Assembly (NCBI GenBank): GCA_963699635.1
Contig: CAVOUQ010000018.1
Span: 192,579-256,578, forward strand
Reading direction: 5' to 3'
DNA from: an uncultured Actinomycetes bacterium
GTDB taxonomy: Bacteria; Actinomycetota; UBA4738; HRBIN12
Length of the DNA stretch: 64,000 nt
Below are positions 1 through 64,000 of the stretch, in pieces. The stretch's first letter is position 1; each line of letters starts with the position of its first letter. A program made the translations under genes and the position numbers. The notes beneath the pieces are model-generated. The model was not told the origin of the DNA and did not search any database. It worked only from the letters and a program-made list of their open reading frames with translations.

Positions 1-588
1 ATCCAGATCGGGTTGATCGTCCTCATCCTCGCCTCGGACGTGGTGAGCCTGAACCTGTCGTCGACACGTGGGGGCTCCTCGGATGGATCCGGCATCGACT
101 GGTGGTCGGTGCTGATCGCGATCCTCCTCGTCGTGGCCGCGCTCGGGATCGGCTTCCTCCTGCCGAAGACGCGGGCGAAGCTCCGCCGGTTCAGGGACAT
201 CCTCAAGGAGAAGTGGGCCGAGGCCAAAGAGGCCCTGCAGGTGCTCCGTCATCCGAAGAAGCTCCTGCTCCTCCTCGGAGGCAACCTGATCGCTCAGGTG
301 ATGCTCGCGATCATCCTCGGCCTCTGCTTGCGGGCGTTCGGGCACTCCGCGTCGCTCGCGGAGCTGATCCTCATCAACACGTTCGTCAGTCTGTTCGCGG
401 GCTTCATGCCGGTGCCGGGTGGTGTCGGCGTCGCCGAGGCGGGCTTCACCGCCGGCTTGATCGCCATCGGCATCCCAGAGGGGGCGGCGACCTCGACCGC
501 GCTCGCGTTTCGGCTCGTCACGTTCTACCTGCCGCCCCTGTGGGGAGTGGTCGCGATGAAGTGGATGAAGGCGCAGTCGTACCTGTGA
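1..588 (+). CDS. Lysylphosphatidylglycerol synthase TM / flippase-like (UPF0104) domain protein, 5'-partial
   Basis: Hydrophobic ORF with PVPGGVGVAEAG and FRLVTFYLP motifs typical of the LPG_synthase_TM family; open at the window edge. Confidence 0.8.
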   Translation: MQIGLIVLILASDVVSLNLSSTRGGSSDGSGIDWWSVLIAILLVVAALGIGFLLPKTRAKLRRFRDILKEKWAEAKEALQVLRHPKKLLLLLGGNLIAQVMLAIILGLCLRAFGHSASLAELILINTFVSLFAGFMPVPGGVGVAEAGFTAGLIAIGIPEGAATSTALAFRLVTFYLPPLWGVVAMKWMKAQSYL

Positions 589-759
589 GTCGATACGCGA
601 GCGCGCATCGAGACCGCGCCAGACCTGGGGTCGTCACATCGGATCCCTGATCGGCGAGCCGCGCGATCCGACCGCAGCCGATCCCCGCACCGAGGCGGCG
701 CCCCGCGGAGCATGCCGCGGGCGCTGGTCTCACACCGCCCGACGAGTGAGGAGGGACGC

Positions 760-1317
760 ATGACCGAGTCATCATTGAAGGAGCTCGAGCCACGGGAGCG
801 CCGTCGGCTCATCGCGGTCGCATTGCTGCGCGCACTGCTGACATCGGCCGTGCTCGTAGCGCTGTACTACACACTGCCGCTGGAGGGAATGGTGGGGCTC
901 TCCTCGTGGCTGCGGGTTGCCGTCGGACTGACCGTGTTCGCCATCGTGGTCGCCTGGCAGATTCAGACCGTTGTCAGGGCAAGCTACCCGGGCATCAGGG
1001 CGATCGAGGCGCTGGCATCCACGGTGCCGCTGTTCTTGTTGGTGTTCGCCACCACCTACTTCCTGCTGTCCGCCAACCACGCGGGAAGCTTCAGCCAAGA
1101 GAACCTCTCTCGAACCGACTCGCTGTACTTCGTGGTGACCGTCTTCTCGACGGTGGGATTCGGCGACATCAGCGCGACCAGTCAGAGCGCTCGGTTGGTG
1201 GTCACTTCGCAGATGATCCTCGACCTGGTGGTCCTCGGTCTCGGGATCAACGCGTTCGTCAGCGCCGCGAAGTTGGGCCGGCAGCGGCAATCCGCCAACG
1301 GAGCGACCGAGGACTGA
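760..1317 (+). CDS. Potassium channel family protein (ion_trans_2)
   Basis: Pore signature DSLYFVVTVFSTVGFGDI; GAGGAGGG RBS before ATG 760. Confidence 0.85.
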   Translation: MTESSLKELEPRERRRLIAVALLRALLTSAVLVALYYTLPLEGMVGLSSWLRVAVGLTVFAIVVAWQIQTVVRASYPGIRAIEALASTVPLFLLVFATTYFLLSANHAGSFSQENLSRTDSLYFVVTVFSTVGFGDISATSQSARLVVTSQMILDLVVLGLGINAFVSAAKLGRQRQSANGATED

Positions 1318-1457
1318 CTCACCGGAGAACGGTCGTTCCAGCGATCGGAGAAGTGCTGGTCATCGGCGTGTGGTGACAAGTTCTCGTGCTTGCGCCATCG
1401 CACGGGAGGGCGGGCGAGGTCGCGACGAGCGATGTCCGTCGAAGTCTCGGATCATTT

Positions 1458-1489
1458 CCGCTGGTAGCGCGCACCGCTGGTAGCGCGCC
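1458..1489. repeat. Two tandem copies of the 16-bp IS target sequence (third copy at 2845-2860)
   Basis: ccgctggtagcgcgca (1458-1473) followed directly by ccgctggtagcgcgcc (1474-1489). Confidence 0.9.
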
Positions 1490-2844
1490 TGTGGGGGTCC
1501 GGCTGATGCGTGACGGAATGGCTCCGCCTGATCCGTTACACCCCGTCGGTCATCGTGCCACGTTCAGCTCGCCTTCGCAGCGCGCTTCTTCCTGACCTCC
1601 TTGTTGTTCGTTCGCAGGACGGTCTTGATGAGCTCCTCGCCGTCCCAGATCTGCAGCGTCGGCCCCTGCAGATGGACGTCGACCCGGTGGCCGCCTCGAT
1701 GCTTGCCACAGCTGATCTCCTGCCAGGCCACCGAGATCACCCCGTTCGTGGCGACCCGACGCGAGATCCAGTCCTCACCGGAGCGCTCCCCGAGCAAGGC
1801 TGAGGTATCGGCCGGCTGCCCGGGATCGGTGGCGGTGAACCGACTGGCCGGCGTGCCCATGCCCAGCGCCGAGTGCGGCCGCTCGGTGTTATAGCTCGCG
1901 ACCCAGCGGTCGAGCTCGCCTTGGCCGGCCTGCAAATCCTCAAAGACTCGCCCGGTCAGGAACTCCTGGCGAAGGGTCCGGTGGAACCGCTCGATCTTGC
2001 CGGTGGTCGTCGGGCGCCTGGGCGCCGTCAGCAGATGATCGATGCCGTTCTCACGGCAGATCCGGTCGAACAGGACCTCGGTGTCGGTGCGCCCGAACCG
2101 ACCGGTGAACACCTTGCCGTTATCGGTCAAGATCTCCTGCGGCACGCCGTGGCGGCGCATCGCCTCGGCGAAGTGCGAGCACACGGCTCGGCTCGTTGCC
2201 CGCAGCATCAGCCCGGCGCAGACCACGAACCGAGAGTGGTCATCGATCCCGGTGAGGATCTTGACTTCCCGCCCGTCGGCCAGCAGGACCCCGCCGACCA
2301 CGTCCATCTGCCACAGCTCCATCGCTCCGCCACGCTCCCAGCGCTTGAAGCGCCGGTCACGGCGGCGCCTGGCCAGCGGGTCGATCAGCCCGGCGCGCTT
2401 CAGCGCCCGGTAGATTCCAGAGCGCGAGGGCACCGGGTCCACGCCGGCCCTGGAGGCCTCGTGCACGAGCCGACGGGGACCCCAGTCGGGGTTGCGACGA
2501 CGCGCCTCGAGCACCCAGACCTCGACGGCGGGGTCCATCTGGTGCGAGCACCTGGGGGGACGGTGGGAACGATCGGCCAATCCCGCCAGACCTTGGGCCT
2601 CGTACCAGCGGAGCCACCGATGGACCGCTTGGCGCGACACGTCGAACCGGTGCGCCACCTGCACGATCGGAATGCCATCGCGGATCACCGCGAGCACTGC
2701 CTGGTACCGCTGCTCCACGACACTCAGCTCCACCAACATGTCGGGGAGTGTCGCGGATCAGGCGGAGCCAGCGTCACCCTTCAGCCGGAGCCGCGTAACC
2801 CATCAGCCGGAGCCGAGATGTCACGCGTCAGGCGGAACCACACA
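1490..2844 (-). mobile_element. IS481-family insertion sequence
   Basis: TGT...ACA ends with imperfect terminal IRs (tgtgggggtccggctgatgcgtgac vs tgtgtggttccgcctgacgcgtgac); flanked by 16-bp direct repeat ccgctggtagcgcgcc at 1474-1489 and 2845-2860; single transposase ORF. Confidence 0.92.
1564..2739 (-). CDS. IS481-family DDE transposase
   Basis: N-terminal HTH (VSRQAVHRWLRWY), rve core WQMD..IDDHSR..LTDNG..GKIERFHRT, YNTERPHSAL. Confidence 0.95.
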   Translation of the reverse strand: MLVELSVVEQRYQAVLAVIRDGIPIVQVAHRFDVSRQAVHRWLRWYEAQGLAGLADRSHRPPRCSHQMDPAVEVWVLEARRRNPDWGPRRLVHEASRAGVDPVPSRSGIYRALKRAGLIDPLARRRRDRRFKRWERGGAMELWQMDVVGGVLLADGREVKILTGIDDHSRFVVCAGLMLRATSRAVCSHFAEAMRRHGVPQEILTDNGKVFTGRFGRTDTEVLFDRICRENGIDHLLTAPRRPTTTGKIERFHRTLRQEFLTGRVFEDLQAGQGELDRWVASYNTERPHSALGMGTPASRFTATDPGQPADTSALLGERSGEDWISRRVATNGVISVAWQEISCGKHRGGHRVDVHLQGPTLQIWDGEELIKTVLRTNNKEVRKKRAAKAS

Positions 2845-2854
2845 CCGCTGGTAG

Positions 2855-2927
2855 CGCGCCGGGAGGGAGTCGAACCCCCAACCTTCTGATCCGTAGTCAG
2901 ATGCTCTATCCATTGAGCTACCGGCGC
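2855..2927 (-). tRNA. tRNA-Arg (ACG)
   Basis: Cloverleaf GCGCCGG-TAGCTCAATGGATAGAGC-ATCTGA CT ACG GA TCAGA-AGGTT-GGGGG TTCGACT CCCTC-CCGGCGC G; CCA not encoded in register. Confidence 0.96.
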
Positions 2928-2975
2928 CGGACCCCCAGCATACCGAGTCGCCTCCCGTGACTCGACCCGCGCCGC

Positions 2976-4562
2976 TCAGGTCACCGTGACCTGGATCGCG
3001 TGCCAGCCGGTCGCGCCGTTCGGGAACGGCGGGACGCGATCGGAGGGCTGCGTCCCGCCCGTGCCGTCCGTCGCCCGAACCTCCAGCCGGTGCGCGCCGG
3101 ACGTCGCGTCCCACCGGACCACCCACTGCCGCCAGGTGTCGATCGTGTCGAGGGCCGAGAGCTCGGCCTCGATCCACGGCCCCTCGTCCACCCGGAGCTC
3201 GACGCGCTCGATGCCTCGATGCTGCGCCCACGCGACCCCGGCGACCGGGACGGTTCCGGCCCGGAGGTCGGTGCCCGCGCGCGGCGTGTCGATGCGCGAC
3301 ATCGTCTTGACCGGCGCGCGCTTGGCCCACCCGCGCTCGATCCAGTACGGGTCGAAGGTATCGAACGTCGTGAGCTCGATGTCGACGAGCCACTTCGTCG
3401 CCGACACGTACCCGTACAGACCCGGCACGATCATCCGGACGGGGAAGCCGTGCGCGAGCGGCAGCGGCTCCCCGTTCATCGAGACCGCGAGCATCGCATC
3501 GCGGCCGTCCATCGCGACGGCGGTCGGCGTCCCCACCGTGAACCCGTCGACCGAGCGCCCCACGATCTGGTCGGCTCCCAGTCGCACGCCCGCCTCCTCG
3601 AGCAGGTCTCGCAGCGGGGCGCCGATCCATCGCGCGTTGCCGACGTACCCGCCGCCGACGGGGTTCGAGACGCAGCACAGCGTGATGTCGCGCTCGATGA
3701 GCGGACGGGCGAGGAGCTGCTCGTAGTCGAGCGTGAACTCGCGATCGACCATGCCGTGCACGCGGAGCCGCCAGTCCTCCGCGAGGACCGCCGGGACGAG
3801 CAACGCGGTGTCGACGCGGTAGAAGCGGTCGTTCGGCGTTCGGAACGGGCTCAGGCCGGTGACGTGCAGGTCGGTGCCGGAGACCGCGCTCGCCGGGCTC
3901 GCCGGCGGGGGGATCCGAACGTCGGCGCGCGAGGCGTCCGCGCGGAACCGTCGCGCGAACAGGTTGCCGGCCCCGCCCGCCACCGCGGCGACGGCGACCC
4001 CGGCGGCGCCCGCGAGGAGGAAGCGCCGGCGGTCGAAAGCACGAGGGGACTCGTTCTCGGGTTCCGGCGCGATCGCGCGAGCCGGCGACGCCGCCCGGAG
4101 CAGCGACGCCAGCGCGCCGGCCGCCGCGAGCGTCCCGACGATCGTCGGCAGCGCGTCCGCCGCCGTGCTCTCGGGCCGCGACAAGGCCGCCGCGATGCCG
4201 ACCACCCCGAACAGGCCGAGGCCGGCGAATCCGATCCACGGGCGCCGGAGCGCAGCAACGCCGAGCGCCATCGCGGCGACCGCCAGCACGACGCCGATCC
4301 CGATCAGCAGGACGGTCTTGTCGTCGGAGCCGAACGTCCGGATGGCCCAGCTCTTCAGCCACTCGGGCGTGGCGTCGACCGCGGCCTGGCCGACGGCGAC
4401 GATCGGCGAGACTTCCGGGTTCACGAGCCCCGCGACGAGCTGGGCGACGCCGATCCCGACGACGAGCGTGACGAGCCCGAGCACGATCCCCATGCCGGGG
4501 GTTCGCCTCGGATCCTTCGCCGGATTCGCAGAGGCTCTTAGATCCGGGGTCGTCGTCGTCAT
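2976..4562 (-). CDS. Membrane-anchored molybdopterin-dependent oxidoreductase (sulfite oxidase family)
   Basis: N-terminal TM helices, RRRFL, FYRVDTAL, CVSN Mo ligand, HGFPVRMIVPGLYGYVSATKW. Confidence 0.9.
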   Translation of the reverse strand: MTTTTPDLRASANPAKDPRRTPGMGIVLGLVTLVVGIGVAQLVAGLVNPEVSPIVAVGQAAVDATPEWLKSWAIRTFGSDDKTVLLIGIGVVLAVAAMALGVAALRRPWIGFAGLGLFGVVGIAAALSRPESTAADALPTIVGTLAAAGALASLLRAASPARAIAPEPENESPRAFDRRRFLLAGAAGVAVAAVAGGAGNLFARRFRADASRADVRIPPPASPASAVSGTDLHVTGLSPFRTPNDRFYRVDTALLVPAVLAEDWRLRVHGMVDREFTLDYEQLLARPLIERDITLCCVSNPVGGGYVGNARWIGAPLRDLLEEAGVRLGADQIVGRSVDGFTVGTPTAVAMDGRDAMLAVSMNGEPLPLAHGFPVRMIVPGLYGYVSATKWLVDIELTTFDTFDPYWIERGWAKRAPVKTMSRIDTPRAGTDLRAGTVPVAGVAWAQHRGIERVELRVDEGPWIEAELSALDTIDTWRQWVVRWDATSGAHRLEVRATDGTGGTQPSDRVPPFPNGATGWHAIQVTVT

Positions 4563-5341
4563 CGGGACATGCGCTCCAGGAAGTCGAGGACCGCGGGCTC
4601 GGCCGGATCGACCCGATGACCGCCCTCGACGATCGCCAGCTCCGCCCGCGGGATCGAGCCCGCGACGAGCTCGCTCACGCGACGAAACGGCGGTGGAGAG
4701 TCCGCGGCGGCGACGACCAGTGTCGGCACGGCGATCGCGCCGAGGTCGGCGAGCTCGACGTCCAGGCGGTCGCCGTCGAGCTCGGCCAGGATCGCGGGGC
4801 CATCCCGAGTGATCGAGGCCCGGAGGTCGCGCGGAAGCCCTCGCCACCCTCGCGGGCCGAGGACCTCCCCGATGAACGCCTCGCCGACGCGATCGATCCC
4901 CTCGGTGGCCGCCGTCTCGACTCGCTCGCGAAGTCCCACCTCCCACGCCATCGCCTCGGGCACGAGTCGCAGCACCGAGGGCTCGAGCAGGACGAGCGCG
5001 CGAAGCGACCCCGGATGCCGCAGCCCGAGATCGAGGGCGATCTCGCCGCCGTAGCTGCGACCGATCACCACGGCCGGCGCGGCGTCGAGGACCTCGAGCA
5101 ACGCGGCGACGTCCTCGGCATGCTCGCGAACCGACACGCCACGTGCGCGCTCGCTGTTCCCGTAGCCGCGGCGGTCGTACGCGATCACGCGGCCGAGCGG
5201 CTCGAGCCGCCCCAGCCCCCGACCCCATCCGAGCGCCGAGACGCCCGTGCCATGGATCAGCAGGATCGGGCCACCGCCGCCCCGCTCGGTGACCGAGAGC
5301 CGGACCCCGCGGACGTTTCGGTCCGTCGTCTCGGCGTTCAT
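4559..5341 (-). CDS. Alpha/beta hydrolase
   Basis: LIHG, YDRRGYGNS, GRSYGG nucleophile elbow, C-terminal GGH. Confidence 0.88.
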   Translation of the reverse strand: MNAETTDRNVRGVRLSVTERGGGGPILLIHGTGVSALGWGRGLGRLEPLGRVIAYDRRGYGNSERARGVSVREHAEDVAALLEVLDAAPAVVIGRSYGGEIALDLGLRHPGSLRALVLLEPSVLRLVPEAMAWEVGLRERVETAATEGIDRVGEAFIGEVLGPRGWRGLPRDLRASITRDGPAILAELDGDRLDVELADLGAIAVPTLVVAAADSPPPFRRVSELVAGSIPRAELAIVEGGHRVDPAEPAVLDFLERMSR

Positions 5342-5785
5342 TCGTCCTTCGAGGGTGCGGCTCCCGCGAAGACCGCGACCCCGAGCTGCTGCATGAGCCC
5401 GAGGTCGTCGCGATGGTTCCAGAGCTCGACGACCTTCCCGTCCGCGAAACGGAACACGTTCACGCCCGAGAACGTGACCGGCGTGCCCGTGGGCTCGACG
5501 CCGCCCCACGGACCCGTGTGCGTGCCGGTCGTCGTCCAGCGCGCCGCAACGAGGTCGCCGTCGGCGAGGATGAGGTCGACCGTCATGCCGCAGGTCCGGG
5601 AACGCCCGGCGGAACTCGGTCGCGATCGTCTTCTGTCCTTCGGGGCCGGGGATCGCCTGCGTCGGCCGCAGATCGTGCCGCACGTACTCCTCGGCGAAGA
5701 CCTCGAACGCGACGTCGACGTTGCCACGGTTCCAGACCTCGTCGTAGAACCGGAGCACGACCCGCTTGTTCTCCTCGGGGGTCAT
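5338..5785 (-). CDS. SnoaL-like ester cyclase (one frameshift near 5590)
   Basis: MTPEENKRVVLRFYDEVWN...AFPDL in one frame continues as DLILADGDLVAARWT..GTHTG..PTG..DGKVVE in another. Confidence 0.8.
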
Positions 5786-5790
5786 CGCGA

Positions 5791-6036
5791 TCAGCCGTCC
5801 CGCCAGTCGCGGAACGCCTCGAGCAGCACCCCACGCTGCTCGGCGGGGATCTGCTCCTCGGTGAGCGAGCCGGTGAGCCGGATGGTCTCGCGCATCTGCC
5901 CGAGGGAGTTCGTACAGCCGTCGCAGCCCGCGACGTGCTCCTCGAACCGTGCCCGGTCGGCCGGGGCCAGGGCGTCATCGAGGTAGGCGGTCACGATCTC
6001 GACCACCTCGCGGCACGTGATCTCCGATTGGCTCAT
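5791..6036 (-). CDS. zf-HC2 anti-sigma-factor-like small protein
   Basis: ITCREVVEIVTAYLD...FEEHVAGCDGC (HxxxCxxC). Confidence 0.85.
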   Translation of the reverse strand: MSQSEITCREVVEIVTAYLDDALAPADRARFEEHVAGCDGCTNSLGQMRETIRLTGSLTEEQIPAEQRGVLLEAFRDWRDG

Positions 6037-6283
6037 GACGCCTGCGTTTCGGGGGAGGCGACGAACTCGATCTCGCTCACGGCGCATCAGCTTAGCGACC
6101 TCGCTCGCGCGAACGGCCCTCGGCATCAGATCGCGAGCGGCTCCTACGCGACCTCCGAGACGCGAACGACCGCCTCGAAGCCGCCGTCGCACTCGCGCAC
6201 GTCTCCGGCGATCGCGCTCCCGCGTTGCTGACCCCGACCCCGAGTGGAAGCATGAGCCGGCGGCCGTCAGTCCTGGAGACCGG

Positions 6284-7807
6284 ATGCTCGCTTCGGAGGC
6301 AGGGGCACTGACGGTCAGGGACCCGCTGGATCTCGCCGTCGTCGGTGGCGGCGTCGCCGGATGCTACGTGGCGTACCGAATCGGCCGCGCTCGCCCCGAC
6401 TGGGCCGTCGGGCTCTTCGAAGGTTCTGAGCGGATCGGCGGCCGCCTCTTGTCGTTGCGTCCACCCGAGACGTCGGACGTTCGCGCGGAGCTCGGGGGCA
6501 TGCGATTCCGGACGAGCCAACCATTGATCTGCGGCATCATCGATGAGCTCGCCCTCGAGACCCGGCCGTTCGGAACCGCTCATCCGGACAACCGCTTCTT
6601 CCTCCGCGGCGCCCACTTGCGCGCACCCGACTTCGCCGACCCGTCGCTCGTCCCCTACCGACTCGGCGTCCGGCATCAGGCCCGGTCGCCCGAGAGACTC
6701 CTGCTCGACGCGTTCGAGACGATCGTTCCGCGAGCAACCGCCCTCACGGACGAGGAGTGGGGAGTCATCCAGCGCACGCACCGGTTCGAGGGCGAGTACC
6801 TGTACGAATGGGGACTTCGCGACCTCCTCCTCACCGTTCTCGGCGCCGAGGCGTACCAGTTCGTCGTCGATGGCTTCGGCTACCACTCGGACTTCGGGGA
6901 TCGAAACGCCGCGGACGCGCTCCCCTGGTTCCTGGTGGACGCTCGAGCCGAATCGGAGAACCGGACCCTCGTCGACGGCATGGATCGATTGCCGAGGGAG
7001 CTGGCGTCTCGATTCGAACGATCGGGAGGCCGAACCCATCGCCGGCATCGCCTGCTCGCGGTTCAGCGCGAGCCCGATGGTGCCGGTGCGGCCTTCTACC
7101 GTCTCGCGTTCGAGGGAGGAGCGAGCGTGAGGACGCGCCGTCTCGTCCTTGCGATGCCCGTTCGATCGATCGAGGCTCTCGGCGCGCGAACGCCGTTCCT
7201 CGGACGGGCGGATGTCGAGTCGCTCACCTCGTCCGTGACGCCGCACGGCGCGGTCAAGCTCTACCTGGGCTACGAGCGCGCCTGGTGGCGAGATCGAGGG
7301 GTTCTTGGGCTCCGTTCGGTGAGCGACCTTCAGCTCAGGAAGACGTACTTCCTCGACCGGCAGGACCTCGGCGCGGCCTCGGAGCCGTCACTCCTCCTGG
7401 CCAGCTTCAGCGACGGTCCCAGCGGGGAGTTCTGGCTGAGCAAGACCGACCGTGTCACGACACTCGACGACGAGCGTGGATCCGATCCCAAGATGCTCTG
7501 GGACCGCTCAACGTTCGGGGCGTTGGTCGATGCCGCTCAACGTCAGCTGATGGCCCTTCACGACCTCCAACGCATCCCCGACCCTGTCTCGGCCGCGTTC
7601 ATGGACTGGGGACGTGCCCCGTTCGGCGGAGCCTGGCATTGGTGGAACACCGGAGCGAAGTCCTGGGAGGTCATCCCACGTATCGTGCAACCGGTGTCGG
7701 AGTGGGATGTGTACATCTGCGGCGAGGCCTACTCGGCTTCGCAGGGCTGGGTGGAGGGGGCGCTCGAGACGGCGGACATGGTGGTACGACGAATTGTCGG
7801 GCAGTGA
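6284..7807 (+). CDS. Flavin monoamine / L-amino-acid oxidase family protein
   Basis: VVGGGVAG dinucleotide fold, ERIGGR, ELGGMRF, C-terminal CGEAYSASQGWVEGAL. Confidence 0.85.
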   Translation: MLASEAGALTVRDPLDLAVVGGGVAGCYVAYRIGRARPDWAVGLFEGSERIGGRLLSLRPPETSDVRAELGGMRFRTSQPLICGIIDELALETRPFGTAHPDNRFFLRGAHLRAPDFADPSLVPYRLGVRHQARSPERLLLDAFETIVPRATALTDEEWGVIQRTHRFEGEYLYEWGLRDLLLTVLGAEAYQFVVDGFGYHSDFGDRNAADALPWFLVDARAESENRTLVDGMDRLPRELASRFERSGGRTHRRHRLLAVQREPDGAGAAFYRLAFEGGASVRTRRLVLAMPVRSIEALGARTPFLGRADVESLTSSVTPHGAVKLYLGYERAWWRDRGVLGLRSVSDLQLRKTYFLDRQDLGAASEPSLLLASFSDGPSGEFWLSKTDRVTTLDDERGSDPKMLWDRSTFGALVDAAQRQLMALHDLQRIPDPVSAAFMDWGRAPFGGAWHWWNTGAKSWEVIPRIVQPVSEWDVYICGEAYSASQGWVEGALETADMVVRRIVGQ

Positions 7808-7900
7808 CCCGCCGCACGAAGCGATGCGCATGCGCGTCGGCGAGGACGAGATGAAGCGCGTTCCGGACCGGTGGCGCCGGCGACGAGAGGGGATCTCCTG

Positions 7901-9265
7901 ATGGACGTCCCGGAGACCCGTTACGCGAAGACCCCCGATGGACTCAGCATCGCGTACTGGGTGATCGGAGACGGCCCGGTCGACCTCCTGTACCTGTCCG
8001 GCTTCATGGGCAATCTCGAGGTCATGTGGGAACAACCGCTGCTCGCGTCGTTCTTCGGCAAGCTCGCCTCGTCGACTCGGCTGATCTACCACGATCGCCG
8101 AGCTACGGGACTGTCCGATCGCGCCACCTCCCTCCCATCACTCGAGACACAGATCGACGACATCCGGACCGTGCTCGACGCCGCCGCTTCCCAGTCCACC
8201 GTGATCCTCGGCGTCGGTTGGGGCGCCTACGCGGCCGCGTTGTTCGCGAGCACGCACCCGAACCGCACCCGCGCCCTCATCCTGCTCGCCGGGCACGCAC
8301 GGACCGCCTGGGCCCCGGACTACCCCTGGGGGTTCACGGAGGACGCGCGCGCGCACGACGTCGCCATGGCGTCGGCGACGTGGGGTACCGAGGCCTACGC
8401 CGCCTTCATCCTCGCGATCGAGACACCCTCGATGGTCGGCGATCGCGAATTCGTGCGCTGGTACGCCAAGCTGAACCGCCATTGGGTCGCACCGAGCGCC
8501 GCCGCGGCGTTCGCCGAGCACTTCTACGACCTCGACATCCGGCATGTGCTCCCGACCATCAGAGTGCCCACGCTCGTGATCGCTCGGGAATGGGGCGACC
8601 CAGAGGAGGACGAGTATGTCTCCGGGTTGATTCCCGACGCCCGGCTCCTGCGTCTGCCCTCTCGGGACCGAACCTCGATCACGGCGACCGGCGGGGCGAT
8701 GGCGTGGGTGGGCGATCAGGACGGGATCGTGGGGGCCGTCCAGGACTTCGCCGGGGTGGCACGAGCCCCGGTCGGGGCGGATCGGGCTCTCGCCACCGTC
8801 TTGTTCACCGACATCGTTGCCTCCACGGATCGCGCGGCAGAGCTCGGCGACCGCGCATGGGCCGCATTGCTCGAGGATCATCACCGGCGCGTCCGCGCGC
8901 TGCTCGCCCGACACCGCGGACGAGAGCACAACACGACCGGCGACGGTTTCTTCGCCTCTTTCGACGGTCCCGCTCGCGGTATCCGATGCGCCCTCGAGAT
9001 CGTCGATACGGTCAAGGAGCTCGGGATCGAGATCCGCGCCGGCGTCCATACGGGGGAGGTGGGGACGATCGACCGCAAGGTCGGCGGAATCGCCGTCGCT
9101 ACCGCTGCGCGGATCGCGGCAACTGCCCAGCCGTCGGAGGTTCTCGTCTCCCAAACCGTGAAGGACCTAGTCGCCGGATCGGGGCTCGTGTTCGAAGATA
9201 CCGGCGAGCACGAGCTCAAGGGCGTCCCCGACCGCTGGCGCTTGTACCGAGCGAAGCGCGACTGA
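7901..9265 (+). CDS. Alpha/beta hydrolase-adenylate/guanylate cyclase fusion (LipJ-like)
   Basis: PETRYAK..IAY, DRRATGLSDR, then LATVLFTDIVAST, TTGDGFFASFDGP, RAGVHTGE. Confidence 0.92.
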   Translation: MDVPETRYAKTPDGLSIAYWVIGDGPVDLLYLSGFMGNLEVMWEQPLLASFFGKLASSTRLIYHDRRATGLSDRATSLPSLETQIDDIRTVLDAAASQSTVILGVGWGAYAAALFASTHPNRTRALILLAGHARTAWAPDYPWGFTEDARAHDVAMASATWGTEAYAAFILAIETPSMVGDREFVRWYAKLNRHWVAPSAAAAFAEHFYDLDIRHVLPTIRVPTLVIAREWGDPEEDEYVSGLIPDARLLRLPSRDRTSITATGGAMAWVGDQDGIVGAVQDFAGVARAPVGADRALATVLFTDIVASTDRAAELGDRAWAALLEDHHRRVRALLARHRGREHNTTGDGFFASFDGPARGIRCALEIVDTVKELGIEIRAGVHTGEVGTIDRKVGGIAVATAARIAATAQPSEVLVSQTVKDLVAGSGLVFEDTGEHELKGVPDRWRLYRAKRD

Positions 9266-9312
9266 ACGTCAACGCTTGGTAGGCACGCCGTGGTCGACGG
9301 CGCGCCGGCTGG

Positions 9313-9621
9313 GTGATGTGGCTCCGCCTTGCGAACGTGATCGGCTTCGGGGACTGGATCTCCTCGAGCTGCGGCATCGCCCTCACGATCGGGGGCGTGC
9401 TCGCGACGACCGCCGTCTTCGAGGGCTCCTTCAATGTGGGCCGCAACGTCGAGCGACTGGTCGACCTCGGCGGCGAGGTGGCGGCCTCGGGCGGTCCTCC
9501 CGCCCCCGAGCAGCAGGCCGAGATCGATCGCCTGAGCACCGAGCTCGAGCGCCACGGGAAGATCGACCTCGTGCTGCTTCTGGGGCCGACGATCGCGATG
9601 GCGACCGCGCAGTACTGGTAA
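9313..9621 (+). CDS. Small membrane protein (DUF2269-like, possibly 5'-truncated)
   Basis: Two hydrophobic segments, ends AMATAQYW; weak start context. Confidence 0.4.
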   Translation: MMWLRLANVIGFGDWISSSCGIALTIGGVLATTAVFEGSFNVGRNVERLVDLGGEVAASGGPPAPEQQAEIDRLSTELERHGKIDLVLLLGPTIAMATAQYW

Positions 9622-9721
9622 GGCCCGGCAGCAGCCGGTTCGCGGGGAGTCACCGGACACGAAGACCCCGGGGCTCGCGGACGGCGGCGGGCCATCCCCG
9701 GCCGCGGGTAGGGTCCTGCTC

Positions 9722-10474
9722 GTGGACGTGTCCGAGCTGATCGAGCGGCTGCAGGTCGAGGGCGCACGGATGACGGACGTCGTCGCGCCCGCCGATCCCG
9801 GCGCGCCGGTCCCCACATGCCCCGACTGGGCGGTGCGCGACCTCGTTCGGCACCTCGGCGGCGTCCATCGTTGGGCGACCGGCTTCGTCCGTGGTGGGGA
9901 TCAGCCGAACGGAGGGGACCTCGAAGAGCTCGTCGGCGGTTGGCCGCTCGACCAGGAGCTGCCGGCGTGGTTCGCGATGGGCCATCGCGACCTCGTGGTG
10001 GCGCTGAGGTCGGCCCCGCCGGACCTGCAGACGTGGACGTTCCTGGACGCGCCGTCTCCGCTCGCGTTCTGGGCCCGTCGACAGGCGCACGAGACGGCGA
10101 TCCATCGCGTGGATGCCGAGTCGGCGATCGGGGAGATCACGGGCTTCCCCGCTCCGTTCGCCGTCGACGGGATCGACGAGCTCCTGCTGGCGTTCGTGGC
10201 ACGCGGCGGTTCGGCGCTTCCGATCGATCGGGAGCAGACGATGCTGGTCGAGGCGACGGATGCGCGCCGCAGCTGGCTGGTGACGTTCGCGCCCGATGGG
10301 CTCCGGACCAGCGGCGACGCCGAAGGGGCAGATCCCTCGACCCGCGTCCGAGGGAGCGCCTCGGATCTCTACGTGTGGCTGTGGAACAGACGCGGCACCG
10401 AAGGGCTGGGGCTGGAGGGCAACCGCGAGTTGCCGGTGCTGTGGCGAGACCACGTCAGAGTCCGATGGAGCTGA
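9722..10474 (+). CDS. Maleylpyruvate isomerase family mycothiol-dependent enzyme (MDMPI)
   Basis: VPTCPDWAVRDLVRHLGGVHRW, RRQAHETAIHRVD, DGIDELL. Confidence 0.92.
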   Translation: MDVSELIERLQVEGARMTDVVAPADPGAPVPTCPDWAVRDLVRHLGGVHRWATGFVRGGDQPNGGDLEELVGGWPLDQELPAWFAMGHRDLVVALRSAPPDLQTWTFLDAPSPLAFWARRQAHETAIHRVDAESAIGEITGFPAPFAVDGIDELLLAFVARGGSALPIDREQTMLVEATDARRSWLVTFAPDGLRTSGDAEGADPSTRVRGSASDLYVWLWNRRGTEGLGLEGNRELPVLWRDHVRVRWS

Positions 10475-10529
10475 CCTGATCTCGTTCACCCCTGACGGCC
10501 AACCGGTGCGTGGCTCGCCAGGGTGACGC

Positions 10530-10970
10530 CTACGTCGGATCCATCCCGTGGCGGCGCATCAACTCCACCTCCGCCTGGCGATCGGGTGGGGCGTCTCTGC
10601 CCCAGAGCTCTTCGAGTTCCGCGAAGTAGCCGTCCAGTGCAGGAGCATGGAGAACGAGCAGTCTCGACGGAGCGTCGCTCGTGTTGCCGAACGTGTGCGC
10701 GACGCCGGCAGGGACCAGTACGAACACTCCCGGCCCACCATCGATGATGGACTCGTCGATGTGGAACGCGATCGCGCCTTCGAGCACGAAGAAGGCTTCC
10801 TCGGTACCGACGTGACGGTGTGCAGGCGGCATCATGGCTCCCGAAGGAACCGTTCGCTCCATCAGCGAGAATCGACCGCCAGTGGTGTCGCCGATCGCCT
10901 TGAAGAACATCTCGTTCCCGCGGGCGGAACGGCGCAGGCCTTCGCCGAGGTTGTAGCGGATCGCCTCCAT
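10530..10970 (-). CDS. Cupin domain protein
   Basis: PAHRH..EEAFFVLEG and VPAGVAHTFGN cupin motifs. Confidence 0.88.
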   Translation of the reverse strand: MEAIRYNLGEGLRRSARGNEMFFKAIGDTTGGRFSLMERTVPSGAMMPPAHRHVGTEEAFFVLEGAIAFHIDESIIDGGPGVFVLVPAGVAHTFGNTSDAPSRLLVLHAPALDGYFAELEELWGRDAPPDRQAEVELMRRHGMDPT

Positions 10971-11037
10971 GGCCCATTCTTACCGTGGCGAGGAGGCACC
11001 GTCTATGAGTAGGGACGGCTCACCGGCGGTCACGAAG

Positions 11038-11114
11038 CGGACCCGGTGAGATTCGAACTCACGAGCCCCTTTCAAGGGCTAACCGCTCAGCAGGCGGCTG
11101 TTACCCGACGGTCC
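11038..11114 (-). other. tRNA-Ser(GCT)-like element lacking a canonical D-arm (tRNA 3' fragment / att-like)
   Basis: Intact anticodon arm GCCGC CT GCT GA GCGGT, variable arm AGCCC TTGAAAG GGGCT, T arm GTGAG TTCGAAT CTCAC, then CGGGTCC G; no normal D arm. Confidence 0.75.
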
Positions 11115-11156
11115 CCTTCGGGGGGTCGATCAGCCCGCAGGGTCCAGGTGCCCGTC

Positions 11157-12227
11157 CTACGGCGGGCCCTCGCAGTCGATGACCGTCTCTCCGTTGACGC
11201 ACGAGTCGGTTCCCTCCCCACCGTTCAAGCCGTCCGACCCCTCCCCGCCGTCGAGAGCGTCATTGCCGGCGCTACCCGAGATGCTGTCGTCCCCACCCTC
11301 GCCGAGCAGGGTGTCGTTCCCATCGTTGCCGTTCACGACGTCGTTGCCGCCCGAGGCCTCGACCCGGTCGTCGCCGGCGCCCCCGGAGATGCTGTCCCGA
11401 TCGTCACCATCACCGGCGATCTCGATGTCATCACCGTAGATGAAGTCGTTGCCGCCTCTCCCCTCGATCGTATCGGGTCCCGGGCCCCCGATGAGGTGGT
11501 CGTCCTCCTCGGCGGCGTCGTTCGCGTCGTTCGCGTCGAGGATGTCGTGGCCCGCCTCTCCGTACATGAAGTCGGCGTCCGCCCCACCGTCGATGCCGTC
11601 GTCGCCGTCCCCGCCGTACATCTCATCGACGCCCGGGCCACCCTCGAGGACGTCGTTGCCCGCATCTCCGTACATCGCGTCGTTCCCGCTGCCGCCGACG
11701 AGGGGGTCGTTGTCGTCCCCGCCGTACATGACGTCGTCGCCCCGGCCGCCGAAGATGTCATCGATGCCCCCCTCGCCCCTGAGCTCGGGGTCGTTGCCGG
11801 CATTGCCCTCGACGACGTCATGCCCGTCGCCGGCGAAGATCCGGTCGTCGCCTTCCTGGCCGGCGAGAGAGTCGTCGCTCCCGGCTCCGAAGATCACGTC
11901 GTTGCCCTTGCCCCCGTTCAGGAAGTCGACCACGGAGCCGCCGAGGATGCGGTCATTGCCAGATCCGCCGTCGACCGTACCTCCGCCGGGCCCGGCGCAG
12001 ATGACGTCGTTGCCCCCGAGCCCGGAGATCGTGTCGGCGCCGGCCCCTCCGTTGATGACGTCTCGCCCGTTCGTGCCGCGAAGGGTGTCGGGTCCGCGGG
12101 TGCCGTGGATCGTCGCCCCCTCGCCGTCGCACATCTGGCCGGCCAGGGCGACGGGGACAGAGGCAAGCAGCGCACCACCGAGCACGAGGGCGAACGCGAC
12201 CGCTCCTCGTCGACGGAACCCAGACAT
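11157..12227 (-). CDS. Secreted calcium-binding protein with hemolysin-type (GGxGxD) repeats
   Basis: Signal-peptide-like N-terminus, CDGEGATIHGT, more than 20 GGxGxD nonapeptide repeats. Confidence 0.9.
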   Translation of the reverse strand: MSGFRRRGAVAFALVLGGALLASVPVALAGQMCDGEGATIHGTRGPDTLRGTNGRDVINGGAGADTISGLGGNDVICAGPGGGTVDGGSGNDRILGGSVVDFLNGGKGNDVIFGAGSDDSLAGQEGDDRIFAGDGHDVVEGNAGNDPELRGEGGIDDIFGGRGDDVMYGGDDNDPLVGGSGNDAMYGDAGNDVLEGGPGVDEMYGGDGDDGIDGGADADFMYGEAGHDILDANDANDAAEEDDHLIGGPGPDTIEGRGGNDFIYGDDIEIAGDGDDRDSISGGAGDDRVEASGGNDVVNGNDGNDTLLGEGGDDSISGSAGNDALDGGEGSDGLNGGEGTDSCVNGETVIDCEGPP

Positions 12228-12354
12228 GAACCACCCTCCCATGCGCGCATCGTGACCGGTCAAGGCTGCCGACGCAAACCGAGCACGCTCCAGCCGCTCG
12301 TGGCGCGCCACCCGGTCGCGAACGATGAACGCCCGGATCGATGAAGGTCTAATC

Positions 12355-12445
12355 GGCGGAGACGACAGGATTCGAACCTGTGAGGGAGTGTTATCCCCCT
12401 AACCGCTTAGCAGGCGGCTGCTTTCGGCCACTCAGCCACGTCTCC
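12355..12445 (-). tRNA. tRNA-Ser (GCT)
   Basis: GGAGACG TG GCTGAGTGGCCGAAAGC A GCCGC CT GCT AA GCGGT, long variable arm, ACAGG TTCGAAT CCTGT CGTCTCC G CC. Confidence 0.96.
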
Positions 12446-12487
12446 GCGACGGATTCTACGGAACCAGCCCGCGAGTACGCTTCGGCC

Positions 12488-13110
12488 GTGCCGGACGTGG
12501 TCGTCGTGGGCGGGGGGATCATCGGCGCGGCCTGCGCCCGCGAGCTCGCCCGCGGCGGCGCCTCCGTGACGCTCATGGAGAAGGACGAGCTCGTAGCCGG
12601 CGCCTCGGGCCGGAACCTCGGACTACCTCGACACTTCGAAGGATCCGCTCCTGGTTCCGATGGCCCGGGCGAGCCTGCCGCCGTATCTCCAGGTGGTCGA
12701 CGAGGCGCCGTTCCCGGTGTTCCTCGATCGCGAGCCGCTCGGCACGCTTGCCGTCACCCTCGACGAGGACGAGCTCGCGGACCTCGGCGCGTGGGTCGAA
12801 GCGGCGCGCCGGACCGATGTCTCGCCAATGTTCCAGCCGGCGCCGGACGGCTCGATCGTGACCGGGACCTCGCGCGAGCCCGCGATTGCGGCAGACCCCG
12901 ACGGGTTCGACGTGCCGAGGGCGGTCGCGCGTCAGGCGATCCGCCTGATCCCCGCGCTCGCGCGACGGCCTCGTCGTCGCGACGGGCCACGGATCGGAGG
13001 GCGTCATCCTCGGCGGCGGGACCGCGCACCTCGTGCGCGCGATCGTCGGCGACGACGACCCTCCGTTCGACCCCGCGCCGTTCGAGCCGTATCGGTTCGA
13101 AGGGGGGTGA
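12488..13110 (+). pseudogene. FAD-dependent oxidoreductase (DAO/glycine oxidase family), internally deleted and frameshifted
   Basis: VVVVGGGIIGAACA..GASGRNLG, middle QPAPDGSIVTG, terminal TGHGSEGVILGGGTA..PFEPYRF in different frames; only ~200 codons in total. Confidence 0.7.
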
Positions 13111-13116
13111 GGCGAG

Positions 13117-13497
13117 ATGGACCACGCCGACTTCGTGACGCTCATGGAACGGATCCGAGACAGCTGGATCGCGGGCGACACGCCGCGGGCGCTCGAGTGC
13201 TTCACGGACGACTGCGTCTACATGGAGCCGCCCGACGAGCAGCGATACGAGGGGCGCGACGAGCTGTTCGAGTTCTTCGGCGGCGACGATCCCCCGCCCA
13301 TGAACCTGGTGTGGCACCACCTCGTCGTCGACGGTGACCTCGGGGTCGGCGAGTACACGTTCCGGGGCAACCGTCAGTACCACGGCATCGTGATCGTGCA
13401 GCTCCGCGACGGCCGCATCTGCCGGTGGCGCGAGTACCAGGTCGAGTCGGGTCTGCCGTGGGAGGCCTTCGTCGGCCCGAGCCGATTCGACGGCTAG
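13117..13497 (+). CDS. NTF2/SnoaL-like family protein
   Basis: FTDDCVY, GRDEL, DGRICRWREY. Confidence 0.8.
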   Translation: MDHADFVTLMERIRDSWIAGDTPRALECFTDDCVYMEPPDEQRYEGRDELFEFFGGDDPPPMNLVWHHLVVDGDLGVGEYTFRGNRQYHGIVIVQLRDGRICRWREYQVESGLPWEAFVGPSRFDG

Positions 13498-14003
13498 TCC
13501 GGCTCGATCTCGGTTGCCCCCGGATGGGGGCCCGGGGGAACGAGCTCGCGGACGACCCGGGCGACGGCGCGGATCACGTCGTCGCGGGCGAGGATCCCGA
13601 CCGAGCGCCCGGCGTCGTCGACGACCGGCAGCCGGTTCACGCCGACGGCGTCCATCAGGTCGATCGCGCGGATCAGCGGCTCGGTCGCCCGGATCGTCAC
13701 GACGTCTCGGGTCATGACATCGGCGACCGTCAGGTTCGCGAGGTGACGCTCGCCCCGGAGGAACGGCCCGCTCGTCTGCGGCGCGAGATGGCCTTCGCGC
13801 TCCAGCAGGTCGCGCAGGGTGATCACCCCCACCACGCGGTTGCCCTCGATCACCGGGGCGCCGGCGACGCCCTCGGACCCCAGTCGCAGGGCCACGTCGC
13901 CCGCACGCATGTCGGGCTCGAACGTGACGACGGTGGCCGTCATCGCGGCGCCCGCGGTGCCGAACACCTTCTCGGCCTCGCGACGGAAGGCGTCCCTATC
14001 CAT
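13494..14003 (-). CDS. CBS domain protein
   Basis: Paired CBS motifs GAPVI..VVGVITLRDL and RLPVVD..VGILARDD; AGGAGG RBS. Confidence 0.85.
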   Translation of the reverse strand: MDRDAFRREAEKVFGTAGAAMTATVVTFEPDMRAGDVALRLGSEGVAGAPVIEGNRVVGVITLRDLLEREGHLAPQTSGPFLRGERHLANLTVADVMTRDVVTIRATEPLIRAIDLMDAVGVNRLPVVDDAGRSVGILARDDVIRAVARVVRELVPPGPHPGATEIEPD

Positions 14004-14086
14004 CCGAACCTCCTTCCGATCGAATGGTCCGCCCGCCGAGGGGAACCACGCTCGGGTCGGGCGACCCGCAAGCCACGTGCCGTCCG

Positions 14087-15191
14087 TCAAGGCCGGGGCG
14101 GGCGCCCGAAGCGCTCGAGCAGTTCGAGCGTGCGGTCGAGCGGGAGGGCGTGCAGCACGTGCCCATCGCGTCCCACCGTGGTCGTCGCGGTGAACAACGC
14201 GTTCACCACGGCCTCCTCGACGGCCTCAACGGTGGCGGCGAACAGCTCGTTCATGGGGTCGGATGCCCTCCCACGCGGCCCCGTCAAGGACCGCACGGAG
14301 GTCGACCAGTCCGTCCGCCGTGTCGAGCGGGATCCGGTTCGCGGTCGAGAACGCGATCATCAGCTCGCCCGACCCGTTGTGCCCGGTCGAGCCGCACCGG
14401 GCGAGGCCCAGCCCGGCCCGGACGGCGAGCCGACGAGCCTGGTGCGGGAGCATCGGCGCGTCCGTCGCGACCACCACGATGCACGAGCCCTCCTCGTGGC
14501 CCTCGGGCATCAGATCGGCGATCTCGCGCCCGATCGGCACGCCGTCGATCCGGAGCAGCTCGCGTTCGCCGAAGTTCGTGAGCACGAGGACCCCGACGGT
14601 GAATCGCCCCTGAACGACGCGCGAGGCGGTGCCGATCCCGCCCTTGAAGTCCATGCACTGCATCCCGGTCCCGGCGCCGACGCAGCCCTCGGCGACGTCG
14701 CCGCCGGCGGCCGCATCGAGCGCCTCGAACACGTCGGCGTCCGAGAGCGGGAACGTCGTCACGTCGTTCAGGAACGAGTCGTCGCACTCGGTCACGAGCG
14801 GCATGTCGCCGCCGTGGCTCGTCGTGACGGCGTGGCGCTGCGCGCGCCAGCGCACGACCGCGTCGTACGCGCGTCCGATCGCGAGCGAGCTCGTGAGCAC
14901 GATCGGCGAGTGGAGCAGCCCCCACTCGTTCACCTGGTTGATCCCGATCATCTCGCCGTAGCCGTTGAGGATGTGGGTCCCGGCGTACACGCGCTCGACC
15001 CACGGGAGCCCCTCGTGCGGGAAGATCGCGGTCACGCCGGTCCGAACCGCGCCGCGGCCGTCCGGGCTGGGGTCGCGAACCACGGTCGCGTGCCCGACGC
15101 GCACGCCCGCGACGTCGGTGATCGCGTTCCGAGGTCCGGTCGGGAGGGTCCCGATCTCGACCCCGAGCTGCCGCGCCCTGCCTCGCTCCAT
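14087..15191 (-). CDS. P1 family aminopeptidase (DmpA-like), frameshift near 14270
   Basis: NAITDVAGVRVGH, RTGVTAI, EGCVGAGTG, FKGGIGTASR, GSCIVVVATDAP, EAVEEAVVNAL. Confidence 0.9.
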
Positions 15192-15267
15192 CTCGCCTCC
15201 TCGACGGCGGCCGATGCTACCTCGCGCCGGACGGCGTTCCCGGAGCGCGGGGCTAGACTGGCGCGTC

Positions 15268-16527
15268 ATGGCGATCCTCGCGCTCGGCGTCTCCCATCGT
15301 CGCGCCACCGTCGAGCTGCTCGAGCGGCTCGCGTTCGCCGAAGAGGACCTCGCCAAGGCGTATCGCCGCGCGAGCGACGATCCGGCGATCGAAGAGGCCG
15401 TGATCCTCTCGACGTGCAACCGCGTCGAGCTCTACGGGAGCGTCCCGAACTATCACGCGGGGTTCCAGGCCCTCAAGCGGCTGCTCTGCGAGTCCCGCGG
15501 CGTGTCCCCGGAGGAGATCGCCGACCCGCTGTACTCGCACTTCGAGCTCGAGGCGGCCGAGCACGTGTTCTCCGTCGCCGGCGGCCTGGACTCGATGGTG
15601 CTCGGCGAGCCCCAGGTCCTGTCCCAGGTTCGTGAGGCGGTCCGGTTCGCCGAGGTGGAGGGCGCTGCCGGTCGCCATCTCACGGACGTGTTCCACGCGG
15701 CGTCCCGCGCGGGCCGGCGCATCCGGACGGAGACCTCGGTCGGGGCGGCGCCCGACGCGTTCGTGGCCGCCGGGGCCGACCTGGCCGAGGGCGTCCTCGG
15801 CTCGCTCGAGGATCGCCGGGCCGTCGTCGTCGGCGCCGGCCCGATGTCCGCGCTCGGCGTCAAGCACCTGCGACGACGGGGCGTGGGCACCGTCCGGATC
15901 CTGAACCGCTCGCTCGATCGGGCACGGGCGCTGGCCGAGCGCACGGACGCCGAACACGGCGACCTGGCACAGCTGCGGGAGGCGCTCGCCGACGCGGACC
16001 TGCTCGTCTCCGCCACGGGCGCTGCGGGCGTCGTCGTCGACGCCTCGGCGCTCGAGGGCCGGACGCGACCGCTCTTCGTCCTCGACCTCGCCGTGCCGCG
16101 CGACGTCGAGGCGTCCGCGCGCGAGCTTCCGAACGTGACCCTCGTCGACATCGACGGGCTTCGGGAGTCGCTCGCGGTTCGCGGGGTCGAGGCGGCGGTC
16201 GACATCGCCCGCGCGCACGAGATCGTCGCCGAGGAGGTCCGGCGGTACGCGCTTCGACGACGGTCCGAGCGCCTCGCGCCGCTCATCCGCGCGCTGCGCG
16301 AACGCGGAGAGGAGGTCGTTGCCCTCGAGCTCGAGCGCTTCCGCTCCGACCTCGCCACTCTCACCTCCGTCGAGCGCGAGGCCGTCGAGGCGCTCGCGCG
16401 CGGCATCGTCGCGAAGCTCCTGCACGACCCCATCGTCCGGTTGAAGGAGCGCTCTGCGCCCGGCACGCAGGACGCGCCTGCGAGGCTGCTCGCGGACCTG
16501 TTCGGCATCGAGCGCGCCGGCGAGTGA
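15268..16527 (+). CDS. hemA: Glutamyl-tRNA reductase
   Basis: LSTCNRVE, GLDSMVLGEPQVLSQV, DLAVPRD. Confidence 0.97.
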   Translation: MAILALGVSHRRATVELLERLAFAEEDLAKAYRRASDDPAIEEAVILSTCNRVELYGSVPNYHAGFQALKRLLCESRGVSPEEIADPLYSHFELEAAEHVFSVAGGLDSMVLGEPQVLSQVREAVRFAEVEGAAGRHLTDVFHAASRAGRRIRTETSVGAAPDAFVAAGADLAEGVLGSLEDRRAVVVGAGPMSALGVKHLRRRGVGTVRILNRSLDRARALAERTDAEHGDLAQLREALADADLLVSATGAAGVVVDASALEGRTRPLFVLDLAVPRDVEASARELPNVTLVDIDGLRESLAVRGVEAAVDIARAHEIVAEEVRRYALRRRSERLAPLIRALRERGEEVVALELERFRSDLATLTSVEREAVEALARGIVAKLLHDPIVRLKERSAPGTQDAPARLLADLFGIERAGE

Positions 16528-17417
16528 AGCTTCGGATCGGGACGCGCCGCTCCAGGCTCGCGCTCGCCCAGGCCGAGGAGGTCGCGAGCGGGCTGCGGCG
16601 CGACGGTCACGAGGTCGAGCTCGTCCCGATGACGACCTCGGGCGACCGAGGGGCGGGCGCCTTCACGGACCCGGCCGGCCTGAAGGGGCTGTTCGTTGCC
16701 GAGATCGTCCGCGCGCTCCGAGACGGCGAGGTCGACCTCGCCGTGCACTCGGCCAAGGACCTGCCCGCCGAGGACGACGCGGGACTCGTGATCGCGGCCG
16801 TCCCCGAGCGCGCCTCGGCGCTCGACGTCCTGCTCACGCGCGACGGCGAGCTCGGGCCCGGCGGTCGCGTCGGCACCTCGAGCCTCCGCCGCCGGGCGCA
16901 GGTGTTCCGGTGGCGCCCCGATGCTTTGCTGAAGGACCTGCGCGGCAACGTCGACACGCGGCTGCGCAAGCTCGCCGACGGCGAGGTCGAGGCGCTCGTG
17001 CTCGCCGCCGCCGGGCTCCTGCGGCTCGGCGTCGTGCCCGAGCACGTCGCGCCGATGTCCCTCGCCGAGATGGTCCCCGCCCCCGGCCAGGGATGCCTCG
17101 CGGTGCAGGCGCGAGCGGACGACGCGGAGACGCGGGAGGCGGTCGCGGCGCTCGATCACGCGCCGAGCCGCGACGCGCTCACCGCCGAACGGACGCTGAT
17201 GCGCGCGCTCGGCGGCGGGTGCGCGCTCCCGCTCGGGGCGTTCGCGGAGCGCACCGCCGCCGGGATGCGAATGGTCGCGATCGTGCTCACCCCCGACGGC
17301 GGGCGGCGCGCGCGCGCCGAGGTCGCCGCCGCGACGCCGGAGGAGGTCGCCGAGCTCGCAAGACGGGAGCTCGTGGCCGGCGGGGCGGAGGAGATCCTCT
17401 CGGCGGTTCGCCCGTGA
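16524..17417 (+). CDS. hemC: Hydroxymethylbilane synthase
   Basis: GTRRSRLALAQ, VHSAKD, GTSSLRR, RGNVDTRL, LGGGC. Confidence 0.97.
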   Translation: MKLRIGTRRSRLALAQAEEVASGLRRDGHEVELVPMTTSGDRGAGAFTDPAGLKGLFVAEIVRALRDGEVDLAVHSAKDLPAEDDAGLVIAAVPERASALDVLLTRDGELGPGGRVGTSSLRRRAQVFRWRPDALLKDLRGNVDTRLRKLADGEVEALVLAAAGLLRLGVVPEHVAPMSLAEMVPAPGQGCLAVQARADDAETREAVAALDHAPSRDALTAERTLMRALGGGCALPLGAFAERTAAGMRMVAIVLTPDGGRRARAEVAAATPEEVAELARRELVAGGAEEILSAVRP

Positions 17418-18161
17418 AGCCGCTCGCCGGCCGGACGGTGCTCGTGACCCGTCCCATCGAACAGGCCGATGACCTCGCGCGCGGCGCTCGAACGACGAGG
17501 CGCCACGGCGATCGTCGGCCCCGTCCATCGAGATCGTCGCGATCCGGTCCGCGGCGCTCGACGCGCTCGCTCGAACGGCTGGCCAGACGGGGCATTCGAC
17601 TGGGTGACGATCACGAGCCCGCGAACGGTCGACGCGCTCTCGGAGAGGCTTCGGCCGAGCGACGTCCGCGCCAATGTTGCGGCGATCGGCGACGGGACGC
17701 GCGAGGCGTTCCGCCGGTGGGCCAGGCGCGAGCCCGATCTCGTGCCGAAGACCTTCACGACCGCGTCGCTCGCGCGCGCGTTCCCGCGCGGGACCGGGCG
17801 GGTCCTGTGCCCGAGGGCCGACGTCGCGCCGGAGGGGCTCGAGGCGGCGATCGCGGCGAAGGGGTGGACGACGACCCGCGTCGACGCCTACCGGACGCGG
17901 ATCCCGCGATCGCTGCCGCCGGACGCGCGGGCGGCGTTGCGCGCGGGCCGCGTCGACGCGGTGACCTTCACCAGCGCCTCCACCGTGCGCGGGTTCGTAC
18001 GGCTGCTGGGAGCGGCGAAGGGCCATCCCAGGGTCGTCTGCATCGGTCCGGTCACGGCGCGCGAGGCCCGGGCCCATGGCTTCACCGTGCACGCCGTCGC
18101 GAACCCCCACACGGTCGCGGGCCTCGTGGAGGCCGTCGAGCGGTCGCTCGCTCGGCATTGA
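17414..18161 (+). CDS. hemD: Uroporphyrinogen-III synthase (frameshifts in 5' part)
   Basis: LAGRTVLVTRP start, AIGDGT, AYRT, VTFTSASTV, CIGPVTA; follows hemC. Confidence 0.88.
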
Positions 18162-18192
18162 CATCGCGAATACTCAATCTTTAGTATTCGCG
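18158..18192 (+). promoter_or_regulatory. Sigma70-type promoter overlapped by a 10-bp inverted-repeat operator
   Basis: TTGACA (18158-63), 18 bp, TAGTAT (18182-87); CGCGAATACT-N8-AGTATTCGCG at 18165-18192. Confidence 0.8.
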
Positions 18193-18199
18193 GAACACC

Positions 18200-19120
18200 A
18201 TGCTGACGAGGCTCTTGATCCTGTGGCTCCTGTCCGAGGCCCCGATGCACGGGTACCGGATCAAGCGCACGCTCGACGACGAGGCGCTGCGGTTCTGGTT
18301 CTCGGTCGACTACGGGTCCGTGTACGCGGTCCTTCGCACCCTGGAGCGCGAAGGGCTGGTGCGCGAGACGCCGCTCGAGCGGGAGGGAGCCCGGCCGCCG
18401 CGGCGACGCTACGCGATCACCCCCGCGGGGCGGCTGGCGCTCGCCGACCTGTTGCGGGAGGCGTGGGTGCGGCTGCCGGACCGCGGCGACCCGCTCGACC
18501 TGGCCCTCGCGGCGCGTTCGGAGCTCCCGGACGAGGAGGTCGACGCCCTGATCGAGCGGCGCGCGGAGGCGCTCCGGGATCGCCTGCGCGAGCTCGGCAC
18601 CCTCGCGAGTTCCGCGCCGGCACCCGAGCTCGTGCCCCGTCACGTCGCGTTCACCCAGGCCGAGCTGTCGTGGATCGAGGCGCTTCGCGGAGACGGAGCG
18701 CTCGGAAAGGAGGAAGGGACGATGCAGCACCCGACCGACGTGCAGCTGATCGCGAACCTGGTGGTGCGTCGACCGGACGGGCGGATCGTCCTGGTCCGTT
18801 ATCACGACGACGACGAGCGGTGGTGGCTCCCGGGCGAGGACCTCGAAGCCTACGAGCACCCGGACGAGCGGGCCCGGCGGATCCTGGAGATGACCTTCCC
18901 GGGGTTGCGGGTGTCGAGCTCGTCGTTCCACCACGTCGAGTCGTTCCGGGGACGCCGCGGCTGGCACGTCGTCTTCCACTACCTCGTCGAGGCGGACGGC
19001 GACGCGACCTCGGAGTATCCGACCGAGTGGTTCGATCCGACGGACCTGCCGAGGACGATGCACGGCCGCTGGGAGCGCGACTCGGTGGGCCGCGTGCTCG
19101 AAGCGGCGACCGCGGATTGA
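18200..19120 (+). CDS. PadR-family regulator read in frame into a degenerate NUDIX domain
   Basis: PMHGYRIKR..GSVYAVLRTLEREGLV..YAITPAG (PadR); WWLPGEDLEAYEHPDERARR (Nudix-like); internal RBS and ATG at 18722. Confidence 0.8.
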   Translation: MLTRLLILWLLSEAPMHGYRIKRTLDDEALRFWFSVDYGSVYAVLRTLEREGLVRETPLEREGARPPRRRYAITPAGRLALADLLREAWVRLPDRGDPLDLALAARSELPDEEVDALIERRAEALRDRLRELGTLASSAPAPELVPRHVAFTQAELSWIEALRGDGALGKEEGTMQHPTDVQLIANLVVRRPDGRIVLVRYHDDDERWWLPGEDLEAYEHPDERARRILEMTFPGLRVSSSSFHHVESFRGRRGWHVVFHYLVEADGDATSEYPTEWFDPTDLPRTMHGRWERDSVGRVLEAATAD

Positions 19121-19142
19121 GCTCCGGCCGTAGACTCCGCGG

Positions 19143-20126
19143 ATGAGCTTTCCCTCGCAGCGACCGCGTCGCATGCGACGAACCCCCGCGCTCCGCGCGC
19201 TCATCCGCGAGACCGAGCTTGCCCCGCGACACCTCATCGCCCCGCTCTTCGTGAAGGAGGGCATCGCCGAGCCCGCGCCGATCGAGTCGATGCCCGGTCA
19301 GTCGCAGCACACGCTCGAGTCGCTGCGCAAGGAGGCCGTCGAGATCGCGAGCAAGGGGATCCTCGCGTTCGCGATCTTCGGCGTCCCGGAGCGCAAGGAC
19401 TCCGAGGGCTCGGAGGCGTGGAACCCGGACGGGATCGCCCAGAAGGCGCTGCGGATCCTGCGCGAGGAGCTCGGCGACGAGCAGGTGCTCATCGCCGACC
19501 TCTGCCTCGACGAGTACACCGATCACGGCCACTGCGGCGTGCTCGACGACGAGGGCAACGTGGACAACGACGCGACGCTCGAGCGGTATCGGCGGATCGC
19601 GCTCGCGCAGGCCGAGGCCGGCGCCCATCTCGTCGGGCCGAGCGGGATGATGGACGGTCAGGTCGCCGCCATCCGCGATGCGCTCGACGAGGGCGGGTTC
19701 GAGCGCGTGGGGATCCTCGCGTACGCGGCGAAGTTCGCGTCCTCCTTCTACGGCCCGTTCCGCGAGGCGGCCGAGTGCGCGCCGCGGTTCGGCGATCGGA
19801 CCGGCTACCAGATGGACCCGCCGAACGCCGACGAGGCGATCCGCGAGATCGTCGCCGACATCGAGGAGGGCGCCGACGTCGTGATGGTCAAGCCCGCCCT
19901 GCCGTACCTCGACGTGATTCGCCGGGCGAAGGATCAGACGCGATTCCCGATGGCCGCCTACAACGTCTCCGGCGAGTACGCGATGCTGAAGGCCGCGGCG
20001 AACAACGGCTGGCTCGACGAGCGCAAGGCGGTGCTCGAGGTCCTCACGTCGATCCGCCGCGCCGGCGCCGATCTGGTCCTCACGTACCACGCGAAGGACG
20101 CGGCCGACTGGCTCGCCGGCGCCTGA
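19143..20126 (+). CDS. hemB: Porphobilinogen synthase
   Basis: RPRRMRR, DLCLDEYTDHGHCG, SSFYGPFREA, MVKPA, AYNVSGEY. Confidence 0.98.
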   Translation: MSFPSQRPRRMRRTPALRALIRETELAPRHLIAPLFVKEGIAEPAPIESMPGQSQHTLESLRKEAVEIASKGILAFAIFGVPERKDSEGSEAWNPDGIAQKALRILREELGDEQVLIADLCLDEYTDHGHCGVLDDEGNVDNDATLERYRRIALAQAEAGAHLVGPSGMMDGQVAAIRDALDEGGFERVGILAYAAKFASSFYGPFREAAECAPRFGDRTGYQMDPPNADEAIREIVADIEEGADVVMVKPALPYLDVIRRAKDQTRFPMAAYNVSGEYAMLKAAANNGWLDERKAVLEVLTSIRRAGADLVLTYHAKDAADWLAGA

Positions 20127-20134
20127 AGCAACCG

Positions 20135-20878
20135 GTGACGAGGTCCGACGAGTACCGTCACGAGCTCCGAACCCTTCGCGAGTGGGAGCCGTTCCTGCTC
20201 GAGCATTCCGGGCTCCCGGGACCGCGCGGGAACATCGAGCTCGGCCAGGCGGTGGCCGACGTCGGCACACGAAAGCAGTTCGAGCGGTTCCTGACCTGGA
20301 CGCCGGACCGCGCGCCGGTCGGATCCCGCGAGGAGTTCCTCGCCTTCTGTGGGGCGGTGGGCCTCGGCAGGCTGGCCGCAGAGGGCGACCGGGACGTCCT
20401 CGTCACGCTCCGAGCGCTGGCGTCGGACCCGAGGTGGCGGGTGCGAGAGGCGGTGGCGATGGCGCTCCAACGACTCGGCGCGGTCGACATGCGCGCGCTG
20501 ATCCAGGAGTGTCGTCGCTGGTCGCGAGGTAACGACTACGAGCGACGGGCGGCCGCGGCCGCGCTCTGCGAGCCGGCGCTCCTGCACGACGAGCGGGACG
20601 TGATCGACGTTCTGAAGATCCTCGACCGGATCACCGATGCGTTGGCCCGCGCCCGCGATCGACGCAGCGACGGGTTCCAGGCGCTCCGAAAGGGGCTCGC
20701 CTACTGCTGGAGCGTGGCCGTCGCGGCCGCCCCCGAGGCCGGTCGCCCGTTCATGGAGCGGTGGATGAGGAGCGACGACCCGGACGTCCGTTGGGTCATG
20801 AAGCAGAACCTCGCGAAGAAGCGACTCGCAGCCGCCGGCGCCGACTGGGTGCTCGCCTGGAGGGCGGAGCTGGCCTGA
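20135..20878 (+). CDS. HEAT-repeat protein
   Basis: SGLPGPRGNIELG, ASDPRWRVREAVAMALQ, DPDVRWVMKQNLAKKRL. Confidence 0.65.
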   Translation: MTRSDEYRHELRTLREWEPFLLEHSGLPGPRGNIELGQAVADVGTRKQFERFLTWTPDRAPVGSREEFLAFCGAVGLGRLAAEGDRDVLVTLRALASDPRWRVREAVAMALQRLGAVDMRALIQECRRWSRGNDYERRAAAAALCEPALLHDERDVIDVLKILDRITDALARARDRRSDGFQALRKGLAYCWSVAVAAAPEAGRPFMERWMRSDDPDVRWVMKQNLAKKRLAAAGADWVLAWRAELA

Positions 20879-20913
20879 CGAGTGGGCCTTCATGTGTGCT
20901 ATCTTGTGGGCCG

Positions 20914-21153
20914 ATGCGAGTGCACATCAACCTCGACGAGGAGCTCGTGCGGGAGCTCGATCAACTCGTGGGACCGCGAGGCCGCAGTCCGTTCATCGCA
21001 GACGCGCTGCGCAAAGCTGTCGATCAGGAGCGCCGCTGGCGACTCATTCGCTCGGCGATCGGGTCGATCTCGGACGAAGGCCATCCTTGGGACCCGGACG
21101 TCGCCCGCTGGGTTCACGAGTCCCGGCGGGAGGACCCGCGTCGCGTCGGCTGA
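20914..21153 (+). CDS. vapB: VapB-like antitoxin (ribbon-helix-helix)
   Basis: MRVHINLDEELVRELDQLVG..RSPFI; stop overlaps PIN gene start (TGATG). Confidence 0.8.
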   Translation: MRVHINLDEELVRELDQLVGPRGRSPFIADALRKAVDQERRWRLIRSAIGSISDEGHPWDPDVARWVHESRREDPRRVG

Positions 21154-21548
21154 TGGCGGCGGTGCTCCTCGATTCGAGCGTCGTCATCGACCTCCTGAAG
21201 GGGGTCCGGGAGACGTCGGCTCGCTTCCTTGCGCTTGCGCCCGCCGGGGACGTCCCATACGTGTGCGCCATCACCGTCGAGGAGGTCAGCTCCTTCCTCC
21301 GACCGGGCGAACGGGACGCCGCCGGCGCGATGTTCGAAGGACTCTCGGTCGCGCCCCTGGGCATCGCGGAGGGGCGACTCGCCGGCTGGTGGCGGCGAAG
21401 CTATCGCGAAAAGGGTCGAACCCTCTCCCAGGCGGACGTTCTGATCGCCGCGGCCGCCATCGGCATCGGGGCGCGACTTGCCACCGGGAACCCGAAGGAC
21501 TTCCCGATGAGGGGTCTCGCGGTGGAGCACTGGCCCGTCGGCGAGTAG
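21153..21548 (+). CDS. vapC: VapC PIN-domain toxin
   Basis: LLDSSVVID, TVEE, ADVLIAAAA, LATGNPKDF. Confidence 0.9.
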   Translation: MAAVLLDSSVVIDLLKGVRETSARFLALAPAGDVPYVCAITVEEVSSFLRPGERDAAGAMFEGLSVAPLGIAEGRLAGWWRRSYREKGRTLSQADVLIAAAAIGIGARLATGNPKDFPMRGLAVEHWPVGE

Positions 21549-21571
21549 CCGGCCGCCAGTAGCATCCCGCC

Positions 21572-22847
21572 GTGACGCCGATCCGACGAGCTCTTCGAAC
21601 GCGCTCGGCGCGCGATCCCCGGTGGCGTGAACTCACCCGTGCGGGCGTTCGGCGCCGTCGGCGGAACGCCGCGGTTCGCCGTCCGGGGCGAGGGCGCGTA
21701 TCTGATCGACGCCGACGGCAACCGATACGTCGACCTCGTCCAGTCCTGGGGCGCGCTGCTGTTCGGTCACGCCCGTCGCGAGATCGTCGAGGCCGCGATC
21801 GCCGCGGCGGCGAACGGGACGTCGTTCGGCGCACCGACCGAGCTCGAGGTCGAGCTGGCCGAGCGCATCACGGCCGCGATGCCCGCCGTCGAGATGGTCC
21901 GGCTCGTCTCCTCGGGCACCGAGGCGGCGATGAGCGCGATCCGGCTGGCACGAGGCTTCACCGGCCGGGATCTCGTCCTCAAGTTCGACGGCGGCTACCA
22001 CGGGCACTCGGACGCCCTTCTCGCCAAGGGCGCCGGCTCGGGCGTCGCGACGCTCGGGATCCCGGGGTCGCCGGGCGTGACCGAAGGAGCAGCACGCGAC
22101 ACGCTCACCGTGTCGTTCAACGACCTCGAGGCGGTCCGCGCGACGTTCGCGGAGCGCGGCGACCAGATCGCCGCCGTCATCGTCGAGCCGGTCGCCGCGA
22201 ACATGGGCGTCGTCCCGCCCGAGCCCGGGTTCTTGGCCGGTCTTCGAGAGCTCTGCTCGGCCCACGGAGCGCTCCTCGTGTTCGACGAGGTGATCACGGG
22301 CTTTCGGATCGCGCTCGGCGGGGCGCAGGCGGTCTACGCGGTCGCGCCCGACCTCACCCTGCTCGGCAAGGTGATGGGCGGCGGCTTCCCATGCGCGGCG
22401 TTCGGCGGGCGTCGCGAGGTGATGGAGCGCCTTGCGCCGGTCGGCCCCGTGTACCAGGCGGGCACCCTGAGCGGGAACCCCGTCGCCGTGGCGGCCGGCA
22501 TCGCTGCGATCGACCTCGCGCACGAGCTCGACCCCTATCCGGACCTCGCCGAAACCGCCGAGTCGATCGACGACGGGTTGGCGAAGGGGTTCGCTGACCG
22601 TGGGATCGCCGCGACGATCAACAGAGCGGGGTCGATGTTCGGCGTGTTCTTCGCCCAGGGTCCGGTCCGCGATTTCGCGGACTCGAAGGCGGCCGACCAC
22701 GAGCGCTACGCGAGGTTCTTTCACCACATGCTCGACCGCGGGGTGTACCTCCCACCGTCCGGCTACGAGCTCTGGTCCCTTTCCACGGAGCACCGCGACC
22801 CCGAGATCGAGCTGATCCTGGGTGCGGCCCGGTCGTTCGAGGGATGA
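21572..22847 (+). CDS. hemL: Glutamate-1-semialdehyde 2,1-aminomutase (frameshift near 21580)
   Basis: PGGVNSPVRAF, SSGTEA, FDEVITGFR, GKVMGGG, YQAGTLSGNP. Confidence 0.97.
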
Positions 22848-22903
22848 GCGCGTAACGTTGCAGAAGTTCGGCGGACCAGACGACTGAACCCACCGAAGGA
22901 GGG

Positions 22904-23434
22904 ATGGCCAGCATGACCACCGAAACCGCGACGTTCGGGGCCGGGTGCTTCTGGGGTGTCGAGTACGTGTTCGAGCGGGTGCCGGGCGTGCTGCACACCG
23001 AGGTTGGCTACGCGGGCGGCCACACGGAGCGCCCGACCTACCGCGACGTGTGCTCGCACACCACCGGCCACGCCGAGGTCCTGAAGGTCGAGTTCGACCC
23101 GGAGGTCGTCGCCTTCGAGCAGCTGCTCGAGGTGTTCTGGGCGATGCACGACCCCACGCAGATGAACCGTCAGGGACCGGACGTCGGCGACCAGTATCGG
23201 AGCGCGATCTTCACGCACTCGGACGAGCAGCAGCTCGCCGCCGAGGCCTCGCGCGATCGCGCGCAGGTGCGGCTCGACCGCCCCATCGCCACGGAGATCG
23301 GTCCCGCGAGCGCGTTCTGGCCGGCCGAGGACTACCACCAGCGCTACTACGACAAGAACGGCCACACGCCGTACTGCCACGCGATCCCGTGGCAGACCCT
23401 GCAGGAGCTCGGCCTCGTCGCCGCGAAGGGCTAG
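22904..23434 (+). CDS. msrA: Peptide-methionine (S)-S-oxide reductase
   Basis: [26 protein letters not shown]. Confidence 0.97.
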
Positions 23435-23784
23435 GTTCGGGTCCGCACCACGCAGAACTCGTTGCCCTCGGGATCGGCGAGCACCACGAAGGGGTCGTCG
23501 GGGTCCTCCGAGATCCAGAGTCTCGTCGCACCGAGGGCCTCGATCCGTCGAGCCTCCGTCTCCTCGTCGGCGGCCGCGAGGTCGACGTGCACTCGGTTCT
23601 TCACGACCTTGCCCTCGGGCACCTTCTGAAACCCGAGCCGGATGCCTCGATCCCCCTCGCCGACGACGGAAGCCCAGTCCTCGAAGTCGCTGTGAACCTC
23701 GTAGCCGGTCGCCGCGGCCCAGAACCTCGCGAGCGAGTGGGGATCCCCGCAATCGATGACGACCCCGTGGAAGTGAACGCCCAC
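23431..23784 (-). CDS. VOC/glyoxalase family protein
   Basis: [32 protein letters not shown]. Confidence 0.9.
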
Positions 23785-23786
23785 GA

Positions 23787-24122
23787 TCAGAGGACCGCGT
23801 CGGCCTTGGCGGCGAACACGAAATCGGCCTCGTGCAGGCCGCCGATCTTGTGCGTGAACACGGTGAGCTTCACGCGCCCCCACGAGAGCTCGATGTCGGG
23901 ATGATGCCCGACCCCCTCGGCGAGCTCGCCGACCCGGTTGGTGAACGCGAGCGCCTCGCGGAAGTTCTTGAAGGGGTACTCCTTCGCGAGGTGATGGTCC
24001 TCCGCGACCTCCCACCCGTTGCCGAGATCCGCCAGGTACGGCTCGATCTCCTCGTGCGTCAGCGGCGGGATGCCGCCCCGGCACGGGACGCACTCCATCG
24101 ACGCGAGATCGCGACCCATCAC
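23787..24122 (-). CDS. Pterin-4a-carbinolamine dehydratase
   Basis: CVPCRGG, AEGVGHHPDI, THKIGGLHEADF. Confidence 0.92.
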   Translation of the reverse strand: MMGRDLASMECVPCRGGIPPLTHEEIEPYLADLGNGWEVAEDHHLAKEYPFKNFREALAFTNRVGELAEGVGHHPDIELSWGRVKLTVFTHKIGGLHEADFVFAAKADAVL

Positions 24123-25171
24123 CGCCTCCCTTCATCGAGCCGAGCCCGCACCATGCGATCGGCCGCCGCGCGGGTCGAGATCCCCCCACCGTCCGCGAGC
24201 CGGAACACCTCGGAGAGGGTGTCGCCGATCCCCCACACACGTTCGTCGCGCTTCGCCTCGTCCTCCCCCAGCATCTCGAGCGACGCGAGGTGGATGATGC
24301 CCCCGGCGTTGATGACGTAGTCGGGCGCCCACACGATCTCTCGCTCCGCGAACCGTTCGGCGTCCTCGGGCTCGGCGAGCTGGTTGTTCGCCGCGCCGGC
24401 GACGACGCGACACTGCAGCTGCGGGATCGTGTCGGCCGACAGGATCCCGCCCGTCGCGCACGGCGAGAACACGTCGCACTCGGCCCCGATCGCCTCATCG
24501 GGCGCGATCGCCACCGCGCCGAGCTCGGACGCGAGCTCCTTCGCCCGCACCTCGTCGACGTCGGTCAGGGTGAGCTCCACTCCCGCCTCGCGAAGCCGTC
24601 TGGCGAGCGGCCCGCCGACCGCGCCCACGCCCTGCACGAGCACGGTCCGCCCCGCGAGGTCTTCGGAGCCGAACGCGTGAGCGACGCTCGCGACGATGCC
24701 GACGAAGACGCCGTCGGCCGTCGCGGGCGCCGAGGTGCCCGAACCGCCTTGGGCCTCGGTGCGCGCGAACACCGACGAGCACCGCTCCGCGACGACGTCC
24801 ATGTCGGCGGGGACGGTGTTCATGTCGCAGGCCGTCCAGTACGTGCCGTGGAGCGACTCGACGAGGTCCCCGTAGCGGAGCAGCAGCTCTCGGCGCGACG
24901 CTCCCGTGGGGATCTCGGGGACGGCGAGGACGCCCTTGCCACCGCCGAGGGGCAGGCCGGCGACCGCGTTCTTGCTCGTCATGGCGGACCCCAGACGCAG
25001 GCCGTCGCGGAGCGCGTCGTCGGCCGACGGATAGGTCTTCAGCCGTGTGCCGCCGGCCGCCGGCCCGAGCACGGTCGAGTGCACGCACACGAACATCCAC
25101 GCGCCGGTGTGGGCGTCGAAGCGGACCGCGACCTCCTCGCCGTCCCAGGCGCGGAGCTGGTCTTCGAACAC
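24119..25171 (-). CDS. Glu/Leu/Phe/Val dehydrogenase family (Leu/Phe-DH-like)
   Basis: HSTVLGPAAGGTR, MTSKNA, GGGK, VQGVGAVG, GAANNQL, PDYVINAGG. Confidence 0.92.
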   Translation of the reverse strand: MFEDQLRAWDGEEVAVRFDAHTGAWMFVCVHSTVLGPAAGGTRLKTYPSADDALRDGLRLGSAMTSKNAVAGLPLGGGKGVLAVPEIPTGASRRELLLRYGDLVESLHGTYWTACDMNTVPADMDVVAERCSSVFARTEAQGGSGTSAPATADGVFVGIVASVAHAFGSEDLAGRTVLVQGVGAVGGPLARRLREAGVELTLTDVDEVRAKELASELGAVAIAPDEAIGAECDVFSPCATGGILSADTIPQLQCRVVAGAANNQLAEPEDAERFAEREIVWAPDYVINAGGIIHLASLEMLGEDEAKRDERVWGIGDTLSEVFRLADGGGISTRAAADRMVRARLDEGRR

Positions 25172-25173
25172 GG

Positions 25174-25305
25174 CTACTCGGAGAGCTTGGAGGCGGCCGC
25201 CGAGCTCGCTTGCTTCTTCGCCTTCTTGGACGCGCGCTTCTCCTTGATGGACTTCTGCGCCGTCTTCTTGCTGTGCTTCTCGCCCTTGTCCTTCGCGTGC
25301 GCCAC
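25174..25305 (-). CDS. 43-aa lysine-rich small protein (not in ORF track)
   Basis: GTG start with GGAGGT RBS; MAHAKDKGEKHSKKTAQKSIKEKRASKKAKKQASSAAASKLSE; nearly all codons end in G/C. Confidence 0.7.
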   Translation of the reverse strand: MAHAKDKGEKHSKKTAQKSIKEKRASKKAKKQASSAAASKLSE

Positions 25306-25383
25306 GGCGGACCTCCGTTCGCTCGATCGAGCCTCTAATTATGGCGCGCAGGCCCCAGGGGCGGCGCGCCTGGATGTGTCTCC

Positions 25384-25707
25384 CTATTCGGCGGCCAACG
25401 TGAGTGCGGCGGCCTCGAGGTTCAGGGAGTGCCATCGATTGATTCGGAAACCGTGCATGAAGCCCTGCACGAACGCGGTGTAGGTCTCGTTGATCATCCG
25501 CTGCGACTCCGCGGCGATCGTGCCGAACACCAGCGAGCTCTTACCGGAGCCCGAGACGCCGGTGAGCACCGTCAGCCGGCGCTTCGAGAGCTCGACGCTG
25601 ACGTCCTTGAGGTTGTTCACGCGCGCGCCGTGCACGCGGATCAGGTCGTGGCTGTCGGCAACGAGCCGTGCAGGCGACTTCTCGTCCGTCCTCGCGGCCA
25701 TGCTCAT
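25384..25707 (-). pseudogene. Truncated UvrA-like (DrrC-type) ATPase, N-terminus only
   Basis: [40 protein letters not shown]; similarity stops after ~85 aa. Confidence 0.85.
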
Positions 25708-25760
25708 CGTCTCCCGAGCGACGATCCCGCCTGGGCGTGGCCCGGTGGCGAGCTCAGCCC

Positions 25761-26253
25761 TCAGCTCACCGCTTTCTTCACGAGCGCGCCGATCGTCTTC
25801 TCTTCGGTGGCGGTCAACTCCTTCAGCGCGAAGGAGGTCGCCCACATGGCGCCTTCGTCGAGGTTCGCCGCGTCGTTGAAGCCGAACGACGCGTACCTCG
25901 CGTTGAACTTCTGCGCGCTTTGGAAGAAGCAGACGACCTTGCCGTCCTTGGCATACGCGGGCATCCCGTACCAGGTCTTCGGCCAAAGGTCTGGCGCGCT
26001 GGCGGTGACGATCGCATGGAGCCGCTTGGCCATGGCGCGATCCGGTTCCTTCATCGAGGCGATCGCCGCAAGCACGTCGCGTTCCCCGTCCGCCCTGTTC
26101 CTGTTCGCGCGCGCTTCCGCCTTCATCTCTTGGGCGCGAGCCTTCATCGCGGCCCGTTCCTCGGCCGTGAAGCCCTTGGACATTCTTGTTGCTCGCCGTG
26201 GTGCTCTTCGCGGACCTCTGCGTGCCCTTCTTTGCAGGTTTCCTCTCAGCCAT
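25761..26253 (-). CDS. DUF1801 (YdhG-like) protein, frameshift near 26185
   Basis: [37 protein letters not shown]. Confidence 0.8.
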
Positions 26254-26319
26254 TGCGAAGCACCTCCTTGCGTCGAACGAGTCCCAGCCGCTTGCCCTCC
26301 GGTGCGAGTGCCGGACGGC

Positions 26320-26736
26320 TCAGCGCAGCTCCTGGATGCGGATCAGGTTGCCCGCGGGATCGCGGAAGGCGCAGTCGCGGATCCCGTACGGTTGGTCGGT
26401 CGGCTCCTGGACGACGTCGGCGTCGCCGGCCTGCAACCGCTCGAAGGTCGTTGTCGAGGTCGGTCGTGGCCAGGTTGATGCTGGCGTAGGTTCCCTTGGC
26501 CATCATCTCGGCGATGGTGCGCCGCTCGTCGTCGGTGAGGCCGGGGGTTGCGGCCGGCGGATACAGGACGATCGAAGTGCCGGGCTGGTCGGGAGGGCCG
26601 ACCGTGATCCAGTGCATCCCGCCGTACTCGACGTCGCCCCGAACCTCGAAGCCGAGGGTGTCGCGATAGAAGGCCAAGGATGCGTCGGGGTCGTCGTGCG
26701 GGAGCATGGCCTGGTGGATGCTGATGTCCATGGCGG

Positions 26737-26740
<4 letters not shown>
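26320..26740 (-). CDS. VOC family protein (frameshift near 26450)
   Basis: [44 protein letters not shown]. Confidence 0.85.
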
Positions 26741-27186
<446 letters not shown>

Positions 27187-27288
27187 CTACGAGATCCTGC
27201 CACGTCGCGCCGGGGGTGCCCAGCGACGCTGGCGTCGCACCCACTCGGCGTCAGCTCTGGCCCGGTCTGCTCCGCTTACGTCCTCGGC

Positions 27289-27951
27289 CTAGGTCAGGTC
27301 GGCGAAGGCGGCTCGGACGTCCTTGCGAATCCCGGTCACGAAGGGGATCTCCTCCTTCGTGAAGCGCCGCGCTTGCGCCTCGCGGAGTCGGCGGATGCAG
27401 TCGACGATCCGGTCGAGCTCGTCGGCCTCGAAGGCGAGGATCCACTCCCAGTCGTTGATCCCGAACGCGCTCGTGGTGTTCGCCAGCACGTCGGGGAACT
27501 CGCGCCCGATCTCGCCGTGCTCGCGGAGCAGGGCGGATCGCTCCTCGCGCGGCAGCAGGTACCACTCGGGGGTGCGAACGAACGGGTAGATGCACGCGTA
27601 CCGCCTCGGCGCCTCGCCCTTCAGGAACGCCGGCGCGTGATCGGCGGTGAACTCCGCCGGCTTCACCACGCCCATGAACGCCCACGAGACCTCGAGCCGA
27701 CGGCCGGCCTCCGTGCGGCCGAAGGCGACGAGCGCGTCCTGCACGGCGTCGGGTGATGGCCCGATCAGCCAGAGCATGAGGTCGGTGTCGGCGCGGAAGC
27801 CGACCGTCGCATAGACGCCTCGAACGGTCACGAGCCCGTCCCATGCCTTGAAGAGGTGCTCGACCTCCTGAGCCGCCTCGTCGGCATCGAGCTCGCGAAA
27901 GGCCGGGGAGGCCTTGAAGCACGGGTACATGGCGTAGACCGTCTCGCTCAT
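27289..27951 (-). CDS. hemQ: Coproheme decarboxylase (ChdC/HemQ)
   Basis: PAEFTADH, YPFVRTPEWYLLP, EHG, ANTTSAFG..DWEW..FE; last gene of hemE-H-G run. Confidence 0.9.
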   Translation of the reverse strand: MSETVYAMYPCFKASPAFRELDADEAAQEVEHLFKAWDGLVTVRGVYATVGFRADTDLMLWLIGPSPDAVQDALVAFGRTEAGRRLEVSWAFMGVVKPAEFTADHAPAFLKGEAPRRYACIYPFVRTPEWYLLPREERSALLREHGEIGREFPDVLANTTSAFGINDWEWILAFEADELDRIVDCIRRLREAQARRFTKEEIPFVTGIRKDVRAAFADLT

Positions 27952-29331
27952 CGCGCCTGCTCCGTTCGCTCGGAGATCCCCGCCGCGAGGTGGGTGACCC
28001 GCTCCGCGGTCTCGGCCGCGCCGCGCACGGTGTCGGCGACCCCGACGCCCCGGTACGCGTTGCCGACCACGAAGATACCGGGCGGGAGCAACGCCTCGAT
28101 CTCGGCGACCCGATCGAGGTGGCCGAGATCGTACTGGGGCATCGACCGCGGCCACCGGATGACGGCCGACGCGGCGGCCCGTTCCGGCAGCGGCAGGGCC
28201 GCCGCGAGGTGACGGCACACCGCCTCGACGATGTCCGCGTCGGGGGCGTGGAGCACGTCCTCCGAACCCGCGGCGCCCACGAAGCAGCGCAGGACGGCTC
28301 GGGAGCCGAAGGCCGGGTGGGGCCACTTGCGGGAGAGGAACGTGGCGGCCGTCATCGGCGCCTTCCCGCTCGGGACGACGAAGCCGGTCGTCTTCGGGAG
28401 CGCGTCGGCCGTGCCGTCGGGGTACACGAGCAAGCACGACCCCGGTCGAGACGTACGGGATCTCGGCCAGCCCTCTCGCGGCCGGTGGCGCCGCCTGCGC
28501 CAGGAGCTCGGCCGAGACGAAAGCGGGCGTCGCGAGGACGACCGCCGACGCGGTCGGTCCGTCGTCGCCGGCGCGAACCACCCATCCATCCCCCTCCGGC
28601 TCGACGAGGGTCGCGGCGGTCGACGTTCGGACACGCTCGGCTCCGATCCCCTCCACGAGGGCGTCGACCAGGCGCGACATGCCGGCGCATGGTCGCAGGA
28701 AGAGTGGTCCCGCGTTCCGGCCGGCCTCGAGCGCCGCCTTCGCCCCGCGGATCAGGCTTCCGAAGTCGCGCTCCCACCCCGCGAGCTCGGGGAAGGTCGC
28801 CCGAACGCCGAGCCGGTCCGCGTCGCCGGCGAACAGGCCGGCAAGCAGCGGCGCGACGAGCAGCTCGGTCGCCTCGTCGCCGAGCCGGCGCCGCAGCAGC
28901 GCGCCGAGCGCCTCGTCCCCCTCCTCCCCGCGAGCTCTACGGACGAGGTCCGTGAGCGCGCGAGCGCGGCCGGCGCGGGACAGCCCCGGCCAGCGCCCGA
29001 GCGCCTCGACGTCGGCAGGCACGCCCAGAGCCGTCGGCGGCATCGGCACGAGCCCACGATCGGTCCAGACCTCGGCGCCGGTCGCGGCGGGCTCGGCCAG
29101 AGCCAGGCCCAGATCCCGGCAGAGCGCCGCCGCCCAGGGCTTTCGCGCGACGAAGGAGTCCGGCCCCGCCTCGAGCTCGAGATCCCCGACCGCGATCGAA
29201 CGGAGGCGTCCGCCCGGACGCTCGTCCGCCTCCAGGACCGTCACGTCCAGCGACGGGTCGTCGCGAAGCAGGTGGTAGGCGGTCGCGAGGCCCGCAACCC
29301 CGCCGCCGACGACGACGACGCGGCCGCTCAT
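27948..29331 (-). CDS. hemG: Copro-/protoporphyrinogen oxidase (HemY-type), frameshift near 28430
   Basis: VVGGGVAGL, EAGPDSF, RWPRSMPQY..GH, AYRGVGV. Confidence 0.92.
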
Positions 29332-30299
29332 GCCGGGGCGGACGCCAGGTGCTCCCGAACGACCGTCGCGAGCAGCTCGACGAACGCGGGGTCGGCGTTC
29401 GGCATCGTCGTCCGGACGAGTCGGATCCCGGCCTTGTCCGCGATCGCCCGCGCCTCGACGTCGAGGTCGTACAGGATCTCGAGGTGCTCGGCGACGAACC
29501 CCGCCGAGCACACGACGACGGCCGGGTGCCCGTCCTCGGCGAGCTCGACGATCACCTCCTCGATCGGGGGTCCCCACCACGGGTCGGCGGTGCGCCCGGC
29601 GCTCTGCCAGGCGATCGCGTGGTGCGCCAGGTCGAGCTCGCGCGCGACCAGATCGGCCGTCTCCTGAAGACCGTCCCGGTAGCGACACGAGTCCTCGCAC
29701 ATCGCGCAATGCTTGCACCGCAGCGATCCGTCTTCGAGCGTTCGCACGGGGAGGCTGTGCGCCGAGAAGATGACCGCGGCCTTCTCGCGCTCGGCGGGCC
29801 CGAGGAGGCCGAGGGCGTGCGCGACGCGGCCCGCGAGCAGCTCCACGAACGCCGGGTGGTCGTGGTAGCTCCGCACGAACGTGAAGGCCGGCGGGCCGTC
29901 GCCGACCGCCTCGAGAACGCGCTCGGCGTAGGTCTCGACGGACATCCCCGACCAGTGCGGCGCCATCACGATGCCGACCGCGCGCTCGATCCCGTCCTCG
30001 CGCATCCGGCGTACCGCCTCGGAGATGGACGGCGGCGAGTGCTTCATCCCGAGGTACGCGCGGAACGCCTCCTCCCCCGCCGCGTTCAGCGACCGCTCGA
30101 GCCCCTCGGCCTGCTCGCGCGTGATGACCAGGAGCGGGAACCGGTTGCCGATCGCCGCGTACCGTCCCTTCAGCTCCTCGAGGTGCTCGGGCGTCGGCGG
30201 CCTGCCGCCGCGGATGTCGGTGTAGTAGCGCTCGACGTCCTCGGGACCGCTCGCCGTCCCGTACGCCATGACGAGCACGCCGATCGTCGAGTCGGTCAC
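29328..30299 (-). CDS. hemH: Coproporphyrin ferrochelatase with Cys-rich insertion
   Basis: LVMAYGT, FSAHSLP, WQSAG, GFVAEHLEILYDLD. Confidence 0.95.
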   Translation of the reverse strand: MTDSTIGVLVMAYGTASGPEDVERYYTDIRGGRPPTPEHLEELKGRYAAIGNRFPLLVITREQAEGLERSLNAAGEEAFRAYLGMKHSPPSISEAVRRMREDGIERAVGIVMAPHWSGMSVETYAERVLEAVGDGPPAFTFVRSYHDHPAFVELLAGRVAHALGLLGPAEREKAAVIFSAHSLPVRTLEDGSLRCKHCAMCEDSCRYRDGLQETADLVARELDLAHHAIAWQSAGRTADPWWGPPIEEVIVELAEDGHPAVVVCSAGFVAEHLEILYDLDVEARAIADKAGIRLVRTTMPNADPAFVELLATVVREHLASAPA

Positions 30300-31318
30300 G
30301 CCGTCGTTCTCTCGGTCCGCTCGTGCACCAGGTCCACGAGCCGCTGGAGGTGCTCGACGGGCGTCGAGGGCAGCACGCCGTGGCCGAGGTTGAACACGTG
30401 CCCGTCGCGCCCGCCCGCGCGTTCGAGCACGTCGAGCGCCTTGCGCTCCAACGCCTCCCACGTCGAGGTGCACGCGGCCGGGTCGAGGTTTCCCTGGATC
30501 GCGCGGTCGTGACCGATCCGCTCCCACGCCTCGTCGAGCGGTTCGCGCCAGTCGACGCCGATCGCGTCGCCGCCCGCGTCGCGCATCAGACAGAGAAGGT
30601 GGCCCGTCCCGACGCCGAAGTGGATCGCCGGCACTCCCAGGTCCTCGAAGATCGGCCGCACGAACGGCAGGACCGAGCGCTCGTAGTCGTCGCGGGCGAG
30701 CGCCCCCGCCCACGAGTCGAAGACCTGGACGACCTGTGCGCCGGCCTCCACCTGCGCCCGGAGATGCGTTCGAACGATCGACGCGAGCCGCTCCATCAGC
30801 TCTGCCCACGTCATCGGATCGCCGAGCATGAGCGCCTTCGTGCGTACGTGGTCGCGCGAGGGGCCGCCCTCGACCAGGTAGCTCGCGAGCGTGAAGGGCC
30901 CCCCCGCGAACCCGATCAGCGGCACGTCCAGCTCCTTGCGCAACAGCCGGATCGTCTCGAGCAGATACGGCTCGTCGGCCTCGGGTTCGAGCGGCCGCAG
31001 GAGCTCGAGGTCGTTGGCCGAACGGACCGGCTCGTCGACGACGGGTCCCCTCCCCGATTCGATCCGAACGCCCACGCCGAGGGCGGCGAGCGGCACCATG
31101 ATGTCGCTGAACACGATCGCCGCGTCGAGCGGCATCCTCCGCAGCGGCTGGAGCGTGATCTCGACCGCGAGGCCGGGCTCGCGGCAGGTCTCGAGCACGT
31201 CGCGCTCGCCACGGATCTCTCGGTACTCCGGCAGGTACCGGCCCGCCTGCCGCATGAACCAGACGGGGGTCCGGTCGACGGGCGCGCGCCGGAGGGCGCG
31301 CAAGAGGCGATCGTTCAC
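30296..31318 (-). CDS. hemE: Uroporphyrinogen decarboxylase
   Basis: PVWFMRQAGRYLPEY, FSDI, QGNLDP, FNLGHG. Confidence 0.98.
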   Translation of the reverse strand: MNDRLLRALRRAPVDRTPVWFMRQAGRYLPEYREIRGERDVLETCREPGLAVEITLQPLRRMPLDAAIVFSDIMVPLAALGVGVRIESGRGPVVDEPVRSANDLELLRPLEPEADEPYLLETIRLLRKELDVPLIGFAGGPFTLASYLVEGGPSRDHVRTKALMLGDPMTWAELMERLASIVRTHLRAQVEAGAQVVQVFDSWAGALARDDYERSVLPFVRPIFEDLGVPAIHFGVGTGHLLCLMRDAGGDAIGVDWREPLDEAWERIGHDRAIQGNLDPAACTSTWEALERKALDVLERAGGRDGHVFNLGHGVLPSTPVEHLQRLVDLVHERTERTTA

Positions 31319-31341
31319 CCGCTCAGGATACGGTTGGGCCC

Positions 31342-31686
31342 GTGGTGACGGTCGAGGAGGTCCGGGCGCTCGCCATGACGCTGCCGCGTACCACCGAGGC
31401 GCTCGTCCGGGACCGGGTGAAGTTCCGCATCGGACGGATCGTCTACCTCGCGTTCTCGCGCGACGAAACCATCATGGGCTTCGCGTTCCCGAAGGAGGAG
31501 CGCGAGGGGCTGGTCGGTTCGGAGCCCGACAAGTTCCTGATGCCGACCGGCGGCGACCTGCGCTATCACTGGGCGCTCGTCCGGCTCTCGGCCATCGACG
31601 CGACCGAGATGCGCGAGCTCGTGCTCGACGCGTGGCGGATGGTGGTCCCCAAGCGCGTTGCTGCCGAGCTCGACGAGCCCGCCTAG
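31342..31686 (+). CDS. MmcQ/YjbR family protein
   Basis: VRALAMTLP, KFRIGRIVY, ELVLDAWRMVVPK. Confidence 0.8.
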   Translation: MVTVEEVRALAMTLPRTTEALVRDRVKFRIGRIVYLAFSRDETIMGFAFPKEEREGLVGSEPDKFLMPTGGDLRYHWALVRLSAIDATEMRELVLDAWRMVVPKRVAAELDEPA

Positions 31687-32030
31687 TCCCCTCCGCCGCC
31701 GAGCGGGCCGATGTGTCGCAGCTTGTCGGGGTTGGACACGGCCCGAACCGTTGGCACGAGGTCGTCCACGATGTCGAGCGAGACGATGACGACGGTACGT
31801 CCCTCGGCGTCGAAGAACACGGCTCCGGGCTGGCCGTTGATCTCCGCGGGGCGCATTCCGATCACCCCCAGGCGCTCGCCTCGAGCCCTCGCGCCGACCA
31901 GCAAGTGGGCCACCCGCTCCCGACCGTTGACCGGATGCGCGAGCGCAACGGCCTTCCCGCCCCCGTCGCTGTACGCGACGACATCGGAAGCGAGCAGGCT
32001 GACGAGTCCTTGCGTGTCCTGCTTCGCAAC
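31683..32030 (-). pseudogene. C-terminal SnoaL-like remnant of an ECF41 (SigJ-type) sigma factor
   Basis: LLASDVVAYSDGGGK, INGQPG, NPDKL motifs; no sigma regions 2/4 upstream, where tRNA-Ser lies. Confidence 0.75.
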
Positions 32031-32078
32031 CGCCTTCCCTCGGAGACGAAGAGCGCCCTGGCGAGGTCTCAATCCAGA

Positions 32079-32168
32079 TGGCGGGAGGGCCGGGATTCGA
32101 ACCCGGGAGCGGGTTGCCCCGCTAGCGGTTTTCAAGACCGCCGCCTTCGTCCGCTCGGCCACCCTCCC
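32079..32168 (-). tRNA. tRNA-Ser (TGA)
   Basis: GGGAGGG TG GCCGAGCGGACGAAGGC G GCGGT CT TGA AA ACCGC, long variable arm, CCGGG TTCGAAT CCCGG CCCTCCC G CCA. Confidence 0.96.
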
Positions 32169-32241
32169 GGGGTCGAGGGTAACAGCGGCCTGGAAGCGGA
32201 CATGGGGTATCTGCGAGGATGACCGAGCGGATGGGAAGCAG

Positions 32242-34404
32242 GTGAGCGGCACCGAGGGGGGCTTCCGAGGCGCGAGCGACGCGCTGTATCGCTCGCTGCT
32301 CGAGCAGGTCCCGGCCGTCGTCTACGTGGACTCGAACGCGCTCGAGCCCGAGTCCCTCTACGTGAGCCCCCAGTGCGAGGCGATGTTCGGCCGCCGCGAA
32401 GAGGAGTTCCTCCAGGACCCCGCCCTGTGGGGCAGCTGCATCCACCCCGATGACCGCGAACGCGTCCGGCGTGAGTGGGCGGCGGCCGTCGTGCGGCAGG
32501 ACCGGTTCGAGTGCGAGTACCGGTGGATCGCGGCCGACGGCACGATCCTGTGGGTTCGCGACGGCTCCCTCCTGGTGCGCGACGAGCGGGGCGAGCCGCT
32601 GTTCTGGCAGGGCCTGCTGCACGACATCACGGCGTCCAAGCGCGTGGAGGAGGCGCTGCGGGGATCGGAGGCCCGCTACCGGTTCCTGGTCGAGAACATC
32701 CCGGCGGTCGTCTACATGGTCGCCCCCGACGACGACCGTCGAACCCTCTACGTCAGCCCGCAGGTCGAGCGCGCGCTCGGCTACACGTTGCGGGAGTGGC
32801 TCGAACAGCCGGACATCTGGATGGAGCTGCTCCACCCCGACGATCGCGAGACGACGCTCGCGGCGCACGATCGCCACAACGAGACCGGCGAGCCTTGGAG
32901 CCGGGAGTATCGGCTCATCGCGAGCGACGGGCGGGCGGTCTGGTTCCGAGACGTCGCCAACCTCGTTCGCGGCGAGCGCGGCGGCGCGCTGCACTGGCTC
33001 GGCGTCCAGCTCGACGTCACCGAGCGCAAAGGGGTGGAGGAGGAGCTCCGCTCGGCGCGCGACGAGCTCGAGCGCCGGGTCCAGGAGCGCACCGCGGCCC
33101 TGGAGGAGGCGAACGAGCTCATGGCGCTCGAGATCGCCGAGCGACGCCGGGCCGAGGAGGAGCTGCGCGTCACCGAGCACCGGTATCGCATGCTCGCCGA
33201 GCACATCCCCGCGGTGACCTACATCTGGCCCACCGAGCCCGAGGACGCCGGCTATACGAGCCCGAGGATCGAGCAGTTGCTCGGCTACTCGGTCCGCGAT
33301 TGGCACCGGACGCCCGGCTTCTGGGAATCGCGCCTGCATCCGGACGACCGCACCGCCGTCATCGCCGCCACCCTCCGCTCCGAGAGCACGGGCGAGCGGT
33401 TCTCGATGGAGTACCGCTACCTGCACAAGGACGGGCACATCGTGTGGGTGCTCGACGAGGCGGTCCTGCTGTCCCGCGACGAGGCCGGCCGGCCCGCGCT
33501 CTTCCAAGGCGTGATGATGGACATCTCGGCCCGCCGGGAGGCCGAGGCCAAGGCCGAGGAGAACGAGATGCGCTATCGACGCCTGGCCGAGCAGGCGCCG
33601 GCGATCACCTACGTGGTCGACCTCGGCCCGGACCGATCGGGCGACGACGTCACGTACGTGAGCCCCCAGCTCACGTCGATGCTCGGCTACAAACACGCGG
33701 ACTGGCGCACGACCTCGCACTGGCTGTCGACCGTTCATCCCGACGATCGCGACCGGGTCGGTGCGGCCGCGGCGGGCATGCACGAGACCGGCGGGCCGTA
33801 CGTGATGGAGTACCGGATCGTCGCGAAGGACGGGAGCGTGCTCTGGGTCCGCGACCAGGGCGGCGTGCTCTCTCGAGACGAGCTCGGCCGGCCTCGCGAG
33901 CTCCAGGGTCTCGTGATCGACGTGACCTCGGCACGGCGTGCCGAGCTCGATCGGGCCGAGGCCGAGGCGCGCTATCGCTCGCTCGTCGAGCAGATGCCGG
34001 CGATCACGTACATCGAGCTTCAGGGCGACGATCCGAGCCGGACGCTCTTCACCTACCTCAGCCCGCAGGTCGAGCGCATCCTGGGTCGTTCCGCCGAGGA
34101 GCTCATGGCCGATCCGGGTCACTTCGGACGCATGCTCCATCCCGAGGATCGCGAACGCGTGATCGCAGCCAACGCCCACTCCGAGGAGACCGGCGAACCC
34201 TTCGATGCCGAGTACCGCGTCGTGCGCGACGACGGAACCGTCGTACGTCTGCACAGCCGAGCGACCCTCGTTCGCGACAACGATGGGCGGCCGCTGTTCT
34301 GGCACGGCGTGGCGATGGACGTCACCGCCGAGCGCGCGACCGAGGCGTCGCTGCGCGAGCTCGAGGAGCGCTACGAGGCCCTCGCCGGCCGGCCGCCCGC
34401 CTGA
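32242..34404 (+). CDS. Protein of five PAS/PAC domains with no recognisable output domain
   Basis: Five repeats of YR.L.E..PA..Y...HP.DR...EYR....G...W...D.T. Confidence 0.85.
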   Translation: MSGTEGGFRGASDALYRSLLEQVPAVVYVDSNALEPESLYVSPQCEAMFGRREEEFLQDPALWGSCIHPDDRERVRREWAAAVVRQDRFECEYRWIAADGTILWVRDGSLLVRDERGEPLFWQGLLHDITASKRVEEALRGSEARYRFLVENIPAVVYMVAPDDDRRTLYVSPQVERALGYTLREWLEQPDIWMELLHPDDRETTLAAHDRHNETGEPWSREYRLIASDGRAVWFRDVANLVRGERGGALHWLGVQLDVTERKGVEEELRSARDELERRVQERTAALEEANELMALEIAERRRAEEELRVTEHRYRMLAEHIPAVTYIWPTEPEDAGYTSPRIEQLLGYSVRDWHRTPGFWESRLHPDDRTAVIAATLRSESTGERFSMEYRYLHKDGHIVWVLDEAVLLSRDEAGRPALFQGVMMDISARREAEAKAEENEMRYRRLAEQAPAITYVVDLGPDRSGDDVTYVSPQLTSMLGYKHADWRTTSHWLSTVHPDDRDRVGAAAAGMHETGGPYVMEYRIVAKDGSVLWVRDQGGVLSRDELGRPRELQGLVIDVTSARRAELDRAEAEARYRSLVEQMPAITYIELQGDDPSRTLFTYLSPQVERILGRSAEELMADPGHFGRMLHPEDRERVIAANAHSEETGEPFDAEYRVVRDDGTVVRLHSRATLVRDNDGRPLFWHGVAMDVTAERATEASLRELEERYEALAGRPPA

Positions 34405-34410
34405 CCGAGC

Positions 34411-35682
34411 TCAGGCCCGGGGATGCAGCTCGCGAAGGCCCTCCGGCAGGTAGCCGTGCAGCACCTTGGGCAGCGCGACCCCGCCGTCCGCCTGCTGGAA
34501 GTTCTCCAGGATCGCGATGAGCGTCCGGCCCACCGCGGTGGCCGTGCCGTTCAGCGTGTGCAGGACCTCGATCTCGCCCGACGGCCGCCGCACGCGCGTC
34601 TGGAGTCGGCGCGCCTGGTAGTCGGTGCAGTTGGAGCACGACGTGAGCTCGCGGTATCGGTCCTGGCCCGGGAGCCAGCCCTCGATGTCGTACTTCTTCG
34701 CCGCGGCTGCCCCCAAGTCTCCCGCCGCGACGTTGACCACGCGGTAGGGAAGCTCGAGGTTGCCGATGATCTCCTCCTCGATCGAGAGGATCCGCTCGTG
34801 GACGTCCCACGAGGTCTCCGGCGTGGTGAACGCGAACATCTCCACCTTGTCGAACTGGTGCACGCGGAACATCCCGCCCAGATCCTTCCCGTAGGAGCCC
34901 GCCTCGCGGCGGAAGCAGGTCGAGTAGCCCGCGTAGAGCACCGGCAGGTCGCCCTCGTCCAGGATCTCCCCCATGTGGAAGGCCGCCAGCGGGACCTCCG
35001 AGGTCCCGACGAGATACAGGTCGTCCTCGCTCGTCTTGTAGATGTTCACCTCGTCCGTCGGCAGGAACCCGGTGCCGTACATGGCCTCCTCGCGAACGAG
35101 CACCGGGGGAATGACCGGAGTGAATCCGCGATCGCACAGGACGTCCATGGCATGCCGCACGAGCGCGAACTGAAGATGGACGATATCGCCGAGCAGGTAG
35201 ACGAACCGCGACCCGCTCGTCCGCGCGCCGCGCTCGGTGTCGAGCACCCCGAGGAGCGCGCCGAGCTCGGCGTGGTCCAGCGGCGGGAAGTCGAAGCTCG
35301 GCGGTTCGCCGTGCCGTCGGATCTCGACGGCGTCCTCGTCGGTGAACCCGTCAGGAGCCGAGTCGTGCGGCACGTTCGGGACCTTCGCCAGAAGGTCCGC
35401 GAGCGCCTGCTCCGCGCCCGTGAGCTCCGGTTCCAGCTCCTTCAGCTCGGCCGAGACCGAGCTCACCTCGGCGATCAGTCGCTGCTTCTCGCCCCCCTGC
35501 GAGCCGCCGATCTGCTTGGAGGCGCGGTTCTGCTCCGCGCGAAGCTCCTCGACCCGGGCGGTGAGCGAACGCCGTCGCTCATCGGCGGCGAGCAGCTCGT
35601 CCACGGCGTCGCCGAGGTTCCGCCGGCCGAGGCCGCGGCGGAACGGCTCGGGGTCCTCGCGGATCGCCCGGATGTCGAGCAC
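34411..35682 (-). CDS. serS: Serine--tRNA ligase
   Basis: MLDIRAIR, GTSEVP, CFRREAG, RVHQFDKVE, ELTSCSNCTDYQARR, HTLNGT. Confidence 0.98.
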   Translation of the reverse strand: MLDIRAIREDPEPFRRGLGRRNLGDAVDELLAADERRRSLTARVEELRAEQNRASKQIGGSQGGEKQRLIAEVSSVSAELKELEPELTGAEQALADLLAKVPNVPHDSAPDGFTDEDAVEIRRHGEPPSFDFPPLDHAELGALLGVLDTERGARTSGSRFVYLLGDIVHLQFALVRHAMDVLCDRGFTPVIPPVLVREEAMYGTGFLPTDEVNIYKTSEDDLYLVGTSEVPLAAFHMGEILDEGDLPVLYAGYSTCFRREAGSYGKDLGGMFRVHQFDKVEMFAFTTPETSWDVHERILSIEEEIIGNLELPYRVVNVAAGDLGAAAAKKYDIEGWLPGQDRYRELTSCSNCTDYQARRLQTRVRRPSGEIEVLHTLNGTATAVGRTLIAILENFQQADGGVALPKVLHGYLPEGLRELHPRA

Positions 35683-36083
35683 TAGACCTTCGCGTCCTCC
35701 GGCTTCGAAGCCTCCGCCTTGGCGGGCGGCGGCTGCGGTGCGGCCTGGGTCTGCTGGTCCATGATGCTCTGTCCCTGGAAGACCGCGCCCTCCTCGACGA
35801 TGAGGGTCTTCGAGGTGATGTTGCCGTCGACGCGGCCGCCGCGCGAGATCTCGGCGCGGCCCTTCACGACGATCGAGCCCTTGAACCGCCCGGCGACCGA
35901 CACGTTCTGGGCCCGGATGTCCGCCTCGACCGCGCTCTGCGGCGAGAGCATGACGTCGCCGTCGGCATTCACCTGACCCTTGATCTGACCGTCGATCCGT
36001 AGGGAGCCGGCCGAGACGACGGTCCCCTCGAGCTTGGCGCCCTGCCCGACGATCGTGACCTCACCGCCCTGTTGGTCTGCCAT
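35682..36083 (-). CDS. Bactofilin (polymer-forming cytoskeletal protein)
   Basis: TIVGQGAKLEGTV..LRIDG..V.GNI....LIVEEGAVFQG. Confidence 0.92.
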   Translation of the reverse strand: MADQQGGEVTIVGQGAKLEGTVVSAGSLRIDGQIKGQVNADGDVMLSPQSAVEADIRAQNVSVAGRFKGSIVVKGRAEISRGGRVDGNITSKTLIVEEGAVFQGQSIMDQQTQAAPQPPPAKAEASKPEDAKV

Positions 36084-36145
36084 CTGTCGTCCCCCCGTCT
36101 CCTTGTGCGTTTCGCCGCCGGACTCCGGGTCCTCGCGTCGCCAGA

Positions 36146-36640
36146 TCACGTCGCCGTCACCGCCTCCCGGGGTTCCGCGAGCGCCTTCCGGATCGCCTCC
36201 TCCTCTTCGATCGACAGGTTGTACTGGCTCCGTCCGTCGACGATGGGCTTCGCGTAGACGCGCGTGTCCTGGCGGCCGTTGATCGAGGTCACCACGACCC
36301 CGTTTCCGAGGTCGTCCAGCATGGCGCAGGAGAAGGAGAGCCTGCCACCCACGTCCTCGAACGCGTCGTAGCGAACGAGTCCCACGTGGCGGACGGCGCC
36401 CTCGATCAACGCCTCCTGGCGGCGATCGGTCGAGGACAGGGATCGGACCGCGGCCTCGAGTCGCTCGATCTGCCGCGACTGCCCCTCGAGGACGCCGCGG
36501 AGCACCTCGTCCATCTGGATCGGGCCGCGAGGCTCGTTGCGGCGCCGACCCTGCGACATCGCCGAGAGCAACAGGGCGAACACCGCCAACCCGATCGCGA
36601 TCAGGGCCAGCAGGCTGAGGGTCTCCACGGAGAAGGTCAT
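36146..36640 (-). CDS. DUF4446 family protein
   Basis: N-terminal TM, VGLVRYDAFEDVGGRLSFS, INGRQDTRVYAKPI, LSIEEEEAI. Confidence 0.85.
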   Translation of the reverse strand: MTFSVETLSLLALIAIGLAVFALLLSAMSQGRRRNEPRGPIQMDEVLRGVLEGQSRQIERLEAAVRSLSSTDRRQEALIEGAVRHVGLVRYDAFEDVGGRLSFSCAMLDDLGNGVVVTSINGRQDTRVYAKPIVDGRSQYNLSIEEEEAIRKALAEPREAVTAT

Positions 36641-36746
36641 CGGTCCTCGAATTCGTTCGAACGCGGCCTGACCTGCGGCGTTGCGGAACCGGGAGTATAC
36701 AATCGAGCCCCTCGCGGTCGAACGAACCGCGGACGGACACGACCGC

Positions 36747-37553
36747 ATGCGGGTTGCCTACTTCGACTGCATCGCCGGGATCACCGGCGATACGGCGCTC
36801 GCCGCACTCGTCGATGCCGGCGTCGACCTCGAGGAGGTCCGCAAGCACCTGGCCACGATGCCGCTCGAGCCGTTCGAGCTCGAGGCGGAGGAGGTGGAGG
36901 AGGGCGGCCTGCGGGCGACCCGCGTAACGGTTCACGCCTCGACGGTCGGCGTGATCCGGACGTATCCGAGCATTCGAGCGCTGCTCGACGCCGGAGAGCT
37001 TCCGCCCGAGGCCCATCGGCTGGCCCACCGAACCTTCCGCCTGCTCGCCGAGGCGGAGGCTCGCGTCCACCGCCGGGAACCGGAGACCGTGACGTTTCAC
37101 GACGCCGACGGGCTCGGCACGCTCGTGCACGTCGTCGGCACCGCGCTCGGGCTGACCTCCCTCGGAGTCGAACGGGTCTTCTCCTCCGCCGTCCCGACCG
37201 GCCTCGGGATGACCAGGACCGAGCACGGCGCCCTGCCGATCCCCACCCCGACGGTCGTCGAGTTGCTCACCGGTGCGCCGCTGTTCTCGCGTGGCGTGAC
37301 GGCCGAGCTGACGAACGCCACGGGCGCGGCCATCCTGGCGGCGACCGTGGAGGGCTACGGAGAGCTCCCGTCGATCCGGGTCGAGGCCGTCGGGTACGGG
37401 GCCGGCACCCAGCGCCTGGACATCCCGAACCTGTTGCGGATCCTGATCGGAGAGGAGGAGCCGGCCACCTCGCGCCCGAGCGCGCCGGGCTCCCGCGAGC
37501 TCCATCTCGTTCCCGAACCCGGGAGCGACTCCCAGCCCGGCGACGCCGGCTAG
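36747..37553 (+). CDS. LarC-family protein (N-terminal domain only, divergent)
   Basis: AYFDCIAGITGD, LAEAEARVH, HGALPIP, TGAAIL, GYGAG..PNLLR. Confidence 0.85.
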   Translation: MRVAYFDCIAGITGDTALAALVDAGVDLEEVRKHLATMPLEPFELEAEEVEEGGLRATRVTVHASTVGVIRTYPSIRALLDAGELPPEAHRLAHRTFRLLAEAEARVHRREPETVTFHDADGLGTLVHVVGTALGLTSLGVERVFSSAVPTGLGMTRTEHGALPIPTPTVVELLTGAPLFSRGVTAELTNATGAAILAATVEGYGELPSIRVEAVGYGAGTQRLDIPNLLRILIGEEEPATSRPSAPGSRELHLVPEPGSDSQPGDAG

Positions 37554-37593
37554 CTTAGCGGGCCCGGCGGCTCAGGCTGGCCCCGAAAACGCC

Positions 37594-37620
37594 CGATGCT
37601 GCCCACGTGGGGCAGCATCG
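37594..37620. terminator. Hairpin between convergent larC-like and peptide genes
   Basis: 11-bp stem CGATGCTGCCC / GGGCAGCATCG, 5-nt loop, followed by GGCGTTTT on the minus strand. Confidence 0.7.
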
Positions 37621-37658
37621 CGGCGGTACCTGGCGGCTCGAGCCGAGCTTGTGGGACC

Positions 37659-37745
37659 TTAGTCCCACTTCCACCCGGCGCCGACGGCCATGAGGAAGGC
37701 CGCCAGCCACCCGAGCGACACCATGAGTCGGCGGTACCTCTGCAC
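37659..37745 (-). CDS. 28-aa small peptide MQRYRRLMVSLGWLAAFLMAVGAGWKWD (not in ORF track)
   Basis: GTG start 7 nt after a strong AAAGGAGG RBS, TAA stop, signal-peptide-like layout, own promoter and downstream hairpin. Confidence 0.85.
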   Translation of the reverse strand: MQRYRRLMVSLGWLAAFLMAVGAGWKWD

Positions 37746-37778
37746 GGCAACGCCTCCTTTCAGGGCGGTACGGAAGGC

Positions 37779-37830
37779 ATATCGGCACCTTGGGGTCGGA
37801 CCTTAAGGGGATTCCTCTGTAGGTCGATAT
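37779..37830. promoter_or_regulatory. Back-to-back sigma28 (FliA/WhiG)-like promoters
   Basis: Minus strand: TAAG-N15-GCCGATAT (37805 to 37779). Plus strand: TAAG-N15-GTCGATAT (37804-37830). Both share palindromic CTTAAG. Confidence 0.7.
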
Positions 37831-37883
37831 CGCCTGGGTGGGTCCTGGCGCGCCTCGGCTCGCCATGTCATAAAAGGGGAACC

Positions 37884-38445
37884 ATGCGTCTGGTCCTTTT
37901 TGCGTTTCCGCTGGCCATCGGCCTCGGATACCTGCTCGGCGGGCGGCTGCGGAACCTCGCCGAGCTCCGGTTTCGGCACGGCTGGGCCGGGCTCGTCGGC
38001 GTGGGCCTCCAGATCCTTCCGGTCGGGGGCACCGGGGGATCCCTGATCCTCATCGCCTCGTTCGTGCTGTTGCTGTTCGTCGCGGGCGCGAACTGGCGGC
38101 TCCCCGGGTTCGGGCTCATCGTCCTCGGGCTCTGCATGAACTTCCTGGTGATCGCCGTGAACGAGGGCATGCCCGTGACCGCTCAGGCGCTCGTCGCCTC
38201 GGGACAGGCGGGCACGCTCGACGACCTCCAGAGCGCGGGCGGTGCCAAGCACCATCTCGCGACCTCCGAGGATCACCTCCTGTTCCTCGCCGACCGGATC
38301 GCGATCCCGCCACCGGTCCGCCAGGCCGTCAGCGTCGGCGACGTGGTCGCCTATGCGGGCGCGATGTGGTTCGTGGTCGCCGGGATGCGTCGTCGCGAGG
38401 CGGACAGCCCGACCGACCTTCTCGCGGCCGGAGGCCTCCACCTGA
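37884..38445 (+). CDS. DUF5317-like membrane protein
   Basis: GGRLRNL, N..VIAVNEGMPV, KHH, FLADRI, SVGD motifs. As assembled it reads in frame into the kinase, but a TGATG junction with a GGAGG RBS at 38443-47 suggests two genes. Confidence 0.75.
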
Positions 38446-40002
38446 TGGACGTCAACGAGGCCGCCCCGGAGCCGCAGCCGGCTGCGACCTGGCTCCAGAA
38501 CGGGTACCAGCTCCTCGTGATCGTCCCGACGATCACGTACCTGGCGGTGTCGCTTCCCGCACAGCGCGCGGCGCTCCAAGATGGGGACGTCCTGCTGTTC
38601 ATCCTCGCCGTCGCCGTCGTCGACCTGATCCCGGTGCCCGGGTGGGGGAACCTCCAGCTCTCCCTCAGCTTCCCGCTCCTGCTCGGCGTCGCGATCATCT
38701 TCCCGCCGCCGGTGGCCACGCTCATCGCGTTCGTGGGATCCGTGGATCCGCGGGAGTTCCGCCTCAAGGTGTCGTTGATCCGAGCGTTGTTCAACCGGAG
38801 CCAGATGGCGCTATCGATCCTGGGGGGCAGCCTCCTGTTCGATCTCATCGCCGAGCCGACATCCGTGTGGTACGCGGTGCTGTTCGGCATCGTCCTCGCG
38901 GCGACCGGCGCGTACGTGATCAACGCCTGGCTCGTCGCCCGGCTCGGGTCGCTCGCGAGCGGCCTGAGCATCCGCCAGGTGCTGATGCGGATGCACGGCA
39001 CGGCCCCGTACGAGTTCCTCCTGTCGTACATCGGGCTCGGCCTGTTCGGGGCCGTCATCGCCCAGTTCTACCTCTCTGACGGCTTCTGGTCGGTCATCGT
39101 GTTCCTCGGCCCGTTGGTGTTCGCCCGCCAGATGTACTTCCGCAGCCGAGCGCTCGCCGATCGGCTCGCCGAGCAGAACGAGATCCTCGCGGACCAGGCC
39201 AGCCGGCTCGAGGCCCTCCTGGAGAAGGAGCACCACACGGTCGACGAGCTCCGAGAGCTCAACCGGATGAAGGGCGAGTTCGTCGCGATCGTGTCGCACG
39301 AGCTCCGGACGCCGGTGACGGCGTTGATGGGCTACGCGAAGACCCTGCGCCAGCCGGAGTTCGCCGACGACCCCAAGATGCGCGACGAGTTCCTCGAGCG
39401 GATGGAGCGGCAGAGCGACCGACTCGTCCGCCTCGTCGAGAACCTCCTCACGGCCTCGAACCTGGAGAACAACCAGCTCCCGGTCTCCGTCGGGCGGGTG
39501 CTGTTCGAAGACCTGGTGCGCGAGATCATCGAGGGCCTCGCGACCGAGGCGAGCCGCGTCCACGTGAACGTCCCGGACGACCTGCCGGTGCTCACGACCG
39601 ACCGACAGGTCCTCTCGCGCGTGTTGCAGAACCTGGTCGACAACGCCCTCAAGTACTCGCCGGACGGATCCCCCTGCGAGCTCGAGGCGCGCCTGGAGGG
39701 CGACCACATCGTCTTCTGGGTCCGCGACTACGGGATCGGCATCTCGCCCGGAGGAGCTGCCCAAGATCTTCGACCGCTTCTACCAGGTCGACTCGTCCAG
39801 CACGCGAACGTTCCGAGGGGCGGGCCTCGGCCTCTCGCTCGTGCAGGATCTCCTCCAGCACCTCGGAGGAACGATCGAGGTCGACAGCGCCCCCGGGGAG
39901 GGCAGCCGCTTCATCGTGACGCTCCCCGTTCGGCACCCGCGAGCGACGACGGTGGACGCGCCCGCCGGCAAGCCGCCGAGCGACCTCGTCGCCAAGAGCT
40001 GA
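38445..40002 (+). CDS. Multi-TM sensor histidine kinase (frameshift near 39750)
   Basis: About 7 TM helices, H-box VSHELRTP, N-box NLVDNALKYS, DYGIG; shifted frame gives IFDRFYQ, GAGLGL, GEGSRF. Confidence 0.92.
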
Positions 40003-40016
40003 CCGGCGCGCGCCGC

Positions 40017-40280
40017 TCAGGTTCGGGTCTGCGCGGCTCGCCAGCGCTTCAGGTTCTCGATGTGCCCGAGCGGCTCGCTCGCGTGCGGGCACGTGAGCGG
40101 GTCCTCGCAGGACGAGTTGCCCTCCATCGTGAAGAAGTTGAAGCGGCAGGTGTCGCAGAACACGTCCAGCTCCTCGGGGAGGTAGGGGCACTCGCCCCAG
40201 GCGCACGAGCGACGCCCCTCGCCCGTCGCGATGTCGAACCCGCAGCCAGGGCACTGCGCGAAGCCTTCCCATCTCGGCAT
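40017..40280 (-). CDS. 87-aa cysteine-rich protein with two tandem Cys4 repeats
   Basis: GGAGG RBS; CPGCGF..TGEG..SC....CP and CDTCRF..TMEG..SC.....CP. Confidence 0.75.
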   Translation of the reverse strand: MPRWEGFAQCPGCGFDIATGEGRRSCAWGECPYLPEELDVFCDTCRFNFFTMEGNSSCEDPLTCPHASEPLGHIENLKRWRAAQTRT

Positions 40281-40393
40281 GGCCGTCGCCTCCACCTCCT
40301 TGGTACGCCGGCCTGCCGGCGTCCGAGAGGGCCGGACGGCCCCCCACGGCCACCCCAAGCGGTCCTCATCCGCGCTCGCACCCCGCAGCTCGA

Positions 40394-40523
40394 TTGACTC
40401 GGGATCTCGTCATCCGCATACTCGCCCGGATGGCATAGCTCCTCTCGGGCGTCCTGGTAACGCGCGACCGCAAGCGTCGCATGACGCCCGTTGGCCTTTC
40501 CGACGAGCGAGAGGAGCATTCCA
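40394..40523 (+). promoter_or_regulatory. Promoter, leaderless Met-Ala-stop uORF and RBS-sequestering leader of the MFS gene
   Basis: TTGACT-17-CATACT; ATGGCATAG at 40430-38; GCTCCTCTCG (40438-47) complementary to CGAGAGGAGC (40508-17), which contains the SD. Confidence 0.7.
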
Positions 40524-41816
40524 TTGAACCGCCGGTTCGCCCGACGTCTCCCTGCCAGGACCGTCTACCTGCTGATCGAGACGGCCCACGGATTCCTGTT
40601 CACGATGATGGGCACCGTCTTCTCGATCTACGTGATCCTGGAGGCGGGCCTCTCCCCGTTCCGGCTGCTGATGCTCGGGACGGCGCTCGAGCTCACGATC
40701 CTCCTGTTCGAGGTGCCGACCGGGGTCGTCGCCGACACCGTGAGCCGGCGGCTCTCCGTGATCGTCGGACTCGCCCTGACCGGCCTCGGCTTCGCGATCA
40801 CGGGCGCGTTCCAGGAGTTCGCGCTACTCGTCGCCGGCCAGTCGCTCTGGGGTCTCGGCTGGACGTTCATGAGCGGAGCCGAGGAGGCGTGGATCACCGA
40901 CGAGGTCGGCGAGCCGGCGGCGGCGCCGATCTACCTTCGCGGGGCGCAGGCCTGGCAGGTGGGCGCCCTTGCCGGGATCCCGGCGGCGGTGGGCCTGGGT
41001 GCGTTCGGTCTCGGCCTCCCGCTCGTCGCATCGGGGATCGGGTTCGGGATCCTCGCGCTCGTGCTCGTCGTCGTGATGCCGGAGACGAACTTCCATCGCG
41101 CGATGAACGGAGAGCGCAAGCGGCTGGTCCGGACGTTCGGAGACGGCGTCCGCGTGGTTCGCGGCAGCCACGTGCTCGTCCTCGTGCTGCTCGTCGCGGC
41201 GCTGCACGGCATGGCGACCGAGGGCTTCGACCGGCTCTCGCAGCTCCACCTGCTGGAGGGAACGTCGTTCCCCGACGTTGGGCGGCTCGGCCTCGTCGCG
41301 TGGTTCGGCGCGATCGAGGCGGTCGGCCTCATCCTGGCGATCGTGGCCGCGGAGATCCTCAAGCGCCGCGCCGACATCGGCAGCCATGCGGGCGCGACGC
41401 GCGTGCTGATGGGGATCGACACCGCGCTGATCGTGTCGGTCGTGGCCTTCGCCTGGCTGGGGGTCTTCTGGATCGCGCTCTGCGCGTTCTGGGTCGTGGC
41501 CTTCCTGCGCGAGATCCGTCAGCCGGTCTTCACGGCATGGCTGAACCGGGGGCTCGACCCGTCGACCCGCGCGACGGTGAACTCGATGGGCGGCCAGATG
41601 GACGCGGTCGGTCAGATCGCCGGCGGACCGACGATCGGCGCCGTCACGGTCTGGTGGGGCGTGCCCGCCGCGATCGCAGTTGCGGGTGTGCTCCGCGCCC
41701 CCGCGCTCGCCCTCTACGCACGGGCGCTGCGACGGGGTGGACACGAGGCGGAGGGGCCGGAGCCGATCGCCGTTCCGGTCGAGCTCGACGTGACGGGGAT
41801 GCCGAATCCCGAGTGA
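40524..41816 (+). CDS. MFS efflux transporter, TetA(P)/DHA3-like
   Basis: GTALE..LFEVPTGVVAD..SRRLS, SGAEEAWITDE, EGFDRL, RATVNS..Q.DAVGQIAGGP; TTG start with GAGGAG RBS. Confidence 0.85.
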   Translation: MNRRFARRLPARTVYLLIETAHGFLFTMMGTVFSIYVILEAGLSPFRLLMLGTALELTILLFEVPTGVVADTVSRRLSVIVGLALTGLGFAITGAFQEFALLVAGQSLWGLGWTFMSGAEEAWITDEVGEPAAAPIYLRGAQAWQVGALAGIPAAVGLGAFGLGLPLVASGIGFGILALVLVVVMPETNFHRAMNGERKRLVRTFGDGVRVVRGSHVLVLVLLVAALHGMATEGFDRLSQLHLLEGTSFPDVGRLGLVAWFGAIEAVGLILAIVAAEILKRRADIGSHAGATRVLMGIDTALIVSVVAFAWLGVFWIALCAFWVVAFLREIRQPVFTAWLNRGLDPSTRATVNSMGGQMDAVGQIAGGPTIGAVTVWWGVPAAIAVAGVLRAPALALYARALRRGGHEAEGPEPIAVPVELDVTGMPNPE

Positions 41817-41846
41817 CGATCGCCCAAGGGGACGCCGGCGTCCGAG

Positions 41847-42410
41847 CTAGGCGGGTGCCGACTTCAACCCCTTCAGCTGGAACGCCACCACGAGCTCGGT
41901 GATCCCGCGTGTCAGCGAGGCGATGCCGACCCAAAGGACCAGGAGCACGGCCGAGCGCCCCGGGTAGCCGGCGGCCCAGAACGCGATCACGATGTTCAGG
42001 ATCCCGACCACCAGCTGCACCCACCACAGCTCCTGACCCTTCGTCGCGAACGCGATGATGATGTCGAGCGTCCCCTTGAACAACAGGAACCAGGCGACCA
42101 GGTTGGCAAGCACGACGAACGTCTCGTCCGGCCACGCGATCGCGAGGACACCGGTGATGATGAACAGGATGCCGAGGACGGCGTGCAGCCATCGCCAGCC
42201 CCTCATCACGACCATGATCATGAACTCGTTGAACCCGGCCACGATGAAGGCGAAGCCGGCCAGCCAGCCGATCGCCTTGACCGACCGGAGGTCGAACTGC
42301 AGCACCATCAGCGAGAACAGGATCCACAGGGTCCCGGTGACGAGGAAGAGCCACCACCAGCTCGCCAGCTCGCCGCGAGCCTCCTGGATCTCAGCCTGCA
42401 TCGTCGCCAT
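41847..42410 (-). CDS. HdeD/DUF308 family membrane protein
   Basis: WWWLFLVTG, six TM helices, RGITELVVAF. Confidence 0.82.
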   Translation of the reverse strand: MATMQAEIQEARGELASWWWLFLVTGTLWILFSLMVLQFDLRSVKAIGWLAGFAFIVAGFNEFMIMVVMRGWRWLHAVLGILFIITGVLAIAWPDETFVVLANLVAWFLLFKGTLDIIIAFATKGQELWWVQLVVGILNIVIAFWAAGYPGRSAVLLVLWVGIASLTRGITELVVAFQLKGLKSAPA

Positions 42411-42588
42411 CTCGAGCTCCTTCCCCCCGCTTGCCTCGCGAGCCTAGACTCCAGCCAACCCCTCCTCAAGCAACATCGACGGGGGGGCCGAGCTCGATTT
42501 TGCCGTGGTCCCTGCTTGTGGTGGAATACGTGCTGCCAATCGCGGCGACACCGACGGGCCGAGGTGGCCCCAGGCGGAAGGGGAATCG

Positions 42589-42957
42589 ATGGTTGCGGAC
42601 TGGTCGTTCGGCGACGTGCTGTGGGCGATGGTGGTGTTCTTCTTCTGGTTCATGTTCATCTGGATGTTCATCGCGGTCTTCGCGGACATCTTCCGGCGCA
42701 ACGACATCTCCGGGGGCGTGAAGGCCGGCTGGATCATCCTGATCGTGATCCTGCCGCTGTTCGGGATCCTGATCTACATGATCGCCCGGCCGAAGATGAC
42801 CGAGCAGGACAAGCAGATGCTCGAGCAGATGGAGCAGCAGCAGCGGCGGGCGCAGGGCTATTCGTCGGCGGACGAGATCGCCAAGCTCGCCGCGCTCCGC
42901 GACGCGGGCACGATCTCCGCCGCGGAGTACGAGCAGATGAAGGCAAAGGCCATGTGA
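42589..42957 (+). CDS. PLDc_N + SHOCT domain protein
   Basis: DIFRRNDISGGVKAGW..LPLFG.LIY.IARP; ADEIAKLAALRDAGTISAAEYEQMKAK. Confidence 0.88.
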   Translation: MVADWSFGDVLWAMVVFFFWFMFIWMFIAVFADIFRRNDISGGVKAGWIILIVILPLFGILIYMIARPKMTEQDKQMLEQMEQQQRRAQGYSSADEIAKLAALRDAGTISAAEYEQMKAKAM

Positions 42958-42988
42958 TGGCACGGATGGCCGATCCGGAAGTGGGACG

Positions 42989-43618
42989 ATGAGCGAGCGG
43001 CCGGCGGGCGGCGGTTGGGGGAGCTTCGCCGCGATCGTCTTCATCGTCGCCGGCACCTCGAACGCCATCCAGGGCCTGAGCGCCCTGTTCAACCGGGAGT
43101 ACTTCGCCGAGGACGGACTCCTGTACCAGAACCTCGGGTTCTGGGCGGTCGTGTGGCTGATCATCGGGCTGCTCCAGATCGGAGCGGCGTCGCTGCTGAT
43201 CGGGCGACAGCGGGGGGGCCGGACGCTCGGAATCGTCCTCGCGGCGCTCGGGGCGGTCGTGCAGTTCGTCTCGATCGGCGCCTACCCCTTCTGGTCGTTC
43301 GCCCTGCTCGCCATGGACCTGCTGATCCTGTACGGCCTCACCGTGCACCCCGAGGCGTACGGGGATGGCGAGCGCATCGTGGCGAACCCCACCGCCGGAG
43401 GCGCGCATGGACGCCCCGCCGCCGATGTTCTGAGTGAGGAGCCGGCCGAGGCCGAACCATCTGGTGCCGGGACCACCCGGCTCGGGGCGATGACCGACAT
43501 GGTGCTCGCGACGGCACGCCGAACCCGTCTCTCGACGGACCTCGAGGAACGCGGCGCCGTGCACCGGCGGGTGCACGACGCGGTGGAGGCGTTCCGCTCT
43601 CGTTCCGGCGCCTCGTGA
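42989..43618 (+). CDS. DUF7144-like membrane protein
   Basis: GWGSFAA, GRTLGIVLA, YPFWS, ILYGLTVH; paralog of 60111-60509; 3' extension doubtful. Confidence 0.7.
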   Translation: MSERPAGGGWGSFAAIVFIVAGTSNAIQGLSALFNREYFAEDGLLYQNLGFWAVVWLIIGLLQIGAASLLIGRQRGGRTLGIVLAALGAVVQFVSIGAYPFWSFALLAMDLLILYGLTVHPEAYGDGERIVANPTAGGAHGRPAADVLSEEPAEAEPSGAGTTRLGAMTDMVLATARRTRLSTDLEERGAVHRRVHDAVEAFRSRSGAS

Positions 43619-43669
43619 GACACGGCGAAGCCGCGCGTCACGTAGGCCTCCGCGGAAGGAGCCTCGGGT

Positions 43670-43922
43670 TCAGATCCCGAGAATCTGCTTCTTCTTCGCC
43701 TGGAACTCCTCTTCGGTGAGGATGCCTTGGTCCTTCATCTTGGCGAGCTGCTGGATCTCGGCCAGCGGGTCCTGCTCGGCAGTGGCGGCGGGCGCCGGAG
43801 CTGCGGGCGCCGGAGCGGCCACGGGGGCCGGAGCGGCGGCGGGGGGTGGTGCTTGCGCCGCGGACATGCCGCCTCGACGTGCGCCGCGCGGTCCGCCTGG
43901 CGACCCTTCTTCCTCCCATCAT
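43670..43922 (-). CDS. SHOCT domain protein (frameshift near 43868)
   Basis: MMGGRRVARRTARRTSRR, Pro/Ala linker, LAKMKDQGILTEEEFQAKKKQILGI. Confidence 0.8.
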
Positions 43923-43959
43923 GAGCGTGCCCTCCTTCGATCTGCTCGACTGGTGGTTG

Positions 43960-44493
43960 CTACGACCTCGATTCGGCGTCCGCGAGCGCCTTGGCCTCTT
44001 CGGCGGCGACGAGTCCGACCGCGACGAGGTCCAGGGGGCTGATGAAGCTCTCGGCGATGCGGAAACCGCCCGCGCGCGCGACGGCGTCACGGAGCCCGAT
44101 CGCCCAGCGATGCTCGAGAAGGATGAGCGCGGCCGCCGCGTCGTTCGGCAGCTCCTCCAAGACGTCCCAGGCATCCTCCTCCGAGAACACGTCGATGCCA
44201 TCGGACGCAGCCTCGGCCCCGGCGGTCGCGCCGGCCGCCATGCCCTCCTCGCCGGCCGCCCCCAGGCCCACGAGCGCTCCGACGACGGCCCCGAACTCCT
44301 CCGCTTCCTTCTTTGAGAGCTGACTTCCCTTCAGCGCGATGACCTCTCCGTCCGCGTCCTTGTAGACGGCGAGCGCGTCGATCACGCGCACCATGTCGCT
44401 GTTCCGCAACCGCTCGAGCTCGTCGATGATCTCGCCCTGGAAATCGGGCTTGTCGAACCCGAGCGCGAGCAGCTGTACCGGTCCGATCGTCAT
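43960..44493 (-). CDS. DUF6325/DUF1269-like acidic protein
   Basis: MTIGPVQLLALGF, VRVID, AALILLEHRWA..LRDAVARAGG. Confidence 0.75.
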   Translation of the reverse strand: MTIGPVQLLALGFDKPDFQGEIIDELERLRNSDMVRVIDALAVYKDADGEVIALKGSQLSKKEAEEFGAVVGALVGLGAAGEEGMAAGATAGAEAASDGIDVFSEEDAWDVLEELPNDAAAALILLEHRWAIGLRDAVARAGGFRIAESFISPLDLVAVGLVAAEEAKALADAESRS

Positions 44494-44634
44494 CTCGTTC
44501 CTCCCCTCCGTCATCGTGGCCCCGATTGCAGTCCCCGAGAACAGCTCATCCGTCCGTCGACGGTTTCGCGAATCGCCTGCACGGGCCATCTGTGACACGG
44601 CGTTCTTCCACGAGCCGTCTCGTGCGCAGGGAGT

Positions 44635-44925
44635 CTACACCGGCTCTTCAGATCGTGAATCCGCCTCGAGCCGCCGCCGGGCTTGCATCGTCTCCGCCGC
44701 CACCCGTCGGTCCTGCTCCGTCATCGTCGGCCGCACGATCACGTAGACCAGAACCCCGAGCAGCGGGAACAGGACGATCAGAAGGATCCAGACTGCCTTG
44801 CCCATGCCGGACAGGTCGTTACGCCGGAAGACGTCACCGAAGACGACGATGAACAACCAGAGGACCGCGAACCAGAAGAAGAGGGCGAGCATCAACCCAA
44901 GGAAGTCACCGAAGGACCCGTCCAC
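44635..44925 (-). CDS. PLDc_N domain small membrane protein (paralog of 42589-42957)
   Basis: DVFRRNDLSGMGKAVW..FPLLGVLVYVIVRP.MTEQD; AGGAGG RBS. Confidence 0.8.
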   Translation of the reverse strand: MDGSFGDFLGLMLALFFWFAVLWLFIVVFGDVFRRNDLSGMGKAVWILLIVLFPLLGVLVYVIVRPTMTEQDRRVAAETMQARRRLEADSRSEEPV

Positions 44926-45049
44926 CCGACACCTCCTTCCCGATGCGCTCCACACGAGCGCACGTGCGAGAGCAAGACGCTCACTGTTGCGGATCAGACG
45001 CTACCCGTGCCGGGCATCTGCTCCCGCCGCGCGTAGGCCCGCGCGTAGA

Positions 45050-46600
45050 CTAGTGACCGGTCGTGAACGACGCCTCGAGCTTTTCCATCGCCTGGTCGAC
45101 GGAGAAGCTGGGCGCCTTCATTCGAGGCTGGAAGTCCTTGAAGGTGGCCAGGAAGCGGCCGGTCACGATCTGGGCGCCCGCGACCATGTACGCCCGTTCG
45201 AGGAACCACTCGTAGTAGGTGTTGGAAGTGATGTCCGCCCGCTCGAACGGGTCGGTGCGGAGGTTGAAGAGCTTGGGCACTCGGAGCGGCGTGAACGGCT
45301 CGGCCCAGATCCGCAACGTCCCCTGCACCCGCTGCTCCATGAACACGACCTTCCAGTTGTCGAACCGGAGCGCGACCAGGTCGCCGTCGTCGGAGAAGTA
45401 GAAGAACCCGTCGCGCTCGCTCTTGGCGACCTGCCCGGTCAGGTACGGCAGGAGGTTGTAGCCGTCGAGGTGCACCTTGAAACGCTTCGAGCCGGCCCGG
45501 TGGCCCTTGACGAGCTTGCCCTTGACGTCCGGCTCCCCCGCCGCCGCCAGGAAGGTCGGCAGCCAGTCCAGGTGCGCGACGATCTCGTTGGAGATCGCTC
45601 CCGCCTCGATCTTGCCGGGCCAGCGGATCATGCACGGCACGCGGAAGGCGCCCTCCCAGTTGGAGTTCTTCTCGTTGCGGAACGGCGTCATGCCGGCGTC
45701 CGGCCAGCTGTTCATGTGGGGACCGTTGTCGGTGCTGTACATGACGATGGTGTCGTCGGCGATCTCCAGCTTGTCGAGGAGGTCGAGGAGGGTCCCGACG
45801 TTCCGGTCGTGGTCGATCATCGTGTCGTGGTAGGGGGACTGCCACCGGCCGGCCTGGCCGAGGCTCCGCTTCTTGGTGTGGGTGCGGAAGTGCATGTGCG
45901 TCGTGTTGACCCAGGCGAAGAACGGCTTTCCGGCCTTGTGCTGCTTGCGGATGAAGTCGGACGCGGCGGCGACGAAGTCATCGTCGCAGGTCTCCATTCG
46001 CTTCCTCGTCAGCGGCCCCGTGTCGACGATGCGCTGCGCCCCGTCGGCCTTCGCCCAGCTGTGGATCACCCCGCGAGGGTGGTACAGCTTGTTGAACTCC
46101 GGAAAGTCCTTCGGGTCCGGGAAGTCGGGGCTCTCGGGCTCCTCCTCGGCGTTCAGGTGATAGAGGTTGCCGAAGAACTCGTCGAACCCGTGCGCCGTCG
46201 GCAGGTGCTCGTCGCGATCCCCCAGGTGGTTCTTCCCGAACTGGCCGGTCGCGTAGCCGAGCGGCTTGAGCAGGTCGGCGATCGTGGGATCCGCGGCCTG
46301 GATCCCGACCGGCGACCCCGGGATGCCCACCTTCGACAGCCCGGTACGGAAGACGCTCTGTCCGGTGATGAACGCCGACCGCCCGGCCGTGCAGCTCTGC
46401 TCGCCGTACGCGTCGGTGAACCGCATCCCCTCCGCCGCGAGACGATCGATGTTCGGCGTCCGGTATCCCATCAGCCCGTCGCTGTAGCAGCTGAGGTTCG
46501 TCATACCGATGTCGTCGCCCCAGATCACCAAGATGTTCGGCTGGTCACCTCGGGACCTTCGAGCGCCGCCCGACTTCGGAGCCGTTCGCTTGGCTGGCAT
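45050..46600 (-). CDS. Arylsulfatase (Cys-type, CxAxR)
   Basis: PNILVIWGDDIG, SCTAGRSAFITG, GKNHLG, STDNG, WEGAFRVP. Confidence 0.95.
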   Translation of the reverse strand: MPAKRTAPKSGGARRSRGDQPNILVIWGDDIGMTNLSCYSDGLMGYRTPNIDRLAAEGMRFTDAYGEQSCTAGRSAFITGQSVFRTGLSKVGIPGSPVGIQAADPTIADLLKPLGYATGQFGKNHLGDRDEHLPTAHGFDEFFGNLYHLNAEEEPESPDFPDPKDFPEFNKLYHPRGVIHSWAKADGAQRIVDTGPLTRKRMETCDDDFVAAASDFIRKQHKAGKPFFAWVNTTHMHFRTHTKKRSLGQAGRWQSPYHDTMIDHDRNVGTLLDLLDKLEIADDTIVMYSTDNGPHMNSWPDAGMTPFRNEKNSNWEGAFRVPCMIRWPGKIEAGAISNEIVAHLDWLPTFLAAAGEPDVKGKLVKGHRAGSKRFKVHLDGYNLLPYLTGQVAKSERDGFFYFSDDGDLVALRFDNWKVVFMEQRVQGTLRIWAEPFTPLRVPKLFNLRTDPFERADITSNTYYEWFLERAYMVAGAQIVTGRFLATFKDFQPRMKAPSFSVDQAMEKLEASFTTGH

Positions 46601-46637
46601 GAATGCTTCCCCTTTCTCGACGAGAGTCGACCGGCCG

Positions 46638-47638
46638 TCAGGCCTCCGCGCGCCCTCGCTCAGATTCGGGAACCCGGACGACGCATCGAAAACCCAGGTG
46701 CGCCATCGACGAGTCCACCATCTGTGCCTGCCGCGCCGCGGGCCGGTAGCGGAGGCAGTAGTTGGGTGCGCACAGGTGCGATCCCCCTTTGGACACCCGG
46801 CGCGGGATGTGCTCCCCGGGTTGCCCGAGGGCATAGCTGTCCTCGCGCGAGGTCACGCGCGGATTCTGGGGCACACAGCAGGGGCTCTGGACCTCGTCCG
46901 GGTGGCGCGGGTGAACCAGTCCGAGGTCCACTCCCAGACGTTGCCCGTCATGTCGTAGAGCCCGTAGGCGTTGGGTGCGAAGCTCCCGACCGGGGATGTG
47001 CCCTCGAAGCCGTCGATCTTGAGGTTCTGCCACGGGAACTCGCCCTGCCACGTGTTCGCCATCGCCTTCCCGTTCGGGAAGTGCTCATCCCCCCACGCGA
47101 AGACCGCGCCCTCGATCCCTCCCCGAGCCGCGAACTCCCACTCGGCCTCGGTGGGCAGCTCCTTGCCGATCCAGGTCGCGTAGGCCTCGACGTCCTCGTA
47201 GGCAACGTGGACGACCGGGTGACGGTCACGCCCGTTGATCGTGGTCCCCGGCCCACCCGGTCGCTTCCAGTTCGTCCCCGGCCGGTACTCCCACCAGTTG
47301 CGGTAGTCGTCGAGGTCGACCGGTCCGGCGGTCTTGCGAAAGACGAGTGAGCCCGGAACGAGCAGATCAGGGTCGGCGTCGGGATACTGCTCGGGGTCGA
47401 GCGGGCGCTCGGCAATCGTGACGTACCTCGTCTCCCGCACGAATCGCCGGAAGTCCGCCGCCGTGACGAGGCGCTCGTCCATCCAGAACCCATCCACTGA
47501 GACCCGATGGGCGGGCCGCTCCTCCGGATAGAAGTCTTCCGAGCCCATGAGGAAGGTCCCGCCCGGGATCCATCTCATGCCGTCGTCGGGCGGCACCTCC
47601 GGCGAGCGCTTCCGCTCTCTTCCGAGTACCTCAGCCAT
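46638..47638 (-). CDS. Formylglycine-generating enzyme (frameshift near 46905)
   Basis: FLMGS, HPVVHV, LPTEAEWEFAARGG, GNVWEW, KGGSHLCAPNYCLRYRPAAR, HLGFRC. Confidence 0.93.
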
Positions 47639-47673
47639 GTCGAGCCCGCATCGGTCCGGTCACTCGCGCGCCA

Positions 47674-47946
47674 TCAACGCGATCGCTTCCTTCTCCAAGT
47701 CGACGGCGAGCACAGGGTCGTCGTATGCCAGTTCGTGTGGGTCAGCCCAGTCTCGGCGAGCTTGTTGATGTTCGGCGTCTCGATCAGGCCGCCCCACGGC
47801 TCCATCGAGGAGAATCCCGTGTCGTCCAGCACGATGTACAGGACGTTGGGTGCGCCCTCCGGGGCGACCGGCTGGAGATAGGGCTCCCAAGCCGGGACCG
47901 AGTCCCGATCGTCGATGTTGATCGTGCCCTTGAACGGCTTGGTCAT
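47674..47946 (-). pseudogene. Truncated second arylsulfatase (N-terminus only)
   Basis: APEGAPNVLYIVLDDTGF..TPNI..WHTTTLCSP, then similarity is lost. Confidence 0.85.
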
Positions 47947-48059
47947 GACCGATTCTTCCTACCCTCGTGCCGTCGCCGGCTCGTCGCTCGCCGCCCGGAC
48001 CTCCACGGACGCAGACGGCGACTCTACCCGCCGGGTGGAAGTCTCGCCGAGCCTGCTAC

Positions 48060-48300
48060 CGTGCGCGCCGTGCCGACCGACGCGGAGACCCTCGCCTTCC
48101 TCGATCTCACGTCGCCGAGGCCCTGACACAGCTCAACGAGTCGCTTCATGCGGACGGCAACGGCTGCTGCTCGCCCACGACATCGGCCAGGTCCAGGACG
48201 TGCTTCGCACCTCGGGCGAAGAGAAGGAACTGGAGATCTATCCGTCCGTGACGGAGGCGATCCGGCGATGCACGGGTCGCGAGGGAGCCGACGACATCCA
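48060..48300 (+). pseudogene. STAS-domain remnant (SulP C-terminus-like)
   Basis: DAETLAFLDLT / ALTQLNESLHADG / LLLAHDIGQVQDVL..IYPSVTEAI spread over three frames. Confidence 0.55.
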
Positions 48301-48314
48301 GGGAGGAGCCCTCG

Positions 48315-48752
48315 ATGGGTCAGGCGATCGGACAGATCCTGCCGATGGCGGTCGGGGTCGCCCGGCCTCACGAGGGCGACGAGGCCGCCTCCCCGAAGTG
48401 GATGGGAGCCATCGATTCGTTCGGCCCCGGGAAGGCGCTCGGCGCCGGCGTGCTCCTCGCCGGCGTGAATCCGAAGAACCCGCTGTTGTCGATCGGCGCG
48501 GCCGCGACCATCGCGCAGACGGGGATCTCGGGCACCCAGCAGGCGATCGCGTACGCGGTCTTCGCGCTGATCGGCACGCTCGGCGTGGGTTCGCCCGTGG
48601 TCCTGTTCTTCGCGCTCGGCGATCGGTCGCGGGAAAAGCTCGACAGCCTGAAGACGTGGATGTCGCAGAACAACGCCGTGATCATGGCGGTCCTGTGCCT
48701 CGTGATCGGCGCCAAGCTGATCGGGGACGGCATCAGCGGCCTGTCGACCTAG
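48315..48752 (+). pseudogene. GAP (Sap-like) family membrane protein with apparent internal deletion
   Basis: MGQAIGQILPMAVGVA jumps to PKWMGAID..NPKN..LKTWM..NN..IMAVL..IGDGI; the middle TM segments appear missing. Confidence 0.7.
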
Positions 48753-48769
48753 GACCGATTTGGCCCGAG

Positions 48770-50399
48770 CTACGCGAGGCCGGCGCGAACGGAGTCCACG
48801 AACATGACGGCGAGCACGACGACGGACGCCGCCGCGGCCACCGCGAGCGCGACCCGCCGAAGGCTCCACCGCTGGATCGACACGGGCTCGCGAGCCGGCG
48901 CGAGGTCCTTGAAACGCTGCAGGATCGGGCGCGGATCCTCCTTCAGCCGCTGCTGCACCTGTGTCGGGATGGCCAGGCCGACCGCCGACGCGAACCCCTC
49001 CGCGATCTCATCGGGGGTGAAGATCGTCGTCGCCCGCGCGTAGACGCGGTCGGGATCGGTCTGGAGCGCGAGGGTCATCATCATGTTGGCGAGGTCCACC
49101 GCCTGTCGCCAGGGCGTCGGGCGGACCTCCAGCCCCGAGACGTCAACGAGCTGGATGTGGCCGTCCTTCACCAGGAGGTTCGCCGGCTTGAGGTCGCGAT
49201 GCGCCAGGCCCGAGTCCCAGAACGTGCGGACGAGCCCGAGGCCCTCGTCGATCACGGTGTCGTCGATCTCGGAGTCGCCGAGATCCTTGGATCCCTCGAA
49301 GAACTCGGTCACGAGCATGTACTCGCGGTTCGGCGTGAGCTCGACGACGCCGTAGGACTTCGCGACCCGGACGTCGAGATCGTCGAGGAGCCGAAGCGCG
49401 TAGTCCTCGTACTCGACGAGCCGTCGAACGGACGCGAAGGGGACCTCGTCCTCGAGCTGTCCGTACATGAGGGTGCGCCCGATCCGATACCAGCGGTCGG
49501 CGCGGAGGTGGCTGGTGCTGTAGATCTTCGCGAACAGGTGACCGTCGAGCCCCTCGACCCGCATCCGCAGCGGCGAGGATCCCCCCGACCCCTCGAGCCC
49601 GAAGGCCTTCGCCTCGGTCACCGTGAACCCGAGCTGATCGGCCATCGCCTTCACGATCGCCCGGCCCCGCTCGCCGCCGAGGTCGAGGTGCGCCGCCTTC
49701 CCGCCGCGCGCGTACACGACCGGGAAGACGTGGTCGGGGACGAACACGGCGAACGCCGCCGCCGCGACCACCGGACCGAGGATCACGGAGTACGCGGCGT
49801 CGAACGGGTAGTCGGCGGCCAGCACGACCCTCGCGAGCGCGTACAGGGCCGCGACGAGCGCCGCCGCCCACAGGGCCGCGCGTCTCCTCGGCCCGGCGGG
49901 CACGAGGACGTAGGCCATGCCGGCCACCGTCACCGAGAGCGCCGCGACCGGACGTGACGGGAACCAGTAGGCGGCCCCGTCGGTGAGGGGCTCGACGCCG
50001 GCGGGAACCTCGCGCTGGACCCCGAGCAGTCGAAGGACCACCCAGTCGGACACGACGAACGTGGCGAGGAACACGACGAGGTGGCGCCAACGGTGGTAGA
50101 CGGCGAGCACGACGATCGTCCCCCAGCGAAGCGCGCTCACGACCACGACGCCGCCGATGACGTCCAAGGCCTTCGCGAGGTTCTCCGAGCCAGGATGGCA
50201 CGGCGTCCTGGAGGTCCCGAAGCGCCGACGCCCCCACGTCCTCGCCGACGCCCGCGTGGATCAGGATCGACACGACGACGCCGATCGCCAGCACCACGGC
50301 GAGGACGGCGACGGCGCGGCCCCAGCCGGGCCCCCTCGGCAACGGCGGGGGTTCGCCCGATGGCCGACGATGGCTCCGACGACGGACGCGCCCGTTCAC
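48770..50399 (-). CDS. Membrane protein with PAP2-like TM region and kinase-like domain (frameshift near 50180)
   Basis: RRPSGEPPPLPR N-terminus, WFPS, GSGGSSP, FAKIY, HRDLKPANLLV, LVD. Confidence 0.7.
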
Positions 50400-50415
50400 G
50401 CGCCCTCGCTCGCGC

Positions 50416-51060
50416 TCATCGCGTCGCGCCCCCTTCGGCGACCAGTGCGGCCGCGAGCCGGTGCGCTCGCACGGCTTCCACGATGAGCAGGGTCCCGCTC
50501 GCGAGGGACCACACGCAGACGGTGATGACCACGCCGGAGGATAGCGTGTCGTTGGCGATCAGCAGGCTGCCCGTGCCGATCTCCAGGCACCCCATGATGA
50601 GACCACCGACCGTCCAGCGCCGCCCCGTCCGACGCTCGAGCTCGAAGGCCCCCACCAGCCGGAGCGCGCCCATCGCGATCGCGGCGAACCCGAGGACGTT
50701 GATCAGCTGTACGGGGGTGATGACTCCGGACAGGGCTGCCCGGATGAGCACGAGCAGGGCCGCCGTGACGGCGACGACGCCGGCCACGATCGCGAGACGA
50801 AATCCCTTTCCCGGTCGCAAGACCAGCGCGAGGCGAATGGTCACGACGCCGCCGACGAGCCAGTACAGAGCCAGGAACGTGGCGATCCGCTCCGGAGACC
50901 CGCTCGCGAACAGCACGGACACGCCGAGCGCGATGGCGATCACCCCCCGAGCGACGCCGATCCACCAGAAGCGAGCGACCCGCGGCGCCAGCTCGCGGAT
51001 GCGCCTCGATACAGGCGTCTCGCCCGGATTGCCGTTCGCCATCGAGCCGGTCTCGGTCAC
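50416..51060 (-). CDS. HdeD/DUF308-like membrane protein
   Basis: FWWIGVARGVIAIALG and six hydrophobic segments. Confidence 0.65.
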   Translation of the reverse strand: MTETGSMANGNPGETPVSRRIRELAPRVARFWWIGVARGVIAIALGVSVLFASGSPERIATFLALYWLVGGVVTIRLALVLRPGKGFRLAIVAGVVAVTAALLVLIRAALSGVITPVQLINVLGFAAIAMGALRLVGAFELERRTGRRWTVGGLIMGCLEIGTGSLLIANDTLSSGVVITVCVWSLASGTLLIVEAVRAHRLAAALVAEGGATR

Positions 51061-51340
51061 GATGCCTCAGGTGGTGCCCGTCGAGCGTCTCGAGCATGGC
51101 CGCGAGCGGGTCACGCTTCACTGCCAGGGATACTCTCATGGCCGGTAGCCCGATCGAACGCGTTCACGACCTCCACCACGGTCAGGGGAGAAGTATTCAG
51201 CCGTGGTGCGCCCCTCGTGGCCCACTTGCCCCGCCACACGAAGCCCTCGATTTTCATCCGTTGCGGGTGAGGACGCCGGAGGCACGGTGGCGGACGATGT
51301 GTGAGAATCCGGTCTCCGCCGGGCGAGGAGAGGAACGACG

Positions 51341-52126
51341 ATGACCACTGACATCAAGCAGTCCCCCCCGCGTCGACTGACCGACGAACAGCTGGAACAT
51401 CTGCTCGCGCTCGTGAAGGATTCGGACAGCGTCGAGCTGAAGCTGACCGTGCCCGACGCGGATCAGCGGTCGGCCGTGGCGGCCCTCGGGATCGACCCCC
51501 TCGACGCGCAGATCCGGCAGGTGTTCTTCTTCGACACACCGGACCTCACCCTCAATCAGCAGGGCATCGTTCCGCGGGCCCGGCGGGTCCAGGGCAAGGG
51601 CGACGACTCGACGGTGAAGCTCCGGCCAGTCGTCCCGTCCGAGCTGCCCGCCGGAGTTCGCAACTCCCCCAACCTCGGCGTCGAGGTGGACGCCATGCCG
51701 GGGGGGTACGTGTGCTCGGCGTCGATGAAGGGCGTGCCGGGCACGGACGTCCGGCAGATCACCCTGGCCGGCGGGCCGATCAGCAAGCTGTTCTCGAAGG
51801 AACAACGCGCCTTCTACAAGACCAATGCGCCGGAGGGCATCGGCCTGGACGACCTCTCGATCCTTGGCCCGATCAACGTGTTCAAGCTGAAGTTCAGGCC
51901 GGAGGGGTACGAGGGCAAACTGGTCGCCGAGCTCTGGATGTATCCGGACAACACCCGAATCCTCGAACTCTCGACGAAGTGCGTGCCGAGCGAGGGCATC
52001 CGTGTCGCGGTCGAGACGAGGCTGTTCCTCACGAAGCGGGGCATCGACCTCTCCGGCGAGCAGCAGACGAAGACGAGCACGGCCCTCGAGTACTTCGCCA
52101 AGCAGCTGACCGCGACGAAGCCGTAG
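51341..52126 (+). CDS. CYTH-like domain protein
   Basis: DSVELKLTV, VFFFDTPDL, RARR, DSTVKLRP, ILELSTK, QQTKT. Confidence 0.7.
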   Translation: MTTDIKQSPPRRLTDEQLEHLLALVKDSDSVELKLTVPDADQRSAVAALGIDPLDAQIRQVFFFDTPDLTLNQQGIVPRARRVQGKGDDSTVKLRPVVPSELPAGVRNSPNLGVEVDAMPGGYVCSASMKGVPGTDVRQITLAGGPISKLFSKEQRAFYKTNAPEGIGLDDLSILGPINVFKLKFRPEGYEGKLVAELWMYPDNTRILELSTKCVPSEGIRVAVETRLFLTKRGIDLSGEQQTKTSTALEYFAKQLTATKP

Positions 52127-52135
52127 CTGGGATCG

Positions 52136-52489
52136 TTACTTCGCGGAGCGTGGGCCACGACGCCACGGCACCACGCCCTCGAGCTCGATCTCGAGCGAGA
52201 AGCTGAGGAACGTCCGCACGAGCACGACCACTCCGAGCGTCAGCGCGCTCTCGACCGTCGACTCCACGGTCACCGTGAGCACGATGTCGGCGATGATCAG
52301 GACCTCGAGCCCGAGCAGGACCGCGCGGCCAACGCCCTGACGGACGCGCTCATAGGCGCCCGCGCGATCGCCGCGCGCGAGGGCGAGCAGATAGCCGGCG
52401 AGCGCGACAACCGACCCGATGACGAGGATCGTCACGCCCGCGATCTCGAAGCCGTGGACGATCTGCTCCATCACCTCGTCGAAGGTCAT
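52136..52489 (-). CDS. DUF1622 family protein
   Basis: GRAVLLGLEVLIIADIVLTV, VRTFLSFSLEIELEG..PW. Confidence 0.9.
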   Translation of the reverse strand: MTFDEVMEQIVHGFEIAGVTILVIGSVVALAGYLLALARGDRAGAYERVRQGVGRAVLLGLEVLIIADIVLTVTVESTVESALTLGVVVLVRTFLSFSLEIELEGVVPWRRGPRSAK

Positions 52490-52591
52490 GGCATCACGCG
52501 GCCGGCAGCTGGAGCGGCCCCCTCGTCGTGACTCCTATCTCCTCACTCGGTTCGGTGCAAGTCGGTGGACGCGGCGACGCTCACCCGTCGT

Positions 52592-53613
52592 CTACGGGGA
52601 CTCGACTGAGGTTTCCGGCGATGCGTCGCCCCCCACGGGTTGCCGTGAGTGCCAGAGCTCGGCGTTCAGCGCCATGGCCGCCACCACGAGGCGACCGATG
52701 ACGAAGAGCCAGACCATGAACACGGTGGCGATCCCGATCGCGCCGTAGAGATCGTCCACCCGCTCCAGCCGCCCCGCGAAGTACACCGAGGTCGCGATCC
52801 GCAGCAGCTGAAGGCCGACCGCATCGAACGCCGCGCCGGGCAGGAACGCGCTCCACCGCAGGCCCTCCGGGTGCGGCAGCCACGCGAGGGCCCACACGAA
52901 GAACGGCGTCAGCGCGACGGGGGTGAGGATCCAGACGACGAGGTCCGCGAGGAACGGTCCGGAGTACAACGGCCGCAACAGGATCGGCAGGGCGAGGAAC
53001 CCGAGCATGATCCCCGAGTACGCGGCGGAGACGCGGACGGAGTGCGTCAATGGCCCGGGCGGATCTGCCACGCCACGCCGGCGAGGAGGCGGAGCGCCTT
53101 CACAACTGCCTTCCCGGCCCAGAGCAGCGCCCAGAGCCCGATGAGCAGCACGACGATCGACCCACGGCCGGTGTCGTTGCCGGCGTGGGCGATGGCGATC
53201 GTGAGGGCGGCCGGAAGGCCGGCGTTCTTGGCCACCTCGTCGGTCGTCCACGAGGAGAGATCGGCGATCAGGCCGACGGCGCTGGCGACGACGAGCCCCA
53301 TCGGGACGAGCCACAGGAAGAGCCGGTAGGCGAGCCCGCCGGCGAGCAACGCTCCCGCGTGGCTCCGGTCGCGCTCATAGGCCTCGAACGCCAGCTGCAC
53401 GCTCCGGTTGCGAGCCCGAAGCTTCTCCGCCTCCCGCTCGAGCGTTCGACGGGTCTCGTCCGCACGCGCCCGGAGGGCCTCACTGCGCTCGTGCAACGAA
53501 GGCGAACGCTCGTCGACCTGGGGCGTGGACGTCGGTGGTTCGGCGTCGGATCCCGACACGGCAGCATCGTCCCCGGCCGCCGTGGCTGGAAGATCGTCAT
53601 GACGCGGTGACAT
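52592..53613 (-). CDS. YihY/BrkB-like membrane protein (frameshift near 53060)
   Basis: AGGLAYRLFLWLVP, FLPGA, LYGAIGIA..WLF..GRL..ALNA. Confidence 0.75.
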
Positions 53614-53649
53614 TGCGTTGCCCGAAGGATACTGCGACCCTCAGCCGCC

Positions 53650-54708
53650 ATGAGCTCGTCCGCAGGCGAGGGCTCCGAGCCTCCTCTCCCGCGCGCCGAC
53701 GGCGGCGGCACGCCGTCGGGCCGCCGCGGCTCTCTGCGCGGACGACTGATCGCGCTGGCGATCACGGCGATCGGCTTCTACGTCGTCTGGCCGGCGCTCC
53801 TGGAGACGGCTCAGGCGTGGCCGGATCTCGCGACGATCGACGTCCCGTGGTTCGCCACGATGATCGCGCTCGAGGTGGGAAGCTTCCTCTGCGTCTGGTC
53901 GGTGCTCGCGATCTCGCTCCGGAGCCGTCGTTGGTTCCTGATCGCGTCGTCGCAGCTGGCGAGCAACGCGGCCAGCCGGGTCATCCCCGGTGGCGCGGCG
54001 ACGGGCGGGGTTGTCCAGTACCGGTTGCTCACGCAGGCCGGACTCGACGGCGCGACGGCCGCGACGGGTCTTACCGCGGCATCGATCGTCATCACGGCGG
54101 TGTTGTTCGCGATGCCGCTGTTCACGCTGCCGGTGATCCTGGGAGGCGCGCCGACCCCGGACGATCTCACCAACGCCGCGTGGCTCGGCCTGACGGCGTT
54201 CGTCGTGCTCGCCCTCGGCACCGCGGGATTGATCGTGACGGACCGACCGCTCGCCGCCATCGGGCGCACGGTCGACCGAGTCCGAAACGCGAGGCAGCGT
54301 CGCAAGGGTCGCCCCCAGAGGCACGACCTTCCCGATCGCCTGCGGGGCCAGCGAGACCAGATGCTCAGGACACTCGGCTCGCGGTGGTGGCAGGCCCTCC
54401 TCGGCGCGGTGGGGAAGTGGACGCTCGATTACCTTGCGCTGTTGACGGCACTCGCGGCCGTCGGAGCAAGGCCCCGACCGTCGCTGGTGATGCTCGCCTA
54501 CCTCGCGGGCTCGATCCTCGGGATGATCCCGATCACGCCGGGCGGTCTCGGGTTCGTCGAGGCCGGACTCACCAGCATGCTGGTGCTCGCCGGCGTACCC
54601 GCCGGGGCGGCCAGCGTCGCCGTGCTCGCGTATCGGTTGGTGTCGTACTGGCTCCCGCTTGCGGCCGGGGCGGTCGCGGCGCTCGCCTATCGAAGGCGGT
54701 ACTCGTGA
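53650..54708 (+). CDS. LPG synthase TM / flippase-like (UPF0104) protein
   Basis: RVIPGG, PITPGGLGFVEAGL, AYRLVSYWLP. Confidence 0.88.
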   Translation: MSSSAGEGSEPPLPRADGGGTPSGRRGSLRGRLIALAITAIGFYVVWPALLETAQAWPDLATIDVPWFATMIALEVGSFLCVWSVLAISLRSRRWFLIASSQLASNAASRVIPGGAATGGVVQYRLLTQAGLDGATAATGLTAASIVITAVLFAMPLFTLPVILGGAPTPDDLTNAAWLGLTAFVVLALGTAGLIVTDRPLAAIGRTVDRVRNARQRRKGRPQRHDLPDRLRGQRDQMLRTLGSRWWQALLGAVGKWTLDYLALLTALAAVGARPRPSLVMLAYLAGSILGMIPITPGGLGFVEAGLTSMLVLAGVPAGAASVAVLAYRLVSYWLPLAAGAVAALAYRRRYS

Positions 54709-54735
54709 GCGTCTGAATCGCGAGGAGGCTCGAAC

Positions 54736-54998
54736 CTACGCCCGCGAACGCTCCACGGACCGCGCCGACGATCGCGACGATCAGGACGGCGCCGACGATC
54801 GAGCCGATGATCCCGCTGGGACGAATCTCGAGGCCGTCGCCTGCGATCAGGCTAGCCGAGGAGGCCACCGACGAGCGAACCGCCCAGGCCGCTGATGAGT
54901 GCGAGCCCCCAGTCGATGTTGCGTCCGCCGCGCCCGAGCAGCAGCTGCGCGATCCATCCGATCGCCATGCCGAAGACGATGATCGCGAGGATCAGCAC
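54736..54998 (-). CDS. GlsB/YeaQ/YmgE family membrane protein (frameshifted; 3' end approximate)
   Basis: FGMAIGWIAQLLLG..GSLVGGLL / SLIAGDGLEIRPSGIIGSIVGAV. Confidence 0.7.
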
Positions 54999-56332
54999 GT
55001 CGAATCCGTCGTTCGCACGGCGCTCACGTTACACCACGCGACAACCGTCGGCGGGAAGGCCTCGAGCCAGCCGGCGACCGTCGCGACACCGCCCCACTCG
55101 ATGGTCCTGAGATACTGGCCCGCAACCCACCGCGTGGCCGTCTCCAGCTCCCCCGCCGCGATCGCGTGGCGGATCGCCGCTCCGGTGTGCCCCGCCGCCG
55201 CGAGCCACTCCGCTGCACGACGATGGAGCTCGGGCGCGAGGCGAGGTTCTCGCCGCTCGAGCTCGTCCTGCAACAGATCCGCGAACAGCCGGTGATAGCG
55301 GTACCAGGCTCGTCGATCGTCGAGCGGCACGAGGAACAGGTTCGCCCGCTCGAGCTCCGCCAACAGCTCGGCGGATCCTTCGCGCTCGACGACGAAGTCG
55401 CACAGGGGTCCGCTCATGCTCTCCAGGATCGAAGTCCGGAGGAGGAACTCGCGAGTACCGACATCCAGGGCCGACACCACGACCTCCCGCAGGTAATCGA
55501 CCACGTGACGGCTGGAGCCGTGGAAGTCGCGGACGAATCGCTCCCGGTCCGCCGCGTCGCGCAGCGAGAGGTAGGCGAGATAGAGGCCCGCGGGCCATCC
55601 CTCCGTTCGTTCCTGCAGCACGGCGATCGCCTCCGCCGAGAGGCCGAGTCCGAGGGTCCCGTTCAGGAACAGGTCCGCCTCTTCCTCGGTGAAGCTGAGA
55701 TCGGCCGCACGCAGCTCGAGAAAGTCAGGCCCCGCCCGCAATCGTGCGATGGAAAGTGGCGGGTCCGAACGCGCCGAGACGACGAGCGTGATGTTCGGCG
55801 GCTTTCGATCGAGGAACAGCTCCAATGACTCGTGGCACGTCGCATTGCTGATCGACTGATAGTCCTCGAGGACAAGGACAAGGCTGGCCTGAAGGGCCTC
55901 GAGCTCGTTGAGCAATCCCGGGACCACGGCCCGAGCGACGTCGGTGCCAGGCACACGGAAGGCCGCTTCGACCGCCTGGCCGAACTTGGGCGCGACGGTC
56001 CGGATGGCCCAGGTGATGTAGCTCCACAGGAGCACGGGATCGTTGTCGGCGGCATCGAGCGATACCCATGCGAAGGGTTGCTCTCCGAGCCGTTGCCACT
56101 GGCCGAGGAGGGTGGTCTTCCCGAACCCAGGCGGACCAACCAGGAGGACCGTCCCTCGATGAGACCGGAGGCGATCCAGCAATTCCCTGCGCTCCACGGA
56201 TTCCGCCCTGAGGAGCGGGGCGTGGAGCTTGGACCCCATGGCGGAAGAAGGCGGAGCGGGCGGCTCCTTGGGGGCGTCCAGCTCATGCTCACGGGCCTCG
56301 ACCACCGACGTCACGGCGGCCAAGTCTGACAT
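54992..56332 (-). pseudogene. MalT-like LuxR regulator truncated before the C-terminal sensor/HTH region
   Basis: GPPGFGKTTLL, RTEGWPAGL, YRYHRLF; ends at ~446 aa with no LuxR HTH. Confidence 0.8.
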
Positions 56333-56473
56333 GTTGCACCCGATGGCAACAACGCGGGGTTGCGGCGCCGAGGACGTCGCCCTGAGTCGGGTTCATCCGG
56401 ATGAACCTTCGAGCCGGGCGATGAATGGCGGAGTCGCAACCGGGCACAATCGCGGCCGTATCGGAGCGTTGCG

Positions 56474-56734
56474 ATGGGGAGGGGAGGAGCCGTCCGGTAT
56501 CGGATCGTGATCAAAGGGGAGATCACCACGTCCTTCGTGGGGCCGCTCGCTGGGATGGAGGTGGAGTCTGCCGGAGAAGAGTCCACGCTCGTGATCGACA
56601 TCGTCGATCAGAGCCACCTCCGGGGCGTCATCAGCTCGCTCTCAGATCGCGGCATCAAGATCGTCGGCCTCGCGGCCGACCTCCGCGAGAGGTCGACCGG
56701 GACCGGATCCGAGGCGCCCACTGGGACGGGATGA
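56474..56734 (+). CDS. Small ACT-like hypothetical protein
   Basis: YRIVIKG..FVG..GM.V....TL...DQSHLRGVI..L...GI.I, a pattern I recall beside MalT-like regulators. Confidence 0.6.
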   Translation: MGRGGAVRYRIVIKGEITTSFVGPLAGMEVESAGEESTLVIDIVDQSHLRGVISSLSDRGIKIVGLAADLRERSTGTGSEAPTGTG

Positions 56735-56747
56735 ACGGGTGCCCGAT

Positions 56748-57225
56748 TGTTCACACGGCGGTCGGTGGCCCCAAATTGACCCGCTCGTCTGGGGGGAGGT
56801 ACGGTGATCCTGCGGACTTCAGACTCTCGGCCCGCTACGCGGTGGTGATCTGCACTCTACGGAGCCCAAAGACCCGCTCCTGACCGGAGATGGTCGCGGT
56901 CGTGCCCTCAGTCGTCCGGGTCTCGAGGGTTTGCCCCTTGCCCAGAGACGAGACCGCGTACGACAAGAGAGCGGGAGGCTTGTGACATGTTCACAAACAC
57001 CCGGCGGTCTCAAATTGACCCCCTCGTCTTGGGGAGGATACGGTGATCGTGTGGGCCCTAGGATCTCGGCCCCGCTGCGGGCCTGTGATCGGCGTCCACA
57101 AGGAGCCCAGCGACCCGCTCCTGACGGGGTGATGGTTGTGCCTCCGTCGTCTGGTCGCGAGGTTTCGCAGCTTGCGCCCAGACGAGACTCTGGGTGCACG
57201 ACAGGAGAGCGGGAGACTCGTGACG
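56748..57225 (+). repeat. Tandem diverged ~240-bp duplication of promoter plus leader
   Basis: Copies start at 56748 and 56988; shared blocks tgttcaca, caaattgaccc, tacggtgatc, ggagccca, gacccgctcctgac, agacgagac, gagagcgggag..gtgac. Confidence 0.9.
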
Positions 57226-59496
57226 CAAGCGACGAACAGGATCTCGACGACCGGCCGCCGAGGGCGAGTCGGGACCCGTCCGCTCCGACCGGCCCTCGAG
57301 CTGCTCGAATCGAAGATCACCCCGCCGTTCGCTCGGCCGGGGATCGTCGACCACGTCTCGCTCGTTGCCCGTCTCTGCTGCTCTGGCGCACCCGTCGTGA
57401 GCATCGCCGCGCCGCCGGGCTATGGAAAGACGACGCTGCTTGCTCAGTGGGCCGAGCGGGATCCCAGGCCGTTCGCGTGGATCTCGTTTGACGACCACGA
57501 CAACGATCCCGCGGTCCTGCTGAGGTATGTCGCCGCCGCCCTCGACCAGCTGCGGCCGGTCGAGGGCGCACCGCTCGCCGCGTCCATCCTCGCCAACCGC
57601 TTCTCCGTTCGGGATGCCATCCCGAGGTTGGCATCGGCGATGGCATCGATGCCACCGTTCGTGCTGGCGCTGGACGACGTGCATCGGCTCGACGATCGAG
57701 CGAGCCTCGACGCGATCGAGAGGTTGACCAGGCACGTTCCTCGAGGATCGACGTTCGCGTTCGCGGGCCGGCGCGATCCGCCGGTCCCGACGGCACGCCT
57801 TCGCGGCCTGGGCGAGATGGTGGAGATCGATGCCGGCGACCTCGCGCTGGACGACGATCAAGCGCGCGACCTCCTGCGAGGCGAGGGGCTCGACCTGACC
57901 GACGCGACGGTGGCCGCGCTGCGCGAGCGGACGGAGGGCTGGCCCGTCGCCCTGCATCTCGCCGCCCTGTGGGTGAAGGAGGAGGCTCTCGGCGAGCCGT
58001 CGGGGTTCAAGGGCGACGATCGGCTGATGGCCGACTACCTGCGTTTCGAGGTCCTCTCACGGCTGTCGCAGAAAGACGTGGCGTTCCTGACCCGCACGTC
58101 CGTGCTCGACGAGCTGAGCGGGCCGCTGTGCGACGCGATCCTGAAGACCAAAGGCGCCGGGCAAGTCCTCGAGGACCTCGAACGCTCCAATTGCCTGCTG
58201 TTCCCGCTGGATCGGAACCGGGAGTCGTATCGGTACCATCACCTGTTCCGCGAGCTGCTGCGGGCCGAGCTCGAACGGCGCGAGGCGCATCGCGTCCCCG
58301 AGCTCCTCCGTCTCGCCGCGGACTGGTGCGAGGCGAACGGGCGGCCCGAGGCGGCGATCCGCTACGCGCAGGCCAACGACGACGTGGACCGAGTCGCGAA
58401 CCTCGTCACGATCAACGGGCAACCCCTCGTCCAGCAGGGGCGCGCGGCGACCGTCGAGGGGTGGCTCGAATGGCTGGAGCGGTGCGGCGCGATCGAGCGG
58501 CATGCGCCCGCGGCGATCCTCGGGGTGTGGGTGCACGCGTTGCAGGGACGTCCGGCCGAGGCCGAGCGCTGGGCCGACAAGCTCACCGGTGCCTCGCTCG
58601 AGGGTCCCCTGCCCGACGGCAGCCTGTCGCTCGAGCCCTGGCTCGCGATGACGCACGGGATGCTCTGCCGCGACGGCGTCGAGCGGTTGCGGGCGAACGC
58701 GCAGCTCGCGCTCCGGACCCTCGGCGCCAGGAGTGCACTCCGACCGCAGGCCATGCTGCTTCTCGGGTTGGCGCTGCTCCTGAGCGGGAAGGTGGAAGAG
58801 GCCGACGACGTGATGGCCGATGCCATCGAGGAGGCCGAGTGGTTCGGGGCGACGAACACGCTCGTCTTGGCGCTCTCCGAGCGCGCCGTCCTCGCCATCG
58901 AGCGAGATGACTGGGAGCGGGCAGAGACGTTCCTCGATCGCGCATCCGAGATCCGGGAGGGATCCGGGCTCGACGGGTACGTGACGAGCGCGCTCGGGCA
59001 CGCCGCGTCGAGTCGTGTGGCGGCGCATCGAGGAGACCGGGAGCGGGCGCGAGCGGAGCTGGGCCGGGCGCAGCGACTCCGCCCCTTGCTCACCCACGCG
59101 ATCCCGCATCTCGCCGTGCAGACGCTGCTCGCAATGACCCGTGTCCACATGACGCTCGCGGACGCCGCGGGAGCGAGGACGCTCCTCTGGGAGATCGACC
59201 AGGTGCTCAGGCGGCGACCGGGACTGGGAACCCTGCCGGCCCAGGCCGAGGATCTCCGCGCGCAACTGGAGGCGTTCCGTGCCGGGACGCCGGGGGTCTC
59301 CACCCTCACGACGGCGGAGCTCCGGCTTCTCCCGCATCTGCGCACGCACCTCTCCTTCCGCGAGATCGGCGAGCTGCTGCACGTGTCGCCCCACACCGTG
59401 AAGACCCAGGCGATCTCGATCTACCGAAAGCTCGGCGTCACCTCGCGCAGTGGCGCGATCGAACGCGCGCTGGATCTCGGGTTGCTCGACCCCTAG
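57220..59496 (+). CDS. MalT-like ATP-dependent LuxR-family regulator
   Basis: APPGYGKTTLL, RTEGWP, YRYHHLF, C-terminal LTTAELRLL..SFREIG..VSPHTVKTQAISIYRKLG. Confidence 0.95.
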   Translation: MTQATNRISTTGRRGRVGTRPLRPALELLESKITPPFARPGIVDHVSLVARLCCSGAPVVSIAAPPGYGKTTLLAQWAERDPRPFAWISFDDHDNDPAVLLRYVAAALDQLRPVEGAPLAASILANRFSVRDAIPRLASAMASMPPFVLALDDVHRLDDRASLDAIERLTRHVPRGSTFAFAGRRDPPVPTARLRGLGEMVEIDAGDLALDDDQARDLLRGEGLDLTDATVAALRERTEGWPVALHLAALWVKEEALGEPSGFKGDDRLMADYLRFEVLSRLSQKDVAFLTRTSVLDELSGPLCDAILKTKGAGQVLEDLERSNCLLFPLDRNRESYRYHHLFRELLRAELERREAHRVPELLRLAADWCEANGRPEAAIRYAQANDDVDRVANLVTINGQPLVQQGRAATVEGWLEWLERCGAIERHAPAAILGVWVHALQGRPAEAERWADKLTGASLEGPLPDGSLSLEPWLAMTHGMLCRDGVERLRANAQLALRTLGARSALRPQAMLLLGLALLLSGKVEEADDVMADAIEEAEWFGATNTLVLALSERAVLAIERDDWERAETFLDRASEIREGSGLDGYVTSALGHAASSRVAAHRGDRERARAELGRAQRLRPLLTHAIPHLAVQTLLAMTRVHMTLADAAGARTLLWEIDQVLRRRPGLGTLPAQAEDLRAQLEAFRAGTPGVSTLTTAELRLLPHLRTHLSFREIGELLHVSPHTVKTQAISIYRKLGVTSRSGAIERALDLGLLDP

Positions 59497-59626
59497 GGCG
59501 CACCACGAGTTTCATGCCGTCTGGATGATGCGCTCGCGCCTCGCGGGGTGTGACATGAGGCATCATCGCGAGCCGGCGTCACGCCGGTCATCTCGGTGCT
59601 CGGAAGGCCACTGGCGGGAGACGATC

Positions 59627-59980
59627 GTGGCGGACCACGAGGAAACGCTCTGCCGCGTCGCCCTGAACGATCACGGCTTCATCGGTTCGGTCCTCGCGAT
59701 GGATGGCGGGGACACGGGGGTCTGCCCGCTCGATCAGCGGACCCGCGCCCTCGTCCGCCTGGGATCGCTGGTGGCCGTGGGGGCGGCCGAAGCCACCTAT
59801 CAATGGTGCGTGGACGAGGCCATGGCCGCCGGCGCGACGGTGGACGATGTCGTCGGCACGCTCTTCGCGGTGATGCCCACGGTCGGGCTGGCCCGCGTGG
59901 TCGCCGCGGCGCCGAAGCTCGGGCGCGCGGTCGGATACGACATCGACGCCGCGCTCGAGACCTTGGACGATAAACCCTGA
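59627..59980 (+). CDS. Carboxymuconolactone decarboxylase family protein
   Basis: LDQRTRALVRLGSLVA, AMAAGAT..DVVGTL..V.PTVG.ARV. Confidence 0.8.
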   Translation: MADHEETLCRVALNDHGFIGSVLAMDGGDTGVCPLDQRTRALVRLGSLVAVGAAEATYQWCVDEAMAAGATVDDVVGTLFAVMPTVGLARVVAAAPKLGRAVGYDIDAALETLDDKP

Positions 59981-60110
59981 GCTCGGCCGTGCTCAGAGGG
60001 GTTTTTCATCCCATCGGAATGATGTGAGGTGCCCTCCCGGTAACTTCGATAGATTCCTCGTGACGGGAGGCGCGTCAAGGCCGCCTCCTCGGAGGTAGGG
60101 AGGGGGACGA

Positions 60111-60509
60111 ATGCAGCAGGACACTACGACCGGGTGGGCGGGTTGGGCGGCCTTCGCCGGCTTCATGCTGATCATGATCGGCATGTTCCATGCGATCGCC
60201 GGGTTGATCGAGATCATCGACGACGACTTCGTCGCGGTGGGTGCGAACTACATCTTCAAGTTCAACGCCCAGACCTGGGGCTGGATCCACCTGCTCGGCG
60301 GGATCGTCGTGCTCTTCGCCGGCTTCGGGGTGTTCACCGGTAAGGTATGGGCGCGCACCGTCGGCGTCATCGTTGCGCTCATCAGCGCGGGTGCGAACTT
60401 CGCGTGGCTCCCTTACTACCCCTTCTGGTCGATGATCATGATCGTCGTCGACGTCCTCGTGATCTGGGCGCTGACCGCCCACGGCCGGGAGCTCGCCCCG
60501 TCGCCCTAG
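60111..60509 (+). CDS. DUF7144-like membrane protein
   Basis: GWAAFAG, WGWIHL, WARTVGV, PYYPFWS, VIWALTAHG. Confidence 0.8.
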   Translation: MQQDTTTGWAGWAAFAGFMLIMIGMFHAIAGLIEIIDDDFVAVGANYIFKFNAQTWGWIHLLGGIVVLFAGFGVFTGKVWARTVGVIVALISAGANFAWLPYYPFWSMIMIVVDVLVIWALTAHGRELAPSP

Positions 60510-60545
60510 ACCTTCGCGGCGAGTAACCGAACGCAGATTGACATC

Positions 60546-60573
60546 AGCGGCGCCCCCCACCGGGGGCGCCGCT
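60546..60573. terminator. GC-rich hairpin between convergent genes
   Basis: AGCGGCGCCCCC-CACC-GGGGGCGCCGCT, 12-bp stem. Confidence 0.7.
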
Positions 60574-60654
60574 CTCGTGCCATGCCGAGAAGAGAGCGTT
60601 CAGCGGAAGGTGCCGCTGACGGTGCTCCAGTGGAGGGTCCGCCCACGGTGGCGG

Positions 60655-62345
60655 TCAGCTCTCGACCGGCGCGAGCGCGGCCAGGTCAGCGCCACCGACC
60701 ACGCTCCCCCGGCGAAGCGTGATCACCTCGTCGACCTCGGTGAGCCCCTCGGGGCGGTGCGTGATCAAGAGCACGGATCGTCCGTCCGTCGACGCCAGCA
60801 CGTCGGCGACCAACGCCTCTGCGGTGGCGGGGTCGAGGTGGGCGGTCGGCTCGTCCAGGACGATCACGCGGGCCCCCGCCACGAACGTCCGCGCCAGCGC
60901 GATCCGGCGACGCTCGCCCCCGGAGACGAGCTCGCCCTCCTCTCCGACGAACGTATCCAGGCCATCCGGGAGCGACGCCACCCAATCCCAGACCCGGGCC
61001 CGCCGCAGCGCCCGCTCGACCGCGGCGTCGTCGGCGTCGGGCCCGCCCGAGACGGACGTTCTCTCGGATCGTCGAGGCGAACAGGTAGGCGTCCTGCCCG
61101 TCGAGCGAGACGACCGAGCGAACGTCCCGCTGCCGGAGCGTCCGCAGATCCGTGCCGCCGACGGTGACCGAGCCCGTGTCGGGATCGAGGAACCGAACCA
61201 GGAGGGCGGCGACGGTGCTCTTGCCCGAACCCGACGGCCCGACGAGCGCGACCCGACGGCCGGGCGGGAGGCGGAGCTCGACGTCGCGCAGGCCCCACGC
61301 CTCCCCGTCGGCATACTCGAACCCGACCGACCGGAGCTCGATCGCCTCGTCGGCGGGCGGCGCGACCGGCTGGTCGGGGTCCGAGACCGCCGGCTCCCGT
61401 CCCGCGACGGCCAGGAGCCGGCGCCCGGCCTCGAGGGTCGTCTGCAGCCCGAGCGCCGCCGCCGGAAGGGGCGCAACCGCCTCGAACGACGCCATCGCGA
61501 GCAGCGCGAGCGCGGCGACGAGCACGCGGTCGAGCCCGCCCGTCGAGGTCGCCTGGACGGACACGGCGAGGACCCCGACGACCGTCAGTCCCGAGATGAC
61601 CACACCGAACCCCTCGATCAGGCCTCCGACCAGCGCATCCCGGCGCCCGAGCCGGACGAGCTCCGAGTCCAGCTCCCCCACCCTGGTCATGACGGCCTCG
61701 TCCGCGCCGAGGACGACCAGCTCCGGGGCTCCGCGAAGGAGCTCGACGAGCTGCGCCGTGAGCTCAGCGCGGACCGCGACCTGCCGCGGCCCCGACCGGC
61801 GGCCCGACGCTGCCGCGGCGAGGGAGACGGCGATGCCGCCGAGCAGCAGCCCGACGGCGAGAACGACACCCGCCGCGGGGAGGATCATCGCCGCGGCGCC
61901 CACCGACACGACGCCGGCCACGAGCGCGACGAGCGGCGGCGAGATCCCGCGAAGGAAGAGGTTCTGCATCGCGTCGACGTCGCCGACCATCCGCGCGAGG
62001 AGATCGCCCTTGCGATACCCCTCGATCCGCGCCGGGACGAGCGGCTCGAGGGCGCGATAGAACCCCACCCGCATCCGCGACAGCACCGCGAACGCCAGGT
62101 CGTGTGACTGAACCCGCTCGAAGTAGCGAGCGATCGGCCTCGAAAGCCCGAACGCCCGCACGGCGACGATCGCGACCGTGAGCGACAGCACGGGCGGGTG
62201 CTCGGCTGACCGGGAGATCAGGTAGCCGGCGAAGCGCCATCAGGCCGACGCCGGCGAGGACCGTCAGCGATCCCAGGAGCACCGAGAGCGCGATCTGGTT
62301 CCGGGGCGGCCGTCCCATCCGCAGCAGCTCGCGGAGCGTCGTCAT
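60655..62345 (-). CDS. cydC: Thiol reductant ABC exporter CydC (two frameshifts)
   Basis: [60 protein letters not shown]. Confidence 0.9.
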
Positions 62346-64000
62346 GCGCAATGCCACTCCTCTCCGCGTCGACGGCTCGGCCATGCGCGATGCGGATGAT
62401 GCGATCCGCCAGTCACGGCGAGCGCCGCCCGATGCTCGATGAGCAGCACGGCCCGGCCCGGGGCGAGCCGTCGGATCGCACGCGGCCACGACGCCGGCGC
62501 TCGCCGCGTCGAGGTTGGCGGTCGGCTCGTCCAGGATCAACAGCGGCGCGTCGCGCAGGAGCGCCCGGGCGAGCGCGACCCGCCGGATCTCGCCCGCGGA
62601 GAGCGCTCGACCGCCGTCTCCGATCCGCGTGTCGTAGGAGGAGCGGAGCTCCCGGATGAACTCGTCGGCGCCCGCGAGCCTCGCGGCCTCCTCGACCCGG
62701 GCGTCCGATGCGTCGGGATCGGCCATCGCGATGTTGTCTCGAACGCTGCCTCGGAACAGGGTCGGACGTTGGGGCAGCCAGCCGATCTGCCGCCGCCAGG
62801 CCGCCGGGTCGACGTCGCGGAGGTCGTTCCCGTCGACCGAGACCACCCCGGCGTCCGGGCTGCGAAGCCCGAGCAGCAACGAGGCCACGGTGCTCTTACC
62901 GGCCCCGCTCGCGCCGACGAGCGCGACGACCTCGCCGCGGCGGATCTCGAGGTCGAACCCGTCGAGGAGCGTGCCCGGCCTCCCGGGATAGCCGAGCGTC
63001 ACGTTCCGGAGGGCCACGACGTCCCACGAGCGCGGCGCCGAGCCCGCTCCGTTTCGGGGTGGAGGCATCGCGTCGAGCAGGTCGAGGATGCGCTCGGCGG
63101 CCGCGAGCCCGTCCGCGCTCGCGTGGAACTGCGCGGCCAGCGCCCTGAGCGGCGCGTACAGCTCGGGCGTCAGCAGCAGAACGGTCAGCGCCGCGCGCAG
63201 GCTCACGTCGCCGCCGATCAGGCGCACGCCGAGCGTCACGGCGACGAGCGCCGTGGCGAGCGTCGCCATCAGCTCGAGCGCGGCTCCCGACAGGAACGAC
63301 ACGCGCAGGACCTCCATCGTCGTCACTTCGGTAGGCCTCGCTCCTGGCCTCGATCCGCTCGGCCTGCTCCTGCCCCCGATTGAAGGCGCGCAGCGTCGGG
63401 AGACCGCGCACGACGTCCAGGAAGTGGTTCGAGAGCCGGGAGAGCGCTCGCCATCTCGCGCGCGTCCGCGCCTCGGTGAAGCGGCCGATCAACCCCATGA
63501 ACACGGGGATCAGCGGCAGCGTGACCAGCATGATCACGGCCGAGGTCGGATCGACGACCGCCGTCGAACGCGAGGACGACGATCGGCACGAGGACGCCGA
63601 GCACGACCTGCGGCAGGTACCGGGCGAAGTACGTCTCGAGCGCGTCGACCCCCTGCACGGCGGCGGTCGCCACCTCCCCCGCCTCGGTCGTCGTCGGAGG
63701 CCTGCGGTCCGTCGCGGAGACGCCGCCCGATCAGCTCGAGCCGGAGGTCCGACATGACGCGGCGTGGCCGCCCGGCGCCCGGTCGCCTCGAACGCCCCGG
63801 TCAGCACCCCCCGGCCCACCGCGACGACGGCGAGGGCCACGAGCGCCGGCCGGACGTCGGCGAGGCCGTCGCCGTCGAAGGCGTCCGCGACCACGCCGGC
63901 GAGCAGCACCGCCTGAGCCGAGCAGGGCGACCGTCGCGAGGACGCCGAGCCCGACGTCGACCGACGAGCGCGACCCGTGCCGCGCGGGCTCGACGCAGCA
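62342..64000 (-). CDS. cydD: Thiol reductant ABC exporter CydD (several frameshifts; start at or beyond the window edge)
   Basis: [67 protein letters not shown]. Confidence 0.9.

What the first reader, a model, noticed from the sequence alone, without database searches (positions are those of the whole stretch)
37594..40002. Candidate undescribed peptide signalling cassette: 28-aa precursor, DUF5317-like protein and multi-TM histidine kinase
Seen: an unannotated ORF at 37659-37745 (minus) encodes MQRYRRLMVSLGWLAAFLMAVGAGWKWD. It has a basic N-terminus, a hydrophobic core and a polar/aromatic tail GAGWKWD, plus an AAAGGAGG RBS and a downstream hairpin. It lies head-to-head with a DUF5317-like membrane gene and a ~7-TM HisKA/HATPase kinase that has no large extracellular domain and no adjacent response regulator. 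Known: Agr- and ComCDE-type systems use a short precursor, a membrane processing/export protein and a polytopic membrane kinase. Inference: the peptide is a membrane-inserted precursor, the DUF5317-like protein releases a short C-terminal signal (e.g. GWKWD or WKWD), and the kinase TM domain senses it. This would be an Agr-analogous but non-homologous system.
Basis: partly seen in the sequence, partly recalled or inferred. Interest (0 to 1): 0.92.

Follow-up and report, generated by a model that had tools for sequence, protein, structure and literature searches.

The report
Tiny membrane protein beside sensor genes
The 28-residue reading frame is a real, conserved gene for a one-helix membrane protein that sits next to a DUF5317 membrane protein and a membrane-embedded sensor in many related bacteria, so it looks like an undescribed part of a signalling module, probably not a cut-and-secreted signal.

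Summary
The ORF at 37659-37745(-) has a GTG start, an AAAGGAGG ribosome-binding site and a downstream hairpin. It lies head-to-head with DUF5317 and a polytopic HisKA/HATPase_c kinase, and no response regulator lies within about 4 kb.

In this assembly a 1-nt indel near 38428 fuses DUF5317 to the kinase, and a second near 39749 breaks HATPase_c. Contigs of close relatives lack both indels.

The ORF is protein-coding (pS 0.53, pN 0.17) and belongs to a large family of 24-41 aa single-helix proteins. A profile matched 174 of 294 genomes of the class. DUF5317 lay within 700 nt at 76 of 90 examined sites. A MASE9-like sensor with kinase or GGDEF-EAL output is usually adjacent, and I saw five gene orders with all three parts plus a pair lacking DUF5317.

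The conserved parts are the helix and the interfacial motif A-x-[WFY]-[KR]. The tail after it is 1-2 residues in 86 of 105 peptides and varies, so a released GWKWD signal is not supported.

Best reading (about 0.5): an intramembrane partner or modulator of the sensor/DUF5317 complex, similar in kind to MgrB-PhoQ. No Pfam or NCBIfam family and no paper covers it.

The parts
37659..37745 (-). Small ORF of 28 codons plus stop (GTG start). It encodes a single-pass membrane micro-protein with a basic N-terminus, one hydrophobic helix and the interfacial motif GAGWK followed by a 2-residue tail.
   Evidence: Searches give the translation. It is conserved in 13 of 19 other orthologous loci. pS 0.53 against pN 0.17 in frame. 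The profile scores 62-67 bits here, and the next best place in the genome scores under 19 bits.
37753..37760 (-). Ribosome-binding site AAAGGAGG, 8-15 nt upstream of the GTG.
   Evidence: Read from the sequence. The same GGAGG-type site is kept before the start in the homologous loci.
37586..37625 (-). Terminator-like hairpin with an 11-bp stem, followed by UUUU, oriented for the small ORF.
   Evidence: Fold (z -3.6). Homologous hairpins with changed loops lie downstream of the ORF in relatives. The strict scan did not report it.
37746..37883 (.). 138-nt divergent intergenic region between the small ORF and DUF5317. It presumably holds both promoters.
   Evidence: No sigma-70-type consensus was found. 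In relatives the spacer is 73-332 nt in the divergent arrangement.
37884..38445 (+). DUF5317 gene: five predicted helices and a conserved loop domain. Here a 1-nt indel near 38428-38431 hides its TGA at 38443-38445 and fuses it to the kinase frame.
   Evidence: PF17248, E 1.2e-24. Junction alignment. A contig of a close relative omits one letter at 38428. AF2 model with pLDDT 92.
38445..40002 (+). Sensor histidine kinase: MASE9-like polytopic membrane domain, HisKA and HATPase_c. A 1-nt indel near 39747-39751 splits HATPase_c between two frames.
   Evidence: An RNA-library contig omits one letter at 39749. Of 47 related partner proteins, 18 reach MASE9 at E<=1e-3.

Best explanation
The 28-aa ORF encodes a single-pass membrane micro-protein, with its basic N-terminus in the cytoplasm and the GAGWK motif at the outer membrane interface. 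It is the third part of a conserved membrane signalling module of this phylum, probably Actinomycetota. The module consists of one or more micro-proteins, the 5-helix protein DUF5317 and a MASE9-like polytopic sensor. The sensor's cytoplasmic output is a histidine kinase (as here) or GGDEF-EAL.

I propose that the micro-protein stays in the membrane. It would pack helix-to-helix through its small-residue face (A-x-G-A-G) against the sensor and/or DUF5317. Its conserved Trp-Lys pair would sit near the conserved outer loop of DUF5317 (GMPV, SGQ, KHH, D, SxGD). In this way it would set or modulate sensor activity, as MgrB and SafA do for PhoQ.

Shown here: the gene is real and under purifying selection, the family exists, and the three parts are genomically linked. 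Inferred: the topology, the physical binding and the direction of regulation.

In this assembly the operon carries two 1-nt indels, which are either assembly errors or recent inactivation.
For: Coding and constraint.
- The start, the RBS and the 27-29-codon length are conserved.
- pS 0.53 against pN 0.17 in frame, compared with pS about 0.2 and pN 0.28 in the other two frames.
- Of the 25 listed differences of a roughly 90%-alike contig, 1 lies in the 84-nt ORF body and 24 lie in the flanks; 7 further differences are not listed.

Family.
- A 13-row profile matched 174 of 294 genomes and 48 of 78 genera of the class, with up to 6 copies per genome.
- Of 108 distinct peptides of 25-41 aa, 105 carry A-x-[WFY]-[KR]. 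The tail after it is 1-2 residues in 86 of those 105.

Linkage.
- 76 of 90 sites centred on a peptide match have DUF5317 within 700 nt: 43 divergent, 32 co-directional upstream, 1 downstream.
- Seven of the rest sit 180-266 nt from the sensor gene itself.
- I saw five gene orders that hold all three parts, and a peptide-sensor pair without DUF5317. In all of them the small ORF sits at the 5' edge of the sensor-containing unit.

Partners.
- Of 47 adjacent polytopic proteins, 30 carry GGDEF, 26 EAL, 17 HATPase_c, 15 HisKA and 18 MASE9.
- The divergent order goes with a kinase in 14 of 14 typed cases. The co-directional order goes with GGDEF in 30 of 30 typed cases.

Conservation relative to partners. 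The peptide is more conserved than the kinase in 9 of 12 orthologue comparisons.

Independent expectation. The paper that defined MASE9 proposed that its ligand binding occurs within the membrane (passages read).
Against: - No direct evidence of translation, membrane insertion or binding exists.
- The only RNA-library contig that covers the ORF also spans genes on both strands, so it may be DNA carry-over.
- Of the 30 best DUF5317 loci across the phylum, 11 showed a recognisable small ORF within the DNA fetched; a 12th is doubtful. The partnership is therefore not universal, or my detection is incomplete.
- Tandem arrays of 2-4 copies and two DUF5317-MFS transporter fusions would also suit an exported product.
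- The loci are related to one another, so the counts overstate independent events.
- The invariant K-H-H/D/S-x-G-D cluster of DUF5317 looks like an active or metal-binding site. If so, the peptide could be a substrate rather than a subunit.
Confidence: 0.5

Rival explanations
1. Precursor of a signal. The peptide would be processed and/or exported with the help of DUF5317. Either a short C-terminal piece or the hydrophobic peptide itself (as with SHP or signal-peptide-derived pheromones) would then be sensed by the MASE9-like domain of the same or neighbouring cells.
For: - The small gene is divergent from, or directly upstream of, receptor genes.
- Tandem arrays of 2-4 copies of two subtypes occur.
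- DUF5317 has an invariant polar cluster, K122 H123 H124 D137 S150 G152 D153, that could be catalytic.
- DUF5317 is fused to an MFS transporter in 2 of the 30 phylum loci.
- The sensor has no large outer domain, so a membrane-soluble ligand is plausible.
Against: - The tail after the conserved Lys/Arg is 1-2 residues in 86 of 105 peptides, and some members end at the motif. No cargo of usable length exists.
- Paralogous cassettes within one genome share nearly the same C-terminal motif, so a C-terminal signal would give no specificity.
- The peptide is highly conserved between genera instead of diversifying.
- A cluster of 2-3 Arg/Lys followed by a helix of about 20 residues is a stable membrane anchor.
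- DUF5317 resembles no solved protease.
Confidence: 0.12
2. Substrate or controlled adaptor. DUF5317 would be an outer-face enzyme or metal/ligand-binding protein that modifies, clips or sequesters the conserved Trp-Lys end of the micro-protein in response to a cue. The state of the micro-protein would then switch the MASE9-like sensor. This is a three-part relay in which the micro-protein is the transmitter.
For: - The conserved Lys/Arg sits at a fixed distance from the helix end in all subtypes, with Trp before or after it.
- By the positive-inside rule, the invariant polar residues of DUF5317 lie in the loop domain on the same (outer) side (the topology is inferred).
- All three genes stay together through several gene orders.
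Against: - No fold or sequence similarity to any enzyme.
- Peptide-sensor pairs without an adjacent DUF5317 keep the motif (L043, L046, L051, L100).
- The topology is only inferred.
Confidence: 0.2
3. Type I toxin-like or otherwise unrelated small hydrophobic peptide whose position next to the sensor operon has no functional meaning.
For: The peptide is small and hydrophobic, has a strong RBS and its own terminator, and forms tandem copies in some genomes.
Against: Adjacency to DUF5317 and the sensor is kept in 76 of 90 sites and through five gene orders across classes. The sequence is strongly conserved across genera. No antisense RNA was looked for.
Confidence: 0.04

Closest known systems
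MgrB, SafA and UgtS with the PhoQ sensor kinase (small membrane proteins that regulate a sensor kinase)
   Same: A protein under 50-65 aa with one transmembrane helix acts on a membrane sensor kinase through membrane and outer-face contacts. More than one small protein can converge on one sensor. Sources: passages of PMC12648545 read; listings and abstracts of PMC2789325 and PMC8404706.
   Different: There is no sequence relation: the peptides hit no Pfam or NCBIfam family. The partner is a MASE9-like sensor without a periplasmic domain. Outputs include GGDEF-EAL as well as kinases. A third conserved protein, DUF5317, is part of the module. The small gene is physically linked to the sensor operon. 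The tail is almost absent, whereas MgrB has a functional periplasmic part with two cysteines.
Agr (AgrD/AgrB/AgrC) and ComCDE peptide quorum sensing
   Same: A short ORF, a polytopic membrane protein and a polytopic histidine kinase are encoded together.
   Different: No AgrB, C39-peptidase or ABC-transporter domain is present, and no response regulator is adjacent. Only 1 of 108 peptides has a Cys. There is no leader/cargo layout, and the tail is 1-2 residues. My knowledge of the Agr and Com features is recalled, not taken from a call.
Accessory membrane proteins of sensor kinases encoded in the same operon (SaeQ/SaeP with SaeS, LiaF with LiaS; recalled, not checked in a call)
   Same: A small polytopic protein encoded directly upstream of the kinase and translationally coupled to it, as DUF5317 is here: relatives have a TGA/ATG overlap.
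   Different: DUF5317 is an unrelated family with no solved relative. It also accompanies c-di-GMP enzymes.
MASE9 membrane sensor domain (Galperin and Chou preprint, 10.1101/2021.11.05.467447)
   Same: A polytopic domain without sizeable outer loops, fused to several output domains, with ligand binding proposed to occur inside the membrane (passages read).
   Different: The passages read describe MASE9 with HD-GYP, HD-GYP-GAF-GGDEF and GGDEF-EAL outputs, not with kinases, and mention no partner genes. The match here is below Pfam's cut-off (16.6 bits against 24.3). I could not see its Figure S5 because supplements are closed.

Membership tests
DUF5317 (PF17248) | Match to the Pfam profile above the 25-bit gathering score | tested here: met
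   87.4 bits, E 1.2e-24, residues 52-165. 90.8 bits in the six-frame genome search, and it is the only copy in the genome.
MASE9 (PF20972) | Match to the Pfam profile above 24.3 bits; 8 TM segments including a re-entrant hairpin | tested here: inconclusive
   The window protein scores 16.6 bits, E 0.0075. 18 of 47 related partners reach E<=1e-3, with a best of 6e-6; the first member scores 23.3 bits. I counted helices by eye only.
Class I sensor histidine kinase (HisKA + HATPase_c) | Both domains intact in one frame | tested here: not met
   HisKA scores 70 bits. HATPase_c is split: profile positions 2-51 lie in one frame and 52-110 in another. An RNA-library contig of a relative lacks the extra letter at 39749.
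Agr-type quorum sensing | AgrB-family peptidase, a Cys-containing AgrD-type precursor and an adjacent LytTR response regulator (features recalled) | tested here: not met
   No AgrB or LytTR match among the neighbours at E<=0.1 or 0.001. The window peptide has no Cys, and only 1 of 108 family members has one.
ComC/double-glycine peptide systems | A Gly-Gly leader followed by cargo, and an ABC transporter with a C39 peptidase domain (features recalled) | tested here: not met
   No ABC or C39 domain was found in the genes within about 4 kb that were scanned. Only 1-2 residues follow the motif in 86 of 105 peptides.
Small membrane-protein regulators of sensor kinases (the functional kind represented by MgrB and SafA) | A single-helix protein of at most about 65 aa that binds the sensor and changes its activity | not testable with these tools
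   Size and the single helix are met from the sequence. Binding could not be assessed. The peptides have no sequence relation to any curated small-protein family.
Type I toxin | Toxicity on expression and a cis- or trans-encoded antisense RNA | not tested
   No RNA search was made.

The most novel reading that the evidence does not exclude
The micro-protein is the cognate intramembrane ligand of a MASE-type sensor. DUF5317 is a new kind of outer-face membrane enzyme that matures or releases it. Together they would form a phylum-wide peptide-based cell-cell or envelope-state signalling system of Actinomycetota that feeds both two-component and c-di-GMP pathways. That would be the first ligand assigned to any MASE9-like domain and a non-homologous analogue of Agr or SHP signalling.
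Probability: 0.12. Interest if true: 0.9.

Novelty: new variant of a known kind. Interest (0 to 1): 0.62.

Why it matters
What the membrane-embedded MASE-type sensor domains detect is an open question. The paper that named MASE9 could only suggest binding inside the membrane.

A conserved micro-protein and a conserved DUF partner, encoded with such sensors in many genomes of the phylum that I examined, give three concrete parts to delete, tag and reconstitute. They link a family of unknown function (DUF5317) to both two-component and c-di-GMP signalling.

The family also shows a gap in annotation. The 28-aa window peptide is absent from a collection of about 15 billion predicted proteins. The members found there (29-41 aa) are unnamed or called hypothetical protein.

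Tried and rejected
1. DUF5317 as a distant signal-peptidase-II-like aspartyl protease. This was my own idea from the motifs. The AF2 model is confident (pLDDT 92, pTM 0.85), but Foldseek against the PDB gave 0 matches at E<=0.001, and LspA is not among the 28 weak ones. A profile search of PDB sequences gave only a chance hit at E 0.66. I dropped the idea.

2. Complex prediction with DUF5317 (A2) and the peptide (A1). The verdict was 'no answer', score 0.28 against a mark of 0.32, and the controls were not run. This is no evidence either way.

3. A combined alignment (A5) meant for folding the window's fused DUF5317-sensor frame. MAFFT misplaced the DUF5317 rows onto the sensor part, so I did not fold it.

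4. RNA evidence. No run holds more than 0.19 of the sampled words. One RNA-library contig (X19, record 17) covers 37583-37911, but it spans genes on both strands and may be DNA carry-over. Transcription is therefore not shown, and I draw no habitat from these runs.

5. The promoter scan found nothing, and the strict terminator scan missed the hairpin.

6. The window's MFS gene (40491-41816) as a fourth module part. It has no counterpart in the relatives' flanks and no similarity to the MFS parts fused to DUF5317 elsewhere. I rejected it.

7. Weak NCBIfam hits of a few peptides (MmpB, Cgr1 and others, E 0.0005-0.3, 1-3 of 56 members). I treat these as helix-composition noise.

8. Literature. 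'DUF5317' and 'PF17248' each returned 0 papers. 'MASE9' returned one relevant preprint. 'small membrane protein' with 'diguanylate cyclase' returned 10 papers; I saw the 9 listed and none is on this topic by title or abstract.

Full report
**What is at the coordinates.** The minus-strand ORF at 37659-37745 reads (M/V)QRYRRLMVSLGWLAAFLMAVGAGWKWD with a GTG start. AAAGGAGG lies 8-15 nt upstream. About 35 nt downstream, an 11-bp G+C-rich hairpin is followed by UUUU on the same strand. The 86-nt stretch folds at -46.5 kcal/mol, z -3.6. A strict consensus scan listed neither this hairpin nor any sigma-70-type promoter. Across a 138-nt spacer, a plus-strand gene starts at 37884. Pfam finds DUF5317 (E 1.2e-24), then a polytopic stretch with a sub-threshold MASE9 match (E 0.0075), then HisKA and the first half of HATPase_c. 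Neighbours within about 4 kb are a LarC-like Ni-insertion protein, DUF4446, SerRS, a Cys-rich ORF without a family, MFS_1, DUF308, SHOCT/PLDc_N and DUF7144. None is a response regulator.

In this assembly DUF5317 and the kinase are one open frame, and the second half of HATPase_c is in another frame. In relatives the two proteins match as separate, abutting ORFs, for example G010:C3 3580-4125 and 4125-5444. The junction alignment shows one extra letter in the window near 38428-38431, which hides a TGA/ATG overlap at 38443-38447. A DNA contig of a close relative omits one letter at 38428. An RNA-library contig of a relative omits one at 39749. Both sites read CCGGAGG. The genome bin has 8.7% estimated contamination. 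I cannot tell assembly error from recent inactivation. Either way, the ancestral state is two translationally coupled genes and an intact kinase.

**The small ORF is a gene.** A tblastn search with the peptide found it in 13 of the 19 other loci fetched around kinase orthologues. In each it has a start codon, a GGAGG-type site and a length of 27-29 codons. The last one or two residues differ: WD, WY, AY, AH, TS, NS, S, AF, PH, LH. Among 26 distinct orthologous coding sequences (325 pairs), mean pS is 0.53 and pN is 0.17 in the annotated frame. In the two other frames the values are pS 0.21 and 0.19, and pN 0.28. One row with a one-codon insertion is out of register and inflates pN. A roughly 90%-alike contig has 32 differences over 329 nt. 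Of the 25 listed, 1 lies in the 84-nt ORF body and 24 lie in the flanks; 7 are not listed.

**A large family.** A profile of 13 peptides matched 174 of 294 genomes of the class (48 of 78 genera), with up to six matches per genome. I examined 90 sites: the 30 best, plus the next 60 listed after skipping unpublished genomes and second hits already covered by a fetched region. These gave 108 distinct peptides of 25-41 aa. Of these, 105 carry A-x-[WFY]-[KR]. The tail after that motif is 1 residue in 20, 2 in 66, 3 in 8, 5-9 in 10, and 22 in one peptide (where the pattern matched early in the sequence). The first ten residues hold on average 2.8 Lys/Arg, and one peptide has a Cys. The same profile gives one hit above 15 bits in the whole 4.37-Mb genome, so chance matches are rare. 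Neither Pfam nor NCBIfam has a family for them. The window's exact peptide is not among about 15 billion predicted proteins. Members of 29-41 aa are present there, unnamed or called hypothetical protein.

**Linkage.** Of the 90 sites, 76 have a DUF5317 gene within 700 nt. It is divergent at 43 sites (62-332 nt), co-directional downstream of the small ORF at 32, and upstream of it at 1. The 14 others fall into these groups:
- Three have a truncated DUF5317 remnant.
- Four have the small ORF 180-266 nt divergent from the sensor gene itself.
- Three have DUF5317 more than 2 kb away.
- Four have neither partner within the DNA held; one of these is at a contig end.

With one to three DUF5317 genes per roughly 3-Mb genome, a random site would lie that close about twice in a thousand, by my estimate. 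The sites are related to one another, so the real weight lies in the different arrangements that keep the genes together:
- (I) small ORF divergent from DUF5317-kinase, as in this window.
- (II) one to four small ORFs, then DUF5317, then a GGDEF-EAL sensor.
- (III) DUF5317 divergent from small ORF(s)-sensor, in other classes (L120, L122, L123, L130, L132).
- (IV) small ORF(s), sensor, sensor, DUF5317, in low-G+C classes (L142, L144, L146, L147, and a truncated match in L143).
- (V) small ORF divergent from a kinase that is convergent with DUF5317 (3 of 3 loci checked).
- (VI) small ORF and kinase without an adjacent DUF5317.

In every arrangement the small ORF sits at the 5' edge of the unit that holds the sensor. 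In arrangement II, two subtypes alternate (…ALASLAA.AMAVGAGWKP. and …INWRHLL.TGATLATLLLAAGARWKP.).

**The reverse count is weaker.** DUF5317 occurs in 121 of 301 sampled genomes of the phylum. Of the 30 best-scoring loci, 11 showed a family-like small ORF. One of these is only a truncated 16-bit match, and one is in an unpublished genome. A twelfth locus (L129) passed my heuristic but not the profile. Most loci without a small ORF also lacked an adjacent sensor within the 1.5-kb flanks.

**The partners.** Of 47 adjacent polytopic proteins scanned, 30 have GGDEF, 26 EAL, 17 HATPase_c, 15 HisKA and 18 reach MASE9 at E<=1e-3. The divergent order goes with a kinase in 14 of 14 typed cases; 29 divergent sites could not be typed (partner cut by the flank in 25, no partner seen in 4). 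The co-directional order goes with GGDEF in 30 of 30 typed cases; 2 could not be typed. The DUF5317 model is confident (pLDDT 92, pTM 0.85). It has five long helices and a loop domain at residues 94-150 with short strands. In 45 sequences the invariant residues include N70, N86, G95, M96, S106, Q108, K122, H123, H124, D137, S150, G152 and D153. By the positive-inside rule, which is my inference, the loop domain and the peptide's Trp-Lys end face the same outer side. The model has no match in the PDB at E<=0.001, and no sequence relative has been solved. In 2 of the 30 phylum loci, DUF5317 is fused in frame to an MFS transporter.

**How it most likely works.** The conserved parts are the helix, a small-residue face (A-x-G-A-G) and an interfacial Trp-Lys. 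The tail is negligible and variable. The peptide is more conserved than the kinase in 9 of 12 orthologue comparisons. Paralogous cassettes in one genome differ in the helix rather than in the end motif. These features fit a membrane-resident partner that packs against the sensor and/or DUF5317 and tunes signalling. The kind of mechanism is known from MgrB, SafA and UgtS acting on PhoQ (passages read). It also matches the suggestion that MASE9 binds its ligand inside the membrane. I give this reading about 0.5.

A relay in which DUF5317 modifies or sequesters the Trp-Lys end gets about 0.2. A processed or exported signal gets about 0.12: the tandem arrays, the polar cluster in DUF5317 and the MFS fusions keep it alive, but no cargo exists. 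A type I toxin or a meaningless neighbour gets about 0.04. The remaining probability, about 0.14, is for mechanisms I have not thought of.

**Comparison and novelty.** Nothing here is homologous to Agr or ComCDE parts. Full-text searches for DUF5317 and PF17248 returned no paper. The only paper on MASE9 mentions no partner genes in the passages I read. I file this as a new variant of a known kind (a small membrane-protein partner of a membrane sensor), with an undescribed peptide family, an undescribed role for DUF5317, and c-di-GMP enzymes among the targets.

**Limits.**
- There is no proof of translation or binding.
- The complex prediction gave no verdict and is reported only under Tried and rejected.
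- The phylum name rests on one source label of a relative's protein.
- The counts include related genomes and a few unpublished ones (named under Tried and rejected).

Noticed in passing
window 38424-38434 and 39745-39755: Both 1-nt indels that disturb the operon lie in the same local context, CCGGAGG, where relatives read CCGAGG. This could be a systematic sequencing or assembly error at that motif, or two independent real insertions.
   Followed up: partly
G000:C18:782239-782343 (outside the window; locus L149:2740-2844:+): Another small ORF of 35 aa with a GGAGG site, a basic N-terminus, one hydrophobic helix and the ending AGAANWPHH. It lies divergent from a 480-aa HTH_31/XRE protein that has a weak, sub-threshold TPR_12 match (E 0.0075), a layout reminiscent of RRNPP-type peptide receptors. 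A near-copy lies on contig C12.
   Followed up: partly
L120:1-2055:- and L136:1345-3180:+: DUF5317 is fused in frame to an MFS transporter (MFS_1/MFS_3) in two genomes of different families. Each also has a family-type small ORF next to it.
   Followed up: partly
e.g. L082:1947-2578:+, L104:1176-1973:+, L069:2486-3143:-: Arrays of four small ORFs upstream of DUF5317 and a GGDEF-EAL sensor, made of two alternating subtypes. This suggests hetero-pairs of micro-proteins.
   Followed up: partly
window 40017-40358 (-): A 113-aa Cys-rich ORF with no Pfam family, convergent with the kinase. It is conserved at 65-77% identity at the same place in six related loci.
   Followed up: partly
window 36681-37553 (+): The LarC-like Ni-insertion protein is only 290 aa and covers profile positions 1-239 of 375, so the C-terminal part is missing or encoded elsewhere.
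   Followed up: no
L006, L008, L022, L023, L025 (G005, G012, G004): In three genomes of the same genus, only a C-terminal remnant of DUF5317 (query residues of about 110-182, with two TAA stops) remains between the small ORF and the kinase. The small ORF stays intact.
   Followed up: no
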